Source: Campylobacteraceae bacterium (GTDB lineage: Bacteria; Campylobacterota; Campylobacteria; Campylobacterales; BB28). Taken from it: a DNA stretch of 64,000 nucleotides. The first letter of the stretch is position 1; each line of letters opens with the position of its first letter. The position numbers were made by a program, and so were the translations under genes. A model generated the notes under the pieces. That model was given only the letters and a program-made list of their open reading frames with translations, ran no database searches and was not told where the DNA came from. This document shows, one piece after another, positions 1 to 64,000 of the stretch. The stretch spans positions 7,284 through 71,283 of the forward strand of contig JADGEE010000001.1 of NCBI GenBank assembly GCA_016744535.1. Reading direction: 5' to 3'.

Positions 1-1
1 A

Positions 2-145
2 CTATTAGGTGAAGATAAAGATGAGTCTTGTGTTACAAAAATTGGATATGATAGTGTTAAGTTTCAATTTTTTAATCCAGATGAAAAGACTACAAGATTT
101 AATAAAAATAGTATCGTTTATGGATTCTTAGTTATCAATAGATAA
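2..145 (+). CDS. 3' end of a gene truncated by the window edge, product unknown
   Basis: Frame 2 is open from base 2 to TAA at 143-145 (ends ...NSIVYGFLVINR). No start codon lies inside the window. Confidence 0.3.
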   Translation, partial: LLGEDKDESCVTKIGYDSVKFQFFNPDEKTTRFNKNSIVYGFLVINR

Positions 146-243
146 TATAAAATTTAATTAAGACTCTTTTTCCTTTAAAAAATTAGAATATAGAGTGCAA
201 GGAAGAAAATCAGAAATAGAAGAGAATCAATAAAAGGGTTTAA

Positions 244-1497
244 ATGAAAAAAGATACTATCTCTTGGGCAATGTATGATTTTGCAAATTCAGCTTTTGCT
301 ACAACTGTTATGGCTGGATTTTTCCCAATATTTTTTAAAGAGTATTACTCTTATGGAAGTGATGTTACAACTTCGACTGCACAACTAGGCTTCGCAAACT
401 CAATTGCAAGTCTATTAATAGTTCTATTCGCTCCTCTTTTAGGTGCAATAGCAGATTCACTCTCAAATAAGAAGAAGTTTCTATTCTTCTTTACATATTT
501 AGGAATTTTAATGACCGCCTCACTTAGTTTTGTGCAAAAAGGTGACTGGGAGATAGCAATATTTTTATATATGATGGGCAGTATCGGTTTTTCAGGTGCA
601 AACTCATTTTATGATTCATTAATGGTCTTTTTATCAGATGAAAAGAGAAGAGATTTTGTTTCAGGCTTAGGCTTTGGACTTGGATATTTAGGTGGTGGAA
701 TTCTGTTTAGCTTAAATATTTTTATGTATCAAAAACCTGAATTTTTTGGGATAGCTGATTCGGCTGAAGCTATTAAAATTTCATTTATAAGTGTAGCACT
801 TTGGTGGACAGTTTTTTCAATACCTATATTTTTATTTGTAAATGAGCCAAAAAAAGAGGAAAAAGGCTCTATATTAAAAGGATACAGAAACTTAATAAGT
901 ACTTTTAAAAAAATAAAGCATTTAAAAATGATTTTTACATTTTTAGTAGCTTATTGGTTCTATATTGATGGAGTTGATACGATTATTAGAATGGCGGTAG
1001 ATTATGGAATGTCAATCGGTTTTAATTCGAGTGATTTAATATTAGCTTTGCTTTTAATTCAATTTATCGGTTTTCCTGCGACTATTGTATTTGCGAAATT
1101 TGGTGAAAAATGGAACTCTAAAGTAGCAATTTTATTAGCAATTGGGGTCTATTTTATAATAACTTTATGGGCTTCATTTATGAGTAGCATAAGTGAATTT
1201 TATGCTATTGCTATTTTAATTGGGTTAGTCCAAGGTGGTATTCAAGCCCTAAGTCGTTCGTATTATTCTAAAATGATACCTAGTGAAAACTCGGCTGAAT
1301 TTTTTGGATTTTATAATATGATGGGAAAATTTGCAACAGTTTTAGGACCTATTTTAATTAGTTTAACTGCACTAATTACAAAAGATTCAAGAGTCTCAAT
1401 GGCATCAATTTTAATTCTGTTTTTAATAGGTGCTGTTTTACTTTTAAGAGTAGATGAAAAAATCGCAAAAGAGGAAGTTAAAGCTTTAGGGATTTAA
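244..1497 (+). CDS. MFS transporter, UMF1/Atg22-like family
   Basis: 417 aa with hydrophobic helices throughout. The N-terminal WAMYDFANSAF block and overall layout are typical of UMF1-type MFS permeases. Confidence 0.75.
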   Translation: MKKDTISWAMYDFANSAFATTVMAGFFPIFFKEYYSYGSDVTTSTAQLGFANSIASLLIVLFAPLLGAIADSLSNKKKFLFFFTYLGILMTASLSFVQKGDWEIAIFLYMMGSIGFSGANSFYDSLMVFLSDEKRRDFVSGLGFGLGYLGGGILFSLNIFMYQKPEFFGIADSAEAIKISFISVALWWTVFSIPIFLFVNEPKKEEKGSILKGYRNLISTFKKIKHLKMIFTFLVAYWFYIDGVDTIIRMAVDYGMSIGFNSSDLILALLLIQFIGFPATIVFAKFGEKWNSKVAILLAIGVYFIITLWASFMSSISEFYAIAILIGLVQGGIQALSRSYYSKMIPSENSAEFFGFYNMMGKFATVLGPILISLTALITKDSRVSMASILILFLIGAVLLLRVDEKIAKEEVKALGI

Positions 1498-1518
1498 TTA
1501 TCTTTTTCTTGTTTTCTT

Positions 1519-2466
1519 CTAGCGTATTATACTGTTTAATTCTATATATCTAAGATACGAATTATCTTTAATACTTTTTTCTATATCAACTTTTTGTGAT
1601 AACTGTTTATATAAATTTTTAGCTAAATCATAAAGCTCAACTAATTCACAAGCCCTTGCATAAGCATAAATTAGATACTCATCATAACTATTTTGTAGAT
1701 ATGCATTTTTATAGTACTCATAAGCTTGATAACTCCAGCCCTCTTTCTCTTTTGAAACTCCTAATATTAAATTTAAATATCCATTATAATCTTCATATAA
1801 AAATGGCTTTAAATTCTTTTCTAAATTTTTATCATTTGATTCAATTGCTCCAACTCCATAAGCATAAAGTAGAGATTGCCTATTATTTAAATTATATAGT
1901 TCTTTACTTACTCTTTGCCAACTTTTAGTTTTACCATACAAATAAAAAAGATTACTACTTATAAGTAAATTTTTAGGATTATATTTAAATAGTGATTCAT
2001 AACGCTTTATACTTTCAAAAAGTAAATTTGAATTTTTTAAATTATTAGCCTCTGCCATAACTCTTACATAATCATAATTATCTTTTATTTTATATATTTT
2101 TTTATTAATTTTATTTGATTTAAACTCTATTCTCTTATTTAGAGTATTTGAGTCTATTTTTACTATATAAGCACTCTTTATTAACTTTCTAACTCTTTTT
2201 AAATCTTTAGTTAAAATTTCTCTACTCTTACTTGCATTTCCATATCTAAGAGCGTAATATTTATTTAATTTATATATATTAGATTTTATTTTAATATCTT
2301 TTGGAAGTTTAAAATATAGATTTTTTGCATCATTTAAATTTAAAAAAGAGGCTAATTGAATCTCATAAAATTTTTCTATTTTAACTTTTTTAGAGATATT
2401 AAGCACAGCATCAACAGCATAAATATTAGATATGAAAAAAATAAAAATAAAAAAATTTATTTTCAT
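1519..2466 (-). CDS. secreted helical-repeat (TPR-like) protein, last gene of the secretin operon (MshN-like position)
   Basis: N-terminal signal-like segment MKINFFIFIFFISNIYA. Repetitive Y/L/N-rich helical pairs. Its start overlaps the secretin stop by 4 nt (2463-2466). Confidence 0.4.
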   Translation of the reverse strand: MKINFFIFIFFISNIYAVDAVLNISKKVKIEKFYEIQLASFLNLNDAKNLYFKLPKDIKIKSNIYKLNKYYALRYGNASKSREILTKDLKRVRKLIKSAYIVKIDSNTLNKRIEFKSNKINKKIYKIKDNYDYVRVMAEANNLKNSNLLFESIKRYESLFKYNPKNLLISSNLFYLYGKTKSWQRVSKELYNLNNRQSLLYAYGVGAIESNDKNLEKNLKPFLYEDYNGYLNLILGVSKEKEGWSYQAYEYYKNAYLQNSYDEYLIYAYARACELVELYDLAKNLYKQLSQKVDIEKSIKDNSYLRYIELNSIIR

Positions 2467-4061
2467 AATTGCTCAATTTTAATTCTTAAAACTATAACTA
2501 ATTCTCGCTTTTCAATACTACTTTCAACTCTTTTAAAAATAGCTCCAATAACAGGTAAATTTCCTAATAATGGAACTTGATGTTTATCATTTCTTTTAGT
2601 TGTATTTATAAGTCCACCAATTACAACCATATCATTATCTTTTGCTAAAATTACAGTTCCAGCCTCTTTTACATTAATAATAGGAGCTTTTGCAACATCT
2701 ACATTTCCATCTGAAAAAGTCTTTTCACCCTCTATATTTGTAATTACAGGAACTATGTTTAATAAAATTGTGCCATCTTTATTGATTTGTGGTGTAACTC
2801 CTAGTGAAATTCCATTTAAAACATCTCTTCTACTGTAAGTAATTTCAGGAACTAAATTTCTATTATTATCATTATTTTGGTCAAAAACTTCTGTATAAGT
2901 AACCTCTTTTTCCCAAAAAGGTACTATATTCCCACTTGAGATTAATCCAGTTTGTCCATTTAAAACTTTAATTCTAGGATTTGAGATAATTTCAACATTG
3001 CCTGAACTTTGCATTGCTTGAAGAACAGATTTAAAATTTCCCTTTGTATAAGCTAAAGTTACTGCTGATGCTGAATTTGAAATTGGACTTGACATACCCA
3101 AGCTATTAACTCCTTCAAGTTGTGCTAAACCGTTTAAATTTTGCATAATTTTTACTGATTGCTCAATACTATTCCAAGTCTGCTCCCAATTAACTCCCAA
3201 TTGATTACTATCATTTAAAATAACTTCCATTATTTTTGCTTCAATTAAAACTTGTTTACTTAAAAAATTATCTATATTTTTTAAAAAATCATCGACTCTT
3301 TTTATATTTTTTCTATTATCACTAACCATTAGAGTACCTGAAAATTTATTTAGAGAATATTTTCCACTTTCTGAAATTAAAGTTTTAATATTTTCATCTA
3401 TTTGAGTATAAAAATCGTTTAACTCTTGTGGGTTTTCGTAAGTTACGCTAAATGTACCACTAAGTCCACCGCCAGAGCCTCCACCGCCTCCACTTCCGCC
3501 AGAAGAACCACCACTGCTACCTCCAGTATCAGCATTGCCACCTAATAAATCTCCACCTAACTTTGAAGATGAATTTGTAGTTGTATGAATATATGGAAGC
3601 TTAAAAATTTTTGTCATAATATTTTTCACATAAAGAATATTTCCTTTTATCTCAAAAAATGCACCAGTTATATCCATTGCAATATCTAAAACCTCATTTA
3701 TTGGAGCATTTTTCATATTTAATGTAAGAGTCTTATTTAAATCAACACCTTCTGAAACTGCTAAATTAAGTCCAGCCTCTTGTGAAATTGTGTATAAAAA
3801 TTTTGTAATTGGTGCATTTACGGCTGAAAAAGTTATATTTTTACTACTATTTAAAATAGAAGGTTTTTTATAAACAGGAGGTAGAAGTAGAGGAGGAGGT
3901 TTTAATAGTTTTCTTTTTTCTCTCTCCCTTAACTCATTTTGAAACTTTTCAATAATACTTTTTTTATCTTTTTTAATCTCTTGCTGTGAAATTTTAGTGC
4001 TACATCCACTTATTAATAAAATTATAGATATAAAATATATTAATCTATTAATTTTAACCAT
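2463..4061 (-). CDS. outer-membrane secretin lipoprotein (MshL/PilQ/GspD family)
   Basis: Lipobox LLISGC. The C-terminal secretin block reads NPRIKVLNGQ...VIGGLI...VPLLGNLPVIGAIF. An internal Gly/Ser linker is present. Confidence 0.85.
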   Translation of the reverse strand: MVKINRLIYFISIILLISGCSTKISQQEIKKDKKSIIEKFQNELREREKRKLLKPPPLLLPPVYKKPSILNSSKNITFSAVNAPITKFLYTISQEAGLNLAVSEGVDLNKTLTLNMKNAPINEVLDIAMDITGAFFEIKGNILYVKNIMTKIFKLPYIHTTTNSSSKLGGDLLGGNADTGGSSGGSSGGSGGGGGSGGGLSGTFSVTYENPQELNDFYTQIDENIKTLISESGKYSLNKFSGTLMVSDNRKNIKRVDDFLKNIDNFLSKQVLIEAKIMEVILNDSNQLGVNWEQTWNSIEQSVKIMQNLNGLAQLEGVNSLGMSSPISNSASAVTLAYTKGNFKSVLQAMQSSGNVEIISNPRIKVLNGQTGLISSGNIVPFWEKEVTYTEVFDQNNDNNRNLVPEITYSRRDVLNGISLGVTPQINKDGTILLNIVPVITNIEGEKTFSDGNVDVAKAPIINVKEAGTVILAKDNDMVVIGGLINTTKRNDKHQVPLLGNLPVIGAIFKRVESSIEKRELVIVLRIKIEQL

Positions 4062-4669
4062 TTTTCTTCCTTTGTACTCTTTATTAAAACTCTATCTCTT
4101 AATATTTTTATAATTTTTGCATCTCTTATCTTATCGCCTATTTTTAAAATTTTATTATTAATAATAACTTTTGGTATTTTATTTGAAACTAAAATCATTT
4201 GCAACTTCAAAAATTTTAAACTTTGATTTAATTTTTTATTATCTTCAATTTTTTCACTCTCGAGTGATTTAAAAAATTTATTTTTATCTATTTTATTAGC
4301 ATTATTTAAGTTATTTAAAATCTCATCAGGATTTTTACTCTTAGCTAGTGCAATATATTGTGTAAATTTAATATTTTTACCATCTTTAATATCTTCTTTA
4401 TAAAGTCCATATTTTAGTAACCAAATGGTTGAGTGTCTATCCATATCCATTAAAGATTTTTGATATATATTTATCTTATCTCTATTTGAAGTTAAAGCAT
4501 TAAAGATTCTCTCTTTAGATATTTTAAAATTTTCTCTTTTAACTATTAAAATTTTTCTTAAATCACTCATAACTATATTTAAATCAAATAATATAGCCAA
4601 TATAATGGAGAGTGGAATTAAAATTATTAATGCTTGTTGTAGCGTTATATATATTTTAATTTTTTTCAC
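4040..4669 (-). CDS. bitopic pilus/secretion assembly protein, MshK/PilP-like
   Basis: Single N-terminal TM helix. The C-terminal VIINNKILKIGDKIRDAKIIKILRDRVLIK block resembles MshK/GspC/PilP-type domains. It overlaps the secretin start by 22 nt. Confidence 0.4.
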   Translation of the reverse strand: MKKIKIYITLQQALIILIPLSIILAILFDLNIVMSDLRKILIVKRENFKISKERIFNALTSNRDKINIYQKSLMDMDRHSTIWLLKYGLYKEDIKDGKNIKFTQYIALAKSKNPDEILNNLNNANKIDKNKFFKSLESEKIEDNKKLNQSLKFLKLQMILVSNKIPKVIINNKILKIGDKIRDAKIIKILRDRVLIKSTKEEKWLKLID

Positions 4670-4677
4670 TCTTATTC

Positions 4678-5139
4678 CTATCTATACAACTGAATGATTT
4701 CTATATCTATTTCTACTATGTTTTCTTTTATATTTAAAGATTTTATATTTAAAAACCCAAACTCTTTTTTTAAGCTAGATAGAGTAAAAAGAGCATTTAA
4801 ATCATCTCTCTTAAGAAGTGAATTAACTCTTATATAAAAATAATTTTTTCTCTTAGTAATAAATTCATCAATAGATAAATTCAATATATTCTTATAACTT
4901 TTATAAAATTTAATTAACTTATCTTCTGCATCTTTTTCAAGAGGAATTGAATTTAATATAGGAAATATTTCATCTTTTAGTATTTGATTAACTTTTGAAA
5001 ATTTTTTTATTTTATTTAAGCTTTTTTTGACTCTTTTAATTTCACTCTCATAGCTTTTTATCCCATAATTTAAATTTTTGTCTAAAAGAAGTATAGCTAT
5101 AACAAATATTGATAAAATTATGGATATAACTATTTTCAT
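4678..5139 (-). CDS. bitopic assembly protein, MshJ/PilO-like
   Basis: 153 aa with an N-terminal TM helix followed by a coiled-coil. It lies between the PilM/N-like and PilP-like genes and shares a 4-nt overlap with the upstream gene. Confidence 0.35.
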   Translation of the reverse strand: MKIVISIILSIFVIAILLLDKNLNYGIKSYESEIKRVKKSLNKIKKFSKVNQILKDEIFPILNSIPLEKDAEDKLIKFYKSYKNILNLSIDEFITKRKNYFYIRVNSLLKRDDLNALFTLSSLKKEFGFLNIKSLNIKENIVEIDIEIIQLYR

Positions 5140-6479
5140 TTAAATCTTCCATTGAGAGTAAAAGATGCTTTTATACTCAACTCTTTATAATCGTGTGTCA
5201 TATCAACTCTTATTTTTTTACCCATATCTAAAGTAACTTTTTTAAAATCTTTTAAAAATTTATTTAAATCTATTAAATCTTCAAACTTTTTTTCAAACTC
5301 TAAACTCAAAATATTATCTTTTTCACTCCATTTAAAATTCTCAAATTCAATCTCTAGAGTATTTATCTTTTGACTTATTAAATTTATACTATTTAATAAA
5401 TTAGTATTTGAATTATTTTTTATTAATTTTAAAAAGTTAGAGATAAATCGCTCATCTTTAGGACTACCTATATTTATTTTTGAAAAGTCTCGTAATAATT
5501 TACTTTTTAAATTTGAGTAATTATCTTCTAAGTCAAAATATCTATTAGCTTTATTAAATATTTCATAACCTACTAGTGTTGATAAAAGTACTAAAGCAAA
5601 TATATAAATATTTAAAAGTTGTAAAAACTGCTGTTTTGACTTAAATTTAATAGGAATAAAATTTAAATCATCATCAATTAAAAGTGAACCAAATTCAATT
5701 AAATATCTATTAAAACTTTCAAAGTCAATATTTTTAAATATTAATTTTGGCATTAATTTTAAAACTTCTACTTTAGAGTTGTTCTCAATAATAGTTAAAA
5801 GTTCAATATTATCCGTAAATTCTCCATTAATAGTTACTAAATCAAAGTTTACTCTTAATTGCTGTTTTATATATAGAATATTTTTTATAGCTTCATCTTT
5901 TAGTGTTTCAAAATCAAGTGTTTTCTCTTTTAAATTTATAACTCTCGAGAATAGTATACTTTCAAAATTTCCAGCTATTATAATTATCTCATTTAAATTC
6001 GAATACAAAGAGATAAAACTCTTATCTTTAAAGAAATATCTATTAATCGAATATAACGCATAAATATCTAAAGTAACACACTTTATACTTTTTGGAGTTG
6101 CAATAGAGTAAAAATCTTTATAATCACTCTCATAGACTCCAATTATCTCATAACGAGTTGAGTTTTTAGTTGTTTCATTTTCATAATAGTTATAAATTAT
6201 TTTATTTTTATCTAAATGAAACTCTTTTTTTAACTTCGCATCAATCATAAATTTTATAGTAGAATCACTTTTAATTACTTTTGGAATATCAATATTAGTT
6301 TTAATTGTTTTTGTACCAAATAGACTAAAATATAAATTTCGTCTATTTTTTATATATTTTTTTACCTCATTTAATTCCTCAAATGATACTTCTGCTTTTA
6401 TTGATAATTTCTTGAGACTTTTTGAAATTTTTAAAACATTAAATTTTCCATCTCTTAATCTAATTAAATTTACAATCAT
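5136..6479 (-). CDS. MshI-like assembly protein (PilM-like cytoplasmic part + TM + PilN-like part)
   Basis: 447 aa with one internal TM helix (LLNIYIFALVLLSTLVGYEIF) about two thirds along. It is the first gene of the operon upstream of the secretin. Confidence 0.4.
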   Translation of the reverse strand: MIVNLIRLRDGKFNVLKISKSLKKLSIKAEVSFEELNEVKKYIKNRRNLYFSLFGTKTIKTNIDIPKVIKSDSTIKFMIDAKLKKEFHLDKNKIIYNYYENETTKNSTRYEIIGVYESDYKDFYSIATPKSIKCVTLDIYALYSINRYFFKDKSFISLYSNLNEIIIIAGNFESILFSRVINLKEKTLDFETLKDEAIKNILYIKQQLRVNFDLVTINGEFTDNIELLTIIENNSKVEVLKLMPKLIFKNIDFESFNRYLIEFGSLLIDDDLNFIPIKFKSKQQFLQLLNIYIFALVLLSTLVGYEIFNKANRYFDLEDNYSNLKSKLLRDFSKINIGSPKDERFISNFLKLIKNNSNTNLLNSINLISQKINTLEIEFENFKWSEKDNILSLEFEKKFEDLIDLNKFLKDFKKVTLDMGKKIRVDMTHDYKELSIKASFTLNGRFK

Positions 6480-6604
6480 TTTATCACTTCTATTATTAAA
6501 AATAGTAACTACTATATTTTATAGTACAAAAAAATAATATTTAAACAGATTATAATTTTTTTTGGCTAATATATAAGTAAAAAATTTTTAATAAGGAGAT
6601 AGAG

Positions 6605-6691
6605 ATGGAAATTGTTGCAGGATTTTATGTAATAGTTGCAATTGTAACTATACCTGTGTGGTTATATTTTCAAAAAAACCCAGCTCATTAG
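6605..6691 (+). CDS. 28-aa hydrophobic peptide (MEIVAGFYVIVAIVTIPVWLYFQKNPAH)
   Basis: Strong SD AAGGAG sits 6 nt upstream of the ATG. Single TM-like helix. Followed by the hairpin TCTCCC-tcta-GGGAGA at 6699-6714. It is below the ORF-track cutoff. Confidence 0.3.
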   Translation: MEIVAGFYVIVAIVTIPVWLYFQKNPAH

Positions 6692-6813
6692 TTAAGAGTC
6701 TCCCTCTAGGGAGAGAGAGTTACTTTAACCTAAATTATCTACTTGATTTAAATCAATGAAATTATTATAATTCTTATCTATAATTCTTAATTAAAAGAAT
6801 ATGAGGGAAAATT

Positions 6814-7113
6814 ATGAAAAAAATGGAAATTAATATAGATGGTACAACACTTCCATTTTATGAGACGGAGTTAAATGGAGTCAAATATTATGAGTTTGAT
6901 GCTAGTGAAGTTGGATGTCCTGAACCTATGATAAATGCAATGGCTGGACTTAAATTTATTTCCAAAAACAAAAAAAAATCAAAATTAATTATGATAAATT
7001 CACACGAACCAAAGGGACTTTATAAAAAAATTAAAGATAAATTTACTTGGAGTGTAGAGAATTTAAATAAAGAAAAAGTGAAAATAATTTTTGCTTCAAT
7101 TGATGGTAAATAA
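6814..7113 (+). CDS. DUF2249 / TusA-like small protein
   Basis: GCPEPMINAMAGL (CPxP-type motif) plus a later HEPKGLY block. SD GAGGGA lies upstream. Confidence 0.55.
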   Translation: MKKMEINIDGTTLPFYETELNGVKYYEFDASEVGCPEPMINAMAGLKFISKNKKKSKLIMINSHEPKGLYKKIKDKFTWSVENLNKEKVKIIFASIDGK

Positions 7114-7116
7114 AAA

Positions 7117-7458
7117 GTGAAAATAATAAATTTTTTATTTATTTTACTTATTAAACTTTATCAAAAAGTATTAAAAATTACTCCTAATAGTTGTAGATAT
7201 TACCCATCTTGTTCAGACTATGCAAAAATGGAATTTGAAAATAGTAATTTTTTTAAAGCTTTAATTAGCTCAACCCTTAGAATATTAAGATGTAATCAAC
7301 TTTTTGACGGTGGATTTGATTATCCTATCGTAAAAAAGAGTTTCCATTTTAACAAACTTCAAAAAAGAGAATTTAAAAAATTAAATATTAAATATTGGTT
7401 TATTCAAAAAGAGTTAAATAACTTTTATGTAATTAAAAACATCAAATTTAAAACTTAA
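7117..7458 (+). CDS. yidD: membrane protein insertion efficiency factor YidD
   Basis: The YQKVL...CRYYPSCSDYA motif is diagnostic. GTG start. Confidence 0.85.
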   Translation: MKIINFLFILLIKLYQKVLKITPNSCRYYPSCSDYAKMEFENSNFFKALISSTLRILRCNQLFDGGFDYPIVKKSFHFNKLQKREFKKLNIKYWFIQKELNNFYVIKNIKFKT

Positions 7459-7520
7459 CTTTTAAATAAAATTTGCTAAAATTATTAAAATTAATTATAG
7501 ACAAAAATGAGGAGTCTAAA

Positions 7521-8339
7521 ATGAAAAGCATAGTTGAAGAGTTATGGCAAGTTAGGGATACTTTAACACCAGATAGTCTAAGAGAGCCTGAAATTAAAAA
7601 AGCTGTTTTAGATACAATTGATGATTTAGATAATGGAAAAATTAGAGCAGCCCATAAAGAGGATAAAAAGTGGATTGTGAATGATTGGGTAAAAAAGATA
7701 ATTTTAATTTATGTAAAAGTTGCTAGAAAATATGTAATGAATGAGGGTAGTTATAAATATTTCGATAAAATTCCTTTAAAATTTGATGGCTGGGATCAAC
7801 TTAAATTTGAGAGTGCAAATTTAAGAATCAGTGTTGGCTCAATTGTTAGAAAAGGTGCTTTTATCTCAAATGGCTCTATTTTAAAGCCAACTTTTGTTGG
7901 AATTGGTGTGCATATTGGAGAGAAAACTTTTATAGATACATACTCAAATATTGGAGCTTGTGCGCAAATTGGTGATAATTGCCATATAGGCTCACATACA
8001 GCAATAGCTGGTAGTTTAGAACCAATAAATTCAATTCCAACAATTATTGAAGATAATTGCCATATTGGGGCAAGTTCTACGATAGGCAATGGAGTTATAA
8101 TTAGAGAAGGAAGTATTATAGGAAGTGGAGTACATATAGACAGTACTACAAAAATTTATGATAAAGAGACAGAAAATATTTTTTATGGTGAAGTTCCTCC
8201 ATATAGTGTAATAGTTTCAGGTGTACTTCCAAGTGCAGATGGTTCTGTATTTACTTATGCAGCTATTATTGTAAATAGAACAGATGAAAATGTAAGAGCA
8301 AAACTTTCAGTAGATAGAATATTAAAAGGCACTAAATGA
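7521..8339 (+). CDS. dapD: 2,3,4,5-tetrahydropyridine-2,6-dicarboxylate N-succinyltransferase
   Basis: Collinear with E. coli DapD (YFDKIPLKF, PTIIEDNCHIGA hexapeptide repeats, VIVSGVLPSADG). The ATG at 7521 has a GAGGAG SD, which I prefer over the TTG at 7473. Confidence 0.9.
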   Translation: MKSIVEELWQVRDTLTPDSLREPEIKKAVLDTIDDLDNGKIRAAHKEDKKWIVNDWVKKIILIYVKVARKYVMNEGSYKYFDKIPLKFDGWDQLKFESANLRISVGSIVRKGAFISNGSILKPTFVGIGVHIGEKTFIDTYSNIGACAQIGDNCHIGSHTAIAGSLEPINSIPTIIEDNCHIGASSTIGNGVIIREGSIIGSGVHIDSTTKIYDKETENIFYGEVPPYSVIVSGVLPSADGSVFTYAAIIVNRTDENVRAKLSVDRILKGTK

Positions 8340-9181
8340 AAATCAAAAGAGTAAAATTATATTTATTAACTCTTATCTCTCCATTTATTTTAAATGCAGG
8401 AATGTTAAATGGAGTCTCTGTTGTTGTAGATAATGAAGCAATTACAATGTATGAGATATATAAATTATCAAAAAAAGCTAATTTAGCTTATGAAGATAGT
8501 ATTGAAAAATTAATAGAGTTAAAATTACGAGAGGTTGAAGTTAAAAAAAGAAATATAGTAGTTGATAAATTTGAAATTGAACAAGAACTTGAGAATATTG
8601 CTCAAAAAAGTGGTTTTAGTCTATCTCAATTTAAAGAAGTAGTCGGATTAAGAGGTATTAGTTGGAGTGCTTATAAGAAAAAAGTTAAACAAAAAATCGA
8701 ACAAGAAAAGTTAGATAAGAGAGTTTCAGTAGAGAAATTAAAAAATATTAGTGAAGAGAAATTAAAAGAGTATTATGAAAAGAATATAGATGAGTTTACA
8801 ATTGCAAAAAAATTTGAAGTTATAAAATACTCTTCAAGCTCAAAAGATAATTTAGAAAAATCTGTTTTAAATCCAATGTTATCTCTTCCTAATGTAATAA
8901 AAGAGGCTGAAGTATTAGATGCTAAGAGAATTAATCCAAAATTACTTTTTGTATTAAATGATACGGAGGAATCATCTTTTAGTCCAATTTTAACAACATC
9001 AGAAGCTTATATAACATTTTTTGTGATAAAAAAGATGAATATTGAATATTTAAGTTTTAGCAAAGTAAAAGATGTAATTTTCTCTAAACTTATAAAAGAG
9101 AGTCAAAAGAGAGTTATAAAAGAGTATTTTGAAAAATTAAAAGCAAAAGCTGATATTAAAGTTATAAGACTTCCATCTTAA
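8336..9181 (+). CDS. periplasmic SurA-like chaperone / PPIase-family protein
   Basis: Signal peptide. SurA N-terminal-like block VVVDNEAITMYEI. ATGA overlap with dapD. Confidence 0.55.
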   Translation: MKIKRVKLYLLTLISPFILNAGMLNGVSVVVDNEAITMYEIYKLSKKANLAYEDSIEKLIELKLREVEVKKRNIVVDKFEIEQELENIAQKSGFSLSQFKEVVGLRGISWSAYKKKVKQKIEQEKLDKRVSVEKLKNISEEKLKEYYEKNIDEFTIAKKFEVIKYSSSSKDNLEKSVLNPMLSLPNVIKEAEVLDAKRINPKLLFVLNDTEESSFSPILTTSEAYITFFVIKKMNIEYLSFSKVKDVIFSKLIKESQKRVIKEYFEKLKAKADIKVIRLPS

Positions 9182-9183
9182 TT

Positions 9184-10485
9184 ATGAACTTTATTTTAGA
9201 AGATAGTATTATTTTTGGAACTATATTACTATCATTATTTTTTATTTCAGGCGGAACTCTCTTTTGGATGATAAAATTAAGTAGAGCAAAGAAAGAGAGT
9301 GAAGTTGCAAAAAAACAGATTGAATTAATCTTTTCAAAAATTTTAATCCCATTTTTAATTACATCTAAAAAGAGAAGAGAGATAGTTTTTGCTAATGAGA
9401 ATGCACTAAAACAGTATGAGATAACAGAGGATAAGTTACTTGGTGGTTCAATTGATATGTTTTACACAGATGAGAATCAAAGATATAAAATTTTAGAAGT
9501 AATGAAAAAATATGGAGTCGTTAAAAATCTTGAAATGAGATACAAAACATATAAAGGTAACTACTTTGACGCTCTTCTATCTTTAATTGATATTATATAT
9601 AAAGGTGAAGAGTGTTATTTGGGAATTATTACAGATATAACTGAACAGAGACAAAGAGAAGAACAGATTAAAGATCTTCATCGTAAAGTTACAGATTCAA
9701 TTAAGTATGCTTCATTAATTCAACACTCATTAATTCCTAATAATAATATTTTTGAAAAATATGTAGATGACTATTTTGTACTTTGGAAACCAAGAGATAT
9801 AGTTGGTGGAGATATATATCTTTTAGAAGAGTTAAGAAATGATGATGAAGTATTAATTATGCTAATTGATTGTGCTGGTCATGGTGTTCCAGGAGCATTT
9901 GTAGCAATGTTAGTAAAAGCGATAGAGAGACAAATTGTTGGTGAAATTTTAAATAGTAATGTTGATGTCTCTCCAGCTAAAATATTAACTTTTTTTAATA
10001 AAAATATGAAAACTATTTTAAGGCAAAATAGTGATAATTTTATTTCAAATGCTGGTTCAAACGCTGGATTTGATGGGGGAATACTCTATTACAATAAAAA
10101 AGATAAAATAATTAAATATGCTGGAGCGAAAGTACCACTTTATCTAATAAAAAATGGTAAATTAAAAGTAATAAAAGCAGATAGACACTCAATCGGTTAT
10201 AAACGCTCAAAAGCAAATTTTGAATTTAAAGATAATATAATAAAAATTGACAGTGATATTAGACTCTATATCACAACAGATGGTTATTTAGACCAAAGTG
10301 GAGAAGATAGATTACCTTTTGGTAAAAAAAGATTTCAAGAATTAATTATTGAATCTAATATGGAGAGTTTTGAAGAGCAAAAAATAATTTTATTAGATAA
10401 ATTTTTAGAATATAAAGGTAAAAATAGAGTAAATGATGATGTTACAGTTATTGGAATGAAATTTATACAAGAGGATATTAATTAA
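9184..10485 (+). CDS. membrane-anchored PAS + PP2C/SpoIIE-family Ser/Thr phosphatase (SiaA-like)
   Basis: One TM helix and a PAS-like segment ending GIITDITEQR. PP2C block GGDIY...LIDCAGHGVPGAF...ITTDGYLDQ...NDDVTVIG. Confidence 0.85.
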   Translation: MNFILEDSIIFGTILLSLFFISGGTLFWMIKLSRAKKESEVAKKQIELIFSKILIPFLITSKKRREIVFANENALKQYEITEDKLLGGSIDMFYTDENQRYKILEVMKKYGVVKNLEMRYKTYKGNYFDALLSLIDIIYKGEECYLGIITDITEQRQREEQIKDLHRKVTDSIKYASLIQHSLIPNNNIFEKYVDDYFVLWKPRDIVGGDIYLLEELRNDDEVLIMLIDCAGHGVPGAFVAMLVKAIERQIVGEILNSNVDVSPAKILTFFNKNMKTILRQNSDNFISNAGSNAGFDGGILYYNKKDKIIKYAGAKVPLYLIKNGKLKVIKADRHSIGYKRSKANFEFKDNIIKIDSDIRLYITTDGYLDQSGEDRLPFGKKRFQELIIESNMESFEEQKIILLDKFLEYKGKNRVNDDVTVIGMKFIQEDIN

Positions 10486-13044
10486 GTGTTAGATAATGAT
10501 AATAATATAGAGATAAAAGATTATATTTTAGTAGTTGAAGATAGTAAAACTTATCTTCAAGTAATTAAACAATTTATTAAAAATTATACAAATTATGAAG
10601 TAATGGTAGCTCAAAATTATGGAGAAACTAAAAAGATATTAGAATCAAAAGAGTATAACTTCTTTGCATCATTAACTGATTTACACCTACCTGATAGTAT
10701 GGATGGAAACATAGTAGATTTACTTCTCTCATTTAAAATACCAACTATTGTTTTAACATCTTCTACTGATGAGAATGTCCGAGAAAAACTTACTAAAAAA
10801 GCTATTGTTGATTATATTATTAAATCTTCATTAGCAGATATTAAAAGTGCTATTAAGCTTTTAAATCAACTTAAAAAAAATGAAAATATTAAAATATTAG
10901 TAGTTGATGATTCCAAAACATTTAGATCATATATTGGAAATTTTTTAAAACTTCACTACTTTAATATTTTTAAAGCATCAGATGGAATTGAGGCTTTAAA
11001 AGTTATTGAAGAGGAGAAAGATATCTCTATGGTTTTAACAGATTATCATATGCCAAATATGGACGGTTTTGAATTAACTACCGAAATTAGAAAAAAATAC
11101 TCTAATCAAGAGATGGCAATTATAGTATTATCTTCTGATACAAATAATTATACAACTTCAAGATTTTTAAAAAATGGAGCAAATGATTATCTGTTAAAAT
11201 CATTTTCAAGAGATGAATTTTTTAGTAGAGTTTATTTAAATATTTATAATTTAAGTTTAATAAAAGAGGTCACAAAAGAGCAAAATTTAGTAAATGAGTA
11301 TAAACGGGCAGTTGATGGAAGTTCTATTGTTTCAAAAACAGATATCAATGGAATTATTACTTATGTAAATGATGAGTTTTGTAAAATTTCAGGCTATGAT
11401 AGAGAAGAGTTAATAGGAAAATCTCATAATATTATAAGACATTTAGATACTCCAAAAGAGATTTTTAAAGATTTATGGGATACTATTTTAGCAAAAAAAT
11501 CTTGGAAAGGTGTTATTATAAATAGAGCTAAAAATGGAACTGCATATTGGGTTGATAGCTTTATTACTCCTATATTAGACGAAAACAAAAATATAATTTC
11601 AATTATGGCAATTAGAAGTGATATAACTAAACTTCAAGAGAGAACTGATAAATTAAAAAAAACTAATAAACAGATCAGAGATTCAATAGAGTATGCTTCA
11701 CTAATCCAAGGGGCTTTAATCCCAGATAAAAATGTATTTGCAAAATATACAGATGATTATTTTGCCATTTGGAAACCAAGAGATGTAGTTGGAGGAGATA
11801 TTTATCTTTTAGAAGAGTTACGAAATGAGAATGAATTTTTATTAATGGTGATAGATTGTGCCGGTCACGGAGTTCCAGGGGCATTTGTAACAATGCTAAC
11901 AAAAGCAATTGAGAGACAAATTATCGGTAGAATTGTAAATAGTGATGAAATTGTAAGTCCAGCTAAAATTTTAACTATTTTTAATAAAAGTATGAAACAT
12001 TTATTAAAACAAGAAAAAGATGAAACAATATCAAATGCTGGATTTGATGGAGGTATATTATATTATAATAAAAAAGATAATATAATTAAATACGCAGGAG
12101 CAAAAACACCACTTTATATTATTAGAGGTGATAAGTTAGAGATGATTAAAAGTGATAGACAATCTATCGGTTATAAACGCTCAAAGCCAAGTTTTGAATT
12201 TAAAGACCATATAATAGAGTTAAATGAAGATACACAAGTTTATATAACAACTGATGGTTATTTAGATCAAAGTGGTGGAGAAGAGGGCTTTCCTTTTGGT
12301 AAAAAAGAGTTTCAAAAATTAATTTTTAAAAATAGAGAAAAGAGTTTTAAAGATCAAGAAGATATATTAATAGGCAATTTTGAATCTTACAAAGGAGATA
12401 AAATACCAAATGATGATGTTACAGTTATCGGAATGAAATTTATAGATAATAGAGTAAAGGAGGGAGATATGTTAAAACAGAAGCTTAATACAATTAATAA
12501 ATGTGAACAAGAACTTAAAATTGAATTTAAAGTTGATGATGAAATTTTATTTGAATTTAATGGCATTATAACACAATCAAAAGTTGTAGAGGTAGCTAAG
12601 GGTGTTGAAAAAAAATTAATTGAAGAGAATGTCGAAACTTCAAAAATTCGTAATATTTTTGAGGTAATTGTTGAAATTATGCAAAATATACTTAGTTACT
12701 CTTGTGATAGTATAGATAAAGGGAATAATACTTATGAGAGTAAAGGTAAAATTATTATAACTCATAATACTAAAACAGAAGAGTATTTAATATCTAGTTG
12801 TAACTTGATAGAGGCTAGTAAAAAAGAGAAAATTATTAATAATATAGATCAACTTACCCCTTTAAATAAAGATGAGTTAAAAAAGTTATATAAAGAGACA
12901 AGAAGAAGTAGAAAAACAGTGCATAACAGAGGTGCTGGGCTTGGTTTTATTGAAATGGCTAGAAAGTCAATAAAACCATTAGAGGTTACTTTTAGTGAAC
13001 TTAATACTAAAGAAGTTCTTTTTACACTAAAAGTTACTATATAA
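10486..13044 (+). CDS. fusion protein: REC-REC-PAS-PP2C phosphatase-SiaB-like kinase domain
   Basis: Two receiver domains (LTDLHLPD and VLTDYHMPNMDG). PAS segment (NGIITYVNDEF...SGY). PP2C block (DCAGHGVPGAF). The C-terminal about 190 aa carry VEIMQNIL...GAGLGFIEMARKS, typical of SiaB/DUF6272 kinases. GTG start 1 nt after the previous stop. Confidence 0.8.
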   Translation: MLDNDNNIEIKDYILVVEDSKTYLQVIKQFIKNYTNYEVMVAQNYGETKKILESKEYNFFASLTDLHLPDSMDGNIVDLLLSFKIPTIVLTSSTDENVREKLTKKAIVDYIIKSSLADIKSAIKLLNQLKKNENIKILVVDDSKTFRSYIGNFLKLHYFNIFKASDGIEALKVIEEEKDISMVLTDYHMPNMDGFELTTEIRKKYSNQEMAIIVLSSDTNNYTTSRFLKNGANDYLLKSFSRDEFFSRVYLNIYNLSLIKEVTKEQNLVNEYKRAVDGSSIVSKTDINGIITYVNDEFCKISGYDREELIGKSHNIIRHLDTPKEIFKDLWDTILAKKSWKGVIINRAKNGTAYWVDSFITPILDENKNIISIMAIRSDITKLQERTDKLKKTNKQIRDSIEYASLIQGALIPDKNVFAKYTDDYFAIWKPRDVVGGDIYLLEELRNENEFLLMVIDCAGHGVPGAFVTMLTKAIERQIIGRIVNSDEIVSPAKILTIFNKSMKHLLKQEKDETISNAGFDGGILYYNKKDNIIKYAGAKTPLYIIRGDKLEMIKSDRQSIGYKRSKPSFEFKDHIIELNEDTQVYITTDGYLDQSGGEEGFPFGKKEFQKLIFKNREKSFKDQEDILIGNFESYKGDKIPNDDVTVIGMKFIDNRVKEGDMLKQKLNTINKCEQELKIEFKVDDEILFEFNGIITQSKVVEVAKGVEKKLIEENVETSKIRNIFEVIVEIMQNILSYSCDSIDKGNNTYESKGKIIITHNTKTEEYLISSCNLIEASKKEKIINNIDQLTPLNKDELKKLYKETRRSRKTVHNRGAGLGFIEMARKSIKPLEVTFSELNTKEVLFTLKVTI

Positions 13045-13062
13045 AATTAAGGAGAGTAATAG

Positions 13063-13440
13063 ATGGAAAATTTAAATATAGAGAAAACAGAATATACACC
13101 AAAGATAGTTTTAAATGCAGAAGAGGGATTAATAGAATTTAAAGGAGACTCTTTTCCAGAGAATACTTATGATTTTTATAAGCCTATAATGGAATGGTTA
13201 AAAGAGTATTTTGATTCTAATAAGAAAGATAAAACGACCATTAATATGGAAATAAATTACTTTAATTCTAGTAGTTCTCAACTCTTTTTTGATTTGTTTG
13301 ATTTATTTGAAGAGGTAAGTGAAGATAATAATTTACAAATAAATTGGATATATGATGAAAAAAATGATAGTGCAGAGGAAGCTGGTGAAGATTTTGTAGA
13401 GGAGTTTGAAACTCTTAATATTAATATGATTATAAAATAG
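13063..13440 (+). CDS. SiaC-family regulatory phosphoprotein (DUF1987)
   Basis: Collinear with P. aeruginosa SiaC as I recall it: YTPKI..., GDSFPEN (SiaC has GDSYPEN), YFNSSSS (SiaC has YLNTSS), acidic C-terminus. SD AAGGAG. Confidence 0.75.
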   Translation: MENLNIEKTEYTPKIVLNAEEGLIEFKGDSFPENTYDFYKPIMEWLKEYFDSNKKDKTTINMEINYFNSSSSQLFFDLFDLFEEVSEDNNLQINWIYDEKNDSAEEAGEDFVEEFETLNINMIIK

Positions 13441-13456
13441 ATAATTAGGATAAAAG

Positions 13457-14323
13457 ATGAGTCTTACAGAAGATAAATTATTAGAACAGTTAGAGAGTTT
13501 TGTAAATAATGATATAGCACACTTTAAAGAATTAACTCAAAAAGTAATCAGAAACTATACTAAAAAATCTAAAAGATTAGATAAAATTGTAAAACAGAGT
13601 GATACTCAACAAAAACAGTTAATTACTCTACATAAAGAGTTAGATGAGTATAAAAATCATCTTGAAGATAAAGTTGAAGATAGCTTAAAAGAGATAAAAG
13701 ATTTAAATAGAGAAATTGAAGATACTCAAAGAGAAGTTATATTCACTATGGGAGCAATTGGAGAAAGCCGTTCAAAAGAGACAGGAAACCATGTAAAAAG
13801 AGTTGCCGAGTATTCACATCTATTTGCTGTAAAATATGGGATGAGTGAAGAAGAGTGTGAGCTTTTAAAACAGTGTTCACCAATGCACGATATTGGAAAA
13901 GTGGCAATTCCTGATGCTATTTTAAATAAACCTGGAAGATTTACTGATGAAGAGTTTAAAGCTATGCAAAAACACGCTGAACTTGGATATGAAATGCTTA
14001 AACACTCAAATAGAACTATTATGTGGGCAGCTTCAATTGTAGCTTATGAGCATCACGAAAAATATAATGGTAAAGGTTACCCTAGAGGAATTGCAGGAGA
14101 AGATATTCATATCTATGGACGAATTACAGCAATTGCAGATGTTTTTGACGCATTAGGAAGTGATAGAGTTTATAAAAAAGGTTGGAGTGATGATAAAATT
14201 TTTAATTTAATTAAAGAGGAGAGAGGAGAGCATTTTGACCCAAAATTAGTAGATATTTTTTTTGAACATTTAAATGATTTTTTAAAAATTAGAGATAGTT
14301 ATAAGGATAATTTTGAAGAGTAA
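13457..14323 (+). CDS. HD-GYP domain cyclic-di-GMP phosphodiesterase with N-terminal coiled-coil module
   Basis: HD motif MHDIGKVAIPD. GYP motif HHEKYNGKGYPRG. The N-terminal about 90 aa are helical. Confidence 0.9.
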   Translation: MSLTEDKLLEQLESFVNNDIAHFKELTQKVIRNYTKKSKRLDKIVKQSDTQQKQLITLHKELDEYKNHLEDKVEDSLKEIKDLNREIEDTQREVIFTMGAIGESRSKETGNHVKRVAEYSHLFAVKYGMSEEECELLKQCSPMHDIGKVAIPDAILNKPGRFTDEEFKAMQKHAELGYEMLKHSNRTIMWAASIVAYEHHEKYNGKGYPRGIAGEDIHIYGRITAIADVFDALGSDRVYKKGWSDDKIFNLIKEERGEHFDPKLVDIFFEHLNDFLKIRDSYKDNFEE

Positions 14324-14337
14324 ATCAAAGGTTTAAA

Positions 14338-15282
14338 GTGGAAAATGAAAAAGAACTCATAGAGTATATAGAAGATAACTTAAAATGTGAAGATAAAAAT
14401 TTAAAAAATGCAATTGAGAAATTAATAAAAAATTATAATAAAAAATCTACAAGATTAGACAAAATAGTTAAACAGAGCGATAGACAGCAATCAAGTTTGA
14501 AAACAGCTTATGAAGAACTTAGTGATTATAAAGAAAATCTAGAAATAAAAGTTCAAGATGAGATAAAAAAACGACAAGATAATGAGAGAATGCTTATGCA
14601 ACAGTCTAAAATGGCTGCTATGGGAGAGATGATAGACGCGGTTGCACATCAATGGAAACAACCACTAAATATTATTAGTGTAAGAGTGATGATGTTAGGT
14701 ATGGATTTTGAAGATGGTGAAGTTAATAAAGAGTATATTCAAGAGTTAAATAATCAAGTATCATCTCAAATCAAACATATGGTTAATACACTTGATGAGT
14801 TTAGAGGATTTTTAAGACCAAATAAACAATTAAAAAAGTTTAATATATTAAAAACTGTTAATAGTGTATTACTTTTAACAAAAGATGAATTTATACAAAA
14901 TAAAATATCTACTAAAATATTAGAGAGTAAAGATTTTAATATTTTAGGAGTTGAAAATGAGTTTAAACATATTATTTTAAATATTATAAATAATTCAAAA
15001 GATGCCTTTGTTGAAAAAAATAAAAAAAAGAGAGAGATAACTTTTAAGAGTTATACAACTAATTCTAATTTAATATTAGAGATAGAAGATAATGCAGGTG
15101 GTATCCCTGAAAATATAATAGATGATATATTTAAACCAAATGTAACTACAAAAGCTGATGATAAAGGGACAGGAATAGGACTTTATATGAGTCTGCAAAT
15201 TGCTCAAAAATATAATGGAGATATAATAGTTGAAAATACCGACAAAGGTGCAAAATTTAGTATAAAGTTAAAAAATTTTTAA
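14338..15282 (+). CDS. soluble histidine kinase (coiled-coil module + HisKA + HATPase_c)
   Basis: H-box MGEMIDAVAHQWKQPLN. N box ILNIINNSKDA. G boxes DNAGGI and GTGIGLYMS. No TM segment. GTG start. Confidence 0.85.
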   Translation: MENEKELIEYIEDNLKCEDKNLKNAIEKLIKNYNKKSTRLDKIVKQSDRQQSSLKTAYEELSDYKENLEIKVQDEIKKRQDNERMLMQQSKMAAMGEMIDAVAHQWKQPLNIISVRVMMLGMDFEDGEVNKEYIQELNNQVSSQIKHMVNTLDEFRGFLRPNKQLKKFNILKTVNSVLLLTKDEFIQNKISTKILESKDFNILGVENEFKHIILNIINNSKDAFVEKNKKKREITFKSYTTNSNLILEIEDNAGGIPENIIDDIFKPNVTTKADDKGTGIGLYMSLQIAQKYNGDIIVENTDKGAKFSIKLKNF

Positions 15283-15302
15283 TTAAAGTTAGGAATAAAA
15301 AA

Positions 15303-15533
15303 ATGAATAGACTCCAATCAAAAATTATAGAAAATATAAATTTACTACCTGATAGTATGCTTCAAGAGGTAGCAGACTTTAGTGAATTTTTAAAATATAA
15401 ATATGAAAAATCAAAAGATACTTTTAAAATAGATAGTGTTTCAAAAGAGGAATTAAATGAAATTGAAAAGGAGTTAAAAGATAAAGAGTGTTTTGAAATT
15501 GTAAAAGATAGTAAAAGAAGTTATCAAATATGA
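15303..15533 (+). CDS. type II antitoxin (DUF2281-like)
   Basis: 76 aa. The N-terminal IENINLLPDSMLQEVADFSEFLKYK resembles DUF2281 antitoxins. ATGA overlap with the toxin gene. Confidence 0.55.
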   Translation: MNRLQSKIIENINLLPDSMLQEVADFSEFLKYKYEKSKDTFKIDSVSKEELNEIEKELKDKECFEIVKDSKRSYQI

Positions 15534-15814
15534 TTTTAGATATAATTTACTCTAAAAAATCACAAAAATTTCTAAATAAAAATTCTCATTTAATTAAAAC
15601 TGATGATGTTGATAAATTAATTATTTTAGCAATTAAAAAAATAAAAAGAATTGAAGATACAAATATAGATTTAAAAGATTTAAAACCAAATAGAAATAAC
15701 TTTTATAGAATTAGAAAAGGAGATATTAGAATTATTTTTTATCTTGATGATAATGGAAAAATTTTAGTAGCAAATGTAAATAAAATAGGATTTAGAGGAG
15801 ATGTTTATAAATAG
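15530..15814 (+). CDS. type II toxin, RelE/ParE superfamily
   Basis: 94 aa. The YRIRKGDIRIIFYLD...ILVANV...RGDVY pattern is typical of RelE/ParE toxins. Confidence 0.7.
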   Translation: MILDIIYSKKSQKFLNKNSHLIKTDDVDKLIILAIKKIKRIEDTNIDLKDLKPNRNNFYRIRKGDIRIIFYLDDNGKILVANVNKIGFRGDVYK

Positions 15815-15887
15815 TCTTTCTCTATAAAAAACTCATATTGAAAAACTTAGTATCAATATTGATACTTTATATACTCCTTAAATAAAC

Positions 15888-16145
15888 TTAAGTTTTAAAC
15901 TTCAAAAATTCACAAATATCAACTTCTAAAGCCTTTGAAATTTTATAAATATGTTCTAAATTAAAATGTTTATTTTTTTTACAATTTTCTGCATTTGTAT
16001 AAAATGTAACAGAGTTAAAACCAATAGTTAAAGCCAAATCAAGTTGAGTTATATTTTTCTCTTTTCTAATTCTTTTTATGTTTTGTGAAATTTTTTTATG
16101 GAAGATTTCAACTTCTTCTTTTTCTATATTTGAAAATTCATTCAA
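15888..16145 (-). CDS. XRE-family helix-turn-helix transcriptional regulator
   Basis: 85 aa. HTH segment IKRIRKEKNITQLDLALTIGF. Confidence 0.8.
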   Translation of the reverse strand: MNEFSNIEKEEVEIFHKKISQNIKRIRKEKNITQLDLALTIGFNSVTFYTNAENCKKNKHFNLEHIYKISKALEVDICEFLKFKT

Positions 16146-16152
16146 AATTTAT

Positions 16153-16228
16153 CCTATGGGTTAATTTAAGGTTAAATTTTAATTAGTTAGAATAGTTTCT
16201 TCTATAACCTATGGGTTATATTTAAGGG
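16153..16228. promoter_or_regulatory. two direct copies of a CCTATGGGTTA(A/TA)TTTAAGG box in the XRE/LamG divergent intergenic region (candidate operators)
   Basis: The boxes sit at 16153-16171 and 16208-16228, 55 bp apart start to start, between the divergent starts at 16145 and 16294. Confidence 0.4.
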
Positions 16229-16293
16229 TGTGGTAATCTTAAAAACACTAAAATACAATACTTAAATAAATGATAATAAAAGGAGAAAAAGAG

Positions 16294-17547
16294 ATGAAAA
16301 AAGTTTTACTTTCGGCTTTAGCTTGTGGCTATTTAGTTGCAGGAATTAATGATGGTTTAGTTGTACACTATGAATTTGAGGGAAATGCAAATGATAGTAG
16401 TGGAAATGGTAATAATGGAACTGAATATGGTGGAGTTGAATATGTAGATGGAATTATGGGAAAAGCTGGAAGTTTTGATGGGGTAGGTAGTTATATTCGT
16501 AAAAACAATTTTTCTATCAATATAAAAAATGATTTTACAATATCTACATGGATAAATACAAATGAAAATCCTGAATGGTACAATCCAATTTTTTCTATAC
16601 ATTCAGGTGAAGAAGGTTTTGCAAATTATGGGGATAAACATATTAGTCTATGGTTATCTGAACCATTAAGAGTAATTGGCTATCAAACTCCAAAAAATGA
16701 AGATAACGGTAATTATTCTCAAGCTGAAATTTCAAATATTAATACTTGGTATCACATTATTTATACAGAAGTAGATGGTATTCAAAAAATTTATATTAAT
16801 GGAATTGATACAACTTCTAATAAAAAAAGAGATACAGAAAGCGGATTAATTATAAGCAATGGTTTTTTAGAAATAGGAGCACCTAACTTTTGGGGTAATA
16901 ATGGAGGTTGGAGTGAAAATGGAAGAGGAAAAAAATGGAATGGTCTTATTGACGATTTAAGAATCTATGACCGTGCATTAAGTGAAGATGAAATAAAAGA
17001 GCTTTACTACTTAAAAAATTGTGAATGTAATACTCAAACTTCAACTTGTGATGAGAGTAAAATTTATTCTCAAGATGAGTTAGATTCTAAAATTTTAGAA
17101 GCAAAAAATGAGATGAAAAGTTATTGCGAAAATAATCCTAGTGAATGTGGAATTATGCCTGAAACTTCAAACACTACAAACGAAACTACTTCAAATATAG
17201 ACTCTAAAGATGTGAAATTAGAGTTAAGGGCTGGTTGGAATTTAGTCTCAATACCTGGTTATACTCCTTACTCTATTGATAAACTTTTTGCACCTGAAGA
17301 GGAGATGGCTATTGTTTCAAATATAAAAAGTGTTTTTGCTTTTGATGTTGAACAAGGCGGATGGCTTAGTTATGTACCAGGAAATAGAGATAATAGCTTG
17401 ATAAATTTATACCCTGGTCAGGGCTTTTGGGTAAATAATAAATATAATATGAGTTATGAATTTAATGGTGAAGTTCAAATAGAGAGTTTAACTTATAAAG
17501 GCGATGGTTTAGGCAATGTTGATGTGCCTCCAGTTGTTGGAAATTAA
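16294..17547 (+). CDS. secreted LamG/concanavalin-A-like lectin-fold protein with Cys-rich linker and a C-terminal domain shared with the next gene
   Basis: Signal peptide MKKVLLSALACG. LamG-type block WNGLIDDLRIYDRALSEDEIKELY. The ATG at 16294 follows an AAAGGAG SD, which I prefer over 16270. Confidence 0.7.
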   Translation: MKKVLLSALACGYLVAGINDGLVVHYEFEGNANDSSGNGNNGTEYGGVEYVDGIMGKAGSFDGVGSYIRKNNFSINIKNDFTISTWINTNENPEWYNPIFSIHSGEEGFANYGDKHISLWLSEPLRVIGYQTPKNEDNGNYSQAEISNINTWYHIIYTEVDGIQKIYINGIDTTSNKKRDTESGLIISNGFLEIGAPNFWGNNGGWSENGRGKKWNGLIDDLRIYDRALSEDEIKELYYLKNCECNTQTSTCDESKIYSQDELDSKILEAKNEMKSYCENNPSECGIMPETSNTTNETTSNIDSKDVKLELRAGWNLVSIPGYTPYSIDKLFAPEEEMAIVSNIKSVFAFDVEQGGWLSYVPGNRDNSLINLYPGQGFWVNNKYNMSYEFNGEVQIESLTYKGDGLGNVDVPPVVGN

Positions 17548-17570
17548 ATTATAATAAAAAGGGCGATTTT

Positions 17571-18053
17571 ATGAAAAAAATATTATTAAGTGTAATGCTT
17601 TTAAGTTCAATATTTGCAAGTGATGATTTTCCACCACAGATACCAACTTCAGGTGCAACTCAAACAGAAGGAACAGCTACTGATGGTGTCTCTAAAACTT
17701 CAATTGTAAAAATAGGTATTAAAGTTGGTTGGAATTTAGTTGGCTTACCTGGTTATAGTGCATATACGGTAGAGGATTTATTTGCACCACAAACAGTTGG
17801 AGGAATGGCTATAGTTTCAGGAATTGAGAGCGTTTTTGCTTTTGATGTTGAGTCAGGAAGTTGGAAGACTTATGTACCTGGAAATAGAGATAATTCACTT
17901 ACAAAATTAACACCAGGTCAAGGCTTTTGGATAAAAGCAAAATATAATGGTGGTTACGGATTTAATTCAGGTGTAGAGTTAAAAAATAGAGAGAGTGCTG
18001 AATTTACTGATGGCTCAAATATTGGAACTCTTCCACCAACTATTTGGAAATAA
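17571..18053 (+). CDS. small secreted protein consisting of the shared about 90-aa C-terminal domain
   Basis: Signal peptide. GWNLVGLPGY...VFAFDVESGSWKTYVPGNRDNSL...PGQGFWIK parallels residues in the C-terminus of the LamG protein. Confidence 0.6.
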   Translation: MKKILLSVMLLSSIFASDDFPPQIPTSGATQTEGTATDGVSKTSIVKIGIKVGWNLVGLPGYSAYTVEDLFAPQTVGGMAIVSGIESVFAFDVESGSWKTYVPGNRDNSLTKLTPGQGFWIKAKYNGGYGFNSGVELKNRESAEFTDGSNIGTLPPTIWK

Positions 18054-18111
18054 ATTTCTCTTTTCTTTTACTTTTTCACTCTTCATAAAATCTAAAAAAT
18101 TAAATAAATAA

Positions 18112-18120
18112 TGTTATAAT
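18112..18120 (+). promoter_or_regulatory. extended -10 box TGTTATAAT upstream of murG
   Basis: Exact TGnTATAAT 38 nt upstream of the TTG start at 18158. Confidence 0.35.
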
Positions 18121-18157
18121 CATACTCTAATTAGTGATAAAAAATTAAGGATTATAT

Positions 18158-19159
18158 TTGATAGCAATTACAGGCGGTGGAACTGGTGGGCATTTAAAAA
18201 TTGCAAAATCTATAAAAGATGAATTTAACAAAAGAGATATAAAACCTATTTTTATCGGTTCAAGTTATGGACAAGACAAAACTTGGTTTGAAAATGATAA
18301 CGGTTTTAGTAAAAAATATTTTTTTGATACAAAAGGTGTTGTAAATCAAAATTTTATGGGTAAATTCAACTCTTTAGGCAAAATTTACAAAGCTATGAAT
18401 GAAGTTAAAAAAATATTTAATGAAAATAATATCACAAAAGTTTTTAGTGTTGGTGGCTACTCTTCAGCACCAGCAAGTTTCGCCTCAATTTTAACAAAAA
18501 GAGAACTTTTTATTCACGAACAAAATGCAATTATAGGTAAATCAAACAGACTCTTAAAACCATTTGCAAAAGAGTTTATCTCTTCATATTTTGATTCCAA
18601 AGTTAAAGATTATCCAATTGATGAAAATTTTTTTAAGAGTGCAAGAGTTAGAAAAGAAGTTAAAACTATTATATTTTTAGGTGGAAGCCAAGGGGCAAGA
18701 CACATAAACTCATTTGCTTTGCATATTGCAAAAGATTTAGAAAAGATGGGGATAAAAATTATACATCAAACAGGTGATAGTGATTTTTTAAGAGTAAAAG
18801 AGGCTTATGAAGAGATGGGAATTTTTGCAGATGTATTTAATTTTCATAAAAATTTAATAGAGAAAATTTCTGAGGCTGATTTTGCAATTTCAAGAGCTGG
18901 GGCTTCAACTCTTTGGGAACTTGTAGCCAATCAAGTTCCCACTCTATTTATTCCATACCCATACGCTGCAAAAGACCATCAATACCATAATGCTAAATTT
19001 TTAGCTGATAAAGAGTTGTGTTTTTTAAAACGAGAAGATGAGTTAAAAGAGGATTTTATATTTAAAATTTTAGAGAGTGATTTATCAAAAATTAGTAAAA
19101 ATTTACAAAATGAAATTTCTCCAAATGGAGCAAAAGAGATAGTAAATTTAATTTTATAA
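18158..19159 (+). CDS. murG: UDP-N-acetylglucosamine--N-acetylmuramyl-(pentapeptide) pyrophosphoryl-undecaprenol GlcNAc transferase
   Basis: N-terminal ITGGGTGGHL. GGSQGA. SRAGASTLWEL. TTG start. Confidence 0.9.
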   Translation: MIAITGGGTGGHLKIAKSIKDEFNKRDIKPIFIGSSYGQDKTWFENDNGFSKKYFFDTKGVVNQNFMGKFNSLGKIYKAMNEVKKIFNENNITKVFSVGGYSSAPASFASILTKRELFIHEQNAIIGKSNRLLKPFAKEFISSYFDSKVKDYPIDENFFKSARVRKEVKTIIFLGGSQGARHINSFALHIAKDLEKMGIKIIHQTGDSDFLRVKEAYEEMGIFADVFNFHKNLIEKISEADFAISRAGASTLWELVANQVPTLFIPYPYAAKDHQYHNAKFLADKELCFLKREDELKEDFIFKILESDLSKISKNLQNEISPNGAKEIVNLIL

Positions 19160-21697
19160 TTTTCCTACCACTTCCTCACAAACTTGGATAACTTCATTAA
19201 ACTCTTGTGATTTTTTATATCTATTTTCAATATAGGCAAACTTTTCACTCTCAATTTTTGCAATATTTGAATTTACAAAACTTTTGAGTTTTTTGCCACT
19301 CTCTAAATCATTTTTAATCGCTTGAATTTGATACTCAATTGAGTGTTTAAATGGCTCTTCGATTTTGACAGCTTTTAAGACAATATTATTTAAGATAAAT
19401 TCAAGTGAATTAATATCCTCATTTAACTCATCTTTCACCTCTTTATAATTAAGTGCTACTTGTGCATTTTTAATTAATCCCTCTAGTGCATTTTCAATTG
19501 AGCTATCAATTAAATTTTGAAGTTCATTTAAATTATCTTCACTCATATTTTTAAGCATTGCAGGGGAGTTAAATATGTTTTTAATAACTTTTTTAATAGA
19601 TAATTTTTTATCATTTATAGTTTTTGCTAAATCTTCTTTAAATTTTTTAAATCCCTCATCTTCACCATCTTCAACTTTAAATAAGTCTTTTAATGAATTA
19701 TCTAATCTTTTTTTAATCTCTTCTATATCAACTAAACTCTCTTGAATTAATAATCTTTTCACTAAATCTTGTTCAAAAAATTCTAACTCTTCATTATAAT
19801 TTTTATCAAAAATCATAATTGATTCTATATTTTTTTGAGATTTTAAAAACTTATTAACTCTTGTCCCCTCAAATTTATCTGTAATTGGATTTAATATTAA
19901 AATCTCTAAAATATCATTTGCAAAACGGCTAATAAGTGGAGTGTATGACTTTTTATCATAAGAAAAATCTCCAACTAACTCATCAATTTTAAGGCTTAAT
20001 TTCTCTTTTACTTTTTGTAGTGTTGGGAGAGATTTATCTCCACAAAGTACACTATTTATTAAATTTTTAATTTTATTTTGAATTTCACCATTTTTTTCAA
20101 TTGCAATAGTTGAGCAAATTTCAATAAATCCATTTACAGAGTTTTTATAAAGTTCATCTCTAATATTTGCATTTACTTTTTCAGGTTGCTGGGTTTTAAT
20201 ACTTCCACTTGCTAATCTATTGTGATGATGATTTATAATTTCATCTGTAATCAAAAGTTTAGGAATCCAATCGCTTGAAATTTTTTCTGAAATTAGTTTA
20301 TCAACTTGATATGCTTTAGAGTTCATATCATTTGATAGCTCATTTAAACTTTGAATTAAAATATCTCTCTTAGGTAACCAAAATTCATCTACAAAATTTA
20401 ACATTTGACCAGATAAATTATCATCATTATTCTCATCTATTTTATTTTGCTCTAAAAATAGAGTTAAAAACTGTTTAATATCAGCAATTAATTTATTTAA
20501 AATATTTACTAAAATATTAAATCTGTCGTAGTTAAAAAATTGATTTAATCTCTCTAACATAGCTTCAATACCACTCTCTAACTCTAAAATTTTCATTTTA
20601 GAAATACTACTTTTAGAGTCAATTACTTGTTGTGATTCTAAATATGCTAAAGGTGAGCCAAAAAATATATTATTTTCATTAAAGATTTTATATTTAAGCA
20701 ACTCATTTTTTAATAGCTCTTTATACTCATTAATTTCACTTAAACTTTTATTTTTATCAATTCCATTCCCGTCAAACGCGATGTGTACATCAATTTTATT
20801 TCCAAAAACAAGCATTTTATCAGCTAAAGATTGCCCATACTCATCTTGAACAGAGTTTAAAACATCAATTTGACTCTTTACAAAGCTAACCCTATCGGCA
20901 ATAGATATGACGAATAAAACCGCATCAGCGTCTATCATTTTATCAATTGCTTGTTTTTTATGAAGTTTTGTAGGAGAATCAAACCCAGGGACATCATAAA
21001 GGATTAAATCATTTAAGCCTTTTAAGTTTGAAGATTTAATTGAAATCTCTTTTACAGCTCTTGCAATCTCCTCTTTTACGATATATTCCCTAATATCCTC
21101 TTTTAAATTAGCACCCTCTAATTTTAATTTTTTGGCATCTAAATATCTATTTAAATCATCTCTTTTAGCAATAATAGAATTTATATCATCTAGGGTATCA
21201 CTTCTTGAAATCTCTTCATATCGTCTTGGGTCTGTTTGAGAGAGTGCATTTAAATGATTTTCAATATCCTCTAAACTCAAACTATCAAATTTTGCACCAC
21301 TAAACTCTATATAATCAAGTAAATCATTGAATTTTTTAACAAATTCATCTTTTGTAAAAAATTCAACTTCTGCAATATCATCATTTGAGGCTTCAACGAT
21401 TGTTGTTGTAAATGTACATCTCTGTTTTGCTTCAGGTAAAAAATCTGCTTTCATTAAAGCATTTGCAAAAGTGCTTTTGCCAGCTTTCTCTAATCCAACA
21501 ATAGCCACTTCAAATTTATCTTTTTTAAGTTTATCTATATATCTATCAATTTGTTTTTTATATCTATTTGCTTCAACTTCAATATTACTCTCACTAAATT
21601 GTAAAAATGTACTTTTTATATGAAGTATATAATCTATCGCTTTTTTAGAATCCTCTAATTTATCTATATATCTATCTCTATCTTCTTGCCAATTCAT
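19154..21697 (-). CDS. bacterial dynamin-like GTPase (847 aa)
   Basis: G1 VGLEKAGKSTFANAL. G3 LYDVPGF. G4 FGNKIDV. A long helical C-terminal region and no TM segment. Its stop overlaps the murG stop tail-to-tail by 6 bp. Confidence 0.8.
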   Translation of the reverse strand: MNWQEDRDRYIDKLEDSKKAIDYILHIKSTFLQFSESNIEVEANRYKKQIDRYIDKLKKDKFEVAIVGLEKAGKSTFANALMKADFLPEAKQRCTFTTTIVEASNDDIAEVEFFTKDEFVKKFNDLLDYIEFSGAKFDSLSLEDIENHLNALSQTDPRRYEEISRSDTLDDINSIIAKRDDLNRYLDAKKLKLEGANLKEDIREYIVKEEIARAVKEISIKSSNLKGLNDLILYDVPGFDSPTKLHKKQAIDKMIDADAVLFVISIADRVSFVKSQIDVLNSVQDEYGQSLADKMLVFGNKIDVHIAFDGNGIDKNKSLSEINEYKELLKNELLKYKIFNENNIFFGSPLAYLESQQVIDSKSSISKMKILELESGIEAMLERLNQFFNYDRFNILVNILNKLIADIKQFLTLFLEQNKIDENNDDNLSGQMLNFVDEFWLPKRDILIQSLNELSNDMNSKAYQVDKLISEKISSDWIPKLLITDEIINHHHNRLASGSIKTQQPEKVNANIRDELYKNSVNGFIEICSTIAIEKNGEIQNKIKNLINSVLCGDKSLPTLQKVKEKLSLKIDELVGDFSYDKKSYTPLISRFANDILEILILNPITDKFEGTRVNKFLKSQKNIESIMIFDKNYNEELEFFEQDLVKRLLIQESLVDIEEIKKRLDNSLKDLFKVEDGEDEGFKKFKEDLAKTINDKKLSIKKVIKNIFNSPAMLKNMSEDNLNELQNLIDSSIENALEGLIKNAQVALNYKEVKDELNEDINSLEFILNNIVLKAVKIEEPFKHSIEYQIQAIKNDLESGKKLKSFVNSNIAKIESEKFAYIENRYKKSQEFNEVIQVCEEVVGKL

Positions 21698-21720
21698 TTT
21701 TTACCTTTAAAAAAATTCTT

Positions 21721-23040
21721 TTATTTTCCATTTATATTTACAAGTGCTGTTTTAGCTTCAGCTATTAAAACTTTTTCATTTTTTGTTATGGATGCTTCAT
21801 AAAATTTTTTACCATACTTTGATGTTATATCTAAATCTTTACTTACATAATTTTCAACTAAATCAAACCAATTATCTAATACATATTTATTTGATAATTT
21901 ACTTAAAACATACTCATTTTCTATAATTAAAGTATTAAAAAAATACTCCCACTGTTTTTGAGTGATTTTTGGTAAAATCTCTTTTAAATAAGTTTTTGCA
22001 CTTCTAGAGTGACCATATTGATTACCCAAGTAAGAGAGTATTATGGCTGTTATAGTATCTTCAAAAGCCATATCAGGGATAATTGAACCCATTTGGCTTA
22101 ATTTTTTAGTATAAGGAAATTCCTCATAAAAATTATTAAAATTAAAATGAGCAGAAATCAACTGCTTAGCTACTCTTGCATAACTATTTGAACGAGTTGT
22201 TTCAGGAACAAAATCAAAGCCTTTTGTATTTTCTAATACATTAATTAATGTATTAAAAATAGTTTTATTTCCCTCACTTATAGCCATAGCATAAGTTTTA
22301 CCAATTAACTTTTTGTCTTCTATAAATAGTTTATCCCATAAAGCTATTAAGAAAATTTGAGTATTATTTAACGCAATCTCTCTCTCTCCACCCTCTAATG
22401 TTTTTATTAAATTAAGTAGTGTTCTAACAATTGTTTTAATATAAAAATATGGAGAGGTTTTTAGAGTTTCAATCTCTTGTGAATCACTTTTAAATACTAC
22501 TGTTTTCAAGTTTTCTCTGAATTTTATAAAATCTAAACTTGTATCTTCTAATTTTTTTCCTAAAATATATTTAGTTAAATCAAGAATAATATTTAGAGCT
22601 TTAAGAATATTTATCTCTTCTACTTCTTCATTTGAGTTCTCATCATTTACATTAATATCAATATAGTGTCTTATTATTTCATAACTATGTGTTAATTCTA
22701 ATTTTGCAGTAGAATTTATTATTCCAAGTTCAAAAGCTAAATTTATCTTTTCAATTGGAGAAATTTCATCCATTGAATTTAAATAATCTCTTCCAACCAT
22801 TTCAGCAATAAAATCTAATCCAAAAGATAAAATTTTTTTTTCTAATAAATTTATAGCCCTATTCCAAGCATACTCTATTGCTATATCATAAAATCCACTA
22901 TTAAATGAATTTACTATTTTAGAAATATTTTTTTGATTTAAAGCTACTATATAATTTGATATAGCTTCAATACTTCCTTGTTCATTGTTTGGAATTAAAA
23001 TTGCTTTTGAGTTTTCCCATAAAACTATATTATTGCTCAT
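21721..23040 (-). CDS. 439-aa helix-rich protein of unknown function (middle gene of the DAC-like/dynamin module)
   Basis: Long uninterrupted ORF. Its ATG is embedded in the last codons of the upstream gene (11-nt overlap). I recognise no motif. Confidence 0.6.
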   Translation of the reverse strand: MSNNIVLWENSKAILIPNNEQGSIEAISNYIVALNQKNISKIVNSFNSGFYDIAIEYAWNRAINLLEKKILSFGLDFIAEMVGRDYLNSMDEISPIEKINLAFELGIINSTAKLELTHSYEIIRHYIDINVNDENSNEEVEEINILKALNIILDLTKYILGKKLEDTSLDFIKFRENLKTVVFKSDSQEIETLKTSPYFYIKTIVRTLLNLIKTLEGGEREIALNNTQIFLIALWDKLFIEDKKLIGKTYAMAISEGNKTIFNTLINVLENTKGFDFVPETTRSNSYARVAKQLISAHFNFNNFYEEFPYTKKLSQMGSIIPDMAFEDTITAIILSYLGNQYGHSRSAKTYLKEILPKITQKQWEYFFNTLIIENEYVLSKLSNKYVLDNWFDLVENYVSKDLDITSKYGKKFYEASITKNEKVLIAEAKTALVNINGK

Positions 23041-24076
23041 CTTTTATCTCCTCAAAAAAAGAGTATCCATCTTCTGATTGAAAATATACACCCAACAAAC
23101 CTTTAGCATTAGATTTAATTATTTTATGTGTTGCCCTTGTTCTTGAACCACCAACAATAGTATCTTTTGATTCGTTTTTATCATCAATGAAGATATTAAA
23201 ACCTAATATTTCACCTTTAGAACTAAGAAGTGTAACACCATCTATATCAACAGCCCTAGAGAGTACCCCTATCATACTATAATATTTTTCAGATATATTA
23301 CTTTGATTTAATTCTAAACAACTACTTTGATAATTTTCAAACTCTTGATAAAGATTAATTGGTTCTTCTAAAATAATACCATTTATAAAATAATAATCTA
23401 TTGGTTGGTTTGAATCTACAATAGTTATAATTGTACCGTGAATTTTTTCAAAATTAAAATAGAGATAGTTTTTTATATTATCTTGAAATTGTTTCAAACT
23501 GTTTTTATCTTTTAAATCTTTAGTAAAACAATCTACCAACTTGATAATATTCTCTTTTCTTGAATCTTTGATTTCTCTTTTTGTTATACTTAAATTTAAA
23601 TATAAATTATGAATCTCTTTATCTTTTTTAACTTGAATTTCAACAATGTTTTTATCTATTTTTTTTACTTTAAAAGCTATTATTCTAGGAGTATCCATAA
23701 TTGTAAGTGAATTTATTCCTGCAAAGTTTTTTAATATTCCATACTCTACTTCTTTATCGTAAAAAGATATATATATTTTCCAACCATTATTGCAAAATGG
23801 AGCAAATGACTTTATCTTTTTTCTTATATTCATATTATTTAAAGTTTCATTGGCTAATTTAATCTTTTTATAACTTTTTGATTTTTCTAAAACTTTATCA
23901 ATATCAAGAATAACTATTAAATCAATATTTATTTTTTCACTCTCTTCTTCGTAATGAAATATTGATGGTAAAAATTCATAAAATTGGTCCAAAAATTCTT
24001 TTGATATCACATCATTTTTAATGATTGTTGCAAATAAATTTTGAAATTCATTAAAATAAACTATTTGATTATTCAT
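23030..24076 (-). CDS. 348-aa protein with C-terminal DisA_N/diadenylate-cyclase-like fold carrying non-canonical catalytic motifs
   Basis: HGTIITIV, DIDGVTLLSSKGEILGFNIFI, GGSRTRATHKI and GVYFQSEDGYSFF appear in the order of the DAC blocks GALIV / DGA / RHR / VSEE-G-IS. The start lies 9 nt after the ribE stop, with an AAGGGGA SD. Confidence 0.5.
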   Translation of the reverse strand: MNNQIVYFNEFQNLFATIIKNDVISKEFLDQFYEFLPSIFHYEEESEKINIDLIVILDIDKVLEKSKSYKKIKLANETLNNMNIRKKIKSFAPFCNNGWKIYISFYDKEVEYGILKNFAGINSLTIMDTPRIIAFKVKKIDKNIVEIQVKKDKEIHNLYLNLSITKREIKDSRKENIIKLVDCFTKDLKDKNSLKQFQDNIKNYLYFNFEKIHGTIITIVDSNQPIDYYFINGIILEEPINLYQEFENYQSSCLELNQSNISEKYYSMIGVLSRAVDIDGVTLLSSKGEILGFNIFIDDKNESKDTIVGGSRTRATHKIIKSNAKGLLGVYFQSEDGYSFFEEIKDEQ

Positions 24077-24085
24077 TTGTTCCCC

Positions 24086-24697
24086 TTAATAACTCGCCAT
24101 TATTTTATCTACATCAACCCAACTAAGTTTTTTATCTTTATTCATAAACATATGATGTACATATCTTGCAAACATATCAGTTTCAATATTTAGTCTGCTT
24201 TTTACTTTATAATTTTTAAAAAGAGAATTTTGCATAGTATGAGGAATAATCGTTAGTTTAAAAGCATCTTCATAAACTGCATTAATAGTTAAACTTATTC
24301 CGTCAATTGCTATACTTCCCTTTGGAATAATAAATTTTATATAATTTTTTGGGACTTTTATGTGAAAATCATAAGAGTTTTCATTTTTGATAATTTTATC
24401 AATTACTCCTACACAATCGATATGTCCTTGAATTAAATGACCCTCTATTCTATCGCTTAGTCTCATTGCAGGTTCAATATGAACTAAATTTTTATAATTC
24501 TCAATTGCTAAAACACTCTGACTTTCAGGAGAAAGCTCCACACTAAAGCCACTCTCATCAAATTTAACAACAGTTAAACAAGCCCCATTCACAGCTATAC
24601 TATCGCCTATTTTTGGCTTGTGCTTAGCTTTTATAGTTAAAAGCACTCCATCAAAACTTTGAACTTTTGCAATTTCTCTAATCAATCCATTAAACAT
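24086..24697 (-). CDS. ribE: riboflavin synthase (alpha chain)
   Basis: MFNGLIREIAKV...GDSIAVNGACLTV...GSIAIDGISLT shows the duplicated lumazine-binding repeats. Confidence 0.9.
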   Translation of the reverse strand: MFNGLIREIAKVQSFDGVLLTIKAKHKPKIGDSIAVNGACLTVVKFDESGFSVELSPESQSVLAIENYKNLVHIEPAMRLSDRIEGHLIQGHIDCVGVIDKIIKNENSYDFHIKVPKNYIKFIIPKGSIAIDGISLTINAVYEDAFKLTIIPHTMQNSLFKNYKVKSRLNIETDMFARYVHHMFMNKDKKLSWVDVDKIMASY

Positions 24698-24765
24698 TCA
24701 ATAACTCTCTATTTATATTTTTAATTTAAGTTTAACATTTTTTACTTTTTTTTAACATCAAACAC

Positions 24766-24795
24766 TTGACAATATTTTACTAAACTTGATATGAT
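24766..24795 (+). promoter_or_regulatory. sigma70-like promoter for the Hsp20 gene
   Basis: TTGACA at 24766-24771, an 18-nt spacer, then TATGAT at 24790-24795. AGGAGG SD before the ATG at 24830. Confidence 0.35.
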
Positions 24796-24829
24796 TTTTA
24801 TATCTTATATTTATTATTAGGAGGATTAA

Positions 24830-25489
24830 ATGTTTAAAAGATTGAGTGCGGTTTTATTAATATCAACGACTCTATTTGCAAATGAGATAAGTGAGAAAGA
24901 AATCTTAGATAAAGCGTTAAATTCACTAAGTGAAGCTTTAGTAACATTTGAAAAGGAGAATTTAAATAAATTAGATAAAAATAAGTTAAATAGTGTATTA
25001 GAGTATTTAGCTCAAGAGTTGAGTGATTTAAGTAGGGATAATACAAATCCTTATAATGCTATGTTTAGAGAATTTAATAATAACTTTTTTAATAGTGATT
25101 TTTTAAGTAATTTTAAAGAGTTTGAAAATAAGTTTAACTCTACTTTTAGAGGTGGTATTAATAACTATTACTCTCCAAGGGTAAACGAGAGAGAAGATAA
25201 AAAAAATTACTATATCGAAGTTGAATTAGCTGGAGTTACAAAAGATGGAATAGATTTAAAAGTTGATAATAATATCTTAAGTATAACTGCTCAAAGAGAG
25301 AGTAAAAAAGATATTAAAGGAGAAAATTATTCAAAAATAGAGAGCAATTTTGGTAAATTTCAAAGAAGTTTCACACTTCCAAACGATGTAGATTCTGATA
25401 AAATAGAAGCTGATTCAAAAAATGGGTTATTAGAGATAACAATACCTAAAAAAGTAATTTCATCTGCCAAGAGTATAAAAATTAAATAG
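24830..25489 (+). CDS. Hsp20/alpha-crystallin family protein with N-terminal signal peptide
   Basis: ACD block YYIEVELAGVTKDGIDLKVDNNILSITAQRE...FQRSFTLPNDVDSDKIEADSKNGLLEITIPKK. The N-terminus MFKRLSAVLLISTTLFA looks like a Sec signal. Confidence 0.85.
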   Translation: MFKRLSAVLLISTTLFANEISEKEILDKALNSLSEALVTFEKENLNKLDKNKLNSVLEYLAQELSDLSRDNTNPYNAMFREFNNNFFNSDFLSNFKEFENKFNSTFRGGINNYYSPRVNEREDKKNYYIEVELAGVTKDGIDLKVDNNILSITAQRESKKDIKGENYSKIESNFGKFQRSFTLPNDVDSDKIEADSKNGLLEITIPKKVISSAKSIKIK

Positions 25490-25512
25490 AAAAATAGCTA
25501 AATAGGATAAAT

Positions 25513-26289
25513 ATGGATATTTTACAATCTATAATTTTAGGTGCGGTTGAGGGATTAACTGAATTTTTACCAGTATCCTCAACTGGACACTTAATATTAA
25601 CTTCTGAACTTATGGGAATTAAACAAGATAGCTTTCATAAGACTTTTGAAATTATAATTCAACTAGGCTCAATTCTTTCAGTTATATTTGTATTTAAAGA
25701 TAAAATTATTCCAAATAATAGAGAATCAATTACTTTATGGAAAAAATTAATAGTAGCTTTTATTCCAACTGGAATTTTAGGATTTCTATTTTATAAACAT
25801 ATAAAAGCACTTTTTGCACCTGAAACAGTAGCATTTATGCTAATTTTTGGAGGAATTATATTTATAGCACTAGAGTATTTTTATAAAGAAGAGAGAGTTA
25901 AAATTAATAACACTAATGAGATAAGTTACAAACAAGCTTTTTTTATTGGGCTTTTTCAATCAATTTCAATGATACCTGGTACTAGCCGAAGTGGAGCAAC
26001 CATAGTTGGTGGATTACTTTTGGGATTTAATAGAAGAGTCGCAACTGAATTTAGCTTTTTACTAGCTGTTCCAACGATGTTTATGGCAACTGCTTATGAT
26101 GTATATAAAAATTATGAACAATTTAATTTTGATAATACTCTAATTTTAATTGTAGGCTTTTTATCAGCTTTTACATTTGCATTTTTTGCCATCAAAACAT
26201 TTTTAACTTTTGTGGCAAAATTTAATTTTATACCTTTTGGAGTCTATAGAATTTTAATTGGAGTAATATTTTTATATTATTTATATTAA
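25513..26289 (+). CDS. uppP: undecaprenyl-diphosphate phosphatase
   Basis: EGLTEFLPVSSTGHL and PGTSRSGATI motifs. A polytopic membrane protein. Confidence 0.9.
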   Translation: MDILQSIILGAVEGLTEFLPVSSTGHLILTSELMGIKQDSFHKTFEIIIQLGSILSVIFVFKDKIIPNNRESITLWKKLIVAFIPTGILGFLFYKHIKALFAPETVAFMLIFGGIIFIALEYFYKEERVKINNTNEISYKQAFFIGLFQSISMIPGTSRSGATIVGGLLLGFNRRVATEFSFLLAVPTMFMATAYDVYKNYEQFNFDNTLILIVGFLSAFTFAFFAIKTFLTFVAKFNFIPFGVYRILIGVIFLYYLY

Positions 26290-26575
26290 AAAATTATCAA
26301 TTAAAATTTAACTTAAAATAGATTATAAATGATTAGAGGTATCCGGCACTGACTAAATAAGCTAAAAATAAATGGCTTTTTGATTAGCTTTTTGATAAAA
26401 TTTGTTTATGAAAAAAAATAAAAAATATAAAAGATTAACAACATATCAAAAAGAATTAATTTAGTTATTTTTTTTAAAGTTTCAAATATTTTAATTCACA
26501 TTTCAGATATATAATACACAAAATAGATTCGTATTATAAAATAACTTTTAATTTAAGCATTTAAATTTGACAATT

Positions 26576-26941
26576 TTATTTTATTTTTTGTCCACACTCA
26601 AATAGACACTCTTCAAGAAGATTAATTTTATCACTTTTCACTGCTTTTTTATAAACGACTTTAAAAATATCAAGCACATCTTCATCAATTTCAATATTGC
26701 TATTTTTATCTTTTTTAGAATTTAAAAACATTTCACCTTTACCAGTTAAAAGCCAATGTATATCTATATTCAATTTTTTATGCAATATATCAATAATTTT
26801 TGAAGGAAGCTCAATTTTTTTATTTTCATAATTAGAAATCATATCTTGAGATGTATCGAGTTTTTTAGAAAATTCAGTTTGATTTAATCTTAGTTTTTTT
26901 CTTATTTTAGTAAAATTTTCATTTTTATATAATAAATCCAT
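26576..26941 (-). CDS. XRE/cI-like HTH regulator
   Basis: HTH KLRLNQTEFSKKLDTSQDMISNYE followed by the HWLLTGKGE signature common in phage-repressor-like N-domains. Confidence 0.75.
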   Translation of the reverse strand: MDLLYKNENFTKIRKKLRLNQTEFSKKLDTSQDMISNYENKKIELPSKIIDILHKKLNIDIHWLLTGKGEMFLNSKKDKNSNIEIDEDVLDIFKVVYKKAVKSDKINLLEECLFECGQKIK

Positions 26942-26949
26942 AATTATCC

Positions 26950-26978
26950 TTGACTTTTATCGGTATATTTTATATAAT
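26950..26978 (+). promoter_or_regulatory. near-consensus sigma70 promoter facing the 64-aa ORF
   Basis: TTGACT (26950-26955), a 17-nt spacer, then TATAAT (26973-26978). It starts 9 nt beyond the XRE start codon. Confidence 0.45.
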
Positions 26979-27066
26979 TATTTATATTACCAATAAAATA
27001 AATTAATAAAGTCTATAACCTTAAATTTTAGCAAAATTAGGCAAAGTATTTAATAAAAGGAAAAAA

Positions 27067-27261
27067 ATGCAAGATAAAAATGAGAAAATTATAAAAGTAT
27101 TGGAAAAAATAGAGGTAGAATTAATATTTTTAGAAAATATGACTGTTTGTGTAGCTATAAGTGACTTTAAGTTAGATTCAAGTGATATGTTGGGGTTTAG
27201 TTCATTTATGGGTAGAATAAAAAAAGATATACAAGAGTCAATGGAAATTTTGTCATGTTAA
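27067..27261 (+). CDS. 64-aa hypothetical protein divergent from the XRE regulator
   Basis: ATG preceded by AAAAGGAAA. No recognisable motif. Confidence 0.35.
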   Translation: MQDKNEKIIKVLEKIEVELIFLENMTVCVAISDFKLDSSDMLGFSSFMGRIKKDIQESMEILSC

Positions 27262-27292
27262 AAAATAAAAGAGGTTAAAGTCCAGCCTCTTT
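27259..27292 (-). terminator. intrinsic terminator of prfA overlapping its stop codon
   Basis: On the minus strand: AAGAGG, an 11-nt loop, CCTCTT, then TTATTTTTT. The left arm lies inside the last prfA codons. Confidence 0.45.
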
Positions 27293-28342
27293 CATACTCT
27301 CTGCTTGATAATGTGCTACGCACGGGTCAATTATCTCATCAAAAAGTCCATTTAACATAATCTCTTCTAATCTATAAAGAGTTAAGCCTATTCTATGGTC
27401 TGTTATTCTATTTTGAGGGTAATTATAAGTTCTAATTCTGCCACTTCTATCACCAGTTCCAACTTGTGATTTTCTATCAGCTCCCTCTTTTTCAGCTTTT
27501 TCTTGCATCTCTAAATCATAAAGTCTAGCTTTTAAAACTTTCATAGCTTTGTCTTTATTTTTGTGTTGCGATTTTTGGTCTTGATTTGTAACTACAATTC
27601 CACTTGGTAAGTGTGTAATTCTAACAGCACTATCTGTTGTATTAACACTCTGCCCACCACAACCACTTGAACGCATTACATCTATCTTTAAATCATTTGG
27701 ATTTATCTCAATTTCAACATCATCAACCTCAGGCATAATTGCTACTGTAACTGCTGATGTGTGAACTCTACCTTGTGTTTCAGTCTCTGGAACTCTTTGA
27801 ACTCTATGAGTTCCACCTTCATATTTAAGTCTACTATATACCTGCTCACCCTTAAATAGTGCTATAACTTCTTTAAAGCCTCCAGCAGTACCTTCACTTG
27901 AACTCATAAGCTCAACTTTCCAACCTCTATTTTCTGCATATCTAAGATATGTTTTCAGTAGATTTCCTACAAATAAAGAGGCTTCATCTCCACCAGTTCC
28001 AGCTCTAATTTCAAGATAGATATTTTTATCATCATTTGGGTCTATTGGGATGAGTAAAACTTTTATATCTTCTTCTAATTTAGGTTTTTGAGGTTCAAGT
28101 TCTTTTAGCTCCTCTTTAGCAAGCTCACCTAACTCATTATCATCTAATAGAGATCTGTTTTCATCAATTGAATCACAAACTTCTATATACTCTTTAGCTT
28201 TTTCAACTATTGGTAAAATATCGGATTGTTCTTTTGACAAGGTTGTCATTTTCTTAATATCGCTGACAATTTCGGGAGAACTTAAAAGAGAGTTTATCTC
28301 TTCATACCTTTTAATAAAAGGTTCTAACTTAGATTTTAACAA
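27275..28342 (-). CDS. prfA: peptide chain release factor 1
   Basis: [20 protein letters not shown] (GGQ motif). RF1-type tripeptide region [15 protein letters not shown]. Confidence 0.95.
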
Positions 28343-28347
28343 GTTTA

Positions 28348-28614
28348 TTAACTTGCTATATTATTAACAAGCTTATTTAATCTACTAACTTTTCTTGCAG
28401 CTGTATTTTTTTTAAGTATCCCTTTGCTTATACATTTATGGATAAACTTATTTGCAATTTTAAAAGAAGTATTTGCTTTTTCGCTATCATTTCCAGCTAC
28501 ATTAGCTTCAACTTCTTTAACTATATTTTTAAGTCTTGTTTTATAGAATCTATTTCTTTCTGTCTTAACCGCTGTTTGTAAAACTCTCTTTTTAGAAGAT
28601 TTATGATTTGCCAT
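28348..28614 (-). CDS. rpsT: 30S ribosomal protein S20
   Basis: [14 protein letters not shown]...RNR. A basic 88-aa protein. Confidence 0.9.
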
Positions 28615-28704
28615 TTTGTTGTAATCCTTGTTTGGAATTTTTTTAGCTGGAATTATATCTAAATTTTAATAAAAATGATTTTAAAATAGTTATTTTTATT
28701 TAAT

Positions 28705-29397
28705 TTAAGATAAACAATTTATAACCATTATCTTATCTCCTCTCTTTAGAAATTCAAAACTGACTTTTTTAATTTTTACATCAAAGTCTCTCTTTAACTC
28801 ATCCATTATTTCATAAACTAATGGGGATAAATTTTTTTCCTCATTAACTCTTGAATTTTTAAAATCAATTAGTGGGAATATTCTAACTTCATTGGAGACT
28901 CTAAGCATCTCTAAAATTGCTTTTAAGTGAAATTCTAAATCAAATCTATCATCATATAAAAAGAGTAAATGACTAGATAGTGCCAAATCAAAAGAGTTAT
29001 CTTTAAAATTTAAATTTAATAAATTCGTCTCTTTATAATTATTTTTTTCATCATTTAAAAATTTTTCTAGTGCATCTTCTCTATGAGTTCTATGTGTTTT
29101 AATATCTTTATAAAACTTAAAACTATTATTATCCATCCAACTCACATCTCTATAAATATCATCTATCGTTTTTAAAGCTTGATTTTTAATTTCATTTTTA
29201 GTAAATTTATAAATTATATCACCACCAACTGCACTAATTCCATTCTCATTTGCTTCTGCTACAAATGAAGAGACACCAGATGGGCAATCTAAAACTTTTT
29301 TATCTTTAAGTGAATTTAAATCCAAATCAAAAAAAGCTTTATATTCACTCAAAGTTCTACCAGTTATCATAATTTCATTTAAATTTAAAGTAGCCAT
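28705..29397 (-). CDS. SAM-dependent methyltransferase (class I-like)
   Basis: Motif I-like VLDCPSGVSSF and a later LALSSHLLFLY block. Confidence 0.5.
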   Translation of the reverse strand: MATLNLNEIMITGRTLSEYKAFFDLDLNSLKDKKVLDCPSGVSSFVAEANENGISAVGGDIIYKFTKNEIKNQALKTIDDIYRDVSWMDNNSFKFYKDIKTHRTHREDALEKFLNDEKNNYKETNLLNLNFKDNSFDLALSSHLLFLYDDRFDLEFHLKAILEMLRVSNEVRIFPLIDFKNSRVNEEKNLSPLVYEIMDELKRDFDVKIKKVSFEFLKRGDKIMVINCLS

Positions 29398-29400
29398 ATT

Positions 29401-30009
29401 TTAAACTTTTAATTGAGAAAATTTTCTCATCTCAATTGCACTTAATTTATCTATCTCACTTCCTCTTGTCTCTAAATGCTCTATTATCATATTAAATCGC
29501 TCTTTTGGTAAGTGTTGTCCTAATTTAAATTTAGCTCTTATCTCATTTGGATTTAATTTAAAAATTTCAGTTGCATTTATCACTTTTGAATATACTTTTT
29601 CGCTTAATGGAATATATTTACCCTCTGGTTGAAATTTTTTCATTAAAGCCTCTAATATAAAAACTTTTTTTTCATACTCTTTTATAAACTCTATCTCTCC
29701 ATCAATTGAAATTGATTTAAAAAAGTGTGTTGTAGGAGAGGCTAAACCATCATTTGAGCTAAAATATGATTGAATAATAGAGTATGGTAAAACTACATTA
29801 AGTGATGCGTTTGGGTTTGATTTTATATATTCAATTTTTTTACCACTTTTTGATCCGTGAAAGTAAAAGATTTCATCAACATATACAAAATTTATCGGTA
29901 CACTATAAGGTTTATTATCTGCACATAGTGCTAAAGTTCCATATTCAGCCTCTATTAACACATTTTCTATAATTTTTTTATCTTTTATCTCAAATTCACT
30001 TCGTTTCAT
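29401..30009 (-). CDS. pyridoxamine 5'-phosphate oxidase-fold flavoprotein (Pyridox_ox_2 / NimA-like family)
   Basis: The N-terminal I..VL.EAEYGTLALC...PYSVPINFVY...IYFHGSKSGKK pattern is typical of this family. Confidence 0.6.
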   Translation of the reverse strand: MKRSEFEIKDKKIIENVLIEAEYGTLALCADNKPYSVPINFVYVDEIFYFHGSKSGKKIEYIKSNPNASLNVVLPYSIIQSYFSSNDGLASPTTHFFKSISIDGEIEFIKEYEKKVFILEALMKKFQPEGKYIPLSEKVYSKVINATEIFKLNPNEIRAKFKLGQHLPKERFNMIIEHLETRGSEIDKLSAIEMRKFSQLKV

Positions 30010-30011
30010 AT

Positions 30012-30452
30012 CTACTCCTTTGTGAAAATTTTCTGTATATCTTGATTTTTAAAAATTGCCATTGCTGTTGTCATCTCTTTAAATCCAAATTGTTTATAAA
30101 ATTCCTCTTTATTAGGAACTGCATATAGTATTATTTTTTGATACTCCTCTATTTTTGATAAGATATGTTTTATCATCTTTTGACCATATCCTAATCCGTG
30201 ATAATTAGGCAGAAGTACAACATCACATAAAACTGAACAATCAACTCCGTCAGAGACAACTCTACAAGCACCAATTAATTTGTTTTTATCATATAAAAAA
30301 ACTCTATACATACTGTTTTCAAATGCAATTTTTAACTTTTCAGGCTCTCTTTTACCAAGAGGTGCTAACTCAATTACTTTTGCTAAATCATTAAAATTAA
30401 CTTTTGAAATATCTTCTATAATTTTAATTTTCATATTTTTCCTTGAATTCAT
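30012..30452 (-). CDS. GNAT family N-acetyltransferase
   Basis: VLLPNYHGLGYGQKMIKHIL (acetyl-CoA P-loop-like Q/RxxGxG/A) and FYKQFGF. Confidence 0.8.
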   Translation of the reverse strand: MNSRKNMKIKIIEDISKVNFNDLAKVIELAPLGKREPEKLKIAFENSMYRVFLYDKNKLIGACRVVSDGVDCSVLCDVVLLPNYHGLGYGQKMIKHILSKIEEYQKIILYAVPNKEEFYKQFGFKEMTTAMAIFKNQDIQKIFTKE

Positions 30453-30963
30453 AACTTAATATACTCATCATAAAAGCACTCCAATACTCTCCCTCGACTC
30501 TAATAACTTCTCTCAAAAGTCCCTCTTTTTTAAATCCAAATTTTTCATAAGATTTAATTGCACTTTTATTAAAATCAAATACGATAAGTTCTACTCTATG
30601 TAGTTTTAATTCATTAAAAGCTTTACTAAGCATTAGTTTTAACATCTTTTGATTAAATCCTTGTTTTTTATACTTATCAACTATTAAAACTAATCCTAAA
30701 GTTGCACTTCTAAGAGCATAATTTATTTGATAAAAAGCTATGTTTCCTATAAATTCACCACTGCTATTTAGCATTTTAAAGAAAAATCTTAAAGGATATG
30801 GACTATTTAACTCTTTTTCATACTCTATTACATATTTCGCAAAATTATCCCTATTAAATGGATACTCAAAAATATTTGCAGAAAATTGATATTGTAATTT
30901 TTTAGATTTAATATAAGGTTGTATAAAATGAAAATCATTAATTTCAATTGGCAATAATTTCAT
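30424..30963 (-). CDS. GNAT family N-acetyltransferase (RimJ/RimL-like)
   Basis: VDKYKKQGFNQKMLKLML...HRVELIVFDFNKSAIKSYEKFGFKKEG. Confidence 0.8.
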   Translation of the reverse strand: MKLLPIEINDFHFIQPYIKSKKLQYQFSANIFEYPFNRDNFAKYVIEYEKELNSPYPLRFFFKMLNSSGEFIGNIAFYQINYALRSATLGLVLIVDKYKKQGFNQKMLKLMLSKAFNELKLHRVELIVFDFNKSAIKSYEKFGFKKEGLLREVIRVEGEYWSAFMMSILSYEFKEKYEN

Positions 30964-31571
30964 TTTACTATTTTTAATTTATCAGGCAAATTATATTTTA
31001 ACTCATTTAAATCTTTTGCATTTTTTAAAGATTCAACTACATTCTTATCAGGATTTATAAAAATAGTTTTATAGTCAATTTCACCAAAATTTTTACGAAC
31101 TTTAAAAGCTAATTGCTCATTTGGTGGAATAAACTTAGCATTAACACTATCTTTATTTCCTCGTGCGTCAATTCGTATCCATTTATCAAACTCTTTGACA
31201 TAAACAGCGTTTAAGCCGTGTAGACTCTTATACTCTAAATCACTATCATCAAAAACTAAAAGTTGATAACAAAAACCACTAGGAATATTTAAATATCTTA
31301 AAATTGATGCTAAAAGATGACTTTTTGCAAAGCAAATTCCCTCTTTAGATTCTAATACTTCACTTGCACTACAAGTGCTAACTTTACTATTTATATCAAA
31401 AGAGTGAGTAATTTCATCTCGTACAAATTCATATACAGTTTTTATTAACTCTAAGCCACTTAAAGTTTTAAAATTTTGTGAAATTTTTTGTATGTTTGGA
31501 TTAAAATAATCAACTATTTCACTACTAGCTAAATAAACATTTAAATTATCATTTTGTGTAATTAATTGCAT
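30960..31571 (-). CDS. transglutaminase-like cysteine peptidase superfamily protein
   Basis: Core KEGICFAKSHLLASILR...H...D pattern (Cys-His-Asp order). Confidence 0.65.
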   Translation of the reverse strand: MQLITQNDNLNVYLASSEIVDYFNPNIQKISQNFKTLSGLELIKTVYEFVRDEITHSFDINSKVSTCSASEVLESKEGICFAKSHLLASILRYLNIPSGFCYQLLVFDDSDLEYKSLHGLNAVYVKEFDKWIRIDARGNKDSVNAKFIPPNEQLAFKVRKNFGEIDYKTIFINPDKNVVESLKNAKDLNELKYNLPDKLKIVK

Positions 31572-31781
31572 AATTTTTCCTTAAATTAATAAAAAATCTA
31601 ACAGTAATAAAAATTAAGAATAATTAAAAAAGTTGTGTTAAGATTTACCTGAGCCAAGAAGTGATAAGCAGTTTATAAGTGTTTAAATGATGATATTTCA
31701 TAATATAGCCTTTCATAAAATTAAGCTAAAATTATACTTTTAAAATCTTTTATTGTCAATAAATAATGATTTAGGAGTAAA

Positions 31782-32636
31782 ATGCTTTATGTAATACCAA
31801 AATTTTTTTATAATAATGAGATGATACTAGATATTGATGGTTTATCTTATACCAAGTGGATTCAGTATAAAAAAGCTATTAAAAATGAAGTAAAAATAGA
31901 GCAAAATATTTTAATTTTTGTAATAAAAGGTGAAAAAGTTATTCACGCAGATAAAGATTTTTATATTAAAAGTAATTCTGCACTTTTTTTGAAAAAAGGA
32001 AATTATGTAATGAGTGAAATTTTATCACTTAAAGAGGGGTTGTATGAAGCACTTATATTTTTTTATGAAGAGAAACTTTTGAAAGAAATTATTTTAAAAT
32101 ATCCTAAAATTAAAGAGGAGTTATCAACATATAAAAATAGCTCAAATATATTTCAAGTAGATATAACTTCTTATATGAAAATTTCAATTGATTCTATGAT
32201 TTCAATTTTTACTCAAAAAGATATAGATAAAAATATTTTAAAATTAAAATTTGAAGAGTTTTTTTTAAATTTAATAAATTCAAATGCAAAAGAGGAGTTT
32301 TTAGGATTTTTAAATGAAATTTTGCAATCAAATAATTTAAAAAATTACATTGAGAGTAATATTGATGAGTTTAAAAGTATTAAAGAGATTGCAATAAAAC
32401 TAAAAATTAGTCAAAGTCAATTTAGAAAAGAGTTTAAAGAGGCATTTGGAATCTCTCCTAAAATATGGTTTGACAAAAAAAAACTTGAAAGAGCAAAAGT
32501 TCTTTTAACTACTACAAACTTAAATGTGACAGAGGTTTGCTTTGAAGTTGGGTTTGATAATATTTCTTGGTTTATTCAAAGATTTAAGAAAGAGTTTGGG
32601 ATAACTCCAAAACAGTTACAAAAAATTAAAAACTAA
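31782..32636 (+). CDS. AraC family transcriptional regulator
   Basis: C-terminal dual HTH: IKEIAIKLKISQSQFRKEFK...TTTNLNVTEVCFEVGFDNISWFIQRFKKEFGITP. Confidence 0.85.
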   Translation: MLYVIPKFFYNNEMILDIDGLSYTKWIQYKKAIKNEVKIEQNILIFVIKGEKVIHADKDFYIKSNSALFLKKGNYVMSEILSLKEGLYEALIFFYEEKLLKEIILKYPKIKEELSTYKNSSNIFQVDITSYMKISIDSMISIFTQKDIDKNILKLKFEEFFLNLINSNAKEEFLGFLNEILQSNNLKNYIESNIDEFKSIKEIAIKLKISQSQFRKEFKEAFGISPKIWFDKKKLERAKVLLTTTNLNVTEVCFEVGFDNISWFIQRFKKEFGITPKQLQKIKN

Positions 32637-32714
32637 CAAAAATATCTCCTTTTCTGATAGATTTAAATTATAAAAAATTATAAAATTTATATTATAAAAA
32701 AACAGGGAGATTTT

Positions 32715-33542
32715 ATGAAAAAATTATTAATTTCATTAATTTTTATTACAATAAGTTTTGCAAAAGAGATTGGAGGGTTTAGTTCACCTGAATCAATTAT
32801 TAGTAATGAGAAATTTATTTATGTTTCAAATGTTGGTAAAGAGTTAAAACCAATGGCAAAAGATGGAGATGGATTTATCTCTAAACTCTCAAATGATGGA
32901 AAAATTTTACAACTGAAATTTATTGATAATTTAAATGCACCAAAAGGCTTATGTATTATTGATAATATTATATATACAGTTGATATTGATAAGCTTTTAG
33001 GATTTGATTTAAAGAGTAAAAAAGAGGTTTTTAGTTTAGAGATAAAAGGTGTTAAATTTTTAAATGATATAACAAAAAAAGATAATAATACTCTATTTGT
33101 TTCTGAAACAATAAGTGGAAGTATTTATAAAATTTATTTAAAAAATAGAAGCTATGAGAAATTAAAAATAGAAAAGATAAAAGGTGCAAATGGAATTTTT
33201 TATTTAAAAAATAAATTATATATAGTAGGTTTTGGAGAAGAGAATAAGCCAAATGGAAAAATTGGATTTATAGATTTAAAAAATTTAAAATTTAAAAAAC
33301 TTAGTAATTATAATGGTTATTTAGATGGATTATTTATAAAAGATAATAAAATTTATTTTAGCAACTGGGTAGCATTTGAGAAAAAAGGGGTTATAAAAGT
33401 GTTAAATAATTCAAAACTTACAACTTTAAAGTTAGACTTAGTAGCAGGTATGGCTGATTTTTATATAGATTCTAAAAATAGGTTATTAATTCCAAAAATG
33501 ATGGAAAATAAAATTTTAATTACTAAATTAAAAGGAAAATAA
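32715..33542 (+). CDS. secreted beta-propeller-like protein (SMP-30/gluconolactonase/LRE-like, tentative)
   Basis: Signal peptide. Repeated short beta-strand blocks (PESI..., YVSN, APKGL, LNDI...). Confidence 0.35.
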   Translation: MKKLLISLIFITISFAKEIGGFSSPESIISNEKFIYVSNVGKELKPMAKDGDGFISKLSNDGKILQLKFIDNLNAPKGLCIIDNIIYTVDIDKLLGFDLKSKKEVFSLEIKGVKFLNDITKKDNNTLFVSETISGSIYKIYLKNRSYEKLKIEKIKGANGIFYLKNKLYIVGFGEENKPNGKIGFIDLKNLKFKKLSNYNGYLDGLFIKDNKIYFSNWVAFEKKGVIKVLNNSKLTTLKLDLVAGMADFYIDSKNRLLIPKMMENKILITKLKGK

Positions 33543-33548
33543 TAAATT

Positions 33549-33974
33549 ATGAATGTTGAAAATTTTTTTAAAATAGATGATAAAATTTACACATCAGGAC
33601 TTCCTAATATTAATGATTTTGAGTGTATAGCAAAAAAAAATTTTAAAATAGTTATATCTTTAACTATGCCAACGGATTCAAAAGTTATAAAAAATGAAGA
33701 ACAAATACTAACTAAACTTAATATTACTTATATACATATTCCTGTAAATTTTTATAAGCCAAAAATAGAAGATTTTAAAATATTTCTCAAAATAATTAAT
33801 ATATTTAAAGATGAAAAATTGTGGATACACTGTACTAAAAATTATCGTGTTACTACTTTTATTTATCTTTACAAATTAATAGAATTAAAAGAAGATGATA
33901 AAAAGCTATTAGAAACATTTTGGAAACCAAATGAGACTTGGCAAAAATTTATTAAAGATGTAAGGAATAGTTAG
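33549..33974 (+). CDS. DUF442 / dual-specificity-phosphatase-fold protein
   Basis: IYTSGLPN...ISL...Y.HIPV...WIHCTKNYRV (HCxxxxR-type loop). Confidence 0.45.
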   Translation: MNVENFFKIDDKIYTSGLPNINDFECIAKKNFKIVISLTMPTDSKVIKNEEQILTKLNITYIHIPVNFYKPKIEDFKIFLKIINIFKDEKLWIHCTKNYRVTTFIYLYKLIELKEDDKKLLETFWKPNETWQKFIKDVRNS

Positions 33975-34024
33975 TTTTTTTGGAATAAATATTGCTTTTT
34001 TTAATAAAAAAATGGAGTTCTATA

Positions 34025-35380
34025 ATGATGAAGAATTTTTTAATAATAATTTTAATTATTTTCACACTAAATGCAGAAGATGATTTAAACTTTTTAAAGT
34101 TTATAGAAGCTGTCATTAATGGACATCAAGAGGCTGTTTTAGTAGTAATATCTTCAGATGAAATTGATATAAATAGAGGTGTAAAATTAGCAGGACTTGA
34201 GGGAATGACAGCACTTATGATTGCAACTTCAGAGAATCATATAAATATAATTAAAGATTTAATTTATGCAGGTGCTAGGATAGATTTAACTGATAAAGAT
34301 AATAGAACTGCCTTAATGTATGGAAGTATAGGAGGTAAAACAGATGCTGTAAAAGCTTTAGTTAAAGCAGGGGCTAAGATAAATATAAAAGATAATTATG
34401 AGATGACTCCACTTATGTATATTGCAAAAAATAGAAAAAGTGAAACTAAAGATATTGTAAATATAGTTAAGTTTTTAATAGAAGGTAGTGCTGATATAAA
34501 CGCAAAAAATATAGATAAAAAAAGCTCATTTATGTTGGCTGCTGAGGGTGGAAATTTAGAAGTGATAAAGGTTTTAATTGATAAAGGTGCTGACATAAAT
34601 TTAGTTGATAAAAATTATAGAAGTACCCTTATGTTGGCTTCTGAAGAGGGTAATAATGAAATTGTTAAGTTTTTACTAGAAAAAAATGCAAGTATAAATT
34701 CACAAGATAAATATGGTTTTAGTGCTATGCTTTTAGCAACAAAACCAAAAAATGTAGATACTATAAATTTACTTCTTTATAATGGGGCAAATCCAAATAT
34801 TAGTAATAATTTTGGAATAACACCACTAATTAGAGCTAGTGAAATAGGTGATTTTGATATAGCAAAATCTCTTATTGAGTATATGGCTGATATTAATGCT
34901 AAAGAGTTTAAAAGTTTAAAAACACCGCTTATTATAGCTTCAGATAAAAATTATTCTAAAATAGTAAAGCTCTATTTAGAACAAGAGTTAAATATCAATA
35001 AAAAAGATAGAGAAGGTGAGAATGCGTTAATTAAAGCTGTTAAAAATGGATATGTAAATATAGCAAAAATTTTAATTAACGATAAAAGAGTAAATTTAAA
35101 TGATAAAAACTCTAAAGGTTTGACACCATTAATAATAGCTTTAAATCAAGCAAGTAAGCAAAAAGAATTGAAATTAATAGAGAGAGAGAAGAGTTATAAA
35201 AATATCGCTACTCTATTAATTAATAAAGGTGCAGATGTAAATATAAAATCATCTGAGGGTTGGAGTGCTATTAATATTGCAATTGAGAATCAATATAATA
35301 ATATTGCCAAATTAATTATGACTAAATTTAACGAACAAAATTTAAGTATAAATGGATATAAAAATGATACAAAAAACTAA
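34025..35380 (+). CDS. secreted ankyrin-repeat protein (about 11 ANK repeats)
   Basis: Signal peptide MMKNFLIIILIIFTLNA. Reiterated G.T.LM.A...G....VK.L...GA.IN repeats. The ATG at 34025 follows a GGAG SD. Confidence 0.8.
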   Translation: MMKNFLIIILIIFTLNAEDDLNFLKFIEAVINGHQEAVLVVISSDEIDINRGVKLAGLEGMTALMIATSENHINIIKDLIYAGARIDLTDKDNRTALMYGSIGGKTDAVKALVKAGAKINIKDNYEMTPLMYIAKNRKSETKDIVNIVKFLIEGSADINAKNIDKKSSFMLAAEGGNLEVIKVLIDKGADINLVDKNYRSTLMLASEEGNNEIVKFLLEKNASINSQDKYGFSAMLLATKPKNVDTINLLLYNGANPNISNNFGITPLIRASEIGDFDIAKSLIEYMADINAKEFKSLKTPLIIASDKNYSKIVKLYLEQELNINKKDREGENALIKAVKNGYVNIAKILINDKRVNLNDKNSKGLTPLIIALNQASKQKELKLIEREKSYKNIATLLINKGADVNIKSSEGWSAINIAIENQYNNIAKLIMTKFNEQNLSINGYKNDTKN

Positions 35381-35846
35381 TGCTAAACAAGATTCTTTAA
35401 TCTTCAATATTTTTGAAAAAATTCATTATAGAGATGCATTTCAAGTATCTTTTAATAAAAATACATTTAAAAATATAGATGATTTTGCAAAATACTATTT
35501 TATATCTCAACCTAGTTGGTTAAGACTTATTAGTATGAATATGATTAAAATTCAAACAGTAAAAAATAATTTAAAAAAATCAAATTTAAAAATAGATACA
35601 ACTATTGGTTCTTGGAAAATATTTAATAGAAACGATAATGAGATAGTATTTGGTGATTCAATGGGATTTATGGACTACAGATTTTCTATGAGACTAGATA
35701 AAAGTAATATTGATAATATTGAAGTCTCAACTGTTGTTAAATTAAATAGCTATATGGGTAAATATTATTTTTATTTAGTAAAATTAATGCATACAAAATT
35801 TGTTACTTTATCACTAAAAAGTGTAACAAAACAAGTTAAATATTAA
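35352..35846 (+). CDS. DUF2867-like protein
   Basis: DAFQV...W...G.WKIF.RNDNEIVFGDSMGFMDYRFSM...Y.GKYYF.L.K..H resembles the DUF2867 pattern. It overlaps the ankyrin gene end. Confidence 0.4.
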   Translation: MDIKMIQKTNAKQDSLIFNIFEKIHYRDAFQVSFNKNTFKNIDDFAKYYFISQPSWLRLISMNMIKIQTVKNNLKKSNLKIDTTIGSWKIFNRNDNEIVFGDSMGFMDYRFSMRLDKSNIDNIEVSTVVKLNSYMGKYYFYLVKLMHTKFVTLSLKSVTKQVKY

Positions 35847-35937
35847 ATTTTATAAAAAAATTAATTTTTTATCAATGATATATTTAAACTTCTTTTCTAT
35901 ATAATTCTTCCCTAATTTTTAAAGAGGTCAAAAATAG

Positions 35938-36957
35938 ATGATAGATAGAAAAAAGATTTATAACCCAAATAGTTTTGAAAGTGTGAATGATAGGAAAATT
36001 TTTGGAGGTAACCCAACCGGAATTTTTGAATTAAATAAGATAAAGTATCAGTGGTCTTATAAACTATGGGAGATGATGCTTGCAAACTCTTGGTTTCCAA
36101 AAGAAGTAGATATGACACCAGATGCAAGAGATTATAAAATTTTAACAGAATCTGAAAAGTTAGCTTATGATAAAGCGTTAGCTCAACTAATTTTTATGGA
36201 TAGCTTACAAACTAATAATTTAATTGATAATGTGAATCCTTATATTACTGCACCTGAAATAAATTTGTCACTAGTTAGACAAGCTTACGAAGAGGCTCTT
36301 CACTCACAAAGTTATGCTGTAATGGTTGATAGTATCTCTACTAATAGTGATGAGATATATGAGCTTTGGAGGAGTGATGAGAAACTAAAGTCTAAAAATG
36401 ACTATATTGCAAAAGTTTATGAAAACCTTTCAGCAAATCCAAGTGAAACAAATCTTGTAAAAGCTATGTTTGCAAATCAAATTTTAGAGGGAATCTATTT
36501 TTATAGTGGATTTACTTATATTTATACACTTGCAAGAAGTGGTAAAATGTTGGGTTCTGCTCAAATGATTAGGTTTATTCAAAGAGATGAAGTAACTCAC
36601 CTTTTACTTTTTCAAAATATGATTAATGCACTTAAAAAAGAGAGAGGAGATTTGTTCACTCCAGAATTAATTGATGATGTATATGAGATGTTTGAAAATG
36701 CAGTTGAGCTTGAAGTATCTTGGGGAAAATATATCACAGGTGGACAAATTTTAGGATTAACAAATGATATAATTGAAGAGTATATAAAATATTTAGCTGA
36801 TGATAGATTAAATGCGGTAGGATTAAAAAAATTATATAATGTAAAACATCCAATTAAGTGGGTTGATAGTTTTTCTAAATTTAACGAACAAAAATCAAAC
36901 TTTTTTGAAGCAAATGTAAGTAACTATGCAAAGTCATCTTTAGTTATGGATTTTTAA
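35938..36957 (+). CDS. nrdB: ribonucleoside-diphosphate reductase subunit beta (class Ia)
   Basis: Di-iron ligand blocks EEALHSQSY and [10 protein letters not shown]. Full-length collinearity with R2 proteins. Confidence 0.95.
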
Positions 36958-37038
36958 AATCTTTATTTGAATTTTATGCAAATAAAGATAAGATTTGCTA
37001 AAAAGTCTTACGAAAGAGAGCCTATTTAAAGGATAGTT

Positions 37039-37839
37039 TTGGTCGATATAGAAAAAATTAAAGCGTATGTTGATAAAGTTCCTCCACTTCCTGAAACTCT
37101 AAGAAATTCATTAAAAGCAATAGAAGATGGTGATTTACCAAAAGCTGCTAGTTTTGCTAAAAACGATCCTGCACTTATGAATTATTTAATTAATTTAGTT
37201 AATAAGCCAATTTTTGGTTTTAAAAAAGAGATAAAAGATGCAGGTCAGATATTTGGAATTTTAGGAATCAACCAAGCTAAACAGTTGATAAGCTCATATT
37301 TAGTCTCTCTTTTAACTCCTAAAGCTTGGAAAACATTTAAAATTTCAAATTCAAAATTTAATAATTTACAAGCTGATTTGATGTTTAATTGGAATAAAGT
37401 CTTAGAGCATTTAGAGTGTGAGGATAGAGAAGTATCTGATACAGCAGTATTAATTCCAGCTTCGATGATAGTTTGTGAAGAGTTATTTAAAGATCATATT
37501 AACGATGTTTTACTCTTAAGAGAAGTAAAAAATTTAGATTATAATACTATACTTAAGAGATTAAGTGGTAAAAGTCTATTTGATATCGCAGCAATTATTG
37601 CTAAAAAATGGAATATGTCAAAAAGAACTCTTAGAGTTTTACTTTTAAGTTCAGGCAAAATGCAAACAAAAGAGGATGATAAAGATTTAATTTATGCAAA
37701 ATATTTACATTTACTATTTTTCTTAGAACTTAGTAAACCCGATATGATAGAGGGTGGTTTAAATGATTTTATAGATTTTAACACTGAATTTATTAAAGAT
37801 ATTTACAAAGAATTTCAAGAGTTAATGGAGATAGATTGA
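37039..37839 (+). CDS. HDOD domain protein
   Basis: The N-terminal VDKVPPLPETLRNSLKAIEDGDL and overall helical pattern are typical of HDOD. TTG start. Confidence 0.75.
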   Translation: MVDIEKIKAYVDKVPPLPETLRNSLKAIEDGDLPKAASFAKNDPALMNYLINLVNKPIFGFKKEIKDAGQIFGILGINQAKQLISSYLVSLLTPKAWKTFKISNSKFNNLQADLMFNWNKVLEHLECEDREVSDTAVLIPASMIVCEELFKDHINDVLLLREVKNLDYNTILKRLSGKSLFDIAAIIAKKWNMSKRTLRVLLLSSGKMQTKEDDKDLIYAKYLHLLFFLELSKPDMIEGGLNDFIDFNTEFIKDIYKEFQELMEID

Positions 37840-39245
37840 AACCGATAACAAAAAATAGAATTGCGATATTTTATCCACAAGGTTTTGTTGATGGTGCAAA
37901 TGCTCCATCTTACATCTCTATGCCTGATACTGATTACTTACTAGGACTTAAAAATATTGATGGTGTTTTAATTTCACTAAAAAAAGTCGTCTTTTTTAAT
38001 AAAAATGGACTTAGCTTTTTAGTTGGAGTTTTGCACCACGTTAAAAAAGAGATGAAAGTTAATATAGGTTTTTGTGATTATGATGATAGAAATTACGCGT
38101 CACTTGTAAAAATGTTTAGTGGGGAGATGGATTTTTGTATCTTTAAAGATTTGCAAACAGCAAATCTATTTATGGGTAGTTCAAAAGTTGCTCCTAATTC
38201 AAATATATTAATTTGGCACGAAGACCCAACTCAAAAAAATTTAATGGTAATTGAGCTTTATGAGCGAGGTTACAATGCAATTGCAGCAAAAGATTTTGGA
38301 GATTATAAAAATAAGATAAAAAAAGAGAATATAGATAAGTATAAAGCAGTTGTAGATAAGTCATTTTTTGGCTCATCTGGTAAAAAAATTGGCTCACACA
38401 GAAAAGGTAATATTATAATTTATACTTTAAGTGGCTATTTAGACGCAAATTCAGCTGAAAAATTTGATATGAATTATCATATGAATTGTTTAAATGTTGG
38501 ATTTAGATTTTTTGTATTTGAAGCAAGTAGAGTTCTCTCATTTAATATTCACGCTTCAAACTTTTTTTCCAAACTTTCAACCGCAGGGGCAGAGTATGGA
38601 GCATCAATTTGTATAGCTGGACTTGATTGGAAAAAGTTGCCAAACTTTAAAGATGGGCTTGAAGATATAGGGATAATATTCTTTAATAGTTTAGATGATG
38701 TATTTTTAGATAAAGATTTACAAGCAGAGATAAATGGTTCTATGGGTGGACTTAATATTAGTAAAAGAAATCTTACCAAAGATATTGTAAAACAGTTACC
38801 AGTCTTTATTGAGGCGGCAGTTCATACTGTAAGAACTCTTACAAATGCAGTTGCAGTTAAAAAGTCAGCTTCAGTATCTAGTTTAAAAATTGATGCAAAA
38901 GGTCAAGATTTAATAGCTAGTTCAATTGGCTTTTATGGTGAAATGGATGGAATGTTAGTTTTAATTTTTCCTAAAAATATAGCTAAAAAAGCTTGTAAAC
39001 TGCTTCTTGGTACAGAAGATGTTGAGAGTGAAGATGAGTTAGCTGATTCACTCGGTGAGCTTGTAAATATTATTGGTGGACGTGTGAAAGCACTTCTAAG
39101 TGATAAAGAGATTAGGGCAAATATTACTCTACCTAGAACTTTTACAAAAACTGCAGAAGTTATAGCCACTATTCAAAATAAAAAAGGTGTTCAAATAGAT
39201 TTAGAATTTAAGAGTGAACCATTTTCTATATTTTTAACTAGATAA
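37836..39245 (+). CDS. multidomain signalling protein: STAS-like, degenerate receiver-like, STAS-like, then C-terminal CheX-like domain
   Basis: RIAIFYPQGFVDGANA and IIIYTLSGYLDANSA are STAS-type starts. ILIWHEDPTQKNLMVIELYERGY is REC-like with HED in place of the acidic pocket. The C-terminus SSIGFYGEMDGMLVLIF...LGELVNIIGG is CheX-like. TTG start with a TTGA overlap. Confidence 0.6.
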   Translation: MKPITKNRIAIFYPQGFVDGANAPSYISMPDTDYLLGLKNIDGVLISLKKVVFFNKNGLSFLVGVLHHVKKEMKVNIGFCDYDDRNYASLVKMFSGEMDFCIFKDLQTANLFMGSSKVAPNSNILIWHEDPTQKNLMVIELYERGYNAIAAKDFGDYKNKIKKENIDKYKAVVDKSFFGSSGKKIGSHRKGNIIIYTLSGYLDANSAEKFDMNYHMNCLNVGFRFFVFEASRVLSFNIHASNFFSKLSTAGAEYGASICIAGLDWKKLPNFKDGLEDIGIIFFNSLDDVFLDKDLQAEINGSMGGLNISKRNLTKDIVKQLPVFIEAAVHTVRTLTNAVAVKKSASVSSLKIDAKGQDLIASSIGFYGEMDGMLVLIFPKNIAKKACKLLLGTEDVESEDELADSLGELVNIIGGRVKALLSDKEIRANITLPRTFTKTAEVIATIQNKKGVQIDLEFKSEPFSIFLTR

Positions 39246-39272
39246 AAAATAATTTTATATATAAGGTAAATA

Positions 39273-39914
39273 ATGTTAATAGCCCCTAGTATTTTATCTG
39301 CTGATTTTGGAAATTTAGCAAGAGATGTAAAAGCGATTTGTGATGCTGGTTGTGATTTAGTTCACGTAGATGTAATGGATGGTCATTTTGTTCCAAACTT
39401 AACAATAGGTCCAGTTGTAGTAGATTCTGTTGCAAAGGCTTCAACAAAACCACTTGATGTGCATTTAATGGTAGAAAATAATAGTTTTTTTGTAGATATT
39501 TTTGCTCCAATTAAACCAGAATATATATCTTTTCATATCGAAGAGGAGAAACACCCTCATAGATTAATTCAAAAAATTAGAAATTTAGGGATTAAACCTG
39601 CAATTGTTTTAAATCCACATAGCCCACCTGAAGATATAGAGTTTTTATTAAATGACTTAGATATGGTTTTACTTATGAGTGTAAATCCTGGTTTTGGTGG
39701 TCAAAAATTTATCGAATCTGTTGTACCAAAAGTTAAAAGATTAAAAGATTTAATAATCAAACAAAATTCAAATGCTCTAATTGAAGTTGATGGCGGAGTT
39801 AATGACAAAAATATAATAGAGTTAAAAGATGCAGGAGTTGATATTGTGGTAGCTGGTAGTTTTGTTTTTAAATCAGAAAATTATAAAAGTGCCATAGATA
39901 AATTAAAAGTTTAA
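39273..39914 (+). CDS. rpe: ribulose-phosphate 3-epimerase
   Basis: IAPSILSADF...HVDVMDGHFVPN...MSVNPGFGGQKF...DGG. Confidence 0.95.
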   Translation: MLIAPSILSADFGNLARDVKAICDAGCDLVHVDVMDGHFVPNLTIGPVVVDSVAKASTKPLDVHLMVENNSFFVDIFAPIKPEYISFHIEEEKHPHRLIQKIRNLGIKPAIVLNPHSPPEDIEFLLNDLDMVLLMSVNPGFGGQKFIESVVPKVKRLKDLIIKQNSNALIEVDGGVNDKNIIELKDAGVDIVVAGSFVFKSENYKSAIDKLKV

Positions 39915-39923
39915 GGATAGTTT

Positions 39924-40514
39924 TTGAGAGTTAAAATTTGTGGTATTACGAATTTAGAAGATGCCTTAAATGCAATTAAATTTGGGGCAGATGCATTAGG
40001 TTTTGTATTTTATGAAAAATCTCCTAGATATATCTCACCTCAAAATGCTTTAAAAATAGTTGATTATCTTCCTCCGTTTATTGAAAGAGTTGGACTTTTT
40101 GTAAATGAAAATGCACAAAATATAGATGAGATTTGCACTCTATCAAAGATGAGTTTGGCTCAAATCCATTTTGAAGCTAACGAACAACTATATCAAAACT
40201 TAAAAACAAAATATATAAAAGTAATTAGAGTAAAAACAAAAGAGGATATTATTAAAAACTCAAATGAATATAGATTAGTTGATGCTTTTGTAGAGGAGTT
40301 TGGAGGAAGTGGAAAAAGATTAAATTTAGAGTGGTTTAAAAATATAGATTGCTCTAAAATTATCTTAGCTGGTGGATTAAATAGTAGTAATTTAAATGAG
40401 TTAAAAAAATTCAATTTTTATGGTGTTGATGTGAGTAGTGGAGTTGAACACTCAAAAGGTAAAAAAGACACTTTAAAAGTAAAAGAGTTTATAAATAAAG
40501 CAAAGAGGCTATAA
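39924..40514 (+). CDS. trpF: phosphoribosylanthranilate isomerase
   Basis: MRVKICGIT...GADALGFVF...SPRY. TTG start. Confidence 0.9.
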   Translation: MRVKICGITNLEDALNAIKFGADALGFVFYEKSPRYISPQNALKIVDYLPPFIERVGLFVNENAQNIDEICTLSKMSLAQIHFEANEQLYQNLKTKYIKVIRVKTKEDIIKNSNEYRLVDAFVEEFGGSGKRLNLEWFKNIDCSKIILAGGLNSSNLNELKKFNFYGVDVSSGVEHSKGKKDTLKVKEFINKAKRL

Positions 40515-41333
40515 ATGAAGATACTTGATGTAAAAAAAACAAAACCAAAACCAAAAAAAATAGAATCAGAACTAAATTATGATGAAATAATATCAAAATT
40601 TAAAAAAGGTTCTTTAGCAAAAGATTATCTATATAGATTATTATCTAAAATAGATGGTGCTCAAACTCCTTCAACTCATATTGAAATATTAATTGCTTCA
40701 GGTTTGCCAATAGTTAAAAAGAATCAAAGATATATACTTGAGACAAAAACAACTCCATATAAAGAGCAGGTTTTTTGTATAGTTGATATTGAAACAAATG
40801 GAAGTAAAGCACCAAAAGACCAAATTATTGAAATTGGTGCTGTTAAGTATCAAAATGGAAAAATTATAGATAGTTTTAAGTCTTTAGTTTATACAAAAAG
40901 CATACCTGTTCATGTAAGTAAAGTTACAAATATTACAATAGAAGATTTAAAAGATGCACCGAAAAATAAAGATGTATTAAAAGAGTTTAAACTTTTTTTA
41001 GCTGATAGTGTTTTTGTTGCTCACAATGTAAAATTTGATTATAATTTTATTTCTGCTTGGCTTGAAAAAATTGGTTATGGAAAGTTAGTAAATAGACATC
41101 TTTGTAGTATTGATTTAGCAAAAAGAACAATAAATAGTTCTAAATTTGGACTTCAATACTTAAAAGAACACTTAAATATTGATGATTATATTATGCATAG
41201 AGCTTATGAGGATGCTCTAGCTACTGCGAAAGTTTTTGAGTATTCAATAAGTCAATTACCTAAAAATATTAAAACTACTGAAGATTTAATAGACTTTTCA
41301 AAATCTGATAATATCATTGCAAAAACCAATTAA
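40515..41333 (+). CDS. DEDDh 3'-5' exonuclease (DnaQ/epsilon-like) with N-terminal extension
   Basis: Exo I FCIVDIETNG. Exo II VAHNVKFDYNF. Exo III HRAYEDA. Confidence 0.8.
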   Translation: MKILDVKKTKPKPKKIESELNYDEIISKFKKGSLAKDYLYRLLSKIDGAQTPSTHIEILIASGLPIVKKNQRYILETKTTPYKEQVFCIVDIETNGSKAPKDQIIEIGAVKYQNGKIIDSFKSLVYTKSIPVHVSKVTNITIEDLKDAPKNKDVLKEFKLFLADSVFVAHNVKFDYNFISAWLEKIGYGKLVNRHLCSIDLAKRTINSSKFGLQYLKEHLNIDDYIMHRAYEDALATAKVFEYSISQLPKNIKTTEDLIDFSKSDNIIAKTN

Positions 41334-41454
41334 TTTATATTTAACTCTCCTCTATCCATTTTAAGTTTCATAAAAAAATTTAAAAAAATAGTAACTTTTA
41401 TTTATAAATTTAAAAAAAAAGTGTAGAATAAGTAAAATTTATAAAAGGATATTT

Positions 41455-42720
41455 ATGAATCAAGAAACTATTGGAATCCACTATGGATACGAAAAAGATA
41501 ATCAAAAAACAATGGCAGTACCAATTTATCAAAGTACAGCTTATGACTTTGGAAGTGCTGATTTTGCAGCTAGTAGTTTTAATTTAGAACAAGGTACTGA
41601 TAATGTTTATACTCGTGTGGGAAATCCTACAACAGCAGTATTAGAGAGAAGATTTGCAGAGTATGAGGGTGGAAGTGCAGCGTTAGCCGTTGCTAGTGGA
41701 ATGAGTGCAATTTTTTATAGTATCATCAATGTAGCAGATGCTGGAGATAATATTATTAGTACAAGTCAGCTTTATGGTGGAACTGTTACGCTATTTAGAC
41801 ACACTTTAAAGAGACTAGGAATTGAAGTTAGATTTTTTGATAAATTAAATCCTGAAAGTATAGATGATTTGGTTGATGAGAATACTAAAGCGATATTTTT
41901 TGAATCAATTGCAAACCCTAGTATTGATGTGCCTGATTTTGAAAAAATTGCAGAAATTGCAAATAGACATAAAATTATTACAATAGTTGATAATACAGTG
42001 GCAACTCCAGTTTTATGTAAGCCTTTTGATTTTGGAATTGATGTTTCAATTCATAGTGCTAGTAAATACGCAACTGGTCAAGGCTTAGCAATTGGTGGAT
42101 TAATTGTTGAGAGAAAAAATTTAGTAGAAAAAATCAAAGATAATCCTAGATACCCACACTTTAATACTCCTGAAGTTAGTTATCACGGATTAATTTTTGC
42201 AAATCCTCCAGTAAATGGAATATTATTTACTTTTAGAGTTAGAATGATTCTTTTAAGAGATACAGGTGCAGTTTTAAGTCCATTTAATTCGTGGTTATTT
42301 ATTCAAGGGCTTGAAACTCTTTCACTTAGAATGGCTAAACATTCAAGCAATGCGTTAGCTATAGCTAAATATTTAGAATCTCATCCAAAAGTTAAAACAG
42401 TTAATTACGCATTTTTAGAGAGTAGTAAAAATTATAAGAGAGCTAATAAGTATCTAAAAGCTGGAAGTGGATTAGTTAGTTTTGAAGTTGATAGTTTTGA
42501 TGAGGCTAAAAAGGTTCTTGATAGTGTTAAAATTTTCTCAATTGTTGCAAATATCGGAGATTCAAAATCTACTATTAATCACTCTGCCTCAACTACGCAT
42601 CAACAATTAAGTGCTGATGAGAGGAGTGCTTGTGGTGTTAAAGATGGTCTTATTAGACTTAGTGTTGGAATTGAAAACGAAGAGGATTTGATTAACGATT
42701 TAAAAAAGGCTTTAGCTTAA
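41455..42720 (+). CDS. metY: O-acetylhomoserine sulfhydrylase / aminocarboxypropyltransferase (PLP)
   Basis: Cys/Met-metabolism PLP family. YTRVGNPT, VDNTVATP, SASKY (PLP lysine), RLSVGIE. Confidence 0.9.
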   Translation: MNQETIGIHYGYEKDNQKTMAVPIYQSTAYDFGSADFAASSFNLEQGTDNVYTRVGNPTTAVLERRFAEYEGGSAALAVASGMSAIFYSIINVADAGDNIISTSQLYGGTVTLFRHTLKRLGIEVRFFDKLNPESIDDLVDENTKAIFFESIANPSIDVPDFEKIAEIANRHKIITIVDNTVATPVLCKPFDFGIDVSIHSASKYATGQGLAIGGLIVERKNLVEKIKDNPRYPHFNTPEVSYHGLIFANPPVNGILFTFRVRMILLRDTGAVLSPFNSWLFIQGLETLSLRMAKHSSNALAIAKYLESHPKVKTVNYAFLESSKNYKRANKYLKAGSGLVSFEVDSFDEAKKVLDSVKIFSIVANIGDSKSTINHSASTTHQQLSADERSACGVKDGLIRLSVGIENEEDLINDLKKALA

Positions 42721-42869
42721 TTGTCTTCTTTTTCACTCTTCATATTTTTATCATCTTTTAATTCCGTCAATATACTGACTTGTTCCTCTGTTATATCGCC
42801 AACTAACTTTGCTATTATAAATTCTAAATCACATATAGAATCACCATTTATTTCAATATCTTGACACAT
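42717..42869 (-). CDS. 50-aa acidic hypothetical protein (MCQDIEINGDSICDLEFIIAKLVGDITEEQVSILTELKDDKNMKSEKEDN)
   Basis: ATG preceded by an AAGGA SD 7 nt upstream. Its stop overlaps the metY stop. It is below the ORF-track cutoff. Confidence 0.3.
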   Translation of the reverse strand: MCQDIEINGDSICDLEFIIAKLVGDITEEQVSILTELKDDKNMKSEKEDN

Positions 42870-42998
42870 ATATAATCCTTTTTTATATAATTAATTTTAA
42901 AATAATACTAAATTACAACTGTTATTTTATTAACTAAATAAATATAAAAATTAACTATAAATTATAAATTATAAAAATTTAAGTTTAAAGTGAAATTT

Positions 42999-43007
42999 TG
43001 TTATAAT
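42999..43007 (+). promoter_or_regulatory. extended -10 box TGTTATAAT upstream of the AMMECR1 gene
   Basis: Exact TGnTATAAT 21 nt upstream of the ATG at 43028. Confidence 0.35.
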
Positions 43008-43027
43008 TCAAATAAAAAAGGCTAAAT

Positions 43028-43600
43028 ATGGAAAAATTAAAAGATATACTTTTAAAAATTGCAAGAGATTCAATAAATGAAGTTTTAACCAATAAAAAAT
43101 TAGTTGATAAAGAAAAACTTTTAAAAAAATACCCAGAACTTGGTGAAGATAGAGCAGTTTTTGTAACAATAACTGAAGATAAAAGCTTAAGAGGCTGTAT
43201 CGGCTCAATCGTACCTAGAAGAACTCTACTTGAAGATTTAATTGAAAATGCAAAATCAGCTGCTTTTGCTGATCCTAGATTTAATGCACTATTAAAAGAT
43301 GAATTTAACAAAATTCAAATTGAAGTTTCTATTTTAACTATTCCAGAAGAAATTGAATATAATGATATGAAAGAGTTAGAGAATAAAGTTAGACCTAATA
43401 TTGACGGTGTAATTGTAAAACTACACGATAAACAAGCTACATTTTTACCACAAGTTTGGGAACAACTTTTTGACTTTGAGACATTTTTAGCAAAACTGTA
43501 TTTAAAAGCTGGAATTACAACACACTATTTAGTTTCAACAGAAGACCAACCTGAAATTTATACTTATCAAGTAGAAAAATTTGAAGAGGAGTGCTTATAA
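43028..43600 (+). CDS. AMMECR1-domain protein (AmmeMemoRadiSam system protein A-like)
   Basis: LRGCIGS signature and DPRF. A 190-aa single domain. Confidence 0.85.
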   Translation: MEKLKDILLKIARDSINEVLTNKKLVDKEKLLKKYPELGEDRAVFVTITEDKSLRGCIGSIVPRRTLLEDLIENAKSAAFADPRFNALLKDEFNKIQIEVSILTIPEEIEYNDMKELENKVRPNIDGVIVKLHDKQATFLPQVWEQLFDFETFLAKLYLKAGITTHYLVSTEDQPEIYTYQVEKFEEECL

Positions 43601-43606
43601 TATATA

Positions 43607-43966
43607 TTACATCTTCTTTTTCAAATCTCCTCCATATACAATATTTTCTGCATTTAAATTATTATCTTTTAAAACTTCAGGAATAACACCATTTTTAGCA
43701 AAATTCTCTCTAGCTTCATTTAACTCATCTTCTGTATAAGAGTAAATCATATCAGCTGATATTATATTAGCCATTGTTTCTAAAATTTTTAATTTTTTAA
43801 TCTCTTCACTAATTCCGTTACCTTCAATTGTAACAACAATTCTACCGAATTCATCGTGCATATGTACATCACAAATTTCACTATTATTTAACTCTTTTAA
43901 AACCTCATCTAAATTTTGCGGATTTGTTTTGATAACTATACTTGAAATATTCATTTTAGCCTCCAT
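43607..43966 (-). CDS. napD: periplasmic nitrate reductase chaperone NapD
   Basis: ISSIVIKT.P.....V...L......C.VH.....GRIVVTIEG pattern. Its position after napL supports the call. Confidence 0.7.
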   Translation of the reverse strand: MEAKMNISSIVIKTNPQNLDEVLKELNNSEICDVHMHDEFGRIVVTIEGNGISEEIKKLKILETMANIISADMIYSYTEDELNEARENFAKNGVIPEVLKDNNLNAENIVYGGDLKKKM

Positions 43967-44901
43967 TGTATTATATTTTCATCATCACTTGAACTAAAGA
44001 TAACATCTTCATTTAGAAAAAAGATATTATTTATAGTTGATTTATGCCCTTTTAAAAAATAAATTATCTCTTTTTTTTCAATATTTAAAATAGCTATATC
44101 GTTTTGTTCATTATAAGCAAATGCCCCAAGTTTTGCATTTGGCGAGAGTGAAGCGGAGTAAATTAAAAAGTTTGTCTGTTTATAAAAATATTTACCGCTT
44201 TGAACATCATAAATCGAAGCTCGTCTATCTTGACCAGCACCTATTACTAATTCTTTTTTATAATCAACTTTATAAACATTATCTACATTTGCACCTTTTA
44301 ATATTTTAATAATATTTCCACTTTTAGTATCAATTATAAATATTTCGCCTGACTCACAGCTAAAAGCTACTTTTGATTTATCTCCATTAAAAGCAAAATC
44401 TGAAAATGAAGAGTTAGTAATCTGTTTTTGATAAATAATTTTCTTAGAATCTAATTCAAACAAAACTATTTCACCACTCATAAGAGCTAAAAAGAGTCTG
44501 TTATCGCTTAAAAATTTAGCTTTTTTAATAAATAGCTTTCTATTTTCACTAATCACTTTTGTTAAAATTTTATCTTTAATAAAAATTTCTCTTCCGCCTA
44601 AATTACCTTGAGTTAGCATTAATATTTTATCTCTATTTGCTGAAACATCAATAGAAAATATCTTAGATTCTTTCTCTTCATCAAAAAAATTTACAATTTT
44701 AGGAACTTTTATGGAATTAGTTAATATTTTAGTTTTTGTATCAAAAATATCAACACTGCCCATATCAGTTGCCACAAAAAGTTTATTATCTATATGTACA
44801 AAATCTATTACAAATCCATTTGCTTTATAAATGTATTTAGGTTTTATATCTTTTGCAAATAAAGATATAGTTATTATTAATAAAATAGATAAATATTTCA
44901 C
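43951..44901 (-). CDS. napL: periplasmic beta-propeller protein NapL
   Basis: Signal peptide plus WD/beta-propeller-like repeats. It lies between napF and napD, as in the epsilonproteobacterial nap gene order. Confidence 0.65.
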   Translation of the reverse strand: MKYLSILLIITISLFAKDIKPKYIYKANGFVIDFVHIDNKLFVATDMGSVDIFDTKTKILTNSIKVPKIVNFFDEEKESKIFSIDVSANRDKILMLTQGNLGGREIFIKDKILTKVISENRKLFIKKAKFLSDNRLFLALMSGEIVLFELDSKKIIYQKQITNSSFSDFAFNGDKSKVAFSCESGEIFIIDTKSGNIIKILKGANVDNVYKVDYKKELVIGAGQDRRASIYDVQSGKYFYKQTNFLIYSASLSPNAKLGAFAYNEQNDIAILNIEKKEIIYFLKGHKSTINNIFFLNEDVIFSSSDDENIIQWRLK

Positions 44902-45377
44902 TCTTTTGCCTTTATTTCAATTGCATTTACAGGACACGGGCTATAACAAAAACCACACGCTACACAGTTATCTTTAATTTCAGGTCTAAATAGTCCTAAA
45001 AATTCTATTGAGTTATAATGACAAGCATCTTTACAAGAGAAACACATTGTATTATTCCAAGCCAAACACAGAGTTAAATCTATTTTGACAGTTGCATTTA
45101 TGGCTTCTGTATTATCTAAAGATAATATCCCTTTCGGACAACTATTTGCACACTCTTTACAAAATGTACAACCATTACTTTTAAAGTTTAAAAAAGGAAT
45201 CTTAAATTTATCTATTTCTATTATACTCTCTTCACAAACACTTTTGCAAATACCATCACACTCTACACACTCTTTAAATAAGTTTGAATTATAAGGGGGT
45301 CTAATGACTTTAATCTCTTTGGGTTTTAAAAGAGTAGAGAGAGTTTTAAATAAGCTTCTTTTAGTTTTATCTATCAT
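44898..45377 (-). CDS. napF: ferredoxin-type protein NapF (multiple [4Fe-4S] motifs)
   Basis: Cys clusters CVECDGICKSVC, CTFCKECANSCP, CFSCKDAC and CVACGFCYSPCP. Confidence 0.75.
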   Translation of the reverse strand: MIDKTKRSLFKTLSTLLKPKEIKVIRPPYNSNLFKECVECDGICKSVCEESIIEIDKFKIPFLNFKSNGCTFCKECANSCPKGILSLDNTEAINATVKIDLTLCLAWNNTMCFSCKDACHYNSIEFLGLFRPEIKDNCVACGFCYSPCPVNAIEIKAKE

Positions 45378-45448
45378 TTGAGTTTTTACCCCTTTTATTT
45401 AATATATCTAATTAATATAAATATATTAAACTCTCTATATGCTTATAA

Positions 45449-45457
45449 TGTTATAAT
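45449..45457 (+). promoter_or_regulatory. extended -10 box TGTTATAAT upstream of the 143-aa gene
   Basis: Exact TGnTATAAT, with an adjacent GCTTATAAT copy at 45441-45449. It lies 48 nt before the ATG at 45505. Confidence 0.3.
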
Positions 45458-45504
45458 TTTCTAATTTAAAAACCATAAAATAATTTAATATGTAAGGAAA
45501 ATAT

Positions 45505-45936
45505 ATGAGTGAATTTGATTTTGAAAAAGCATTTGATAACTGTAATATAGATGAGCAACAACAGTGTGACACTCCAGCTGAAGACGAAGAGGCACAGACA
45601 TTTGCTAATTTAATTAAAACTAAACTATTAAATCCAAATTTTAGTGGAGTTAATTTTTCACGATGGGATGTTAAGAGAATCGCTTATGAATTTGGAGAAA
45701 AAATCCCAACTGATGAGAGAAAAAAGATGATAGCACAACTACTGAAATATGTAGATTCTGAAGAGACTTTAAATAAATTATTTAATATTATCAAAAAATT
45801 TATTGATGAGAGAGTTGGAATCTATAATGAATTATCTCAAACTTTTCCAGCTTCAAAACCTATTTTTGATGGTTATATCGTAAAAACCAATGATGCAAAA
45901 AAACTACTTGATGATATAGCGAAGGGTAATTATTGA
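45505..45936 (+). CDS. 143-aa hypothetical protein with acidic N-terminus
   Basis: AAGGAAA SD. 4-nt overlap with the ymdB-like gene. No motif recognised. Confidence 0.55.
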   Translation: MSEFDFEKAFDNCNIDEQQQCDTPAEDEEAQTFANLIKTKLLNPNFSGVNFSRWDVKRIAYEFGEKIPTDERKKMIAQLLKYVDSEETLNKLFNIIKKFIDERVGIYNELSQTFPASKPIFDGYIVKTNDAKKLLDDIAKGNY

Positions 45937-46745
45937 TAATTGCTTTTATAGGCGATATTGTTGGACGACCTGGTAGGAAAATTGTAAAACAGCACTTAAA
46001 TTCTATAAGAGATGAGTTTAATATAGATTTTGTAATTGCAAATAGTGAAAATGCAAGTCACGGCTTTGGTTTAACTATGAAAAATTCAAAAGAGCTTTTT
46101 AACTCTGGAATAGATTTAATGACTGGAGGAAATCATACTTGGGATAAAAAAGATATTTTAGCTTTGCTTGAAATAGAACCAATACTTCGACCTCATAATT
46201 ATCCTAGTGGAGTTCACGGCACAGGAGTTTTTAAAACAGAGATAAATGGAGAAAAATTAGCAATTTTAAATTTAATGGGTGTCTATACGATGCCTATGGT
46301 TACAAATCCATTTATTTGTGCTAAAGATGAAGTTGTAAAACTTAGAGAAGATGGCTATAAAAATATTTTCATAGATTTTCACGCAGAAGCTACAAGTGAG
46401 AAAAGAGGATTACAGCAGATGTTAAAGGGTCAAGTTAGTGCAATTTGTGGAACTCATACACACATTGGAACAGATGATTTAAGCATACAAGATGATACAC
46501 TTTATGTAACAGATGTAGGTTTAACAGGATGCCGTGATAATGTAATCGGAATGGAAAGCACAGCCCCAATTAAAAAATTTTTAACGGGACTTCCTGCAAA
46601 ATATGATATTCCAAACAGTTGTAAATCTATTTTACAACTTATTGTAATTGAGTTAAATGATGGAAAAGCAGTTGATGGATTTAAGATAAAAGTTTATGAT
46701 GAGGGTAAACCTCAAGTAGTTCAAAAAGCTTTTAGAGAGAATTAA
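45933..46745 (+). CDS. ymdB: YmdB-family metallophosphoesterase (2',3'-cyclic-nucleotide phosphodiesterase-like)
   Basis: IAFIGDIVGRPGR...NSENASHGFG...GNHTWD...DFHAEATSEK...GTHTH. Confidence 0.9.
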   Translation: MIIAFIGDIVGRPGRKIVKQHLNSIRDEFNIDFVIANSENASHGFGLTMKNSKELFNSGIDLMTGGNHTWDKKDILALLEIEPILRPHNYPSGVHGTGVFKTEINGEKLAILNLMGVYTMPMVTNPFICAKDEVVKLREDGYKNIFIDFHAEATSEKRGLQQMLKGQVSAICGTHTHIGTDDLSIQDDTLYVTDVGLTGCRDNVIGMESTAPIKKFLTGLPAKYDIPNSCKSILQLIVIELNDGKAVDGFKIKVYDEGKPQVVQKAFREN

Positions 46746-46940
46746 ATGAGTGAAACTCTAAAAGAGGTAGGGAAAAGTCTATTAGCATTAGCAAATTTAC
46801 TTATGGTTGTTTTATTCTTTAAACATCATCAAGAGACTAATGATATTTTATATTTTTATAAAGGTATTAGTTACGGAGTAGGTTTATATATAATAGGTGG
46901 TCTTTTAATATTGCTTGGTAAAGATTTGGAGGATATGTAA
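46746..46940 (+). CDS. 64-aa two-helix membrane protein
   Basis: Its ATG directly abuts the ymdB stop. Two hydrophobic helices. Confidence 0.5.
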   Translation: MSETLKEVGKSLLALANLLMVVLFFKHHQETNDILYFYKGISYGVGLYIIGGLLILLGKDLEDM

Positions 46941-47044
46941 TGGAATCTTTTTTTGAAATAGGAATAGTAGTAAATACAGTTATTGCAATTATTTTATTTA
47001 TAATTCACTTAAAAATAAAAAATAAGAAGAGGAATTTACATTGA
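46940..47044 (+). CDS. 34-aa single-TM peptide (MESFFEIGIVVNTVIAIILFIIHLKIKNKKRNLH)
   Basis: TAATG overlap with the previous ORF and a 4-nt overlap with the bioB TTG start. Below the ORF-track cutoff. Confidence 0.3.
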   Translation: MESFFEIGIVVNTVIAIILFIIHLKIKNKKRNLH

Positions 47045-47883
47045 AAAAAAAGATATTTTTATGTGCAATTAGTAATATTTCGAGTGGAACTTGTAAAGAG
47101 TATTGTAAATTTTGTACTCAAAGCACAAAGCATAAAACTAATATAGATAGATATTATCAAAAGCCAATAGATGAAATTATAAAAGAGGCAAAATTAGCAA
47201 AACAAAATGGAGCAATCGGATTTTGTTTAGTAACTGCTGGAAAAGGTCTTGATGATAAAAAACTTGAATTTGTTTGTAAAAGTGCAAAAGCTGTTCGTGA
47301 TGAGGTTGGAGAGGATTTTAATTTAATCGCTTGTAATGGAACTGCTACTATTGAGCAAATCAAAGAGTTAAAAAAAGCCTCTATTAATAGTTATAATCAT
47401 AATTTAGAGACTTCAAAAGAGTATTACAATCAAATTTGCACAACTCATTCGTGGGAAGAAAGATTTCAAACTTGTTTAAATATTAAAGAAGTTGGACTTC
47501 ATTTATGTAGTGGTGGAATTTATGGAATGGGTGAATCACAAGCTGATAGAGTTAGTTTAATTAAATCTCTAAAAGAGTTAAAAGTTGATTCAACTCCTGT
47601 AAATTTTTATCACCCAAATGAAGCATTACCAATTAAAGCAAATAATATTAGTATAGATAAAGCTTTTGAAATTATAGAGTATGTAAAAAGTGAATTAAAT
47701 GAAGCTATGATAATGGTTGCTGGTGGGAGAGAATTTATGTTTAAAGATAGACAGAGTGAAATTTTTGATTATGGAATTACTTCTATTGTGATAGGTGATT
47801 ATTTAACTACAAAAGGCGAAAGTATCAAGAGAGATAAAGATATGCTAGATAGTTTAAATTTAGAGATAGCTACGAGTTGTTAA
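47041..47883 (+). CDS. bioB: biotin synthase (radical SAM)
   Basis: CKEYCKFC (CxxxCxxC) and YNHNLETS. Collinear with BioB. TTG start. Confidence 0.9.
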   Translation: MKKKIFLCAISNISSGTCKEYCKFCTQSTKHKTNIDRYYQKPIDEIIKEAKLAKQNGAIGFCLVTAGKGLDDKKLEFVCKSAKAVRDEVGEDFNLIACNGTATIEQIKELKKASINSYNHNLETSKEYYNQICTTHSWEERFQTCLNIKEVGLHLCSGGIYGMGESQADRVSLIKSLKELKVDSTPVNFYHPNEALPIKANNISIDKAFEIIEYVKSELNEAMIMVAGGREFMFKDRQSEIFDYGITSIVIGDYLTTKGESIKRDKDMLDSLNLEIATSC

Positions 47884-47893
47884 GAGATTTAAA

Positions 47894-48013
47894 ATGTTAA
47901 AAATAGATGAACTTAAAAATTTTGGAGTAATTGAGAGTATAGAAGAGCCAATAGAGTTAAAAGATTTAACTATTTTTATGGGTGATAATTCATCAGGTAG
48001 GAGTTATTTATAA
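47894..48013 (+). pseudogene. 39-codon N-terminal remnant of a P-loop (AAA/OLD/ABC-like) ATPase
   Basis: MLKIDELKNFGVIESIEEPIELKDLTIFMGDNSSGRSYL then a stop. This matches the usual I..L.I.NF..I......L..LTV..G.N.SGKS start of such ATPases, but has GRS instead of GKS and ends right after the Walker A. Confidence 0.4.
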
Positions 48014-48055
48014 AAGGTAAAATTCAGAATTTGAAATGTTTTTTTATTAGAAAAA

Positions 48056-48826
48056 CTAACTAGCTAAGACCCTATTAATTTTATTAATATAGCATTTTAA
48101 AATTTGATCTTTATCATTATTAGATATATTATTTAATTCTTTAGTTCTACAATCTAATCCAATTGTATTAAAAGAATATTTTTTAATTAAATCAACACCT
48201 TTTTTAGCTAAATCTAAAGAGGCTCTTTGTAGATGAGATGTTGATTTTTTTACGCCATCTTCTATACAATTTTTATCAGATAAAAATAAATGACTCATTG
48301 AATGATAAAACTCTTGATATGAACTAAATAATATTACCATATATTCATTATATAATTTTTTATCAACAGGTTTTTTATGATTTATTAACTTTTTAATTAA
48401 ATCTTGAATTAAAATATCCATAGAAATAAATAATTCAAAATTGCTATTCCAATTATTTTCTATTCCTTTATCTACTTTTAAAATAGAAGCTTTAATAGAT
48501 GGGATTATTAATTTATTATCCATTTCTTTGATAAGATTTTCAAGCAAGTTTTCAGTTTTTTTAAAAATACTCTTATCATTAATACTACTAAGGTTTATTT
48601 TATTTTCTATTTCAATTATATATAAACTAGATATTTTATTTATTGTATTAATTATTTTCGAGTTAGTAGCAACATTACCACGAGTAATATAAAGTTCTTT
48701 GTATAAATTATAATATATCCCAAAAAACTGTAAGTCAGGAGCAATTAAGTAAGATTTATAATTACTTAAAATAATTAGGCATTTATTATAATGCCTAATT
48801 TGAAAGGTCTTTAAATAATTTAGCAT
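48056..48826 (-). CDS. 256-aa hypothetical helical protein (downstream gene of a two-gene module)
   Basis: Start and stop overlap with the 76-aa gene at 48826. No motif I can assign. The C-terminal TSHLQRASLDLAKKG block is noted. Confidence 0.5.
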   Translation of the reverse strand: MLNYLKTFQIRHYNKCLIILSNYKSYLIAPDLQFFGIYYNLYKELYITRGNVATNSKIINTINKISSLYIIEIENKINLSSINDKSIFKKTENLLENLIKEMDNKLIIPSIKASILKVDKGIENNWNSNFELFISMDILIQDLIKKLINHKKPVDKKLYNEYMVILFSSYQEFYHSMSHLFLSDKNCIEDGVKKSTSHLQRASLDLAKKGVDLIKKYSFNTIGLDCRTKELNNISNNDKDQILKCYINKINRVLAS

Positions 48827-49056
48827 TAATACCCTAAATTATCAGCTAATTTTTGCAATTCAGAAGAATTATTCATAGCAAATACATTCCCTCTGCCTAT
48901 AACATTACCTTCGAATATCTGAAACTCACTGATTTTACAACTATCAGTAACTATTCTAAAGTCTTCTTCTTTATGAATATTTTTCAAAGCCTTTAGAACT
49001 TCTGCTCTAGCTTCTTTCCCTTGAACTTTTTGTTCTATAAAGTCACTATTTTTCAT
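48826..49056 (-). CDS. 76-aa hypothetical protein (upstream gene of the two-gene module)
   Basis: It is preceded by paired inverted-repeat boxes at 49116-49150. Confidence 0.5.
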   Translation of the reverse strand: MKNSDFIEQKVQGKEARAEVLKALKNIHKEEDFRIVTDSCKISEFQIFEGNVIGRGNVFAMNNSSELQKLADNLGY

Positions 49057-49115
49057 TTACCTACACACCTAAAATTTTAGTATTACCAAAAATAATATTC
49101 TAAATTTACTTAATA

Positions 49116-49150
49116 AATACTTAATTAGTATTTTAATACTTATTAGGTAT
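49116..49150. promoter_or_regulatory. two adjacent imperfect palindromes, AATACTTAATTAGTATT and AATACTTATTAGGTAT (candidate operator)
   Basis: Located at 49116-49132 and 49135-49150, 60-95 nt upstream of the 76-aa gene start on the minus strand. Confidence 0.35.
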
Positions 49151-49269
49151 ACATAAAGTATTCCAAAAATAAATAATAATATTAAAGATTTTAATTTTGA
49201 AAAAATCGAATTTAGCAAAACTATAAGTATTTAAAATATATAATAAAAAAAATTAAAGAGTAAAAATAT

Positions 49270-49962
49270 ATGTTTAATTGCAAAAAATTAGAAATATTTC
49301 ATAAAGACAATAAATTAGTAGATATAAATTTTAAAATTAAAGAGTCTTTAGCTTTAGTTGGAGAGAGTGGAAGTGGTAAAAGTTTAACACTAAAGAGTAT
49401 TTTAGGGCTTTTACCAAATAGCTTTAAATATAACTTTGATTATGATAATAGTTTTGAGTTAAAGAGAGGTGAGACTATCACATTTGTGCCTCAAAATCCA
49501 TTTACATCTCTTTCTCCTTTAACGAAGATAAGAAAACAATTTTTGATGGAAAAAAGTATTGCAAAAAAAAATTTAGAGTTAGTTGGCTTAAAATTAGAGT
49601 TTTTAGATAGGTTTCCATCTGAGCTTAGTGGGGGACAACTTCAAAGAGTAATAATTGCTATGAGTTTAACTCCAAATGTGAAACTTATGTTACTTGATGA
49701 GCCAACAACTGCACTAGATATTGATAGTAAAACTATGATACTTAATTTACTCAAAACTTTACAAAAAAAATTTAAATTTAAAATTTTATTCGTAACTCAC
49801 GATATAGATAGTGTTAAAAGTTTATGTGAAGATATAGCTGTATTAAATAATGGAATTATAGTTGAAAGTGGAAATTTGAATAAAATTTTAGAAAATCCAC
49901 AAAATGAATATACAAAAAAACTGATTGAAGCAAATTTTAAAAACAGGGGTTTTAGAGAGTGA
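49270..49962 (+). CDS. ABC transporter ATP-binding protein (Dpp/Opp-type), no permease adjacent
   Basis: Walker A GESGSGKS. Signature LSGGQLQR. Walker B LLDEPT. Confidence 0.85.
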   Translation: MFNCKKLEIFHKDNKLVDINFKIKESLALVGESGSGKSLTLKSILGLLPNSFKYNFDYDNSFELKRGETITFVPQNPFTSLSPLTKIRKQFLMEKSIAKKNLELVGLKLEFLDRFPSELSGGQLQRVIIAMSLTPNVKLMLLDEPTTALDIDSKTMILNLLKTLQKKFKFKILFVTHDIDSVKSLCEDIAVLNNGIIVESGNLNKILENPQNEYTKKLIEANFKNRGFRE

Positions 49963-51887
49963 AAATTTTATTTACTATATTTTTTTTATCTATTATAGGA
50001 GTTTCAGGCGTACTTTTATATTTTTATAATGAAGTTAGGTTTGAGGCTGAAAAGTTAATTCATTATACACCACCACTCACAACTCAAATTTTAGATAAAA
50101 ATGGAAAATTAATTTCAAATCTATTTGAAAATGAGAACAGATTATATGCTAAATTTGATGAGATTCCCTCACGTGTAATTGAAGCTCTTTTAGCGATTGA
50201 AGATACTATGTTTTTTGAGCATTATGGAGTTAATTTTGATGCTATTCTAAGGGCTATAATTAAAGATGTAAAAGCTGGAAAATTAGTTGAGGGAGCTAGT
50301 ACACTAACTCAACAGTTAATTAAAACAACACTTTTAACTAGAGAAAAAAAAATTTCAAGAAAAATAAAAGAGTTAATTTTAGCTATAAGTGTTGAGAGTT
50401 CATTAACTAAAGAGGATATTTTAGAGAGATATTTAAATCAAATATATTTTGGTCACGGTTATTATGGAATCAAAACTGCATCTAATGGTTATTTTCATAA
50501 AGAGTTAAATGAACTAACTTTAAAAGAGATGTGTTTATTAGTTGGACTTCCAAAAGCTCCAAGTTTTTATGACCCAACTAAAAATTTAGATTTTTCATTA
50601 AGTAGGGCTAATAGAGTCTTATTTAGAATGCACCATTTAGGTTGGATAAATGATGATGAGTTTAACAAATCTCTAAAAGAATCACCTATGATTTATGATG
50701 AGACATTAACAAGAAATAGTGCTCCTTATGTTGTAAATGAAGTTATCAAAAAATTGATAAAAAATTATCCAGATTTAAAGAGCGGTGGATATAGAGTTTA
50801 TACAACTATTGATTTAAATTTGCAATATAGTGCAAGAGAAGCATTAAAATTTAGTTATGATGCTATTAAAGAGAGAGATAAAAAAAATAAATATTCAAAA
50901 CAATTAAATGGAGCATTAGTTGCATTAGAAAATTCAACTGGAAATGTTTTAGCTTTAGTTGGTGGAGTTGATTATAAAAAAAGTAATTTTAATCGTGCCA
51001 CCCAAAGTAATAGGCAACCTGGAAGTAGTTTTAAGCCATTTATTTATCAAAGTGCCTTAGATTTAGGTTACTCTCCAATTTCAGCAATTGCAGATATTTC
51101 AAGAACTTATAAATTTAAAACAGATGATAATAAGGAAAAAATTTGGCAACCTAAAAACTATGAAAAAGATTTTAAAGGTTTAATTACTTTAAGAGAAGCG
51201 ATGGTTCACTCACGAAACTTAGCTACAATTAACTTAGTTGAAGCAATAGGACTTAGTAACTTATATGATAAATTAACTAAAGATTATGAGTTTGAAAATA
51301 TTCCATCAAATTTATCAATTTCACTTGGAAGTTTTGGAATATCTCCACTAAAACTTGCAGAAGCTTATACAGCTTTTTCAAATTATGGTACAAAAAAAGA
51401 AGCTAAATTAATTGAAGCAATAGAAAATAGATATACTCAAAGAAAAGAGTTTAGTACTACTTCAAAAAAAATAACAGATCCAAAACAAGCCTTTTTGATG
51501 GTTTCAATTTTAAAAGATGTAGTTAAAAGTGGAACTGGAAGAAATGCAAAAGTAAAGGGGCTTGAGATTGCAGGAAAAACAGGAACTAGTAATAATAATG
51601 TAGATGCTTGGTTTTGTGGTTTTTCTCCAAGTATTGAGTGTATTGTTTGGTTTGGAAATGATGATAATACTCCAATGAAAAAATTTGAGACAGGAGGTCG
51701 AGCTGCCGCCCCTGCTGTTGGATACTTCTTTAAAAAATTAGTAGAGACTTATCCTCAAATTAAGAGAAAGTTTGATATACCTAAAGGTGTAATAACTTCA
51801 AAAGTAGGAGGCAAAGATGAGTATTTTACTGAAACTTCAAAACCACCTACTACAAAAATTGAAGAAACAGATGAGCTTATTTTTTAA
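49959..51887 (+). CDS. mrcA: bifunctional penicillin-binding protein 1A (glycosyltransferase GT51 + transpeptidase)
   Basis: EDTMFFEHYGV and GASTLTQQ (GT51). SSFKP (SxxK), SRN and KTGT (transpeptidase). GTG start overlapping the ABC gene stop. Confidence 0.95.
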   Translation: MKILFTIFFLSIIGVSGVLLYFYNEVRFEAEKLIHYTPPLTTQILDKNGKLISNLFENENRLYAKFDEIPSRVIEALLAIEDTMFFEHYGVNFDAILRAIIKDVKAGKLVEGASTLTQQLIKTTLLTREKKISRKIKELILAISVESSLTKEDILERYLNQIYFGHGYYGIKTASNGYFHKELNELTLKEMCLLVGLPKAPSFYDPTKNLDFSLSRANRVLFRMHHLGWINDDEFNKSLKESPMIYDETLTRNSAPYVVNEVIKKLIKNYPDLKSGGYRVYTTIDLNLQYSAREALKFSYDAIKERDKKNKYSKQLNGALVALENSTGNVLALVGGVDYKKSNFNRATQSNRQPGSSFKPFIYQSALDLGYSPISAIADISRTYKFKTDDNKEKIWQPKNYEKDFKGLITLREAMVHSRNLATINLVEAIGLSNLYDKLTKDYEFENIPSNLSISLGSFGISPLKLAEAYTAFSNYGTKKEAKLIEAIENRYTQRKEFSTTSKKITDPKQAFLMVSILKDVVKSGTGRNAKVKGLEIAGKTGTSNNNVDAWFCGFSPSIECIVWFGNDDNTPMKKFETGGRAAAPAVGYFFKKLVETYPQIKRKFDIPKGVITSKVGGKDEYFTETSKPPTTKIEETDELIF

Positions 51888-52488
51888 GACTCTGCTTTTA
51901 ATATTTTTTATCTTTAATTTAAGTGCAGATGATAAAAATCTTTACTACTTTTTAAAGACAGATAAAGTCAGCCTAAGAGTTTCAAATCAAGCCCAAAAAG
52001 AGATATATGTAAATACTTTAGATATTGAAAGGTTTGACCACGAAATTCCACTAAAATTAAATAAAGATAATTTTGATTTAGTAGAAACTGCTCAAATTCA
52101 AAATAATTTAGGATTTGATATTTCGCTTACTAAAGATTTGATTCTATCTAGTACATATAATTACAATATTAATGAGCTTAGAATTAAAGAGGAAATTTCA
52201 GATATTAAGTTAGAACAAGCTTATAAAAAAGTTTTAGTTGCACTAAAATATGAGATGGCAAAAACCACTGATATGGTAAATAAGGGCAATAAGTTAGATA
52301 GTGATACATATTCAATTATTTTTAATAACAAACCTCACGATAGCTCAATTAATAAAAAAATTAAACTACAAGTTGATTGGATAAAGAGCAATACAAATTT
52401 TAAATTTAGTGATGCAACATTTTTAAAAGCTGGATATAGAGGTGGAAATTTAAGACTTGAATTAAATGTTAGATTTGCAAGGGATTAA
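51871..52488 (+). CDS. secreted hypothetical protein
   Basis: The in-frame ATG at 51871 gives the signal-like N-terminus MSLFFKTLLLIFFIFNLSA. The longer TTG-less extension from 51817 overlaps the PBP1A end. Confidence 0.5.
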   Translation: MSLFFKTLLLIFFIFNLSADDKNLYYFLKTDKVSLRVSNQAQKEIYVNTLDIERFDHEIPLKLNKDNFDLVETAQIQNNLGFDISLTKDLILSSTYNYNINELRIKEEISDIKLEQAYKKVLVALKYEMAKTTDMVNKGNKLDSDTYSIIFNNKPHDSSINKKIKLQVDWIKSNTNFKFSDATFLKAGYRGGNLRLELNVRFARD

Positions 52489-52586
52489 ATAAATATTAAA
52501 TAATTTTTGTAAATTTTAAAAATATCATTTTTTTTACACACTTGTTTGATAAAATAAAGTCTCATTAATTAAAAAAGGAGATTTTT

Positions 52587-54371
52587 ATGTTATCAAATAA
52601 GATTAAAGTAGGAGCAATTGCTCTAAGCCTCTCGCTAATTCCTCTATTAGCAGATTATTCAAATCAAGCAGATAGTAAAATTTTAAGTAGTAAAAAGATA
52701 GTTTCAGATTCTATTGCAAAAGCAGTTACACTAAATCAAGGATGGGATTGGGAAACTCAACAAAATTTTTGGTTTACAACTCAAGGTTCTAGGTTTATGC
52801 CTTATAATTGGTTTTTATGGTTAGAACAAGAAAATTCAACTGAACTATTTAGAAGTCCTAAAAATATGGAAAGATATAAATATATTCCTCAAAAACCAAC
52901 TAAAATAAATCCTCATGGATTACCTATTGGATTTGTTAAAGATATAAATAAGGAAAATAAAAAAGATAAATGGGTGGGGCTTACATGTTCTGCTTGTCAT
53001 ACAGGACAAGTAAATTATGGCGAAACCGCTATGGTAATTGATGGTGCACCAACTATGGCAGATTTTCAAACATTTTTTAAAGATTTAGAAAAATCTATGA
53101 AAGAGACTCAAAATAATGATACTAAATTTAAAAGATTTAGTATAAATGTACTTGGTGAAAATTATAGTGATGAGAAAGCAAAAAATCTTAAAAGTAGATT
53201 TTTTAAAATTACTAACTCTATATCAGATAGAAATAAATTAAATGAAACAAAAAATCCTTATGGGTTTGCTAGAGTTGATGCTTTTGGACAAATTTTTAAT
53301 ATGGTTTCAGCCCATGATTTAGGAGTTGCACAAAATAAAGCAGAACCTAATGCACCAGTTTCATATCCATTTTTATGGGATACTCCACAATCTAATTTAG
53401 TTCAATGGAATGGACTTTTATCTAATAGCGGAATTGGCCCACTTGGTAGAAATATAGGAGAAGTTTTAGGTGTATTTGGAACACTAGATATTATTCCAGG
53501 AAGTTTTACAGGTTATCCATCTTCAGCAAAAATTAAAAATTTAAATGCTTTAGAGAAGTGGGTTCAAGGACTTTGGTCACCAAAATGGCCAGAAAATTAT
53601 TTAGGTGAAATAGATTTAGTTAAAGCTAAAAGAGGAGAAGAGCATTATAATAACAGTTGTCTATCATGTCACTCTATTATAGATAGAACTAGTCCTGATA
53701 GAAGAGTTAATGTAACTATGGTTGGATTAAAAGATATTGGAACTGACCCAAATATGGCAATTAATGCTGGGAGACAAGGAAGTACAGATAAACTTGATGG
53801 TAAGCCAATAAGTAATATAGAGTATCTATTATCTGGCGAATTAAAAGAGAGTAATACTTTTAAAGCAAAAGATTTTAAAGCATTTATTTTAGCAAATGCG
53901 GTTGAGGGTGCTATGGTTAGAGGCTTATTAGAACATTCAAATATTCCTATAGATAACCTTAAAAGCACTAATATTGAAGATTTAAAAAAAGAGTTACAAA
54001 AACTTATGGTAGCTACTTTAAATGAAGTAGATAATTTAAAAATTGCAAAAAGCGATTTTAATCCTATCGCAACACCATCATATAAAGCTCGTTCATTAAA
54101 TGGTATTTGGGCAACCGCTCCATATCTGCATAATGGTGCAATTCCAAATATGTGGGAATTATTGAAACCGTCTAATAAAAGAGTTAAATCATTTTATGTT
54201 GGAAGTAGAGAGTTTGACCCTAAACATATTGGGTTTGATATGAAAAAAGATAAAGAGGCTTCTAAATTTGATACAACACTTTATAATAACTCAAATTTTG
54301 GTCATGACTATGGAGTTGATTTAAGTAAAAAACAAAAATGGGAATTAATGGAGTTTTTAAAAACACTTTAA
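52587..54371 (+). CDS. periplasmic di-haem c-type cytochrome, large CCP/MauG/RoxA-like family (tentative)
   Basis: Signal peptide. Two CxxCH motifs (CSACH, CLSCH) about 230 aa apart. AAGGAG SD. Confidence 0.65.
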   Translation: MLSNKIKVGAIALSLSLIPLLADYSNQADSKILSSKKIVSDSIAKAVTLNQGWDWETQQNFWFTTQGSRFMPYNWFLWLEQENSTELFRSPKNMERYKYIPQKPTKINPHGLPIGFVKDINKENKKDKWVGLTCSACHTGQVNYGETAMVIDGAPTMADFQTFFKDLEKSMKETQNNDTKFKRFSINVLGENYSDEKAKNLKSRFFKITNSISDRNKLNETKNPYGFARVDAFGQIFNMVSAHDLGVAQNKAEPNAPVSYPFLWDTPQSNLVQWNGLLSNSGIGPLGRNIGEVLGVFGTLDIIPGSFTGYPSSAKIKNLNALEKWVQGLWSPKWPENYLGEIDLVKAKRGEEHYNNSCLSCHSIIDRTSPDRRVNVTMVGLKDIGTDPNMAINAGRQGSTDKLDGKPISNIEYLLSGELKESNTFKAKDFKAFILANAVEGAMVRGLLEHSNIPIDNLKSTNIEDLKKELQKLMVATLNEVDNLKIAKSDFNPIATPSYKARSLNGIWATAPYLHNGAIPNMWELLKPSNKRVKSFYVGSREFDPKHIGFDMKKDKEASKFDTTLYNNSNFGHDYGVDLSKKQKWELMEFLKTL

Positions 54372-54389
54372 TTTTATAGTGAGTTGGGC

Positions 54390-55037
54390 TTATTTTACTA
54401 AAAGCTCAACTCCCCTAAATCCAATATAAAATCCATAAAAAATTATTGTAATAGATGCTAACTTTATCATTAAATTTCTAAAGTGACCTCCTTTTAAAAA
54501 ACTTACAAAAAAGCCCATAGAGAGTAATATTGGAATAGTTGAAAGCCCAAAAATTAGCATTACAACTCCACCCCAAAGTGCTGAAGTTGTCGCTATGGCT
54601 GAAGCTATGAAAAAATAGACCATTCCACAAGGAATAAAACCATTTAACGATCCTAATAGATAAAAACTAAATCTACTTTTAGAGTGAATTAATTTTGAAA
54701 AAGCTTTTTTAAATAGTCCATTTTTTTCAATTGAAAACTCAATAGAGTTTAAAAAACCAAGTTTTCCCATTAATGAAATTCCCATTAAAATCATAAAAAT
54801 AGCAATAATTATTAATAAAACCCCTTTTGTGAGTGCTGAAAGGCTAAATATAGTTCCAATCAATCCAAAAACTACACCTAAAATAATATAAGATGTAACT
54901 CTTCCAAAGTTATAAAGTAAATGTGAAAAGAGTTGATTAAATCTATTTGATTTATCATCAATTTTAGCACTACTATAAGCTACAATAAAACCTCCACACA
55001 TTCCTATACAATGCCCTAAACTTCCCAAAAAAGCCAC
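54390..55037 (-). CDS. polytopic membrane protein, DsbD_2 / TauE-SafE / UreH-like family
   Basis: N-terminal GSLGHCIGMCGG motif and about 6 TM helices. GTG start in the track. The true start may lie up to 11 codons upstream (in-frame IETIDFIGIIT) but has no canonical start codon. Confidence 0.65.
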   Translation of the reverse strand: MAFLGSLGHCIGMCGGFIVAYSSAKIDDKSNRFNQLFSHLLYNFGRVTSYIILGVVFGLIGTIFSLSALTKGVLLIIIAIFMILMGISLMGKLGFLNSIEFSIEKNGLFKKAFSKLIHSKSRFSFYLLGSLNGFIPCGMVYFFIASAIATTSALWGGVVMLIFGLSTIPILLSMGFFVSFLKGGHFRNLMIKLASITIIFYGFYIGFRGVELLVK

Positions 55038-55081
55038 TGTAATTATTCCAATAAAATCAATAGTTTCTATTTTTTTCTCCT

Positions 55082-56218
55082 CTAATTTTTCAAAAAATTT
55101 TTATAAATAGCTAAATATTTATCCACTACAACTTTTACATCAAACTCATTAATAGCCTTTATTCTGCCATTTTTTCCAAATTTATCTCTCAATTTTTTAT
55201 CATTTATTAAAATTTCTGTTTTATCTGCTAAATCTCCACTATCACATAATTTAACTAAAAAGCCATTTATATTATTAACAACAACTTCACGACACCCTAT
55301 TGTATCAGTTGTTACAATTGCTTTTGCCATTGAAGTTGCTTCAAGAAGAGTTCTAGGCACACCCTCACGATAACTAGGAAGTACAAATATATCACAAATA
55401 GAAATTAACTCTTTTATATCATTTCTCTCATTTAACCAAATTACATTATTATTATTTTCTAAAAACTCTTTTGGTACGGCTGAATGATTACCGCTATCAA
55501 CTCCACCAACTAAATAAAATTTTACATTTTTATACTTATCTTTTATAATTTTTGCACTCTCATAATACTCTTTTATCCCCTTATGCCAAATAGCTCTAGC
55601 CACCATTAAAATTATAACCTCATCTTTTAAATTTAACTCTTGTTTTAATTTTATATTTGGCTCACTTGGACTAAAAAAATCAGTATCAACCCCACTACTT
55701 TTAACTAAAAAAGCTTTTGATTTATCTAAAATATCTGCCTCTACAAAATAATTTAAATCATCACTATTTTGAAAAATAACTCCTGTGACTCTCTTAAAAG
55801 AGAATTTATAAAGTTTTTCAATTATAAATTTAACAATTTTAGCTTTTAATGAAGTATCTATATAAAAACTCCCCATTCCTGTAATTGTAGAAAAAACTTC
55901 AGGCACTTTTGCAAAGCTTCCAGCAATTGCTCCATAAATATTTGGCTTTATTGTAAATGCGTGAAGAATATCAAGTTTTAGGGGTTTTATAACATCATAA
56001 ATATGTTTAATGGTAACAAATTCTCTAAATGGATTTAAACTTTTTCGCTCAATTTTATACTCTATTGTCTCAATTCCGTGTTCACTGAATTTATCAAAAA
56101 ATTTACCTTTTGGAATTACGGCATAAACTTTATGCCCCTCTTTGACTAACTTTTGCATAATTGGCAATCGAAATAGGTATAAATTAAAATCTACATGACT
56201 TAAAAATGCTATTTTCAA
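55082..56218 (-). CDS. glycosyltransferase family 4 (GT-B, RfaG/WbuB-like)
   Basis: The C-terminal PSYREGVPRTLLEATSMAKAIVTTD...E block is typical of GT4. TTG start. Confidence 0.85.
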   Translation of the reverse strand: MKIAFLSHVDFNLYLFRLPIMQKLVKEGHKVYAVIPKGKFFDKFSEHGIETIEYKIERKSLNPFREFVTIKHIYDVIKPLKLDILHAFTIKPNIYGAIAGSFAKVPEVFSTITGMGSFYIDTSLKAKIVKFIIEKLYKFSFKRVTGVIFQNSDDLNYFVEADILDKSKAFLVKSSGVDTDFFSPSEPNIKLKQELNLKDEVIILMVARAIWHKGIKEYYESAKIIKDKYKNVKFYLVGGVDSGNHSAVPKEFLENNNNVIWLNERNDIKELISICDIFVLPSYREGVPRTLLEATSMAKAIVTTDTIGCREVVVNNINGFLVKLCDSGDLADKTEILINDKKLRDKFGKNGRIKAINEFDVKVVVDKYLAIYKNFLKN

Positions 56219-56376
56219 AGGTTTCCTTTTAATATTATTTTTTTAGTGCAAATATACTCTACTCTAGCATTTTTTATATCTTCAAAACTCTCTTTTATTT
56301 CAGCTCTTATTTTATTTAACTCTTTTTGTTTTTTATACTCTTTTGAATTTTTATCAATTTTTAGTTTTTGTTGCAT
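56215..56376 (-). CDS. 53-aa Lys/Glu-rich protein translationally coupled to the glycosyltransferase
   Basis: MQQKLKIDKNSKEYKKQKELNKIRAEIKESFEDIKNARVEYICTKKIILKGNL. AGGA SD 7 nt upstream. Its TGA overlaps the TTG start of the GT4 gene (TTGA). Confidence 0.3.
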   Translation of the reverse strand: MQQKLKIDKNSKEYKKQKELNKIRAEIKESFEDIKNARVEYICTKKIILKGNL

Positions 56377-56499
56377 TGTTATTCCTAATGAATCTATAAA
56401 TTTTATTTTGATTAGTTTTACAAAAATTTACTATATTAAATATTAAAATGAGGTTTTTTTAGAAGATTAAAAGTATTTTATGATAATAAATTTCATATC

Positions 56500-56544
56500 G
56501 TAAAGTCGAATTTATTCGACATTGTCGGCTAAAGCCGACTTTAC
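56500..56544. other. GC-rich nested inverted-repeat element (two 6-bp hairpins inside a 5-9 bp outer stem)
   Basis: GTAAA GTCGAA-ttta-TTCGAC att GTCGGC-taaa-GCCGAC TTTAC. An alternative 9-bp pairing is GTAAAGTCG/CGACTTTAC. It is intergenic, downstream of the 195-aa minus-strand gene. Confidence 0.45.
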
Positions 56545-56601
56545 AAAAATTAATAAACTATAATTCCCAGTAAAAAAAGTGAATCGATTATTGCTATTAA
56601 A

Positions 56602-57189
56602 CTATTTATCATTACTTTGTTTTGATTCTTGATTGTTTGAATTTGAGTTACCACTATTTGTAGGTTTTGGATTAACTGGCTTCATACTTGAACCTAATCC
56701 ATTAACACTACTATTTACTTTTATATCGTTTCCTTTAAAATTAATACCACCACTTTTCGTTGTTTTACTCAATTTGTCCTCCATTTCATTTAAATTAAAC
56801 TTATCAACAACTGTCATTATAGCAAATAATAAACTAAAAATTATCCCTAATTTAAAAGAAATATCTTTCAAATTATCTAACTTATCTAACTTTGGAGAAT
56901 CATCATAATTACCTTGTAAAATTTCTTGTAAATATTTTCTATTCTCTTTAAAAATTTCTAATACTATCCAACTTGTAGCTAAAAAGAATAAAATAGAAAG
57001 TGAAATAAATAATAAAATAACTATGTCAATTTTACTAATTAATTGTAGATATTTTACTATATAAGTAATATAACCACCAACTGAAGCAACCGATAGAGTG
57101 ATTATTATTTTATCTAACTCTAAAGAGTTATTCACAAAACCACTTAAAGCTACTTTGTGTATCTCTTGTGCTTTAAAGTTATCATTCAT
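56602..57189 (-). CDS. 195-aa membrane protein (3 TM helices) with Asn/Ser/Lys-rich low-complexity tail
   Basis: Hydrophobic helices. The tail reads PVNPKPTNSGNSNSNNQESKQSNDK. Its start lies 3 nt after the upstream gene stop. Confidence 0.5.
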   Translation of the reverse strand: MNDNFKAQEIHKVALSGFVNNSLELDKIIITLSVASVGGYITYIVKYLQLISKIDIVILLFISLSILFFLATSWIVLEIFKENRKYLQEILQGNYDDSPKLDKLDNLKDISFKLGIIFSLLFAIMTVVDKFNLNEMEDKLSKTTKSGGINFKGNDIKVNSSVNGLGSSMKPVNPKPTNSGNSNSNNQESKQSNDK

Positions 57190-57191
57190 AT

Positions 57192-57719
57192 CTATTTTAT
57201 AATCCCTTTCTCCAACAAATAACCTGTTAATTTTTCCATAGCTTGATTATGATTTTTAATAAAATCGTTATGTGCATTTTTATCTGTGTAGTTTGTAACT
57301 ACGAATATCCCTTTAACTGAAATTTCAAACTCTTGTGCCACTTTTAAAACTGAAAAAAACTCCATATTTTCTAATTTTATATTAAAATTTTTAAATTTTT
57401 GGCTCAAATCGAAATTAGTGCTTATATAATTACTAGAATTTACTATTATAGAATTTTCTTTTAAACTCACAACATTATCAATTGGTGTATAAGAGTTATT
57501 TTCTAAAAAAGAAAGTTCAACATTAGATGCTGAAAAAGATTCAATAATATCAAAAATTTCAAACTCTTTTGAGTAACTTCCTGCACTTCCAATAAATATT
57601 AAAAATTCAGGTCTATCAAGTAGACAAAGTTTTGTTAAATTAATTGCACTATCTATTAAACCAACTCCGATTGGGTGTGCAAATTTAAATGTTTCGTTAT
57701 TTCCTGCCGAAATTAACAT
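57192..57719 (-). CDS. short PNP_UDP_1-family nucleosidase/phosphorylase-like protein (futalosine/MTA nucleosidase-like)
   Basis: GVGLIDSA...IFIGSAGS...ENMEFFSV blocks resemble the nucleoside phosphorylase-I fold. At 175 aa it is shorter than typical members. Confidence 0.45.
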   Translation of the reverse strand: MLISAGNNETFKFAHPIGVGLIDSAINLTKLCLLDRPEFLIFIGSAGSYSKEFEIFDIIESFSASNVELSFLENNSYTPIDNVVSLKENSIIVNSSNYISTNFDLSQKFKNFNIKLENMEFFSVLKVAQEFEISVKGIFVVTNYTDKNAHNDFIKNHNQAMEKLTGYLLEKGIIK

Positions 57720-57797
57720 TTTTATACTCCATTTTTTTTAAATTATTTAAGAGATTATACAGTAAAATTAATAAGAAATATTTAAGGATAAATATAA

Positions 57798-58226
57798 ATG
57801 AGTTATTTAAATTGGTTTAAAAATCACGGAAAAAAACATAAAAAAATTGTAGATAAGTTATTAAAAAATAACTTAAATAAAGATGAAATAATAGATTATT
57901 TTGAGTATGAAAATTTAAAAAAAAATGAACCTAGTTTTTGCCCTCTATTTGCTAAAAATAAAAAATGTCATAATATAAAATATCTAAATTGTTATTTATG
58001 CGGTTGTCCAAATTTTCGATTTAAAGATGTTGGTTTTAAAAAAGAGGATAATAAGATTCTTTATAGCTATTGTTATATTAATTCAAAAGATGGTAAAAAA
58101 TTTATTAATGAGAGTGCAGTTCATCAAAATTGTAGTGATTGTATAATTCCACACTTAAAAGAGTATATAAAAAAATATTTTTCATTAGATTGGTTTGAGA
58201 TGATGAATAAAAATTATAAAGATTAA
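57798..58226 (+). CDS. cysteine-rich putative metal-binding protein
   Basis: FCPLF...KCH...NCYLCGCPNF...YCY...NCSDCIIPH. Resembles the cysteine-rich small domain family (tentative). Confidence 0.45.
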   Translation: MSYLNWFKNHGKKHKKIVDKLLKNNLNKDEIIDYFEYENLKKNEPSFCPLFAKNKKCHNIKYLNCYLCGCPNFRFKDVGFKKEDNKILYSYCYINSKDGKKFINESAVHQNCSDCIIPHLKEYIKKYFSLDWFEMMNKNYKD

Positions 58227-58288
58227 GAAAAGTCTTATATTTTTTAGTTATAATACCGCTGTACTTTTAAGAAGTATATAGCCAATAC

Positions 58289-58365
58289 GCGGGAATAGCT
58301 CAGCTGGCTAGAGCATCAGCCTTCCAAGCTGAGGGTCGCCGGTTCGAATCCGGTTTCCCGCTCCA
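58289..58365 (+). tRNA. tRNA-Gly (anticodon UCC), CCA encoded
   Basis: GCGGGAA acceptor stem pairing with TTCCCGC. D-arm AGCTCAGCTGGCTAGAGC. Anticodon loop CTTCCAA. T-arm GGTTCGAATCC. 3' TCCA. Confidence 0.9.
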
Positions 58366-58437
58366 CTTGTCTAAAAATAATCAAACTTAAAAATTAATAC
58401 TAATTATAAATAATCAAGCTTTTTAAAAATTAAACTT

Positions 58438-58446
58438 TGTTATAAT
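58438..58446 (+). promoter_or_regulatory. extended -10 box TGTTATAAT upstream of glmM
   Basis: Exact TGnTATAAT 32 nt upstream of the ATG at 58478. Confidence 0.35.
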
Positions 58447-58477
58447 TTCATATATAAAAAATATGAAAAGGTTTTAG

Positions 58478-59812
58478 ATGAAACTATTTGGAACTGATGG
58501 AGTTAGAGGAAAAGCTGGAAAAGATATAACAGCTACTGTGGCTCTTAGACTTGCTATGGCTATTGGAATTTACTTTAGAAAAGTTTCTAAAACAAATAAA
58601 ATTTTAGTCGGTAAAGATACGAGAAAAAGTGGTTATATGATAGAAAATGCGATTGTAAGCGGACTTACAGCAGTTGGATATGATGTAATTCAAATAGGTC
58701 CTATGCCAACTCCTGCAATTGCTTTTTTAACAGAGGATTTAAGATGTGATGGTGGAATTATGATTAGTGCTAGTCATAATCCATATTGTGATAATGGAAT
58801 TAAATTTTTTGATAAATTTGGAAATAAATTAAATTCTAAAGATGAAGAGAATATAGAGATAATTTATAGAGATTCTAACTTAATTGATAATGCACATACA
58901 GTTGATAGAGATATTGGTTTATCTAAGAGAATTGATGATGTGATTGGAAGATATATTGTACATATTAAAAACTCTTTTCCAAAAAATTTAACTCTTAATG
59001 GTATTAGAGTCGTAATTGATTGTGCTAATGGTGCTGGATACAAGGTTGCCCCTACAATATTTAGAGAATTAGGTGCTGAAATAATTGTAATTAATGATAA
59101 ACCTGATGGATATAATATTAATGAAGATAGTGGAGCTACTTCTCCTTTAACACTCTCAAATAGAGTAAAAGAGTATAGAGCTGATATAGGTTTTGCACTT
59201 GATGGTGATGCTGATAGATTAGTTGTAGTTGATGAGAAGGGCAAAGTTATTGATGGTGATAAATTATTAGGAGCATTAGCAGTATATTTAAAGAGTGAAA
59301 ATAAGTTAAAAAATAGTGCTGTTGTAGCAACTGTTATGAGTAATCAAGCCTTAGAAGATTACTTAAAAGAAAATAGTATAAAATTATTTAGATGTTCAGT
59401 TGGAGATAAGTATGTATTAGAAGAGATGCAAAAGCATAACTTAAACTTTGGTGGAGAACAAAGCGGACATATTATATTTAGTGATTTTGCAAAAACTGGA
59501 GATGGTTTGTTAAGTGCATTACAAGTTATGGCTTATGTTATTAAAAGTTCTAAACAAGCAAGTGAGCTTTTAAATCCATTTAAATTATATCCCCAAATTC
59601 TTAAAAATTTAGCAGTAGATGAGAAAATTCCATTAGATAAAATAAAAGGAGTTGATAAGCTCTTAAAAGATGTAGAAGCAAAAAATATTAGACACTTAAT
59701 TAGATACTCTGGAACAGAAAACAAACTTAGAATTTTGCTTGAGGGAAAAGATGAGAAAGCTGTATCAGAACAGATGGATATATTGGTCCCTTTTTTTAAA
59801 AATAAAATTTAA
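58478..59812 (+). CDS. glmM: phosphoglucosamine mutase
   Basis: [11 protein letters not shown]. Active-site SASHNP. DGDADR. GGEQSGH. Confidence 0.95.
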
Positions 59813-59824
59813 TTGGAGAGTTAA

Positions 59825-60535
59825 ATGAAAAAATACTTTTTTATAATGATTTTATTAACTTCTACTATTATAGCAAATGGCTTTCCAAGCTGGTATTATG
59901 AGATAAAAGATGTAAAAATTAAAAAAGCCAAATTTATAGAGATTTTAAAACCTATGATAGATCTTGCAAATTCTCAAATAGAAGAAGATAAAAAATTTAT
60001 AAGAGAGTTTTTTTCAAAAGAGTTTTTACTAAATTTTAATAAAAAAATGACACAAGATAAGAAAATAAATCTTCTTAAAATTGCTAAAAAATATGGAATA
60101 GAAAAACTCTATAATAGAGAAGATTTTTTTAAAAAAATTGATACAGTGCCAGTCTCATTAGCCATAGCACAAGCAGCGATTGAGAGTGCTTGGGGAAATA
60201 GTAGATTTACAAAAATTGCAAATAATATATTTGGGCAATGGACTTTTAAAGGTAAAGGAGTTGTACCTAAAAATAGAGATAGTGGTAAAAAACATAAGAT
60301 AAAAATTTTTGATTCTCTTCAAGATTCTATAACAGGCTATCTACTTAATTTAAATACACATTTTGCTTATAAAGAGTTTAGAGATTTAAGATATAAAACA
60401 AAATCACAAAATAAAAAATTTGATGGTTTAATTGCTTCAAAAACATTAAGTATGTATGCAGAGACTAGAGAAGAGTATATAAGATTATTAAAACAAGTTA
60501 TTACAAAAAATAATTTACTAATTTACAAAAAATAA
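59825..60535 (+). CDS. glucosaminidase-domain protein (Bax/FlgJ C-terminal-like muramidase)
   Basis: Signal peptide. LAIAQAAIESAWGNSRF...NNIFGQW are hallmark motifs. Confidence 0.8.
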   Translation: MKKYFFIMILLTSTIIANGFPSWYYEIKDVKIKKAKFIEILKPMIDLANSQIEEDKKFIREFFSKEFLLNFNKKMTQDKKINLLKIAKKYGIEKLYNREDFFKKIDTVPVSLAIAQAAIESAWGNSRFTKIANNIFGQWTFKGKGVVPKNRDSGKKHKIKIFDSLQDSITGYLLNLNTHFAYKEFRDLRYKTKSQNKKFDGLIASKTLSMYAETREEYIRLLKQVITKNNLLIYKK

Positions 60536-60589
60536 TTTACTAATTTATGATGATATTTTAAGTAATTGATATTACAAAGAGGAGATAAA

Positions 60590-61051
60590 ATGTTAGATTA
60601 TGATTTTTCAAAAGGGCATATAGGAATAAATCTGTATTCTGCTTTAATTAGTAAAGAGTTGAGCGAAGAGGAGAAAGCAAAGTTAATTGCAGAAGCTGTG
60701 GAGGAAGTTGCAAAAAAGTTTCCAAATTTAGAAAAGCTCTCAACTAAAGATGATATTGAGCTTAATAAGCTTCAACTTCAAAAAGAGATAAAAGATGTTG
60801 AACTTAAATTAACTAAAGAGATAAAAGATGTTGAACTTAAAATAACAGAGTTAGATACTAAATTAACAAAAGAGATAAAAGAGTTAGATATTAAATTAAC
60901 AAAAGAGATAAAAGATTTAGACATTAAATTGACTAAAGAGATTGAAGGTGCTAAGAGTACTTTTATAAAATGGAGTTTTGGTTTTTGGGTTTCTCAAATG
61001 TTAGCATTAATGGGGATTGGTTTTATGGTTTTTAGAGTTATTAATCAGTAA
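60590..61051 (+). CDS. C-terminally membrane-anchored coiled-coil protein with 11-aa tandem repeats (DUF1640-like)
   Basis: The ATG at 60590 follows a GAGGAG SD. Repeats of KEIKD(V/L)(E/D)(L/I)K(L/I)T. C-terminal TM helix WVSQMLALMGIGFMVF. Confidence 0.65.
   Translation: MLDYDFSKGHIGINLYSALISKELSEEEKAKLIAEAVEEVAKKFPNLEKLSTKDDIELNKLQLQKEIKDVELKLTKEIKDVELKITELDTKLTKEIKELDIKLTKEIKDLDIKLTKEIEGAKSTFIKWSFGFWVSQMLALMGIGFMVFRVINQ
60782..60943 (+). repeat. in-frame 33-nt tandem repeat array (4 full units, one 21-nt unit, one partial unit)
   Basis: AAAGAGATAAAAGATGTTGAACTTAAATTAACT-type units at 60782, 60815, 60869 and 60902. A short unit lies at 60848 and a partial one at 60935. Confidence 0.85.
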
Positions 61052-61120
61052 AATATTTTATTTTAGATTCCAAACTTGTTTCAGGGTCTAGTTTTCAATA
61101 AAAAACGGGGGGGTAAAAAA

Positions 61121-61387
61121 ATGAAAAGTCTTATATATATGTTGGTTTTATTCTCTTTTTTTGGGTGTGCAAAGCAATCTAATATATCAACTTTTAAATA
61201 TACTGCTAATCCTATTGTTAAAGTTGTTCAAAAACCAGTAAAATCAAATGTTAATGAAAGTATTTTATCCCAAAATTCAGTAAAAAGGTTTATAAGAAAT
61301 GATAAATTAAATGTAGTATTTGATAGAGAAAAAAATCTTATATGGCAAGATGAGTTAAAAAGTTTAGGAAATATAGAGTTAATTTAA
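61121..61387 (+). CDS. small lipoprotein, possibly a truncated DUF1566-type protein
   Basis: The ATG at 61121 gives the lipobox LFSFFGC. The C-terminal VFDREKNLIWQDE resembles the start of a DUF1566 domain but the ORF stops 13 aa later. Confidence 0.45.
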   Translation: MKSLIYMLVLFSFFGCAKQSNISTFKYTANPIVKVVQKPVKSNVNESILSQNSVKRFIRNDKLNVVFDREKNLIWQDELKSLGNIELI

Positions 61388-61605
61388 TGTTTTCAAATGA
61401 GATGATAAACACAAGAGCCTTTAAAGTTCCAAATATGAGAGCAGTGAGTTTAAATAATAGAGAGTATAAATTATTTTAGAAAATCAGAAGATATTTTAAA
61501 TGAACAAAATATCAATTATAACTTTGATAAATTTATAAAACTATTTGATAAAGAGTTAAGCTATAATTCAATTTTAATTTATACGAAAAAACTTAAAGGA
61601 AATTT

Positions 61606-61992
61606 ATGAAATATGGTGAAAAAGAGATAAAAGAGTTTAGTGTTGAAAATTTAGAAATTTGGCCTAATAAACACAAAAAAAATTATAAAATTAAAATTAT
61701 TTTACCTGAATTAATTACAAGATGTCCAAGGAGCGGTTATCCTGATTTTGCAAAAGTATATTTAGATTATATTCCTAATGAATCTGTTGTAGAGTTAAAA
61801 GCTGTAAAACTTTATATTAATTCATTTATAGATAAATATATCTCCCACGAAGATGTAATAAATGAAATTTATGACACTTTGTATTCTAAGTTAAAACCTA
61901 AATGGATAAAAATTGTAGGGGATTTTAACCCTAGAGGAAATGTTCATACTGTAATAGAGATAGATAGCGATAATGTTAAAAAAAAATTTTAA
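61606..61992 (+). CDS. queF: NADPH-dependent 7-cyano-7-deazaguanine (preQ0) reductase, unimodular type
   Basis: ELITRCPRSGYPDFAKVYLDYIPNE..VELKAVKLYINSF...HE. Size 128 aa. Confidence 0.9.
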   Translation: MKYGEKEIKEFSVENLEIWPNKHKKNYKIKIILPELITRCPRSGYPDFAKVYLDYIPNESVVELKAVKLYINSFIDKYISHEDVINEIYDTLYSKLKPKWIKIVGDFNPRGNVHTVIEIDSDNVKKKF

Positions 61993-62002
61993 AGGAAAAG
62001 AT

Positions 62003-62254
62003 ATGACAAATATTCAAAAATTAGAAGAATTATTAACAAAAGAGGTTTTACTTGAAATAGAAGAACATATAGATGAAATTTTTGAATTAATCGCTTCTAA
62101 AAAAGCTACTGACGAAGATAAAAATGAATTAAGTGAAGTAAAAGAGTTACAAGATGGATTTAAAGATATGCTTCAAGAGCTTCAAGCTGGTGAAATAGAT
62201 GAAGATGAAGCTTTAGAAATTATGAATGATATAATTTCTATGAGACAAGAGTAA
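62003..62254 (+). CDS. 83-aa acidic helical hypothetical protein
   Basis: The ATG at 62003 follows an AAAGGAAAAG SD. Highly Glu/Asp-rich. The track start at 61973 overlaps queF. Confidence 0.5.
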   Translation: MTNIQKLEELLTKEVLLEIEEHIDEIFELIASKKATDEDKNELSEVKELQDGFKDMLQELQAGEIDEDEALEIMNDIISMRQE

Positions 62255-62294
62255 TTAATAAATAAAATAATTATTTATTATAATTGGATATTAA

Positions 62295-64000
62295 ATGAGT
62301 AAAAATTCAAAAAGTTTAATTAAAATGCTTTTTAGTAGTATTTTTTTTATAGGCTTTATATCAATTGTTATAACTTCATCTTTTTGGATTTATCATAAAT
62401 ATAGTGATTTTCAAGAAGATATAAAAGAGTTAAGAGCTAATTATATAAATTCTAATAAAAATAGAATAAAAGATGAAGTTAATAAAGTATTAAATTATAT
62501 AAATTTTAAAAAATCAAAAGTTAAAAATAAATTAAAAAAAACTCTAAAGAGAAGAGTATATCAAGCTTATAATACTGCAAAAGCAATTTATGAAGAGAAT
62601 AAAAATATTAAAAGTGATGATGAAATTAAATATATGATAGTTTCAGCACTTAAATATATTAGCTTTAGCAATAAAAGAGCATATTATTTTATAAATACTA
62701 ATGATGGCAAAGCTGTACTTTTTAATACAAAATCAAAATTAGATAAAAATATAAGTGTTTGGGATCTAAAAGATAAAAAAGGTAAATATATAATTAGAAG
62801 ACAAGCAAAAATTGCAAAAGAAGATGAAGAAGATTTTTTAATAAATTATTTTATAAAACCAGATGAGAGTAGTGGTGAAGAGTATCCGAAAATCTCTTTT
62901 GTGAAAATGTTTAAACCTTTTAATTGGCATATTGGTACGGGAGAGTATTTAGATGATTTTAGAAAAGATATACAACAAGAAATATTAGATAGGATTTCAA
63001 ATATTAGATTTGGAAAAGAGGGTTATATTTTTGTAAATAGAATAGATGGAAGTGCATTGGTTTTTAATGGTAAAAAATTAGATAAGCCTAAATTTTGGGG
63101 TAATTTTAAAGATATAAATGGAGTAAAAGTGTTTCAAGAGGAGTTAAAAGCATCACAAAAACCTGAAGGAGATTATTTTCATTACACTTTTAAAAAATTA
63201 ACTAATGATTCTTATGTGCCTAAAATTGGATTTGCGAAACAGTTAAAAGAGTGGGAGTGGATTATAGGAAGTGGTATTTATGTAGATGAGATTAATAAAA
63301 TCATTAAAGAAAGAGAGACTCAATTAAGAGAAGATATAAAAATAAATATTTTAACTATTTTTATATTTCTACTATTTTTGACAGTTATTATTTTCTTTTT
63401 TTCAAAATCAATTACAAATTATATAAACTTTAATATTAAAATTTTAAACAAATTTTTTGAAGAAGCATCAAATAAATCAATAGAGATAGATAGAGAAAAG
63501 CTCAACTTTTTAGAATTTAAAACTTTAGCAGATTCTCTTAATAGTATGCTTCACAAGAGAAATTTAGCAGAAAATAATTTAAAAGAGTTAAATTTAGTTC
63601 TTGAAGATAGAGTCAAGAATGAGACAGAAAAAAGTTTAGAGAAAGAGAGACTTTTAACTCAACAGAGTAAAATGGCTTTAATGGGAGAGATGATAAATTC
63701 AATAGCACACCAATGGAGGCAACCACTAAATGCACTAGGATTAACTATCCAAAAATTAAAACTTTTTTATAATAGAGATAGGCTTAATGAAGATAGTATT
63801 AATGATATAGTGTTAAAATCTATGAAGCAAATAAATTATATGTCAAAAACAATTGATGACTTTAGGAATTTTTTTAAATCAGATAAGAGTGCTGAAGAGT
63901 TTTTAATAAATGATGTAATATATGATTCTATTTCCATTATAGAAGCACAATTAAAATATCATAATATTAAAACTAAAATAGATGGAGAAAAATTAAATTT
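62295..64000 (+). CDS. sensor histidine kinase with periplasmic tandem Cache-like domain, 3' end outside the window
   Basis: Open frame from the ATG at 62295 to the window end (absent from the track because it has no stop). TM1 near the N-terminus. sCache_2-type signatures FNWHIGTGEYLDD and EWEWIIGSGIYVDE. TM2 ILTIFIFLLFLTVIIFFF. H-box MGEMINSIAHQWRQPLN. Confidence 0.8.
   Translation, partial: MSKNSKSLIKMLFSSIFFIGFISIVITSSFWIYHKYSDFQEDIKELRANYINSNKNRIKDEVNKVLNYINFKKSKVKNKLKKTLKRRVYQAYNTAKAIYEENKNIKSDDEIKYMIVSALKYISFSNKRAYYFINTNDGKAVLFNTKSKLDKNISVWDLKDKKGKYIIRRQAKIAKEDEEDFLINYFIKPDESSGEEYPKISFVKMFKPFNWHIGTGEYLDDFRKDIQQEILDRISNIRFGKEGYIFVNRIDGSALVFNGKKLDKPKFWGNFKDINGVKVFQEELKASQKPEGDYFHYTFKKLTNDSYVPKIGFAKQLKEWEWIIGSGIYVDEINKIIKERETQLREDIKINILTIFIFLLFLTVIIFFFSKSITNYINFNIKILNKFFEEASNKSIEIDREKLNFLEFKTLADSLNSMLHKRNLAENNLKELNLVLEDRVKNETEKSLEKERLLTQQSKMALMGEMINSIAHQWRQPLNALGLTIQKLKLFYNRDRLNEDSINDIVLKSMKQINYMSKTIDDFRNFFKSDKSAEEFLINDVIYDSISIIEAQLKYHNIKTKIDGEKLN

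Follow-up and report, generated by a model that had tools for sequence, protein, structure and literature searches.

A Sia-type Ser/Thr partner switch with predicted SiaC docking on the stalks of an HD-GYP phosphodiesterase and a histidine kinase

Results

The window, by which we mean the whole 64 kb stretch of DNA that was analysed, holds a cassette of five co-directional genes (g1 to g5) on the + strand at positions 9184-15282, with spacers of 0, 18, 16 and 14 nt. In order, the genes encode a TM-PAS-PP2C protein, a REC-REC-PAS-PP2C-SiaB fusion, a SiaC protein, an HD-GYP protein and a soluble histidine kinase, and residue inspection showed the catalytic motifs to be intact from g1 to g5. A previous sequence-only reading of this DNA had described five closely spaced, co-directional genes; all five open reading frames were recovered at these coordinates, as was every motif quoted at the time (VEIMQNIL, GAGLGFIEMARKS, GDSFPEN and YFNSSSS). 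The neighbours of the cassette are dapD and a SurA-like gene, at 2-nt spacing. A promoter scan gave 70 promoter-like sites where 68 would be expected and was uninformative, the DNA being AT-rich, and a scan for terminators downstream of g5, likewise in AT-rich DNA, found none.

The first two genes, which encode the phosphatases and the fused kinase, comprise the following features.

9184..10485, + strand: g1, membrane-anchored SiaA-like phosphatase (433 aa; Pfam and NCBIfam)
9208-9279, + strand: g1 single N-terminal TM segment (aa 9-32)
9352-9645, + strand: g1 PAS domain (aa 57-154; Pfam PAS_9, 4e-10)
9688-10470, + strand: g1 PP2C domain (aa 169-429; Pfam SpoIIE, 2e-17)
10486..13044, + strand: g2, REC-REC-PAS-PP2C-SiaB fusion (852 aa; Pfam Response_reg twice, PAS, SpoIIE and DUF6272)
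10522-10866, + strand: g2 REC1 (aa 13-127; acceptor D65)
10894-11232, + strand: g2 REC2 (aa 137-249; acceptor D186)
11326-11631, + strand: g2 PAS domain (aa 281-382)
11671-12450, + strand: g2 PP2C domain (aa 396-655; Pfam SpoIIE; PDB SiaA-PP2C 6K4E, 2e-51)
12535-13041, + strand: g2 SiaB-type kinase (aa 684-852; Pfam DUF6272, 1.9e-33)

The C-terminal 270 aa of g1 match the NCBIfam SiaA model (2e-64), and the metal ligands are present (GGD208-210, DCAGHG229, TDGYLDQ365 and NDD417). The PP2C domains of g1 and g2 are paralogues with 64% identity; both retain the equivalents of SiaA D457, D474, G477, D600, G601 and D653, and in both the proposed phosphate holder of SiaA, R652, is replaced by Asn. 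Against the SiaA equivalog model g1 and g2 reach 218 and 246 bits, below the cutoff of 700, because the match covers the PP2C part only. That the C-terminus of the 852-aa protein is a SiaB-type kinase had been set beforehand as a point on which the previous reading could fail, and it held: the region scores 138.7 bits with NCBIfam SiaB_fam_kinase (cutoff 85), and the final 170 aa of g2 align with the whole of SiaB (6KKO_A, 5e-19). The kinase retains E730, which lies in EIMQN and is equivalent to SiaB E61, as well as a GAGLG816 box; the SiaB equivalog model gave 98.7 bits, below its cutoff of 225. Both receivers of g2 have complete residue sets (D65/T91/K113 and D186/S216/K238), and no other REC domain turns up in the 64 kb window, even with the threshold relaxed to E<=10.

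The third gene encodes the candidate switch protein.

13063..13440, + strand: g3, SiaC-like phosphoprotein, DUF1987 (125 aa; Pfam SiaC, 5e-39)
13267-13269, + strand: codon of g3 S69, predicted phospho-acceptor in the loop YFNSSSS

The assignment of this 125-aa protein to DUF1987/SiaC, likewise set beforehand as a possible point of failure, was borne out by Pfam (133 bits, cutoff 24.5) and by alignment with SiaC in the PDB (6KKO_C/6K4F, 1.5e-16), where S69 lies opposite the phospho-acceptor T68, whereas the SiaC equivalog model of NCBIfam gave 99.5 bits against a cutoff of 150. g3 retains the interface residues Y66, N68, S69, S70, D80, D110 and E114, together with the N-S-S triad. In an alignment of 27 SiaC proteins Y65 and N67 are invariant, position 68 is always Ser or Thr, S69 is found in 26 and D79 in 24, and E110 stays acidic in 25 and D114 in all 27. 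Two orphan SiaCs from Bacteroidales, with no stalk gene nearby, show D79K and E110N. The GC content is ~25%, and the best SiaC relatives are found in Arcobacteraceae MAGs; a locus search of genome contigs using SiaC alone returned 5 loci.

The last two genes share a helical N-terminal stalk and differ in the domains that follow.

13457..14323, + strand: g4, stalk-HD-GYP phosphodiesterase (288 aa; Pfam HD_5, 8e-33)
13469-13741, + strand: g4 helical stalk (aa 5-95)
13742-14320, + strand: g4 HD-GYP domain (aa 96-288; PDB PmGH 4MCW, 2e-57)
14338..15282, + strand: g5, stalk-histidine kinase (314 aa; Pfam HisKA and HATPase_c)
14395-14619, + strand: g5 helical stalk (aa 20-94)
14620-14796, + strand: g5 DHp/HisKA domain (aa 95-153; H104 codon 14647-14649)
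14950-15273, + strand: g5 HATPase domain (aa 205-312)
13574..13627, + strand: g4 predicted SiaC-docking motif, RLDKIVKQSDTQQKQLIT (aa 40-57), aligning with SiaD 74-91, RLEKVARISDRYQQMMRD
14452..14505, + strand: g5 predicted SiaC-docking motif, RLDKIVKQSDRQQSSLKT (aa 39-56), aligning with the proximal motif of SiaD

With its motifs HDIGK144, HHE199 and GKGYP205, g4 is a predicted HD-GYP c-di-GMP phosphodiesterase. We considered and rejected g4 as a response-regulator phosphodiesterase of the NosR family (its 129.6 bits fall short of the cutoff, 400, and it has no REC domain). In g5 the H-box (HQWKQP104), N box (NIINN215), G1 box (DNAGG251) and G2 box (GTGIGL277) are intact, and domain and TM analysis found neither a TM segment nor a sensor domain; a HAMP domain, suggested by the NCBI naming of homologues, was rejected since Pfam finds none. 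By Pfam no GGDEF domain occurs in g1-g5, the outputs being the HD-GYP and the HisKA/HATPase proteins. Single-sequence AF2 models, confident for the stalk helix only and with low pLDDT in the catalytic domains, show one helix over aa 5-108 of g4 (pLDDT 90-95 across aa 11-80) and one over aa 20-122 of g5 that continues past H104, so that in both proteins the stalk runs as a continuous helix into the catalytic domain.

The N-terminal module of ~95 aa is common to g4 and g5 (42% identity, E 3e-17). A profile of 30 such modules, run against 177,635 PDB sequences, had a single significant match, SiaD (7E6G_A, E 3.2e-4), which is short (38 aa, SiaD residues 62-99 in paper numbering), lies in coiled-coil sequence and is of moderate significance. 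This match is in register with the proximal SiaC-binding motif of SiaD, and a second, weak one falls on the distal motif. The 30-sequence profile was needed, as single-sequence phmmer with g4 or with the g5 stalk did not recover SiaD from the PDB; the NCBIfam SiaD model was matched in its stalk part only (E 1.2e-3).

The SiaD residues that touch SiaC have been listed (PMC8457831). R40, K43, I44, K46, S48, D49 and Q52 of g4, and R39, K42, I43, K45, S47, D48 and Q51 of g5, correspond to SiaD R74, K77, V78, R80, S82, D83 and Q86. Among 47 distinct stalk motifs, in SiaD numbering, D83 and Val or Ile at 78 are invariant, followed by R74 (46), S82 (44), K77 (42), Q86 (41) and Arg or Lys at 84 (37), while positions 87-91 are free to vary. 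Several hydrophobic SiaD contacts (I81, Y85 and M88) are replaced by Gln here, and Ser/Thr takes the place of the R103-D91 salt bridge. Ser at SiaC position 71 goes with Ile at stalk position 78 in 27/27 distinct pairs, this pair of positions being a crystal contact, and Val78 is seen only with a bulky residue at SiaC-71 (P. aeruginosa, L003 and L045). The distance from the docking Ser to the kinase His is 57 residues in 98/102 stalk-histidine kinases, g5 included (Ser47 to His104); that from the docking Ser to the HD is 75, 82, 96 or 103 residues, each of which is 5 mod 7.

A word-indexed homologue search with the 103-aa stalk gave no match, and an exhaustive HMMER search was used instead; the locus scan was built on a 7-sequence stalk alignment, the 30-sequence alignment being too diverse. 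Among 39 metagenome loci found by the stalk motif alone, 22 contain SiaB or SiaC, as do 13 of the 17 that are at least 6 kb long; these loci are partly redundant, and the counts therefore overstate the number of independent cases. The module precedes histidine kinases (the commonest), HD-GYP, PP2C and GGDEF domains and a type-I-secretion adaptor. In the complete genome of Halarcobacter anaerophilus, CP041070, a SiaB-SiaC-stalk-HD-GYP arrangement adjoins PP2C-stalk-HK, the cassette lying at about 954-971 kb. The nearest orthologue of g5 (71% identity) has housekeeping genes as its neighbours, and the surrounding 8 kb contain no Sia gene; SiaC was not found in the flanks of several stalk-PP2C and stalk-HK loci. 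Histidine kinase genes adjoin REC-bearing fusions in L045, L048 and L050; in L045 the REC-REC fusion follows a stalk-HK after 9 nt. Single REC genes stand beside stalk-HKs in L017, L019, L028, L030 and L036, stalk-HK cassettes occur with no REC gene in L011-13, L024, L027, L029, L033, L035 and L053, and fusions with no HK nearby in L046, L049 and L051.

Three features had previously been singled out as unusual, namely the fusion of phosphatase and kinase under two receivers, the additional phosphatase and the HD-GYP output. They are unusual only relative to P. aeruginosa and not unique to this window, since each of the three (the REC-REC-PAS-PP2C-SiaB fusion, the extra PP2C, the HD-GYP output) turns up again in many loci of Campylobacterota.

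Discussion

The results presented here favor a Sia-type Ser/Thr partner switch whose outputs differ from those of Pseudomonas, with SiaC predicted from the stalk sequences to dock on both the HD-GYP protein and the histidine kinase, a reading to which we assign a probability of roughly 0.6. By their sequences, the two SiaA-type phosphatases, namely the membrane-bound g1 and the PP2C part of g2, and the SiaB-type kinase at the C-terminus of g2 are placed to set the phosphorylation of Ser69 in g3. Most likely, by analogy with SiaD, unphosphorylated SiaC would dock on both g4 and g5. By homology to the SiaC-SiaD crystal complex, the N-terminal helices of g4, and likewise those of g5, would pair into a parallel coiled-coil stalk that serves as the docking site, and docking would use the motif R-x-x-K-I-x-K-x-S-D-x-x-Q and be blocked by phosphorylation of Ser69. 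As the helix of the stalk carries on unbroken into the catalytic domain, docking would be expected to alter enzyme activity, presumably by stabilising or re-registering the dimer. In SiaD the effect is activation; if the same applies here, an active phosphatase would lead to more c-di-GMP breakdown, and the polarity would be opposite to that of P. aeruginosa. Docking on g5 would likewise change the output of the kinase. The earlier proposal that SiaC targets the HD-GYP protein gains support at the level of sequence from the SiaD-type SiaC-docking motif on the N-terminal helix of g4, and the proposed histidine-kinase output gains the same kind of support because g5 carries the same motif as g4.

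Phosphotransfer from g5 to the receivers of g2 is plausible, as these are the only REC domains in the window and HK genes lie near REC-bearing fusions elsewhere. RsbK/RsbY offers a precedent for a histidine kinase that acts on a REC-PP2C protein ahead of a partner switch (PMC4574943). It is only tentatively that we extend the circuit to phosphorylation of both receivers by g5, a resulting shift in the phosphatase/kinase balance of g2 and a closed feedback loop onto SiaC, and we rather doubt this extension as a whole.

A reading in which g5, with SiaC docked on it, passes its signal to an unlinked response regulator while another kinase feeds the g2 receivers and no feedback exists, is a serious contender, although we place it short of even odds. 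Many stalk-HK cassettes have no REC gene, and the partner of the kinase may therefore be elsewhere; the three fusions with no HK nearby point the same way, and the dual REC of g2 resembles CbrR, for which we know of no cognate kinase. Against it stand the absence of any other REC from the 64 kb window, the stalk-HK immediately upstream of the REC-REC fusion in L045 and the single RECs beside stalk-HKs in five loci. The wiring of the previous reading, in which g5 is input only, phosphorylating the g2 receivers with a helix that merely dimerises while SiaC regulates the HD-GYP enzyme alone, would fit the location of the sole RECs, the existence of sensor-less histidine kinases with an N-terminal coiled coil and the RsbK/RsbY precedent of a kinase acting on a REC-PP2C protein (PMC4574943). 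We nevertheless consider it improbable, since the SiaC-contact residues of g4 and SiaD recur in the g5 stalk, and since a motif held at a fixed 57 residues from the His in ~100 stalk-HKs is too constrained for a mere dimerisation helix. Moreover, g5 has no sensor domain and as a pure input would therefore have nothing to sense.

The shared module could also be a generic signalling helix, or bind a partner other than SiaC such as the adjacent PP2C sensor, its likeness to SiaD being coincidental. The SiaD match covers few residues and its E-value is modest, SiaC is missing from the vicinity of some stalk proteins, and the 4-nt overlaps seen in 7/9 pairs of PP2C-sensor and stalk-HK genes suggest a close tie between PP2C and kinase. 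Yet SiaD is the sole significant PDB match, its SiaC-contacting residues fall in register, conservation and variability along the motif follow the crystal contacts, SiaC-71 co-varies with stalk-78, and most of the longer motif-found loci contain SiaB or SiaC (13/17); we regard this reading as improbable. It is likewise unlikely that only one of the antagonistic activities of g2 is real, the other domain being a regulatory or SiaC-tethering pseudo-enzyme. The stand-alone g1 could supply phosphatase activity and L013 and L050 hold a separate SiaB besides a PP2C-SiaB fusion, but g2 retains the PP2C metal ligands, the SiaB E61-equivalent and the GAGLG box, and the replacement of R652 by Asn is non-discriminating, as it occurs in g1 and g2 alike.

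The closest known system is SiaABCD of P. aeruginosa (PA0172-PA0169; PDB 6K4E, 6KKO, 6K4F and 7E6G), and the cassette is a relative of it with different outputs. None of its proteins reaches the corresponding equivalog cutoff of NCBIfam (SiaA, SiaB or SiaC). The two have in common a SiaA-type PP2C, a SiaB-type kinase, a DUF1987 phosphoprotein with its acceptor in an N-(T/S)-S-S loop and, by sequence similarity, an output enzyme with an N-terminal helical stalk bearing the motif R..K[VI]...SD..Q. They differ in output, which is a GGDEF cyclase in SiaABCD but here consists of an HD-GYP phosphodiesterase together with a histidine kinase, and in that the stalks of g4 and g5 have one docking motif each and SiaD two. 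The SiaB-type kinase of the cassette also shares its polypeptide with a second PP2C, behind REC-REC-PAS. In addition, the acceptor is Ser in g3 and Thr in P. aeruginosa SiaC, and g1 has PAS where SiaA has HAMP.

Elements of this architecture occur in other systems. In Rv1364c of Mycobacterium tuberculosis, part of a partner-switch system, PAS, a PP2C phosphatase and an antagonistic GHKL-type Ser kinase are carried on one polypeptide. Unlike g2, Rv1364c lacks receivers, contains the STAS substrate as a further domain and is directed at sigma-F, and its kinase is RsbW-like rather than SiaB/DUF6272. Its PP2C domain is the structural neighbour of SiaA-PP2C that PMC7647112 cites. In the RsbK-RsbY-RsbV/W system of Bacillus cereus the partner-switching phosphoprotein is under the control of a REC-PP2C phosphatase, which in turn receives its signal from a histidine kinase (PMC4574943). 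There, however, the output is sigma-B via an anti-sigma factor, the STAS switch protein does not belong to DUF1987 and does not target the histidine kinase, and phosphatase and antagonistic kinase are not joined in one protein. In HsbR-HsbA-HsbD of P. aeruginosa and BgrSTUWV-BgrR of S. meliloti, both cited in PMC8457831, a c-di-GMP enzyme is likewise regulated through the binding of a phospho-switch protein, but these systems have STAS proteins and GGDEF cyclases. They are not known to have a shared portable docking helix. The tandem REC-REC of g2 matches positions 2-255 of CbrR from Campylobacter jejuni (NCBIfam NF050064, 1.9e-50), which ends in GGDEF where g2 ends in PAS-PP2C-SiaB. We found no published description of such a cassette in the literature.

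To our knowledge, SiaABCD has so far been described in Pseudomonas alone, as a biofilm switch whose single output is a diguanylate cyclase. More broadly, the SiaD stalk motif could be a portable SiaC-docking adaptor for at least five kinds of output, namely histidine kinases, HD-GYP phosphodiesterases, PP2C phosphatases, GGDEF cyclases and a type-I-secretion membrane-fusion protein, with SiaC here controlling c-di-GMP breakdown and a two-component kinase at once and with possible feedback; we judge the chances of this broader view to be about even. If the docking motif works, the SiaC mechanism would generalise, SiaC targets would become predictable from a short helical motif, and the fixed spacing of 57 residues between docking Ser and His would offer a defined system for coiled-coil signal transfer to a DHp domain. 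Since the cassette is present in the cultured Halarcobacter anaerophilus, these predictions are experimentally testable.

If true, hundreds of Campylobacterota histidine kinases now named ‘HAMP domain-containing’ or ‘C4-dicarboxylate-specific’ would be reassigned, and a direct bridge at the protein level would lead from Ser/Thr partner switching to two-component signalling, the input of the kinase being a phosphoprotein docked on its stalk and not a sensor domain. The same switch could then raise or lower c-di-GMP, depending on which enzyme bears the stalk.

A five-gene Sia-like cassette

The five co-directional open reading frames proposed by the sequence-only reading were confirmed in both coordinates and strand, with spacers of 0, 18, 16 and 14 nt.

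Cassette genes with their Pfam and NCBIfam assignments
9184-10485, +, g1: TM-PAS-SpoIIE/PP2C
10486-13044, +, g2: two Response_reg domains, PAS, SpoIIE, DUF6272
13063-13440, +, g3: SiaC/DUF1987 (5e-39)
13457-14323, +, g4: HD_5/HD-GYP
14338-15282, +, g5: HisKA and HATPase_c

The same annotation gave g5 neither a TM segment nor a sensor domain. The SiaB-type kinase proposed at the C-terminus of g2 was borne out, with 138.7 bits against the NCBIfam SiaB-family kinase model (cutoff 85) and a match to the whole of SiaB (6KKO_A, 5e-19). PDB comparison also related the g2 PP2C domain to the SiaA-PP2C structure 6K4E (2e-51) and g4 to the HD-GYP enzyme PmGH (4MCW, 2e-57). The 125-aa g3 is indeed a DUF1987/SiaC protein (Pfam 5e-39; PDB SiaC 1.5e-16), and alignment to SiaC places its predicted phospho-acceptor, S69, opposite the SiaC acceptor T68.

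On inspection, the catalytic motifs of all five proteins are intact. The PP2C Asp set of SiaA, as listed in PMC7647112, is conserved in g1 and g2; the g2 kinase domain retains the predicted SiaB catalytic Glu (E61) and the GAGLG box, and each g2 receiver has its acceptor Asp (D65 or D186), T/S and K. The HD, HHE and GYP motifs are present in g4, and H104 and the N, G1 and G2 boxes in g5. The PP2C domains of g1 and g2 are 64% identical, and thus recent paralogues.

Four tightly packed co-directional housekeeping-type genes (window 6814-9184) precede the cassette, among them:
7473-8339, co-directional: dapD
8336-9181, co-directional: SurA-like chaperone, ending 2 nt before g1

Since no promoter or terminator was identifiable, the cassette may be co-transcribed with these genes. 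Just past it lies a 94-aa ORF (15530-15814, +; ending ...FYRIRKGDIRIIFYLDDNGKILVANV) that by eye resembles a RelE/ParE-type toxin and had no Pfam match at E<0.01, followed by a convergent 85-aa ORF resembling an XRE-type helix-turn-helix protein (15888-16145, -). Two adjacent predicted secreted proteins (16270-17547 and 17571-18053) have in common a C-terminal segment of ~90 aa, GWNLV.(I/L)PGY...SVFAFD...W..YVPGNRDNSL..L.PGQGFW; the former also contains LIDDLRIYDRALS, by eye LamG/lectin-like.

A shared stalk with a SiaD-type motif

The N-termini of g4 and g5 are 42% identical over ~95 residues (E 3e-17), unlike their catalytic domains, which are unrelated. No Pfam model covers this stalk, where coiled-coil matches were sub-threshold only; the NCBIfam SiaD model matched it weakly (E 1.2e-3). 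A profile of 30 module copies, from the window and an exhaustive HMMER search, had a sole significant match among all PDB sequences, SiaD (7E6G_A, E 3.2e-4), in register on its proximal motif and with a weak second match on the distal one.

Proximal motif of SiaD and aligned predicted docking motifs
SiaD, residues 74-91: RLEKVARISDRYQQMMRD
g4, residues 40-57, aligned to SiaD 74-91: RLDKIVKQSDTQQKQLIT
g5, residues 39-56, aligned to SiaD 74-91: RLDKIVKQSDRQQSSLKT

According to the eLife structure paper (PMC8457831), SiaC contacts two conserved motifs on the SiaD helical stalk, at SiaD residues R74, K77, V78, R80, I81, S82, D83, R84, Y85, Q86, M88, R90 and D91; SiaC T68 is inserted between both stalk helices and bonded to S82 and Q86, and its phosphorylation prevents SiaD binding. 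Across 47 distinct motifs the positions that touch SiaC in the SiaD crystal are near-invariant (R74 in 46, K77 in 42, I/V78 in 47, S82 in 44, D83 in 47, K/R84 in 37, Q86 in 41), and positions 87-91 vary freely. The earlier proposal that SiaC targets the HD-GYP protein is supported, at the level of sequence, by a SiaD-type motif on the g4 stalk, and would extend to g5.

The SiaC side is similarly constrained. Y65 and N67 never vary, Ser or Thr occupies position 68 throughout, S69 occurs in 26/27 sequences, and the residues at D79, E110 and D114 are acidic in 25/27, 25/27 and 27/27; D79K and E110N occur in two orphan Bacteroidales SiaCs with no nearby stalk gene. SiaC I71 and SiaD V78 are in crystal contact, and the corresponding positions co-vary: Ser71 accompanies Ile78 in 27/27 distinct pairs, and stalk Val78 stands exclusively beside a bulky residue 71 (P. 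aeruginosa and metagenome loci L003 and L045). The direction is as expected, but this co-variation should be read as only about three independent events.

For g4, single-sequence AF2 predicted a single unbroken helix from residue 5 to 108 (pLDDT 90-95 over 11-80), and for g5 a helix over residues 20-122, running through the phospho-acceptor H104. The His follows the docking Ser at a distance of exactly 57 residues in 98 of 102 distinct stalk-HKs, and in stalk-HD-GYPs the Ser-to-HD-motif spacing is 75, 82, 96 or 103, always 5 mod 7. The heptad register between docking site and catalytic domain is thus conserved, as expected if the stalk passes on a conformational signal.

Across loci the stalks fall into two subtypes: RLDKIIKQSDKQQ represents the HK type, and RQDKIMARSDKRQ..EYD the HD-GYP type, which is nearer to SiaD. 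Compared with other loci, g4 bears the HK type; since the stalk coding regions (13457-13741 and 14338-14619) are also 61% identical in DNA, exchange or duplication of the stalk between the g4 and g5 genes is suggested.

Recurrence of stalks and fusions

The exhaustive search yielded 47 cluster representatives at E<=1e-3, the module being N-terminal in nearly all, with C-terminal HATPase_c (19), HisKA (9), GGDEF (4), SpoIIE (4) and HD_5 (3). A metagenome scan by the pattern R[LI][DE][KI]I[VIL][KSH][QL]SD alone, followed by ORF and HMM annotation, retrieved 39 loci encoding 28 stalk-HKs, 11 stalk-HD-GYPs, ~7 stalk-PP2Cs and 1 stalk-GGDEF. Of the 39 loci, 22 contained SiaB or SiaC (13/17 among loci >=6 kb); some loci are near-duplicates, so that these represent roughly ten or more independent cassettes. 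Because SiaC genes are rare, with one in the 64 kb window, the association appears far above chance, judging by this rarity.

Gene orders recur: sensor-PP2C, stalk-HK, SiaB, SiaC, stalk-HD-GYP (L024, L027, L029, L036); PP2C, SiaB, SiaC, stalk-HD-GYP, stalk-HK (L013, L023); and PP2C, SiaB, SiaC, stalk-HK (L011). In cultured Halarcobacter anaerophilus, whose genome is complete, SiaB-SiaC-stalk-HD-GYP is divergent from SBP-PAS-PP2C and stalk-HK. A 4-nt overlap joins the sensor-PAS-PP2C gene to the following stalk-HK gene in 7/9 pairs (L053, L054, L007, L018, L024, L027, L029), which points to coupled translation and a close functional tie between a SiaA-like phosphatase and the stalk kinase. Small proteins of ~285-315 aa combine a stalk with a divergent PP2C (SGDFY...DGQGHG...DDITII; L034, L036 853-1707(-), L038-L042), some with a 217-aa REC protein upstream and no SiaB/SiaC in their flanks; they may be a second-tier phosphatase under SiaC control.

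The REC-REC-PAS-PP2C-DUF6272 architecture, called unusual in the sequence-only reading, is present but not unique to the window: SpoIIE and DUF6272 co-occur in ~30 of the best 120 g2 homologues, most of these also with Response_reg domains. These fusions (36-41% identity) come from Campylobacterota MAGs, some NCBI-named 'SiaB family protein kinase'. The cassette's features recur in Campylobacterota. M. tuberculosis Rv1364c, with phosphatase and kinase on one chain, is a precedent for g2.

Genomic contexts of the fusions vary. L045 has SiaC, HK, fusion and a second SiaC; the HK (364 aa, 5897-6991), directly upstream of the REC-REC-PAS-PP2C-SiaB fusion and flanked by the SiaC genes, bears three docking motifs in tandem (RFDTVVKQSDKE, RAESVIKQSDRQ, RFNIIIKHSDKQ), reminiscent of the two in SiaD. 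L046 and L049 have fusion, SiaC, TolC, ABC transporter, HlyD-type adaptor and GerE. The adaptor, a membrane-fusion protein of ~617 aa (L046 13550-15406; L049 13562-15412), has a cytoplasmic N-terminus with the stalk motif RLDRITDQGDRQH, then a PAS domain; given this motif downstream of fusion and SiaC, SiaC may gate type-I secretion in these organisms. L050 has HK, SiaC, fusion, SiaB, SiaC and stalk-HD-GYP. L051 (1-8579) has three consecutive PP2C-DUF6272 fusion genes differing in sensor domain (REC-PAS, dCache, NIT), and SiaC is absent from this 10 kb contig.

Proposed mechanism

The components of the cassette are evident from its sequence. Docking of SiaC on the stalks, to which we assign a probability of about 0.6, is argued from homology, conservation pattern, co-variation and gene context, and the sign of regulation is assumed. 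Most likely, a SiaC switch acts on both g4 and g5. SiaC-Ser69 would be dephosphorylated by membrane-bound g1, with its PAS input, and by the g2 PP2C domain, and phosphorylated by the g2 SiaB domain. Unphosphorylated SiaC would dock on the dimeric g4 and g5 stalks, which Ser69~P would block, and by analogy with SiaD docking would stabilise the active dimer. Switching the phosphatases on would then increase c-di-GMP hydrolysis, a polarity opposite to that in P. aeruginosa, and would also alter kinase output.

Feedback by phosphorylation of the g2 receivers by g5 is speculative: plausible, though less likely than not. In its favour, a search relaxed to E<=10 found REC domains nowhere in the 64 kb window but in g2; HK genes adjoin REC-bearing fusions in L045, L048 and L050, and single REC genes lie beside stalk-HKs in L017, L019, L028, L030 and L036. 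A precedent exists in RsbK/RsbY, where the REC-PP2C protein that controls a partner switch is itself fed by an HK (PMC4574943). Against it, REC genes are missing from many stalk-HK cassettes, and the nearest orthologue of g5, at 71% identity, is an orphan with housekeeping neighbours.

By this mechanism the cassette would operate in the manner of SiaABCD, and its SiaA-, SiaB- and SiaC-family domains are genuine. However, it lacks the defining SiaD/GGDEF and scores under the NCBIfam equivalog cutoffs; it thus counts as a variant of SiaABCD and not as an orthologue. In the full texts searched, SiaC-type docking was described for neither kinases nor HD-GYP enzymes, and Sia-like systems for no organism outside Pseudomonas; earlier descriptions elsewhere are possible. 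The eLife authors go no further than to suggest that 'adjacent proteins' may be modulated by DUF1987 proteins (PMC8457831). The analysis supports the sequence-only interpretation and carries it further, mainly by a portable, predicted SiaC-docking stalk, which gives specific, testable predictions.

Follow-up and report, generated by a model that had tools for sequence, protein, structure and literature searches.

The diadenylate cyclase (DAC) fold was the last major nucleotide-cyclase fold without an immune role until two preprints of August 2026 on PanDA/Panoptoo and DS-2C, and in PanDA/Panoptoo a minimal DAC of about 150 aa, PanS, is accompanied by PanE, a 2TM-beta effector (bioRxiv 10.64898/2026.08.10.743972 and 10.64898/2026.08.10.743927). 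The defence DACs of the DS-2C/CdaG type have the domains DACNG, DACNH and DAC in about 550-575 aa and lie inside CBASS-variant operons. In the window, by which we mean the whole 64,000-nucleotide stretch of DNA that was analysed, there is a gene pair, A and B, which we read as a new variant of these DAC-based defence systems reported in 2026, on a comparison with PanDA/Panoptoo, DS-2C and DisA/CdaA/CdaS. The explanation that we favour, and that we hold to be somewhat better than an even bet, is that A-B is a horizontally acquired accessory cassette, probably for nucleotide-signalling defence, lying beside a resident dynamin. The defence role is probable as judged from genomic context, which was taken without statistical control for neighbourhood enrichment. 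As such, A-B would add a distinct architecture, a two-domain non-canonical DAC tied to a 440-aa partner that is also able to drive a caspase.

The genes concerned are all on the minus strand and are, in the order in which they are read, ribE (24086..24697; riboflavin synthase alpha chain, Lum_binding E=3.5e-39), which is a housekeeping gene upstream of A, then A (23030..24076; 348 aa), B (21721..23040; 439 aa) and a gene for a dynamin-like GTPase, DLP (19154..21697; 847 aa). The limits of A and B are those of the ORF list; A is the first gene of the conserved cassette, B is its near-obligate partner and DLP lies outside it. When the junctions were read from the DNA, the TAA of ribE was found to be followed by the 9 nt GGGGAACAA and then by the ATG of A, whose Shine-Dalgarno sequence AAGGGGA overlaps the ribE stop. 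The end of A and the start of B have 11 nt in common (23030..23040, minus strand), ATGAGCAATAA, which contain the ATG of B, and this arrangement indicates translational coupling from A to B. The gap between B and DLP is 23 nt, and DLP and murG overlap tail to tail by 6 bp, TTATAA. The ORFs, junctions, motifs and dynamin G1, G3 and G4 elements that had been listed from the sequence were all confirmed in the DNA and the translations. A scan of the intergenic gaps gave no terminator-like site, and promoter-like sites were fewer than in shuffled sequence, although at 26% GC neither kind of scan is informative. Because the gaps have no terminator-like site, co-transcription of ribE, A, B and DLP is plausible in this genome, where one transcript may carry all four genes. 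The GC content of A is 22.6% and that of B is 24.0%, compared to 25.7-28.6% in the flanks. No TM-like segment was seen in A, B or DLP (maximum of the Kyte-Doolittle 19-residue mean, 1.1-1.5), as had been predicted for DLP.

An exhaustive HMMER search (E<=1e-3) gave an A family with 625 representatives, of which almost all have about 340-355 aa, and nearly all of the best 150 members listed are of 330-380 aa and have a conserved N-terminal domain. A word-indexed search of 5.8 billion proteins had returned only 3 proteins, the closest homolog being 31% identical with none above; the near uniqueness of A that this would suggest was rejected in view of the 625 representatives, and the rarity is an artefact of the index. 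The window protein matched no model in Pfam, NCBIfam or PADLOC 2.0, and PF02457 did not match it even at E<=1. Within the family, PF02457 was matched by 17 of 120 members with a best E of 1.1e-5 and was the sole recurrent Pfam family. The AF2 model of A made with a 120-sequence alignment had a pLDDT of 92.6 and a pTM of 0.86, whereas with a 3-sequence alignment the pLDDT was only 58. When this model was compared with the PDB by Foldseek the top 8 matches were all DisA or CdaA, seven of them at a probability of 0.96-1.00 and the eighth at 0.54, and nothing meaningful was found in BFVD. The best PDB sequence match of the A-family profile was 2fb5_A, a CdaS-type DAC, with the HG.LI.V, DG. and G.R.RA blocks aligned. 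From these matches the C-terminal 165 or so aa of A (residues ~185-348; 23033..23524, minus strand) are predicted to be a diadenylate-cyclase (DisA_N-like) fold, and the original prediction of such a fold in the 348-aa protein is upheld by the DisA and CdaA matches and by motifs that align with 2fb5 as proposed. In one context the gene that precedes a B homolog encodes 164 aa and was marked 'DAC (faint)'.

The motifs present in this domain are HGTIITIV, DIDGVTLL..KGEILGFNIFI, GGSRTRATHKI and YFQSEDGYSFF. The equivalent of the DAC DGA motif is D279-G280-V281-T282 (23231..23242, minus strand), with the family consensus DG[IV]T, which aligns with HDGAVLV of 2fb5, and that of the GTRHRAA (RHR) motif is G309-G-S-R312-T-R314-A315 (23132..23152, minus strand), with the consensus GGAR[TKSR]RA, which aligns with LGTRHRAAIGL. 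S334-E-D336-G337 (23066..23077, minus strand; consensus SQDG) probably corresponds to the Ser/Glu block of DACs, as judged from position only. When conservation was counted in an alignment of 120 family sequences, D279 was found in all 120 and G280 in 119, while position 281 was Ile in 96, Val in 17 and Ala in 4; G310 and R312 were present in all 120 and R314 was Arg in 101 and Lys in 15; S334 was present in 111, residue 336 was Asp in 108 and Glu in 10, and G337 was present in 118. None of the 120 members has His at position 313, where T, K, S or R is found instead. A therefore has neither the strict DGA motif, which is DGV in the window, nor the strict RHR motif, which is RTR. Like DisA, CdaA and CdaS (PF02457), A has the DAC fold, the same order of motifs, the Asp-Gly of DGA, both Arg of RHR and the Ser/acid block; unlike in these enzymes, the family has Ile or Val in place of the Ala and Thr, Lys, Ser or Arg in place of the His, the Pfam threshold is not reached, the domain context differs, and the distribution is patchy and mobile and reaches even a genome that is probably of Campylobacterota. 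To our knowledge, Campylobacterota generally lack DACs.

The altered motifs had been taken to mean that A is degenerate and may bind or sense a nucleotide rather than make one. The alterations are real and extend through the family but the reasoning from them to a degenerate binder is weak, since the residues are near-invariant and PanS, a defence DAC shown by experiment to be active, has DGF and GGR where A has its altered motifs. A strict DGA is thus unnecessary for activity, as active PanS has DGF. Strict purifying selection acts on the active-site-equivalent residues of A, whose form (DG[IV]T, GGAR-x-RA and SQDG) is non-canonical, and because they are near-invariant in the whole family A is more likely an active non-canonical cyclase than a dead binder. 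An unlikely alternative is that A is a catalytically dead DAC-fold receptor for a nucleotide or another ligand and B is its effector, the two being a toxin-antitoxin or abortive-infection pair that makes no signal. The missing RHR His and the replaced DGA Ala throughout the family, together with the absence of a PF02457 match to the window protein, are what one would expect of such a receptor; near-invariance of the Asp, both Arg and the Ser/Asp equivalents of catalytic or phosphate-binding residues is not, nor is the tolerance of DGF by active PanS. A-B is thereby a tractable case in which to ask whether a DAC fold without the RHR histidine is still able to make a signal.

In the AF2 secondary structure the N-terminal domain of A (residues ~1-165; 23582..24076, minus strand) has two helices and, after them, a region of mixed alpha/beta structure, and its near-invariant residues are Y42, E44, E45, P51, K89, P93, W99 and G113, of which E44 and E45 are present in all of the 120 sequences, K89 in 118 and W99 and G113 each in 119. 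It had no significant fold match in the PDB or BFVD by Foldseek, and it may act as a sensor or hold a further active site. The DACNH domain is said to be a degenerate DAC duplicate. That the N-terminal domain of A is also a degenerate DAC duplicate was rejected at the profile level, as hhalign against the C-terminal domain gave a probability of 0.2%. A resembles the DS-2C/CdaG proteins, which are enriched near defence genes, in being a multi-domain DAC-fold protein with an uncharacterised N-terminal domain. Unlike them it has no DACNG or DACNH (none in the window protein, and DACNH in 1 of 120 members at E=0.057), it is about 200 aa shorter, it comes with B, and a CBASS operon is not its usual setting.

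Protein B has the conserved blocks LW, EYAW, GxDFIAEM, SPYFYIRT, GFD[FY]VPExxRS, H298 with NNFYNEP, and LGNxYG. The word-indexed search gave 76 clusters for it, with the closest homolog at 50% identity. The middle protein had been described as having no nameable motif, and so it stayed, as no Pfam, NCBIfam, PADLOC 2.0 or PDB sequence match was obtained for the B domain, and Pfam searches of 32 B members and PDB profile searches were negative or gave scattered noise. A Death domain was matched by 3 members at E>=0.045, which is weak and not credible. In Clostridia the B domain is the C-terminal 430 or so aa of proteins of about 700 aa that have an N-terminal caspase (Peptidase_C14) with its His and Cys motifs intact. 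Because the B domain is also fused to a caspase, B may serve as a sensor or regulator with more than one possible output, and we infer that it is a modular domain of about 440 aa. These fusions are like the known caspase-sensor fusions, in which Peptidase_C14 is joined to a C-terminal sensor, whereas B of the window is a separate protein, is paired with a DAC-fold protein and has no protease. What the B domain senses is a further question raised by A-B. On small plasmids, distant B-like proteins are encoded by themselves next to toxin-antitoxin genes, which suggests that B is able to act autonomously, and this, along with most loci having no separate effector, would also suit a non-catalytic A with B as its effector.

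By HMM coordinates, 79 of 87 loci, which come from many phyla, have a gene of the A family immediately before B, and in 7 of the 8 loci without A, B is fused to a caspase instead. The gene calls of homologous A-B pairs overlap by 4-11 nt or abut, and the pair in the window, with A immediately upstream of B and an 11-nt overlap, belongs to the same cassette by this definition. When protein A was used as the sole query it retrieved exactly the two plasmids that bear close B homologs. A-B is found on mobilizable and conjugative plasmids, including a Vibrio plasmid where it adjoins BsuBI/PstI and Eco57I restriction-modification (RM) genes and an IS3, it is also found on proviral contigs, and some loci are flanked by islands of RM and integrase genes. 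Among the bearers of A-B are Vibrio sp. dhg (plasmid NZ_CP028945), Pantoea sp. FN060301 and Bacillus cereus AFS041003. In the window itself the neighbours of A, B and DLP are the housekeeping genes ribE, murG, uppP and hsp20, and there is no defence island. These flanks, and the physiological roles that canonical DACs have, could be taken to mean that A-B is a housekeeping second-messenger module, for example for osmotic or envelope signalling. We consider this extremely improbable: in a scan of species genomes seeded with the B alignment and not with A, relatives of B were present in only 147 of 185,579 genomes scattered across phyla, A-B is absent from relatives that share the DLP, its synteny is never conserved, and it occurs on plasmids and proviruses and beside RM, CBASS and toxin-antitoxin genes. 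The horizontally acquired accessory cassette that we favour would have been inserted between ribE and a DLP gene already in the lineage, and would serve as an accessory conflict or anti-phage system.

A recognisable effector gene is not found at most A-B loci. At a few loci there is a third gene, which is a SLATT_5 gene at L006, L065 and L072, a CBASS-type 2TM effector at L046, the sole locus with a CBASS-type 2TM gene, and a patatin at L082, where A-B-patatin comes immediately after a complete operon of type II CBASS, the effector of which is itself a patatin. Since these third genes are nucleotide-activated effectors of the CBASS type, their presence at several loci implies that a diffusible signal is made, and this too is against A being only a receptor. 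Adjacency to CBASS was seen at one of about 80 A-B loci. A-B is like PanDA/Panoptoo in being a small accessory operon with a DAC-fold protein whose conserved motifs are non-canonical, as are DGF and GGR in PanS, and in that some of its loci are near type II CBASS with patatin and some have 2TM or SLATT third genes. It is unlike PanDA/Panoptoo in that A is 348 aa long with an additional conserved N-terminal domain while PanS is about 150 aa, its partner is the 440-aa soluble B with no TM segment or PADLOC effector match and not a 2TM-beta-barrel (Cap15-like) receptor, and most of its loci have no membrane effector.

It follows from the likeness to ask whether A-B works as a decoy in the manner of PanDA/Panoptes, such that the nucleotide of A, made constitutively, restrains a toxic B or the SLATT, 2TM or patatin protein, and phage sponges or nucleases release the toxin. 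DAC systems with exactly this logic were reported in 2026, often beside CBASS with patatin or 2TM effectors, and the patatin locus L082 after its type II CBASS and the 2TM or SLATT genes at L046, L006 and L072 agree with it. However, A is more than a minimal DAC because of its conserved N-terminal domain of 165 aa, B lacks TM segments and so differs from the 2TM-beta proteins, CBASS adjacency is restricted to the one locus, and caspase-B fusions occur without any cyclase. Because of these cyclase-free fusions B fits better as a sensor than as a repressed toxin, and we regard restraint of a toxin by the nucleotide as improbable. In the accessory cassette that we prefer, B would be the sensing or regulatory module and A would make, or possibly only bind, a nucleotide signal. 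This signal is probably other than plain c-di-AMP, because A-B occurs in Bacillus and Clostridia, whose phyla usually carry housekeeping DACs, and this raises the question which product avoids cross-talk with housekeeping c-di-AMP in Firmicutes. At three-gene loci a CBASS-type effector (SLATT, 2TM or patatin) would deliver the output, and at two-gene loci such as that of the window B itself, nucleotide depletion or toxicity would probably do so. A more daring proposal, which we put forward tentatively and with odds well short of even, is that A-B is a third, undescribed class of DAC immune system in which B, as a modular sensor of the invader that in Clostridia drives a caspase, switches on a non-canonical DAC (DG[IV]T and GGAR-x-R) that makes a nucleotide other than c-di-AMP. 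This nucleotide would activate the SLATT, 2TM or patatin effectors where they are present, and in two-gene forms depletion of nucleotides or toxicity of the product would kill or arrest the cell. A still bolder addition would be that the cassette, in this genome alone, has become linked to the resident dynamin and uses it as a membrane effector.

The original prediction had gone further in this direction and had joined A, B and DLP in one module for stress or defence, where a DAC-like head that senses a nucleotide would govern a GTPase that remodels membranes. The 847-aa protein is indeed a dynamin-like GTPase, as it matches Dynamin_N (PF00350) at 51.5 bits against a cut-off of 27 (E=1.5e-13) and has G1 GLEKAGKS at 68, G3 DVPG at 235 and G4 NKID at 300. 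DLPs are implicated in phage defence elsewhere, the packing of the three genes here is tight, with the 11-nt overlap, the 23-nt gap and no terminator-like site, and as some A-B loci have a variable effector-like third gene it is conceivable that DLP is a lineage-specific effector. A dynamin gene, however, is present at none of the 87 A-B loci. DLP homologs were found at 83, 81, 72 and 70% identity, against 31% for the best A and 50% for the best B, and no close DLP homolog is accompanied by a close homolog of A or B. The orthologs at 81% and 72% identity that were checked (L093, L094 and L098) stand alone: an intergenic region of their own precedes them, their neighbours upstream are divergent, and neither A nor B is beside them. 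A lack of co-inheritance elsewhere had been named as one of the outcomes that would refute the module, and because the trio is not co-inherited the three-gene module is largely refuted; we consider it very unlikely. DLP is, on the evidence of its orthologs, a gene already resident in the lineage and a neighbour of A-B rather than a component of it. This serves as a warning for annotation that close packing and coupled translation of neighbouring genes, as with the dynamin here, are not evidence of a shared system.

The PADLOC comparison that had been suggested gave no match for A or B and only mad8 at E=0.014 for DLP, with no LeoA or Eleos match, which is a further point against a dynamin-based defence module. 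The best of the weak matches of DLP were the DynA, slr1306 and CrfC models and the Slr0869 structure. DLP resembles bacterial DLPs such as B. subtilis DynA, cyanobacterial SynDLP/Slr0869, E. coli CrfC and Eleos LeoA in its Dynamin_N domain, its G1, G3 and G4 motifs and its long C-terminal region, but unlike Eleos and the others it is single, has no partner DLP and no LeoA match, and is conserved alone in related genomes. In this genome DLP probably shares the A-B transcript, and the 23-nt spacing without a terminator-like site leaves room for a local functional link.

The ORF calls and a direct reading of the DNA gave the same arrangement as the original prediction, namely three minus-strand genes, A (23030-24076, 348 aa), B (21721-23040, 439 aa), and the dynamin-like GTPase gene DLP (19154-21697, 847 aa), lying between ribE and murG. 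The ATG of A lies 9 nt after the TAA of ribE, which AAGGGGA spans; the start codon of B falls within ATGAGCAATAA and A and B share 11 nt, B and DLP are spaced by 23 nt, and the 3' ends of murG and DLP overlap by 6 bp. The flanks had also been named correctly, as ribE matched Lum_binding (3.5e-39) and murG matched the N- and C-terminal domains of Glyco_transf_28. It is plausible that ribE-A-B-DLP are co-transcribed in this genome because a scan of their intergenic gaps found no terminator-like site; the promoter scan was uninformative in the AT-rich DNA of the window. The GC contents of A (22.6%) and B (24.0%) are slightly lower than those of DLP, ribE, and murG (25.7-28.6%). Rfam gave neither an FMN riboswitch nor any other family upstream of ribE (24698-24829), the sole match in the whole 64 kb being a tRNA at 58289-58362 (+).

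That the 847-aa protein is dynamin-like, as had been proposed, was borne out by a Dynamin_N score of 51.5 bits (cut-off 27) and by the G1 (GLEKAGKS at 68), G3 (DVPG at 235), and G4 (NKID at 300) motifs; no TM-like segment was found in it. The proposal that A, B, and DLP form a three-gene module, however, was not supported because the genes are not co-inherited in the other genomes examined. A dynamin-like ORF is absent from all the other A-B loci examined, and in three readable loci from other genomes (L093, L094, and L098) the DLP ortholog stands alone with a divergent upstream neighbour, neither A nor B within 6-8 kb, and neither ribE nor murG nearby. Close homologs of DLP are 83, 81, 72, and 70% identical to it, and hundreds of others reach about 36%; one of the latter is named as a Campylobacterota dynamin family protein. 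The closest database homologs of A and B are at most 31% and 50% identical, respectively, and therefore no close A-B relative accompanies the close relatives of DLP. Together with the lower GC of A and B, these comparisons are most simply read as horizontal acquisition of A-B, with ribE on one side of it and a DLP gene already resident on the other, and coupling of the dynamin to A-B is not supported.

In every A-homolog context inspected, a gene of about 435-445 aa overlaps the end of A and is a B homolog of 33-34% identity. When the HMMs of both families were run on all the fetched loci, an A-family ORF was directly upstream of B in 79 of 87 B loci, and the A and B gene calls overlapped by 4-11 nt or abutted. 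An independent plasmid search with A returned exactly the two plasmids with close B homologs, A adjoining B in each. B formed 76 clusters in the word-indexed search, and its relatives were present in 147 of 185,579 genomes scanned at one genome per species, in taxa that include Campylobacterota, Bacillota, Bacteroidota, Pseudomonadota, Planctomycetota, Acidobacteriota, Cyanobacteria, and Actinomycetota. B had no match in Pfam, NCBIfam, PADLOC, or PDB sequences. Seven of the eight B loci without A encode proteins of about 700 aa in which B is preceded at the N-terminus by a Peptidase_C14 caspase (E=5e-14) whose AGHG and DACHSG motifs are intact. Fusions of this kind, with no A gene, are found in Clostridia and Lachnospiraceae (L009:7001-9139; L023, L024, L025, L027, L041, L071, and L102), and the one in C. 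botulinum lies in an element that also encodes a resolvase and a DUF927 primase. Distant B-like proteins (about 22% identity, 466-478 aa) occur solitary on small plasmids of Clostridium perfringens (L096:3791-5209, 12 kb) and Acinetobacter, as in A. schindleri p3AsACE (L097:3827-5227), and in P0078, with HicB, Phd, and MazF genes alongside. They have an 'MRN[WY]ASAAHPN' block, possibly an Rx6H HEPN-like motif, in the place of 'ELIxHY' in A-linked B, and the L097 protein has a weak HEPN_RiboL-PSP match (E=0.045).

The A protein of the window had no match in Pfam, NCBIfam, or PADLOC even at E<=1 and no PDB sequence match, and the word-indexed search gave only two homologs, 31% and 25% identical. 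An exhaustive HMMER search, seeded with a small alignment from the word-indexed homologs, raised the family to 625 cluster representatives with E<=1e-3, of which 201 had E<=1e-30; almost all are about 340-355 aa long. When 120 members were scanned singly, PF02457 (DAC) was the sole family matched repeatedly (17 of the 120, best E 1.1e-5). The best PDB sequence match of the 120-sequence profile was 2fb5_A, a Bacillus cereus CdaS-type DAC domain, and its pairings, HGtLiaV/HGALIVV, sDGItvf/HDGAVLV, and GGARkRAfeaL/LGTRHRAAIGL, agree with the by-eye alignment on which the DAC resemblance was first proposed. The AF2 model built from the 120-sequence alignment had a pLDDT of 92.6 and a pTM of 0.86, and its top eight Foldseek PDB matches were DisA or CdaA, seven at probabilities of 0.96-1.00 and one at 0.54; the remaining matches listed were at 0.11 or below. 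These three independent lines, the member scans, the profile match, and the model, converge on A being DAC-like. In the model the N-terminal 165 or so residues form a separate alpha/beta domain in which Y42, E44, E45, P51, K89, P93, W99, and G113 are near-invariant and for which Foldseek gave no significant structural match in PDB or BFVD. Kinship between this domain and the DAC domain was considered and rejected at the profile level, where hhalign gave a probability of 0.2%.

The altered motifs had been read as degeneracy, but they are strictly conserved across the 120 members. At the DGA site D279 is present in 120/120 and G280 in 119/120, and position 281 is Ile in 96 and Val in 17; at the RHR site G310 and R312 are present in 120/120, position 313 is T, K, S, or R, and residue 314 is R in 101 and K in 15. 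S334 is kept in 111/120, position 336 is D in 108 and E in 10, and G337 is kept in 118/120. Judged from these sequences, the changes to DGA and RHR are a conserved signature of the whole family and not the decay of one gene. In DACs these positions make contacts with phosphate, ribose, or metal, and such strict conservation of them suggests that the nucleotide site is functional. In PanS, an active defence cyclase, the equivalent sites read DGF and GGR, and their mutation abolishes synthesis (PanDA preprint, 2026). Taking this together with the conservation in A, we infer that A is more likely an active, non-canonical cyclase than a dead binder, the missing RHR histidine being a real caveat. 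That A is a dead receptor and B a toxin is accordingly given a low probability.

A-B is found in accessory contexts, which are often defence-like. On a mobilizable Vibrio plasmid (Vibrio sp. dhg, NZ_CP028945.1, L095:483-3839) a 105-aa HTH gene, A-B, and a gene for a 204-aa protein adjoin a BsuBI/PstI and Eco57I RM pair and IS3. The HTH protein matches RM control-protein (9.5e-26) and CapH-like (1.2e-6) models; the 204-aa protein, whose start codon overlaps the stop codon of B, has no family match and is also found in Vibrio nereis (L066). An A-B pair is also carried on a conjugative Agrobacterium plasmid, and four IMG/VR proviral contigs have B relatives, three as A-B pairs and the fourth as an over-long B without A that is probably a caspase fusion. 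RM, integrase, Fic, and TA genes are neighbours at some loci. The gene 3' of B is usually missing or unrelated (methyltransferases, Mrr, Fic, TniQ, glycosyltransferases). A classic effector of nucleotide signalling takes this place in a minority of loci, namely SLATT_5 (L006, L065, and L072), a CBASS-type 2TM protein (L046), or a CapV-like patatin (L082). In the last (Sphingobacterium prati NZ_JABJWY010000027.1, L082:3033-10839) A-B and a second patatin, paralogous to capV, come immediately after a complete type II CBASS operon with capV patatin, CD-NTase (1e-122), Cap2 E1-E2 (2e-174), and Cap3 JAB (8e-49), and therefore the cassette has a CapV-like effector of its own there, beside a CBASS. 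In the metagenomic locus L001 (2794-4691) a 270-aa protein 3' of A-B has 'HLADLRNLCDHKKE', possibly a HEPN Rx4H motif, and a weak DUF4145 match (0.057); an SDH_protease (PF01972) of 345 aa is also encoded downstream.

Most likely A-B would be a nucleotide-signalling conflict system with A as the signal generator and B as a sensing or regulatory module, since B also drives a caspase in other loci. The product of A is probably not plain c-di-AMP, or is tightly gated, because A-B occurs in Bacillus and Clostridia, in phyla that usually have housekeeping DACs. A part in physiological signalling is much less likely. The first experimental reports of DAC domains in anti-phage defence are two August 2026 preprints (bioRxiv 10.64898/2026.08.10.743972 and 10.64898/2026.08.10.743927), which describe a minimal PanS with the 2TM-beta PanE and a DS-2C/CdaG of about 550 aa with DACNG and DACNH. 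CBASS followed by A-B-patatin in L082 is the neighbourhood pattern reported there for PanDA, but the 348-aa A is tied genetically to B where PanS is paired with a 2TM-beta receptor, and we consider a PanDA-like decoy logic for A-B improbable. A also differs from DS-2C/CdaG in its length and in having no DACNG or DACNH signals, and it fits neither class. PADLOC 2.0 gave no match for 60 A and 34 B members except the caspase of the fusion and a marginal JetA (E=2.8e-4), and no description of the A-B pair was found in the searchable literature, Galperin's 2023 DAC census and the current DefenseFinder models being outside this comparison. We classify A-B as a putative DAC-based accessory signalling system with an architecture distinct from both classes, and regard the cassette, whose function is entirely inferred, as a good candidate new DAC-based system that lends itself to testing.

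Elsewhere in the window, a 121-aa XRE-type HTH protein (LRLNQTEFSKKLDTSQDMISNYENKK) is encoded at 26576-26941 (-), about 2.5 kb from the cassette, and may be left over from a mobile element or a regulator. A 98-aa TTG-initiated ORF antisense within the DLP gene (21327-21623, +), low in complexity and hydrophobic-looking, is almost certainly spurious. At 16270-18053 (+) two neighbouring predicted secreted proteins of 425 and 160 aa have in common a C-terminal domain of about 90 aa (GWNLV.LPGY ... SVFAFDVE.G.W..YVPGNRDNSL..L.PGQGFW), and the 425-aa protein also has a LamG-like region (LIDDLRIYDRALSEDEIKELY).

Follow-up and report, generated by a model that had tools for sequence, protein, structure and literature searches.

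The interval between bioB and a gene for an ABC ATPase in the genome of a Campylobacteraceae bacterium (GCA_016744535.1) holds a 39-codon fragment of an ATPase gene and, convergent with it, a pair of genes encoding proteins of 76 and 256 amino acids (Table 1). It lies within a 64,000-nucleotide stretch of dense chromosome (∼26% GC), hereafter the window; the nearest matches to bioB are in Campylobacterota metagenome-assembled genomes (MAGs), and the same island is also present in an independent SRA assembly (L001). The ATPase fragment, or stump, starts 10 nt beyond the end of bioB and is 43 nt distant from the pair. Within the pair, the TAA stop of the small gene and the ATG start of the large gene have one base in common (TAATG), an overlap through which the two genes are predicted to be translationally coupled. 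Upstream of the small gene is an AT-rich divergent spacer, followed by the ABC ATPase gene and a large ORF, which overlap by 4 nt.

Recomputation put every coordinate, ORF and quoted string of an initial annotation of this interval, including the stop/start overlap at 48826, where that annotation had placed it. Its description of the whole as a ‘decayed island’ is apt for the stump; it does not hold for the pair, in which both ORFs are intact and whose relatives show purifying selection. The interval carries two unrelated accessory pieces: a dead ATPase fragment and an intact two-gene operon.

Table 1. Features of the bioB to ABC ATPase interval (positions counted from the first nucleotide of the window).
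Feature	Position	Strand	Remarks
bioB	47041-47883	+	Radical_SAM and BATS domains
39-aa ORF, ATPase stump	47894-48013	+	ends ...LTIFMGDNSSGRSYL*; pseudogene
256-aa ORF, large gene	48056-48826	-	all-alpha (predicted); putative effector/toxin
Perfect 11-bp inverted repeat, 6-nt loop	48773-48800	-	AATTAGGCATT ATAATA AATGCCTAATT, then ATTTT
76-aa ORF, small gene	48826-49056	-	putative neutralizing partner/regulator
AT-rich divergent spacer, 213 nt	49057-49269	.	between the gene pair and the ABC ATPase gene
TAGAAT -10 box	49102-49097	-	candidate
Half-site array	49116-49161	.	half-sites start at 49117, 49127, 49136, 49146 (GGTAT) and 49157
First palindrome	49116-49132		AATACTTAATTAGTATT
Second palindrome	49135-49150		AATACTTATTAGGTAT
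ABC ATPase gene	49270-49962	+	
Large ORF, PBP1-like	49959-51887	+	named from reading the translation only

A truncated ATPase gene downstream of bioB

Menshen, Gabija, PARIS, Septu and similar systems use ATPases of the OLD-ABC type. The initial annotation had recognized in the 39-codon ORF the N-terminus of an OLD/AAA/ABC-like defense ATPase, with arginine in place of the P-loop lysine, and had judged it to be a deletion remnant; all three statements are borne out. The translation comprises an N-terminal beta-hairpin and a degenerate Walker A motif (GDNSSGRS) in which Arg replaces Lys, and the ORF stops two codons past the P-loop. It matches Pfam AAA_15 over profile positions 7-39 (E 1.3e-3, under the 32.1-bit cut-off), and its best PADLOC model is NsnB (E 2.5e-5), followed by PD-T4-4_A, AriA, HEC-01A and GajA. 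Altogether 26 PADLOC defense ATPase models (NsnB and 25 others) match the stump, all at their N-termini. Across the beta-hairpin and Walker A, the stump shares 48% identity with a complete NsnB encoded at a locus described below (L023), over NsnB residues 13-43.

NsnB is the ATPase of Menshen, a defined three-gene system composed of a ParB/DUF262 protein (NsnA), an ATPase with AAA_15/OLD-ABC and DUF3696 regions (NsnB) and an inPIN-nuclease (NsnC) (PMC12065111). In contrast to NsnB, the stump has only 39 residues, lacks DUF3696, and carries the Walker A arginine; of the complete ABC ATPase core, it is missing Walker B, the Q-loop, the signature motif and the H-loop. A tblastn search with the L023 proteins detected no further remnant of NsnA, NsnB or NsnC in any frame of the 64-kb window, so that no other part of the ATPase survives there, and, with no similarity to NsnA or NsnC in the window, the locus does not constitute a Menshen operon. 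The ORF is a pseudogene fragment, the deletion remnant of an AAA_15/OLD-ABC defense-type ATPase, whose parent system cannot be named because only 39 residues remain and other AAA_15 defense ATPases score nearly equally. It represents ordinary genome decay, and its main use is as a marker that more than one arrival of accessory DNA has taken place at this intergenic site.

A rare family of paired genes

Relatives of the 256-aa protein are few and distant. An exhaustive HMMER search of 1.84 billion representative sequences retrieved five (E 5e-18 to 3e-5, 28-40% identity), and two more were found by a profile search (P0008) and a metagenome scan (L023), for a total of seven; the rarity of the family is such that only six proteins reach E ≤ 1e-3 among the 1.84 billion representatives. 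No Pfam, NCBIfam or PADLOC model matches the 76-aa or the 256-aa protein (PADLOC at E ≤ 1), in line with the earlier remark that neither has an assignable motif, and Pfam, NCBIfam, PADLOC and PHROGs do not consistently assign the seven large-protein members to any family. Among the small proteins there is likewise no Pfam, NCBIfam, PADLOC, PHROGs or PDB-profile match, and PDB sequence-profile searches for the family gave chance-level matches only. The PADLOC comparison that the annotation had proposed thus detects defense ATPases in the stump and nothing in the pair, nor does it match the pair at L023; neither protein of the window belongs to a catalogued anti-phage defense system (PADLOC-DB v2.0.0). 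A single PHROGs match of the pair, to phrog_21987 (E 1.3e-4), was set aside as compositional, since no other family member reproduces it. A literature search found no papers on the family motifs. By these comparisons the pair appears to be a previously undescribed, very rare family that forms part of no catalogued one.

A word-indexed search of 5.8 billion proteins (a 90%-identity collection) returned only the window's own 76-aa and 256-aa proteins. In the nearest genome examined, bioB is 80% identical and is followed by thiG, and the region is not syntenic; none of ten bioB loci from the nearest genomes has the flanking genes of the window, and none has a homolog of either protein. That the two are conserved housekeeping genes of the lineage is contradicted by both of these results and by the scattering of the family over unrelated contexts; no evidence in favor of this explanation was found, and we consider it exceedingly improbable.

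The small-then-large order noted in the window is a property of the family. A small gene, encoding 67-97 amino acids, lies directly upstream of the large gene on the same strand in all eight loci, with spacing that ranges from a 35-nt overlap to a 51-nt gap (a 1-nt overlap in the window). A comparison of L017 with L023, the closest two of the loci, gave dN/dS values of 0.19 (large gene) and 0.48 (small gene), which indicate that both genes are protein-coding and constrained. These values bear on a further explanation, under which the pair is merely left over from a degraded prophage or other mobile element, inert, drifting to loss and with no present function. Decay of this kind would account for the low GC of the pair, the adjoining pseudogene stump, the truncation of the large gene by an insertion sequence (IS) at one locus (L016) and the weak phrog_21987 match. 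However, both ORFs in the window are intact, a 256-codon ORF at 22% GC is not kept by chance (roughly 0.9^256), and relatives are under purifying selection; moreover, neither protein has relatives among the 2.9 million viral contigs of IMG/VR, tblastn produced only a chance-level match in GenBank phages (E 7) and nothing in plasmids, and the PHROGs match is repeated in no other family member. An inert remnant is improbable on this evidence.

Conserved features of the two proteins

Single-sequence AlphaFold2 (AF2) modeling of the large protein was unusable (pLDDT 36); with the seven-sequence alignment (A2), it yielded an all-helical model of nine helices (pLDDT 84.1, pTM 0.83), in agreement with the earlier reading of this protein as helical. 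Three of the helices are long (120-149, 156-182 and 185-218). Seven residues are invariant in the alignments (A1, A2): E172 and H179, on the second long helix of the model; H198, R201, D205 and K208, on one face of the third; and Y246, on the last helix. The C-terminal TSHLQRASLDLAKKG block, already singled out in the initial annotation, shows the strongest conservation of any motif in the family, and the motifs YQEFYHSMSHLFL and STSHLQRASLDLAKK take the family forms YQEFYH-x2-SH and SHLQR-x2-LD-x2-K. Foldseek, which the annotation had suggested as a check, gave no fold match for the model in PDB (best E 0.6) or BFVD (best E 0.95), with TM scores of ∼0.3 or less.

HEPN-domain toxins are all-alpha RNases of toxin-antitoxin, abortive infection (Abi) and CRISPR-associated systems. 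The large protein resembles them in its all-alpha model, in having a conserved His and Arg on a helix, and in its conflict-system context. In contrast to the HEPN Rx4-6H motif, which is absent from the 256-aa protein and from the invariant columns of the family, its conserved order is H-x2-R-x3-D-x2-K, and it has neither a match to the Pfam HEPN clan nor a Foldseek match.

The small proteins combine a variable N-terminus with a C-proximal motif, a short invariant segment within an otherwise variable sequence. GRGNV is common to seven of the eight, including that of the window, and the L019 protein is a degenerate copy; the consensus is F[ED]G-x-V-[IL]-GRGNV-[YF] (window copy FEGNVIGRGNVFAM), and no aligned sequence deviates at G50, G54-R55-G56-N57-V58 or S64. 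Searches of Pfam, NCBIfam and PDB profiles found no recognizable DNA-binding fold (RHH, HTH, AbrB, Phd/YefM) in the small proteins.

Putative regulatory sequences

The presumed promoter and ribosome-binding site of the module lie in the divergent spacer, where AGGTGTGTAGGTAA precedes the ATG of the small gene. Two adjacent operator-like palindromes had been described here; their positions and strings stand, but their quality is at chance, the best arm in the spacer being 7 nt vs. 7.35 ± 1.35 in dinucleotide shuffles, and the palindromes whose arms reach 6 nt numbering 4 vs. 3.4. Only a cluster of half-sites stands out: ATACT/AGTAT, a motif picked post hoc, occurs in 6 copies in 213 nt vs. 1.4 ± 1.1 (∼1 in 1000 shuffles), and 49101-49175 is the sole stretch of the window with at least four copies in 60 nt. 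The half-sites of the array, which takes in both palindromes, are 9-11 bp apart, mostly alternate in orientation, and lie 60-105 nt upstream of the small-gene ATG. The array is a candidate operator over the -35 region that would belong to the TAGAAT box, with the proximal palindrome at the -35 position; the promoter is placed by inference, as a promoter scan was at chance (15 found vs. 13.4 expected). The lack of a recognizable DNA-binding domain in the small protein counts against this putative operator. No operator-like word is common to the loci beyond chance expectation, the shared 9-mers numbering 60 vs. 51 ± 11.

Within the large ORF, the perfect inverted repeat lies 26 nt past the ATG, in codons 9-18. 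No other terminator-like site occurs in 47800-49400 (0.2 expected), only one other perfect stem in the 64-kb window reaches 11 bp, and no other 40-nt fold of the module is as stable; the sequence is not a dispersed repeat. The presence of a hairpin at the same place in homologs has marginal, post hoc support (Fisher p 0.049). Possibly this hairpin is an intra-operon attenuator that cuts expression of the large gene relative to the small one. Rfam and tandem-repeat scans found nothing in the interval and so gave no hint of a toxin-antitoxin RNA of type I or type III.

Genomic contexts of the gene pair

The family occurs in hosts ranging from 26% to 49% GC, in markedly different surroundings. 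In sulfidic-cave metagenomes (L012-L014), a HicB-like gene lies on one side of the pair and a PemK/MazF-like gene on the other. At L016, an IS3-type rve transposase gene overlaps the 3′ end of the large gene, and the C-terminus of the large protein is aberrant. Two loci are solo inserts of ∼1.2 kb: one in a Campylobacterota-like sequence, between dnaK and a rotamase gene (L018), and one in GCA_002452405.1 (49% GC), between a racemase gene and cytochrome bd oxidase genes (L019). At L023, a complete Menshen system (NsnA, NsnB and NsnC; E 7.6e-115, 5.1e-82 and 4.8e-34) lies ∼1.5 kb upstream of the pair, with a GT28-like glycosyltransferase gene in between. The neighborhood argument draws on only about six independent contexts.

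Where enough flanking sequence was available – three chromosomal contexts – the module is poorer in GC than its flanks: 0.223 vs. 0.258 in the window, 0.253 vs. 0.311 at L018, and 0.340 vs. 0.494 at L019. Terminal repeats around the module are convincing only at L023. The pair has been acquired horizontally, as a mobile cassette, and its gene order, neighbors and low GC form the pattern expected of mobile toxin-antitoxin or defense cargo.

The proximity of the pair to an NsnB-like ATPase at two loci – the complete NsnABC of L023 and the stump of the window – raises the question of whether it serves an OLD-ABC/NsnB-type ATPase system as an accessory, in which case the ATPase would have been destroyed in the window and the orphan pair would be non-functional. 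We think there is little chance of this. The pair is intact in the window, where the stump is convergent with it rather than co-oriented; a glycosyltransferase gene separates it from Menshen at L023; no AAA_15 or AAA_21 ATPase gene lies within 10 kb on either side at L018 or L019; and the Menshen system, as defined by its three genes, has no such components (PMC12065111).

A non-toxic accessory module deserves more weight, although we regard it as unlikely. Here the helical protein would act as an enzyme or regulator, binding or modifying the small GRGNV protein, and the pair would have no role in addiction or defense; it might be a partner-switching/anti-factor pair, or a modifying protein together with the small substrate or precursor peptide on which it acts. 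The short invariant motif of the otherwise variable small protein does resemble a recognition or modification site, the invariant E/H/H/R/D/K on helices could form a metal or catalytic site, and no toxin or antitoxin domains were found. In the solo inserts, however, the pair stands by itself, with no transporter, protease or target genes, and the distribution across lineages is extremely patchy. Selfish or defense cargo fits better than a non-toxic module, given this patchy, low-GC distribution and the toxin-antitoxin, defense or IS neighbors.

Discussion

Our leading interpretation, to which we assign a probability of roughly 45%, is that the pair operates in the manner of a type II toxin-antitoxin or Abi-like module, composed of a helical effector and a GRGNV neutralizer that is perhaps also a regulator. 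It draws on the conservation of the pair and its invariant motifs, the dN/dS values, the patchy distribution and low GC, the mobile, toxin-antitoxin and defense neighbors, the confident all-alpha model, the half-site cluster and the hairpin. The large protein would be the effector, with the conserved polar patch as its active or binding site, the invariant polar set being predicted to sit on the long C-terminal helices; the small protein would bind it via GRGNV and hold it inactive. The operon would be transcribed from the divergent spacer, perhaps with autoregulation at the ATACT/AGTAT array, and the hairpin early in the large ORF may keep the small product in excess.

The initial annotation had called the layout typical of toxin-antitoxin or abortive-infection loci in defense islands. 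Gene order, defense and IS neighbors and low GC agree with that view, but no known antitoxin, toxin or defense domain has been found. As in type II systems such as HicAB and MazEF, the pair is bicistronic, small-then-large, and its genes are adjacent, co-oriented, overlapping or tightly spaced, and conserved in eight of eight loci. It shares with such systems a promoter region of its own (presumed) with repeated half-sites, stand-alone mobility, a patchy distribution, a GC content under that of the host, and a tendency to cluster with other toxin-antitoxin, defense or IS genes; at L012, its neighbors are themselves HicAB- and MazEF-type genes.

In other respects the pair departs from type II systems. 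Neither protein belongs to a known toxin or antitoxin superfamily; for the seven large-protein members, this holds across Pfam, NCBIfam, PADLOC, PHROGs and Foldseek. The large protein, at ∼250 amino acids and predicted to be all-alpha, has no structural analog in PDB or BFVD. Type II antitoxins typically carry an N-terminal DNA-binding domain. In contrast, the small protein lacks RHH, HTH, AbrB and Phd domains, and its conserved part is the C-proximal GRGNV loop; its variable N-terminus and conserved C-proximal motif are the reverse of the layout of most type II antitoxins. The architecture, in short, is of a known kind, that of a mobile bicistronic conflict module, and the parts belong to no catalogued family. 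Taken a step further, the pair may represent a new toxin-antitoxin/Abi family, a proposal we make tentatively: its effector fold and active site would be unlike those of characterized toxins, and it would travel as a minimal cassette of ∼1.1 kb that crosses phyla and settles in defense and toxin-antitoxin islands.

The family escaped both the word-indexed searches and the curated HMM libraries used here; if the interpretation is correct, very rare families, in this case about eight sequence clusters among billions of proteins, are recoverable by exhaustive profile searches. The invariant residues – seven in the large protein and G54-V58 in the small – offer direct targets for mutagenesis. Should the pair prove to be a toxin-antitoxin or defense module, the catalog of conflict systems would gain an effector fold and a small-partner motif, both of them new.

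Independent assembly and neighboring genes

The ATPase remnant and the gene pair are identical in an independent assembly (L001, from SRA SRR11072026), whose bioB shares 99.6% identity with the bioB of the window (47041-47883), differing at one residue; the difference is that of a second strain or of the assembly. Both small hydrophobic ORFs preceding bioB are also called in L001, and the shorter one shares 4 nt with the beginning of bioB.

On the other side of the module, the 230-aa ABC ATPase gene at 49270, adjoined by no permease gene, encodes an ABC_tran domain with a weak oligo_HPY tail. A large ORF of 642 aa comes next, its first 4 nt lying within the ABC ATPase gene; judged from its translation alone, this ORF resembles a class A penicillin-binding protein. 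Pairing an ABC ATPase with a penicillin-binding-protein-like ORF (49270-51887) is unusual. GC in the surveyed region reaches its minimum (0.188) elsewhere, at 42800-43199, in the gap between ORFs 41455-42720 and 43028-43600.

Features in the window and at loci carrying homologous gene pairs
Feature	Locus	Coordinates	Strand	Context
270-aa ORF	window	45933-46745		adjacent to two small hydrophobic ORFs
Two small hydrophobic ORFs (64 aa, 34 aa)	window	46746-47044		between 270-aa ORF and bioB
Perfect 11-bp stem, 6-nt loop	window	48773-48800	-	in first 20 codons of 256-aa ORF; ATTTT next
Complete Menshen system (NsnA, NsnB, NsnC)	L023	217-3259		upstream of homologous gene pair
GT28-like glycosyltransferase gene	L023	3490-4536		separates Menshen from gene pair
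IS3-family (rve) transposase gene	L016	1079-2155	-	overlaps 3' end of large gene (431-1096)

Upstream sequence and hairpin

Upstream of the module, the window (49155-49167) and the sulfidic-cave metagenome locus L012 (~1058-1070) have in common the 13-mer TTTGGAATACTTT (gene orientation), and an ATACT half-site, as in the candidate operator, is present in both copies of this stretch; 9-mers common among the module upstream regions are at chance level overall. Among perfect stems in the 64-kb window, just two reach 11 bp or more: the hairpin within the large ORF, which is no dispersed repeat, and one at 36959-36989.

Genomic contexts of homologous gene pairs

The L012 module is placed within a small toxin-antitoxin cluster (flanking features at 207-673 and 2502-2908), with a 78-aa ORF followed by a HicB-like gene (E 9.4e-5) upstream and a PemK/MazF-like gene on the opposite strand downstream, an arrangement repeated in three cave-metagenome samples (L012-L014).

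At L023, where a defense system and a glycosyltransferase gene precede the pair, a 20-nt inverted repeat (TGAGTTTTGAGTTAATCGGT / ACCGATTAACTCAAAACTTA, 19/20) flanks the module copy at ~4550-4720 and ~5740-5870, and runs of AAGTTTTGAG-type heptamer repeats are found in these same two intervals. These flanking repeats may be cassette ends, or may belong to a genome-wide short-repeat family.

In the 221-aa large-protein homolog of L016 (P0003), the C-terminal helix of the family is missing past KKGVD; given this loss and the overlapping transposase gene, the L016 large gene has probably been disrupted by the IS.
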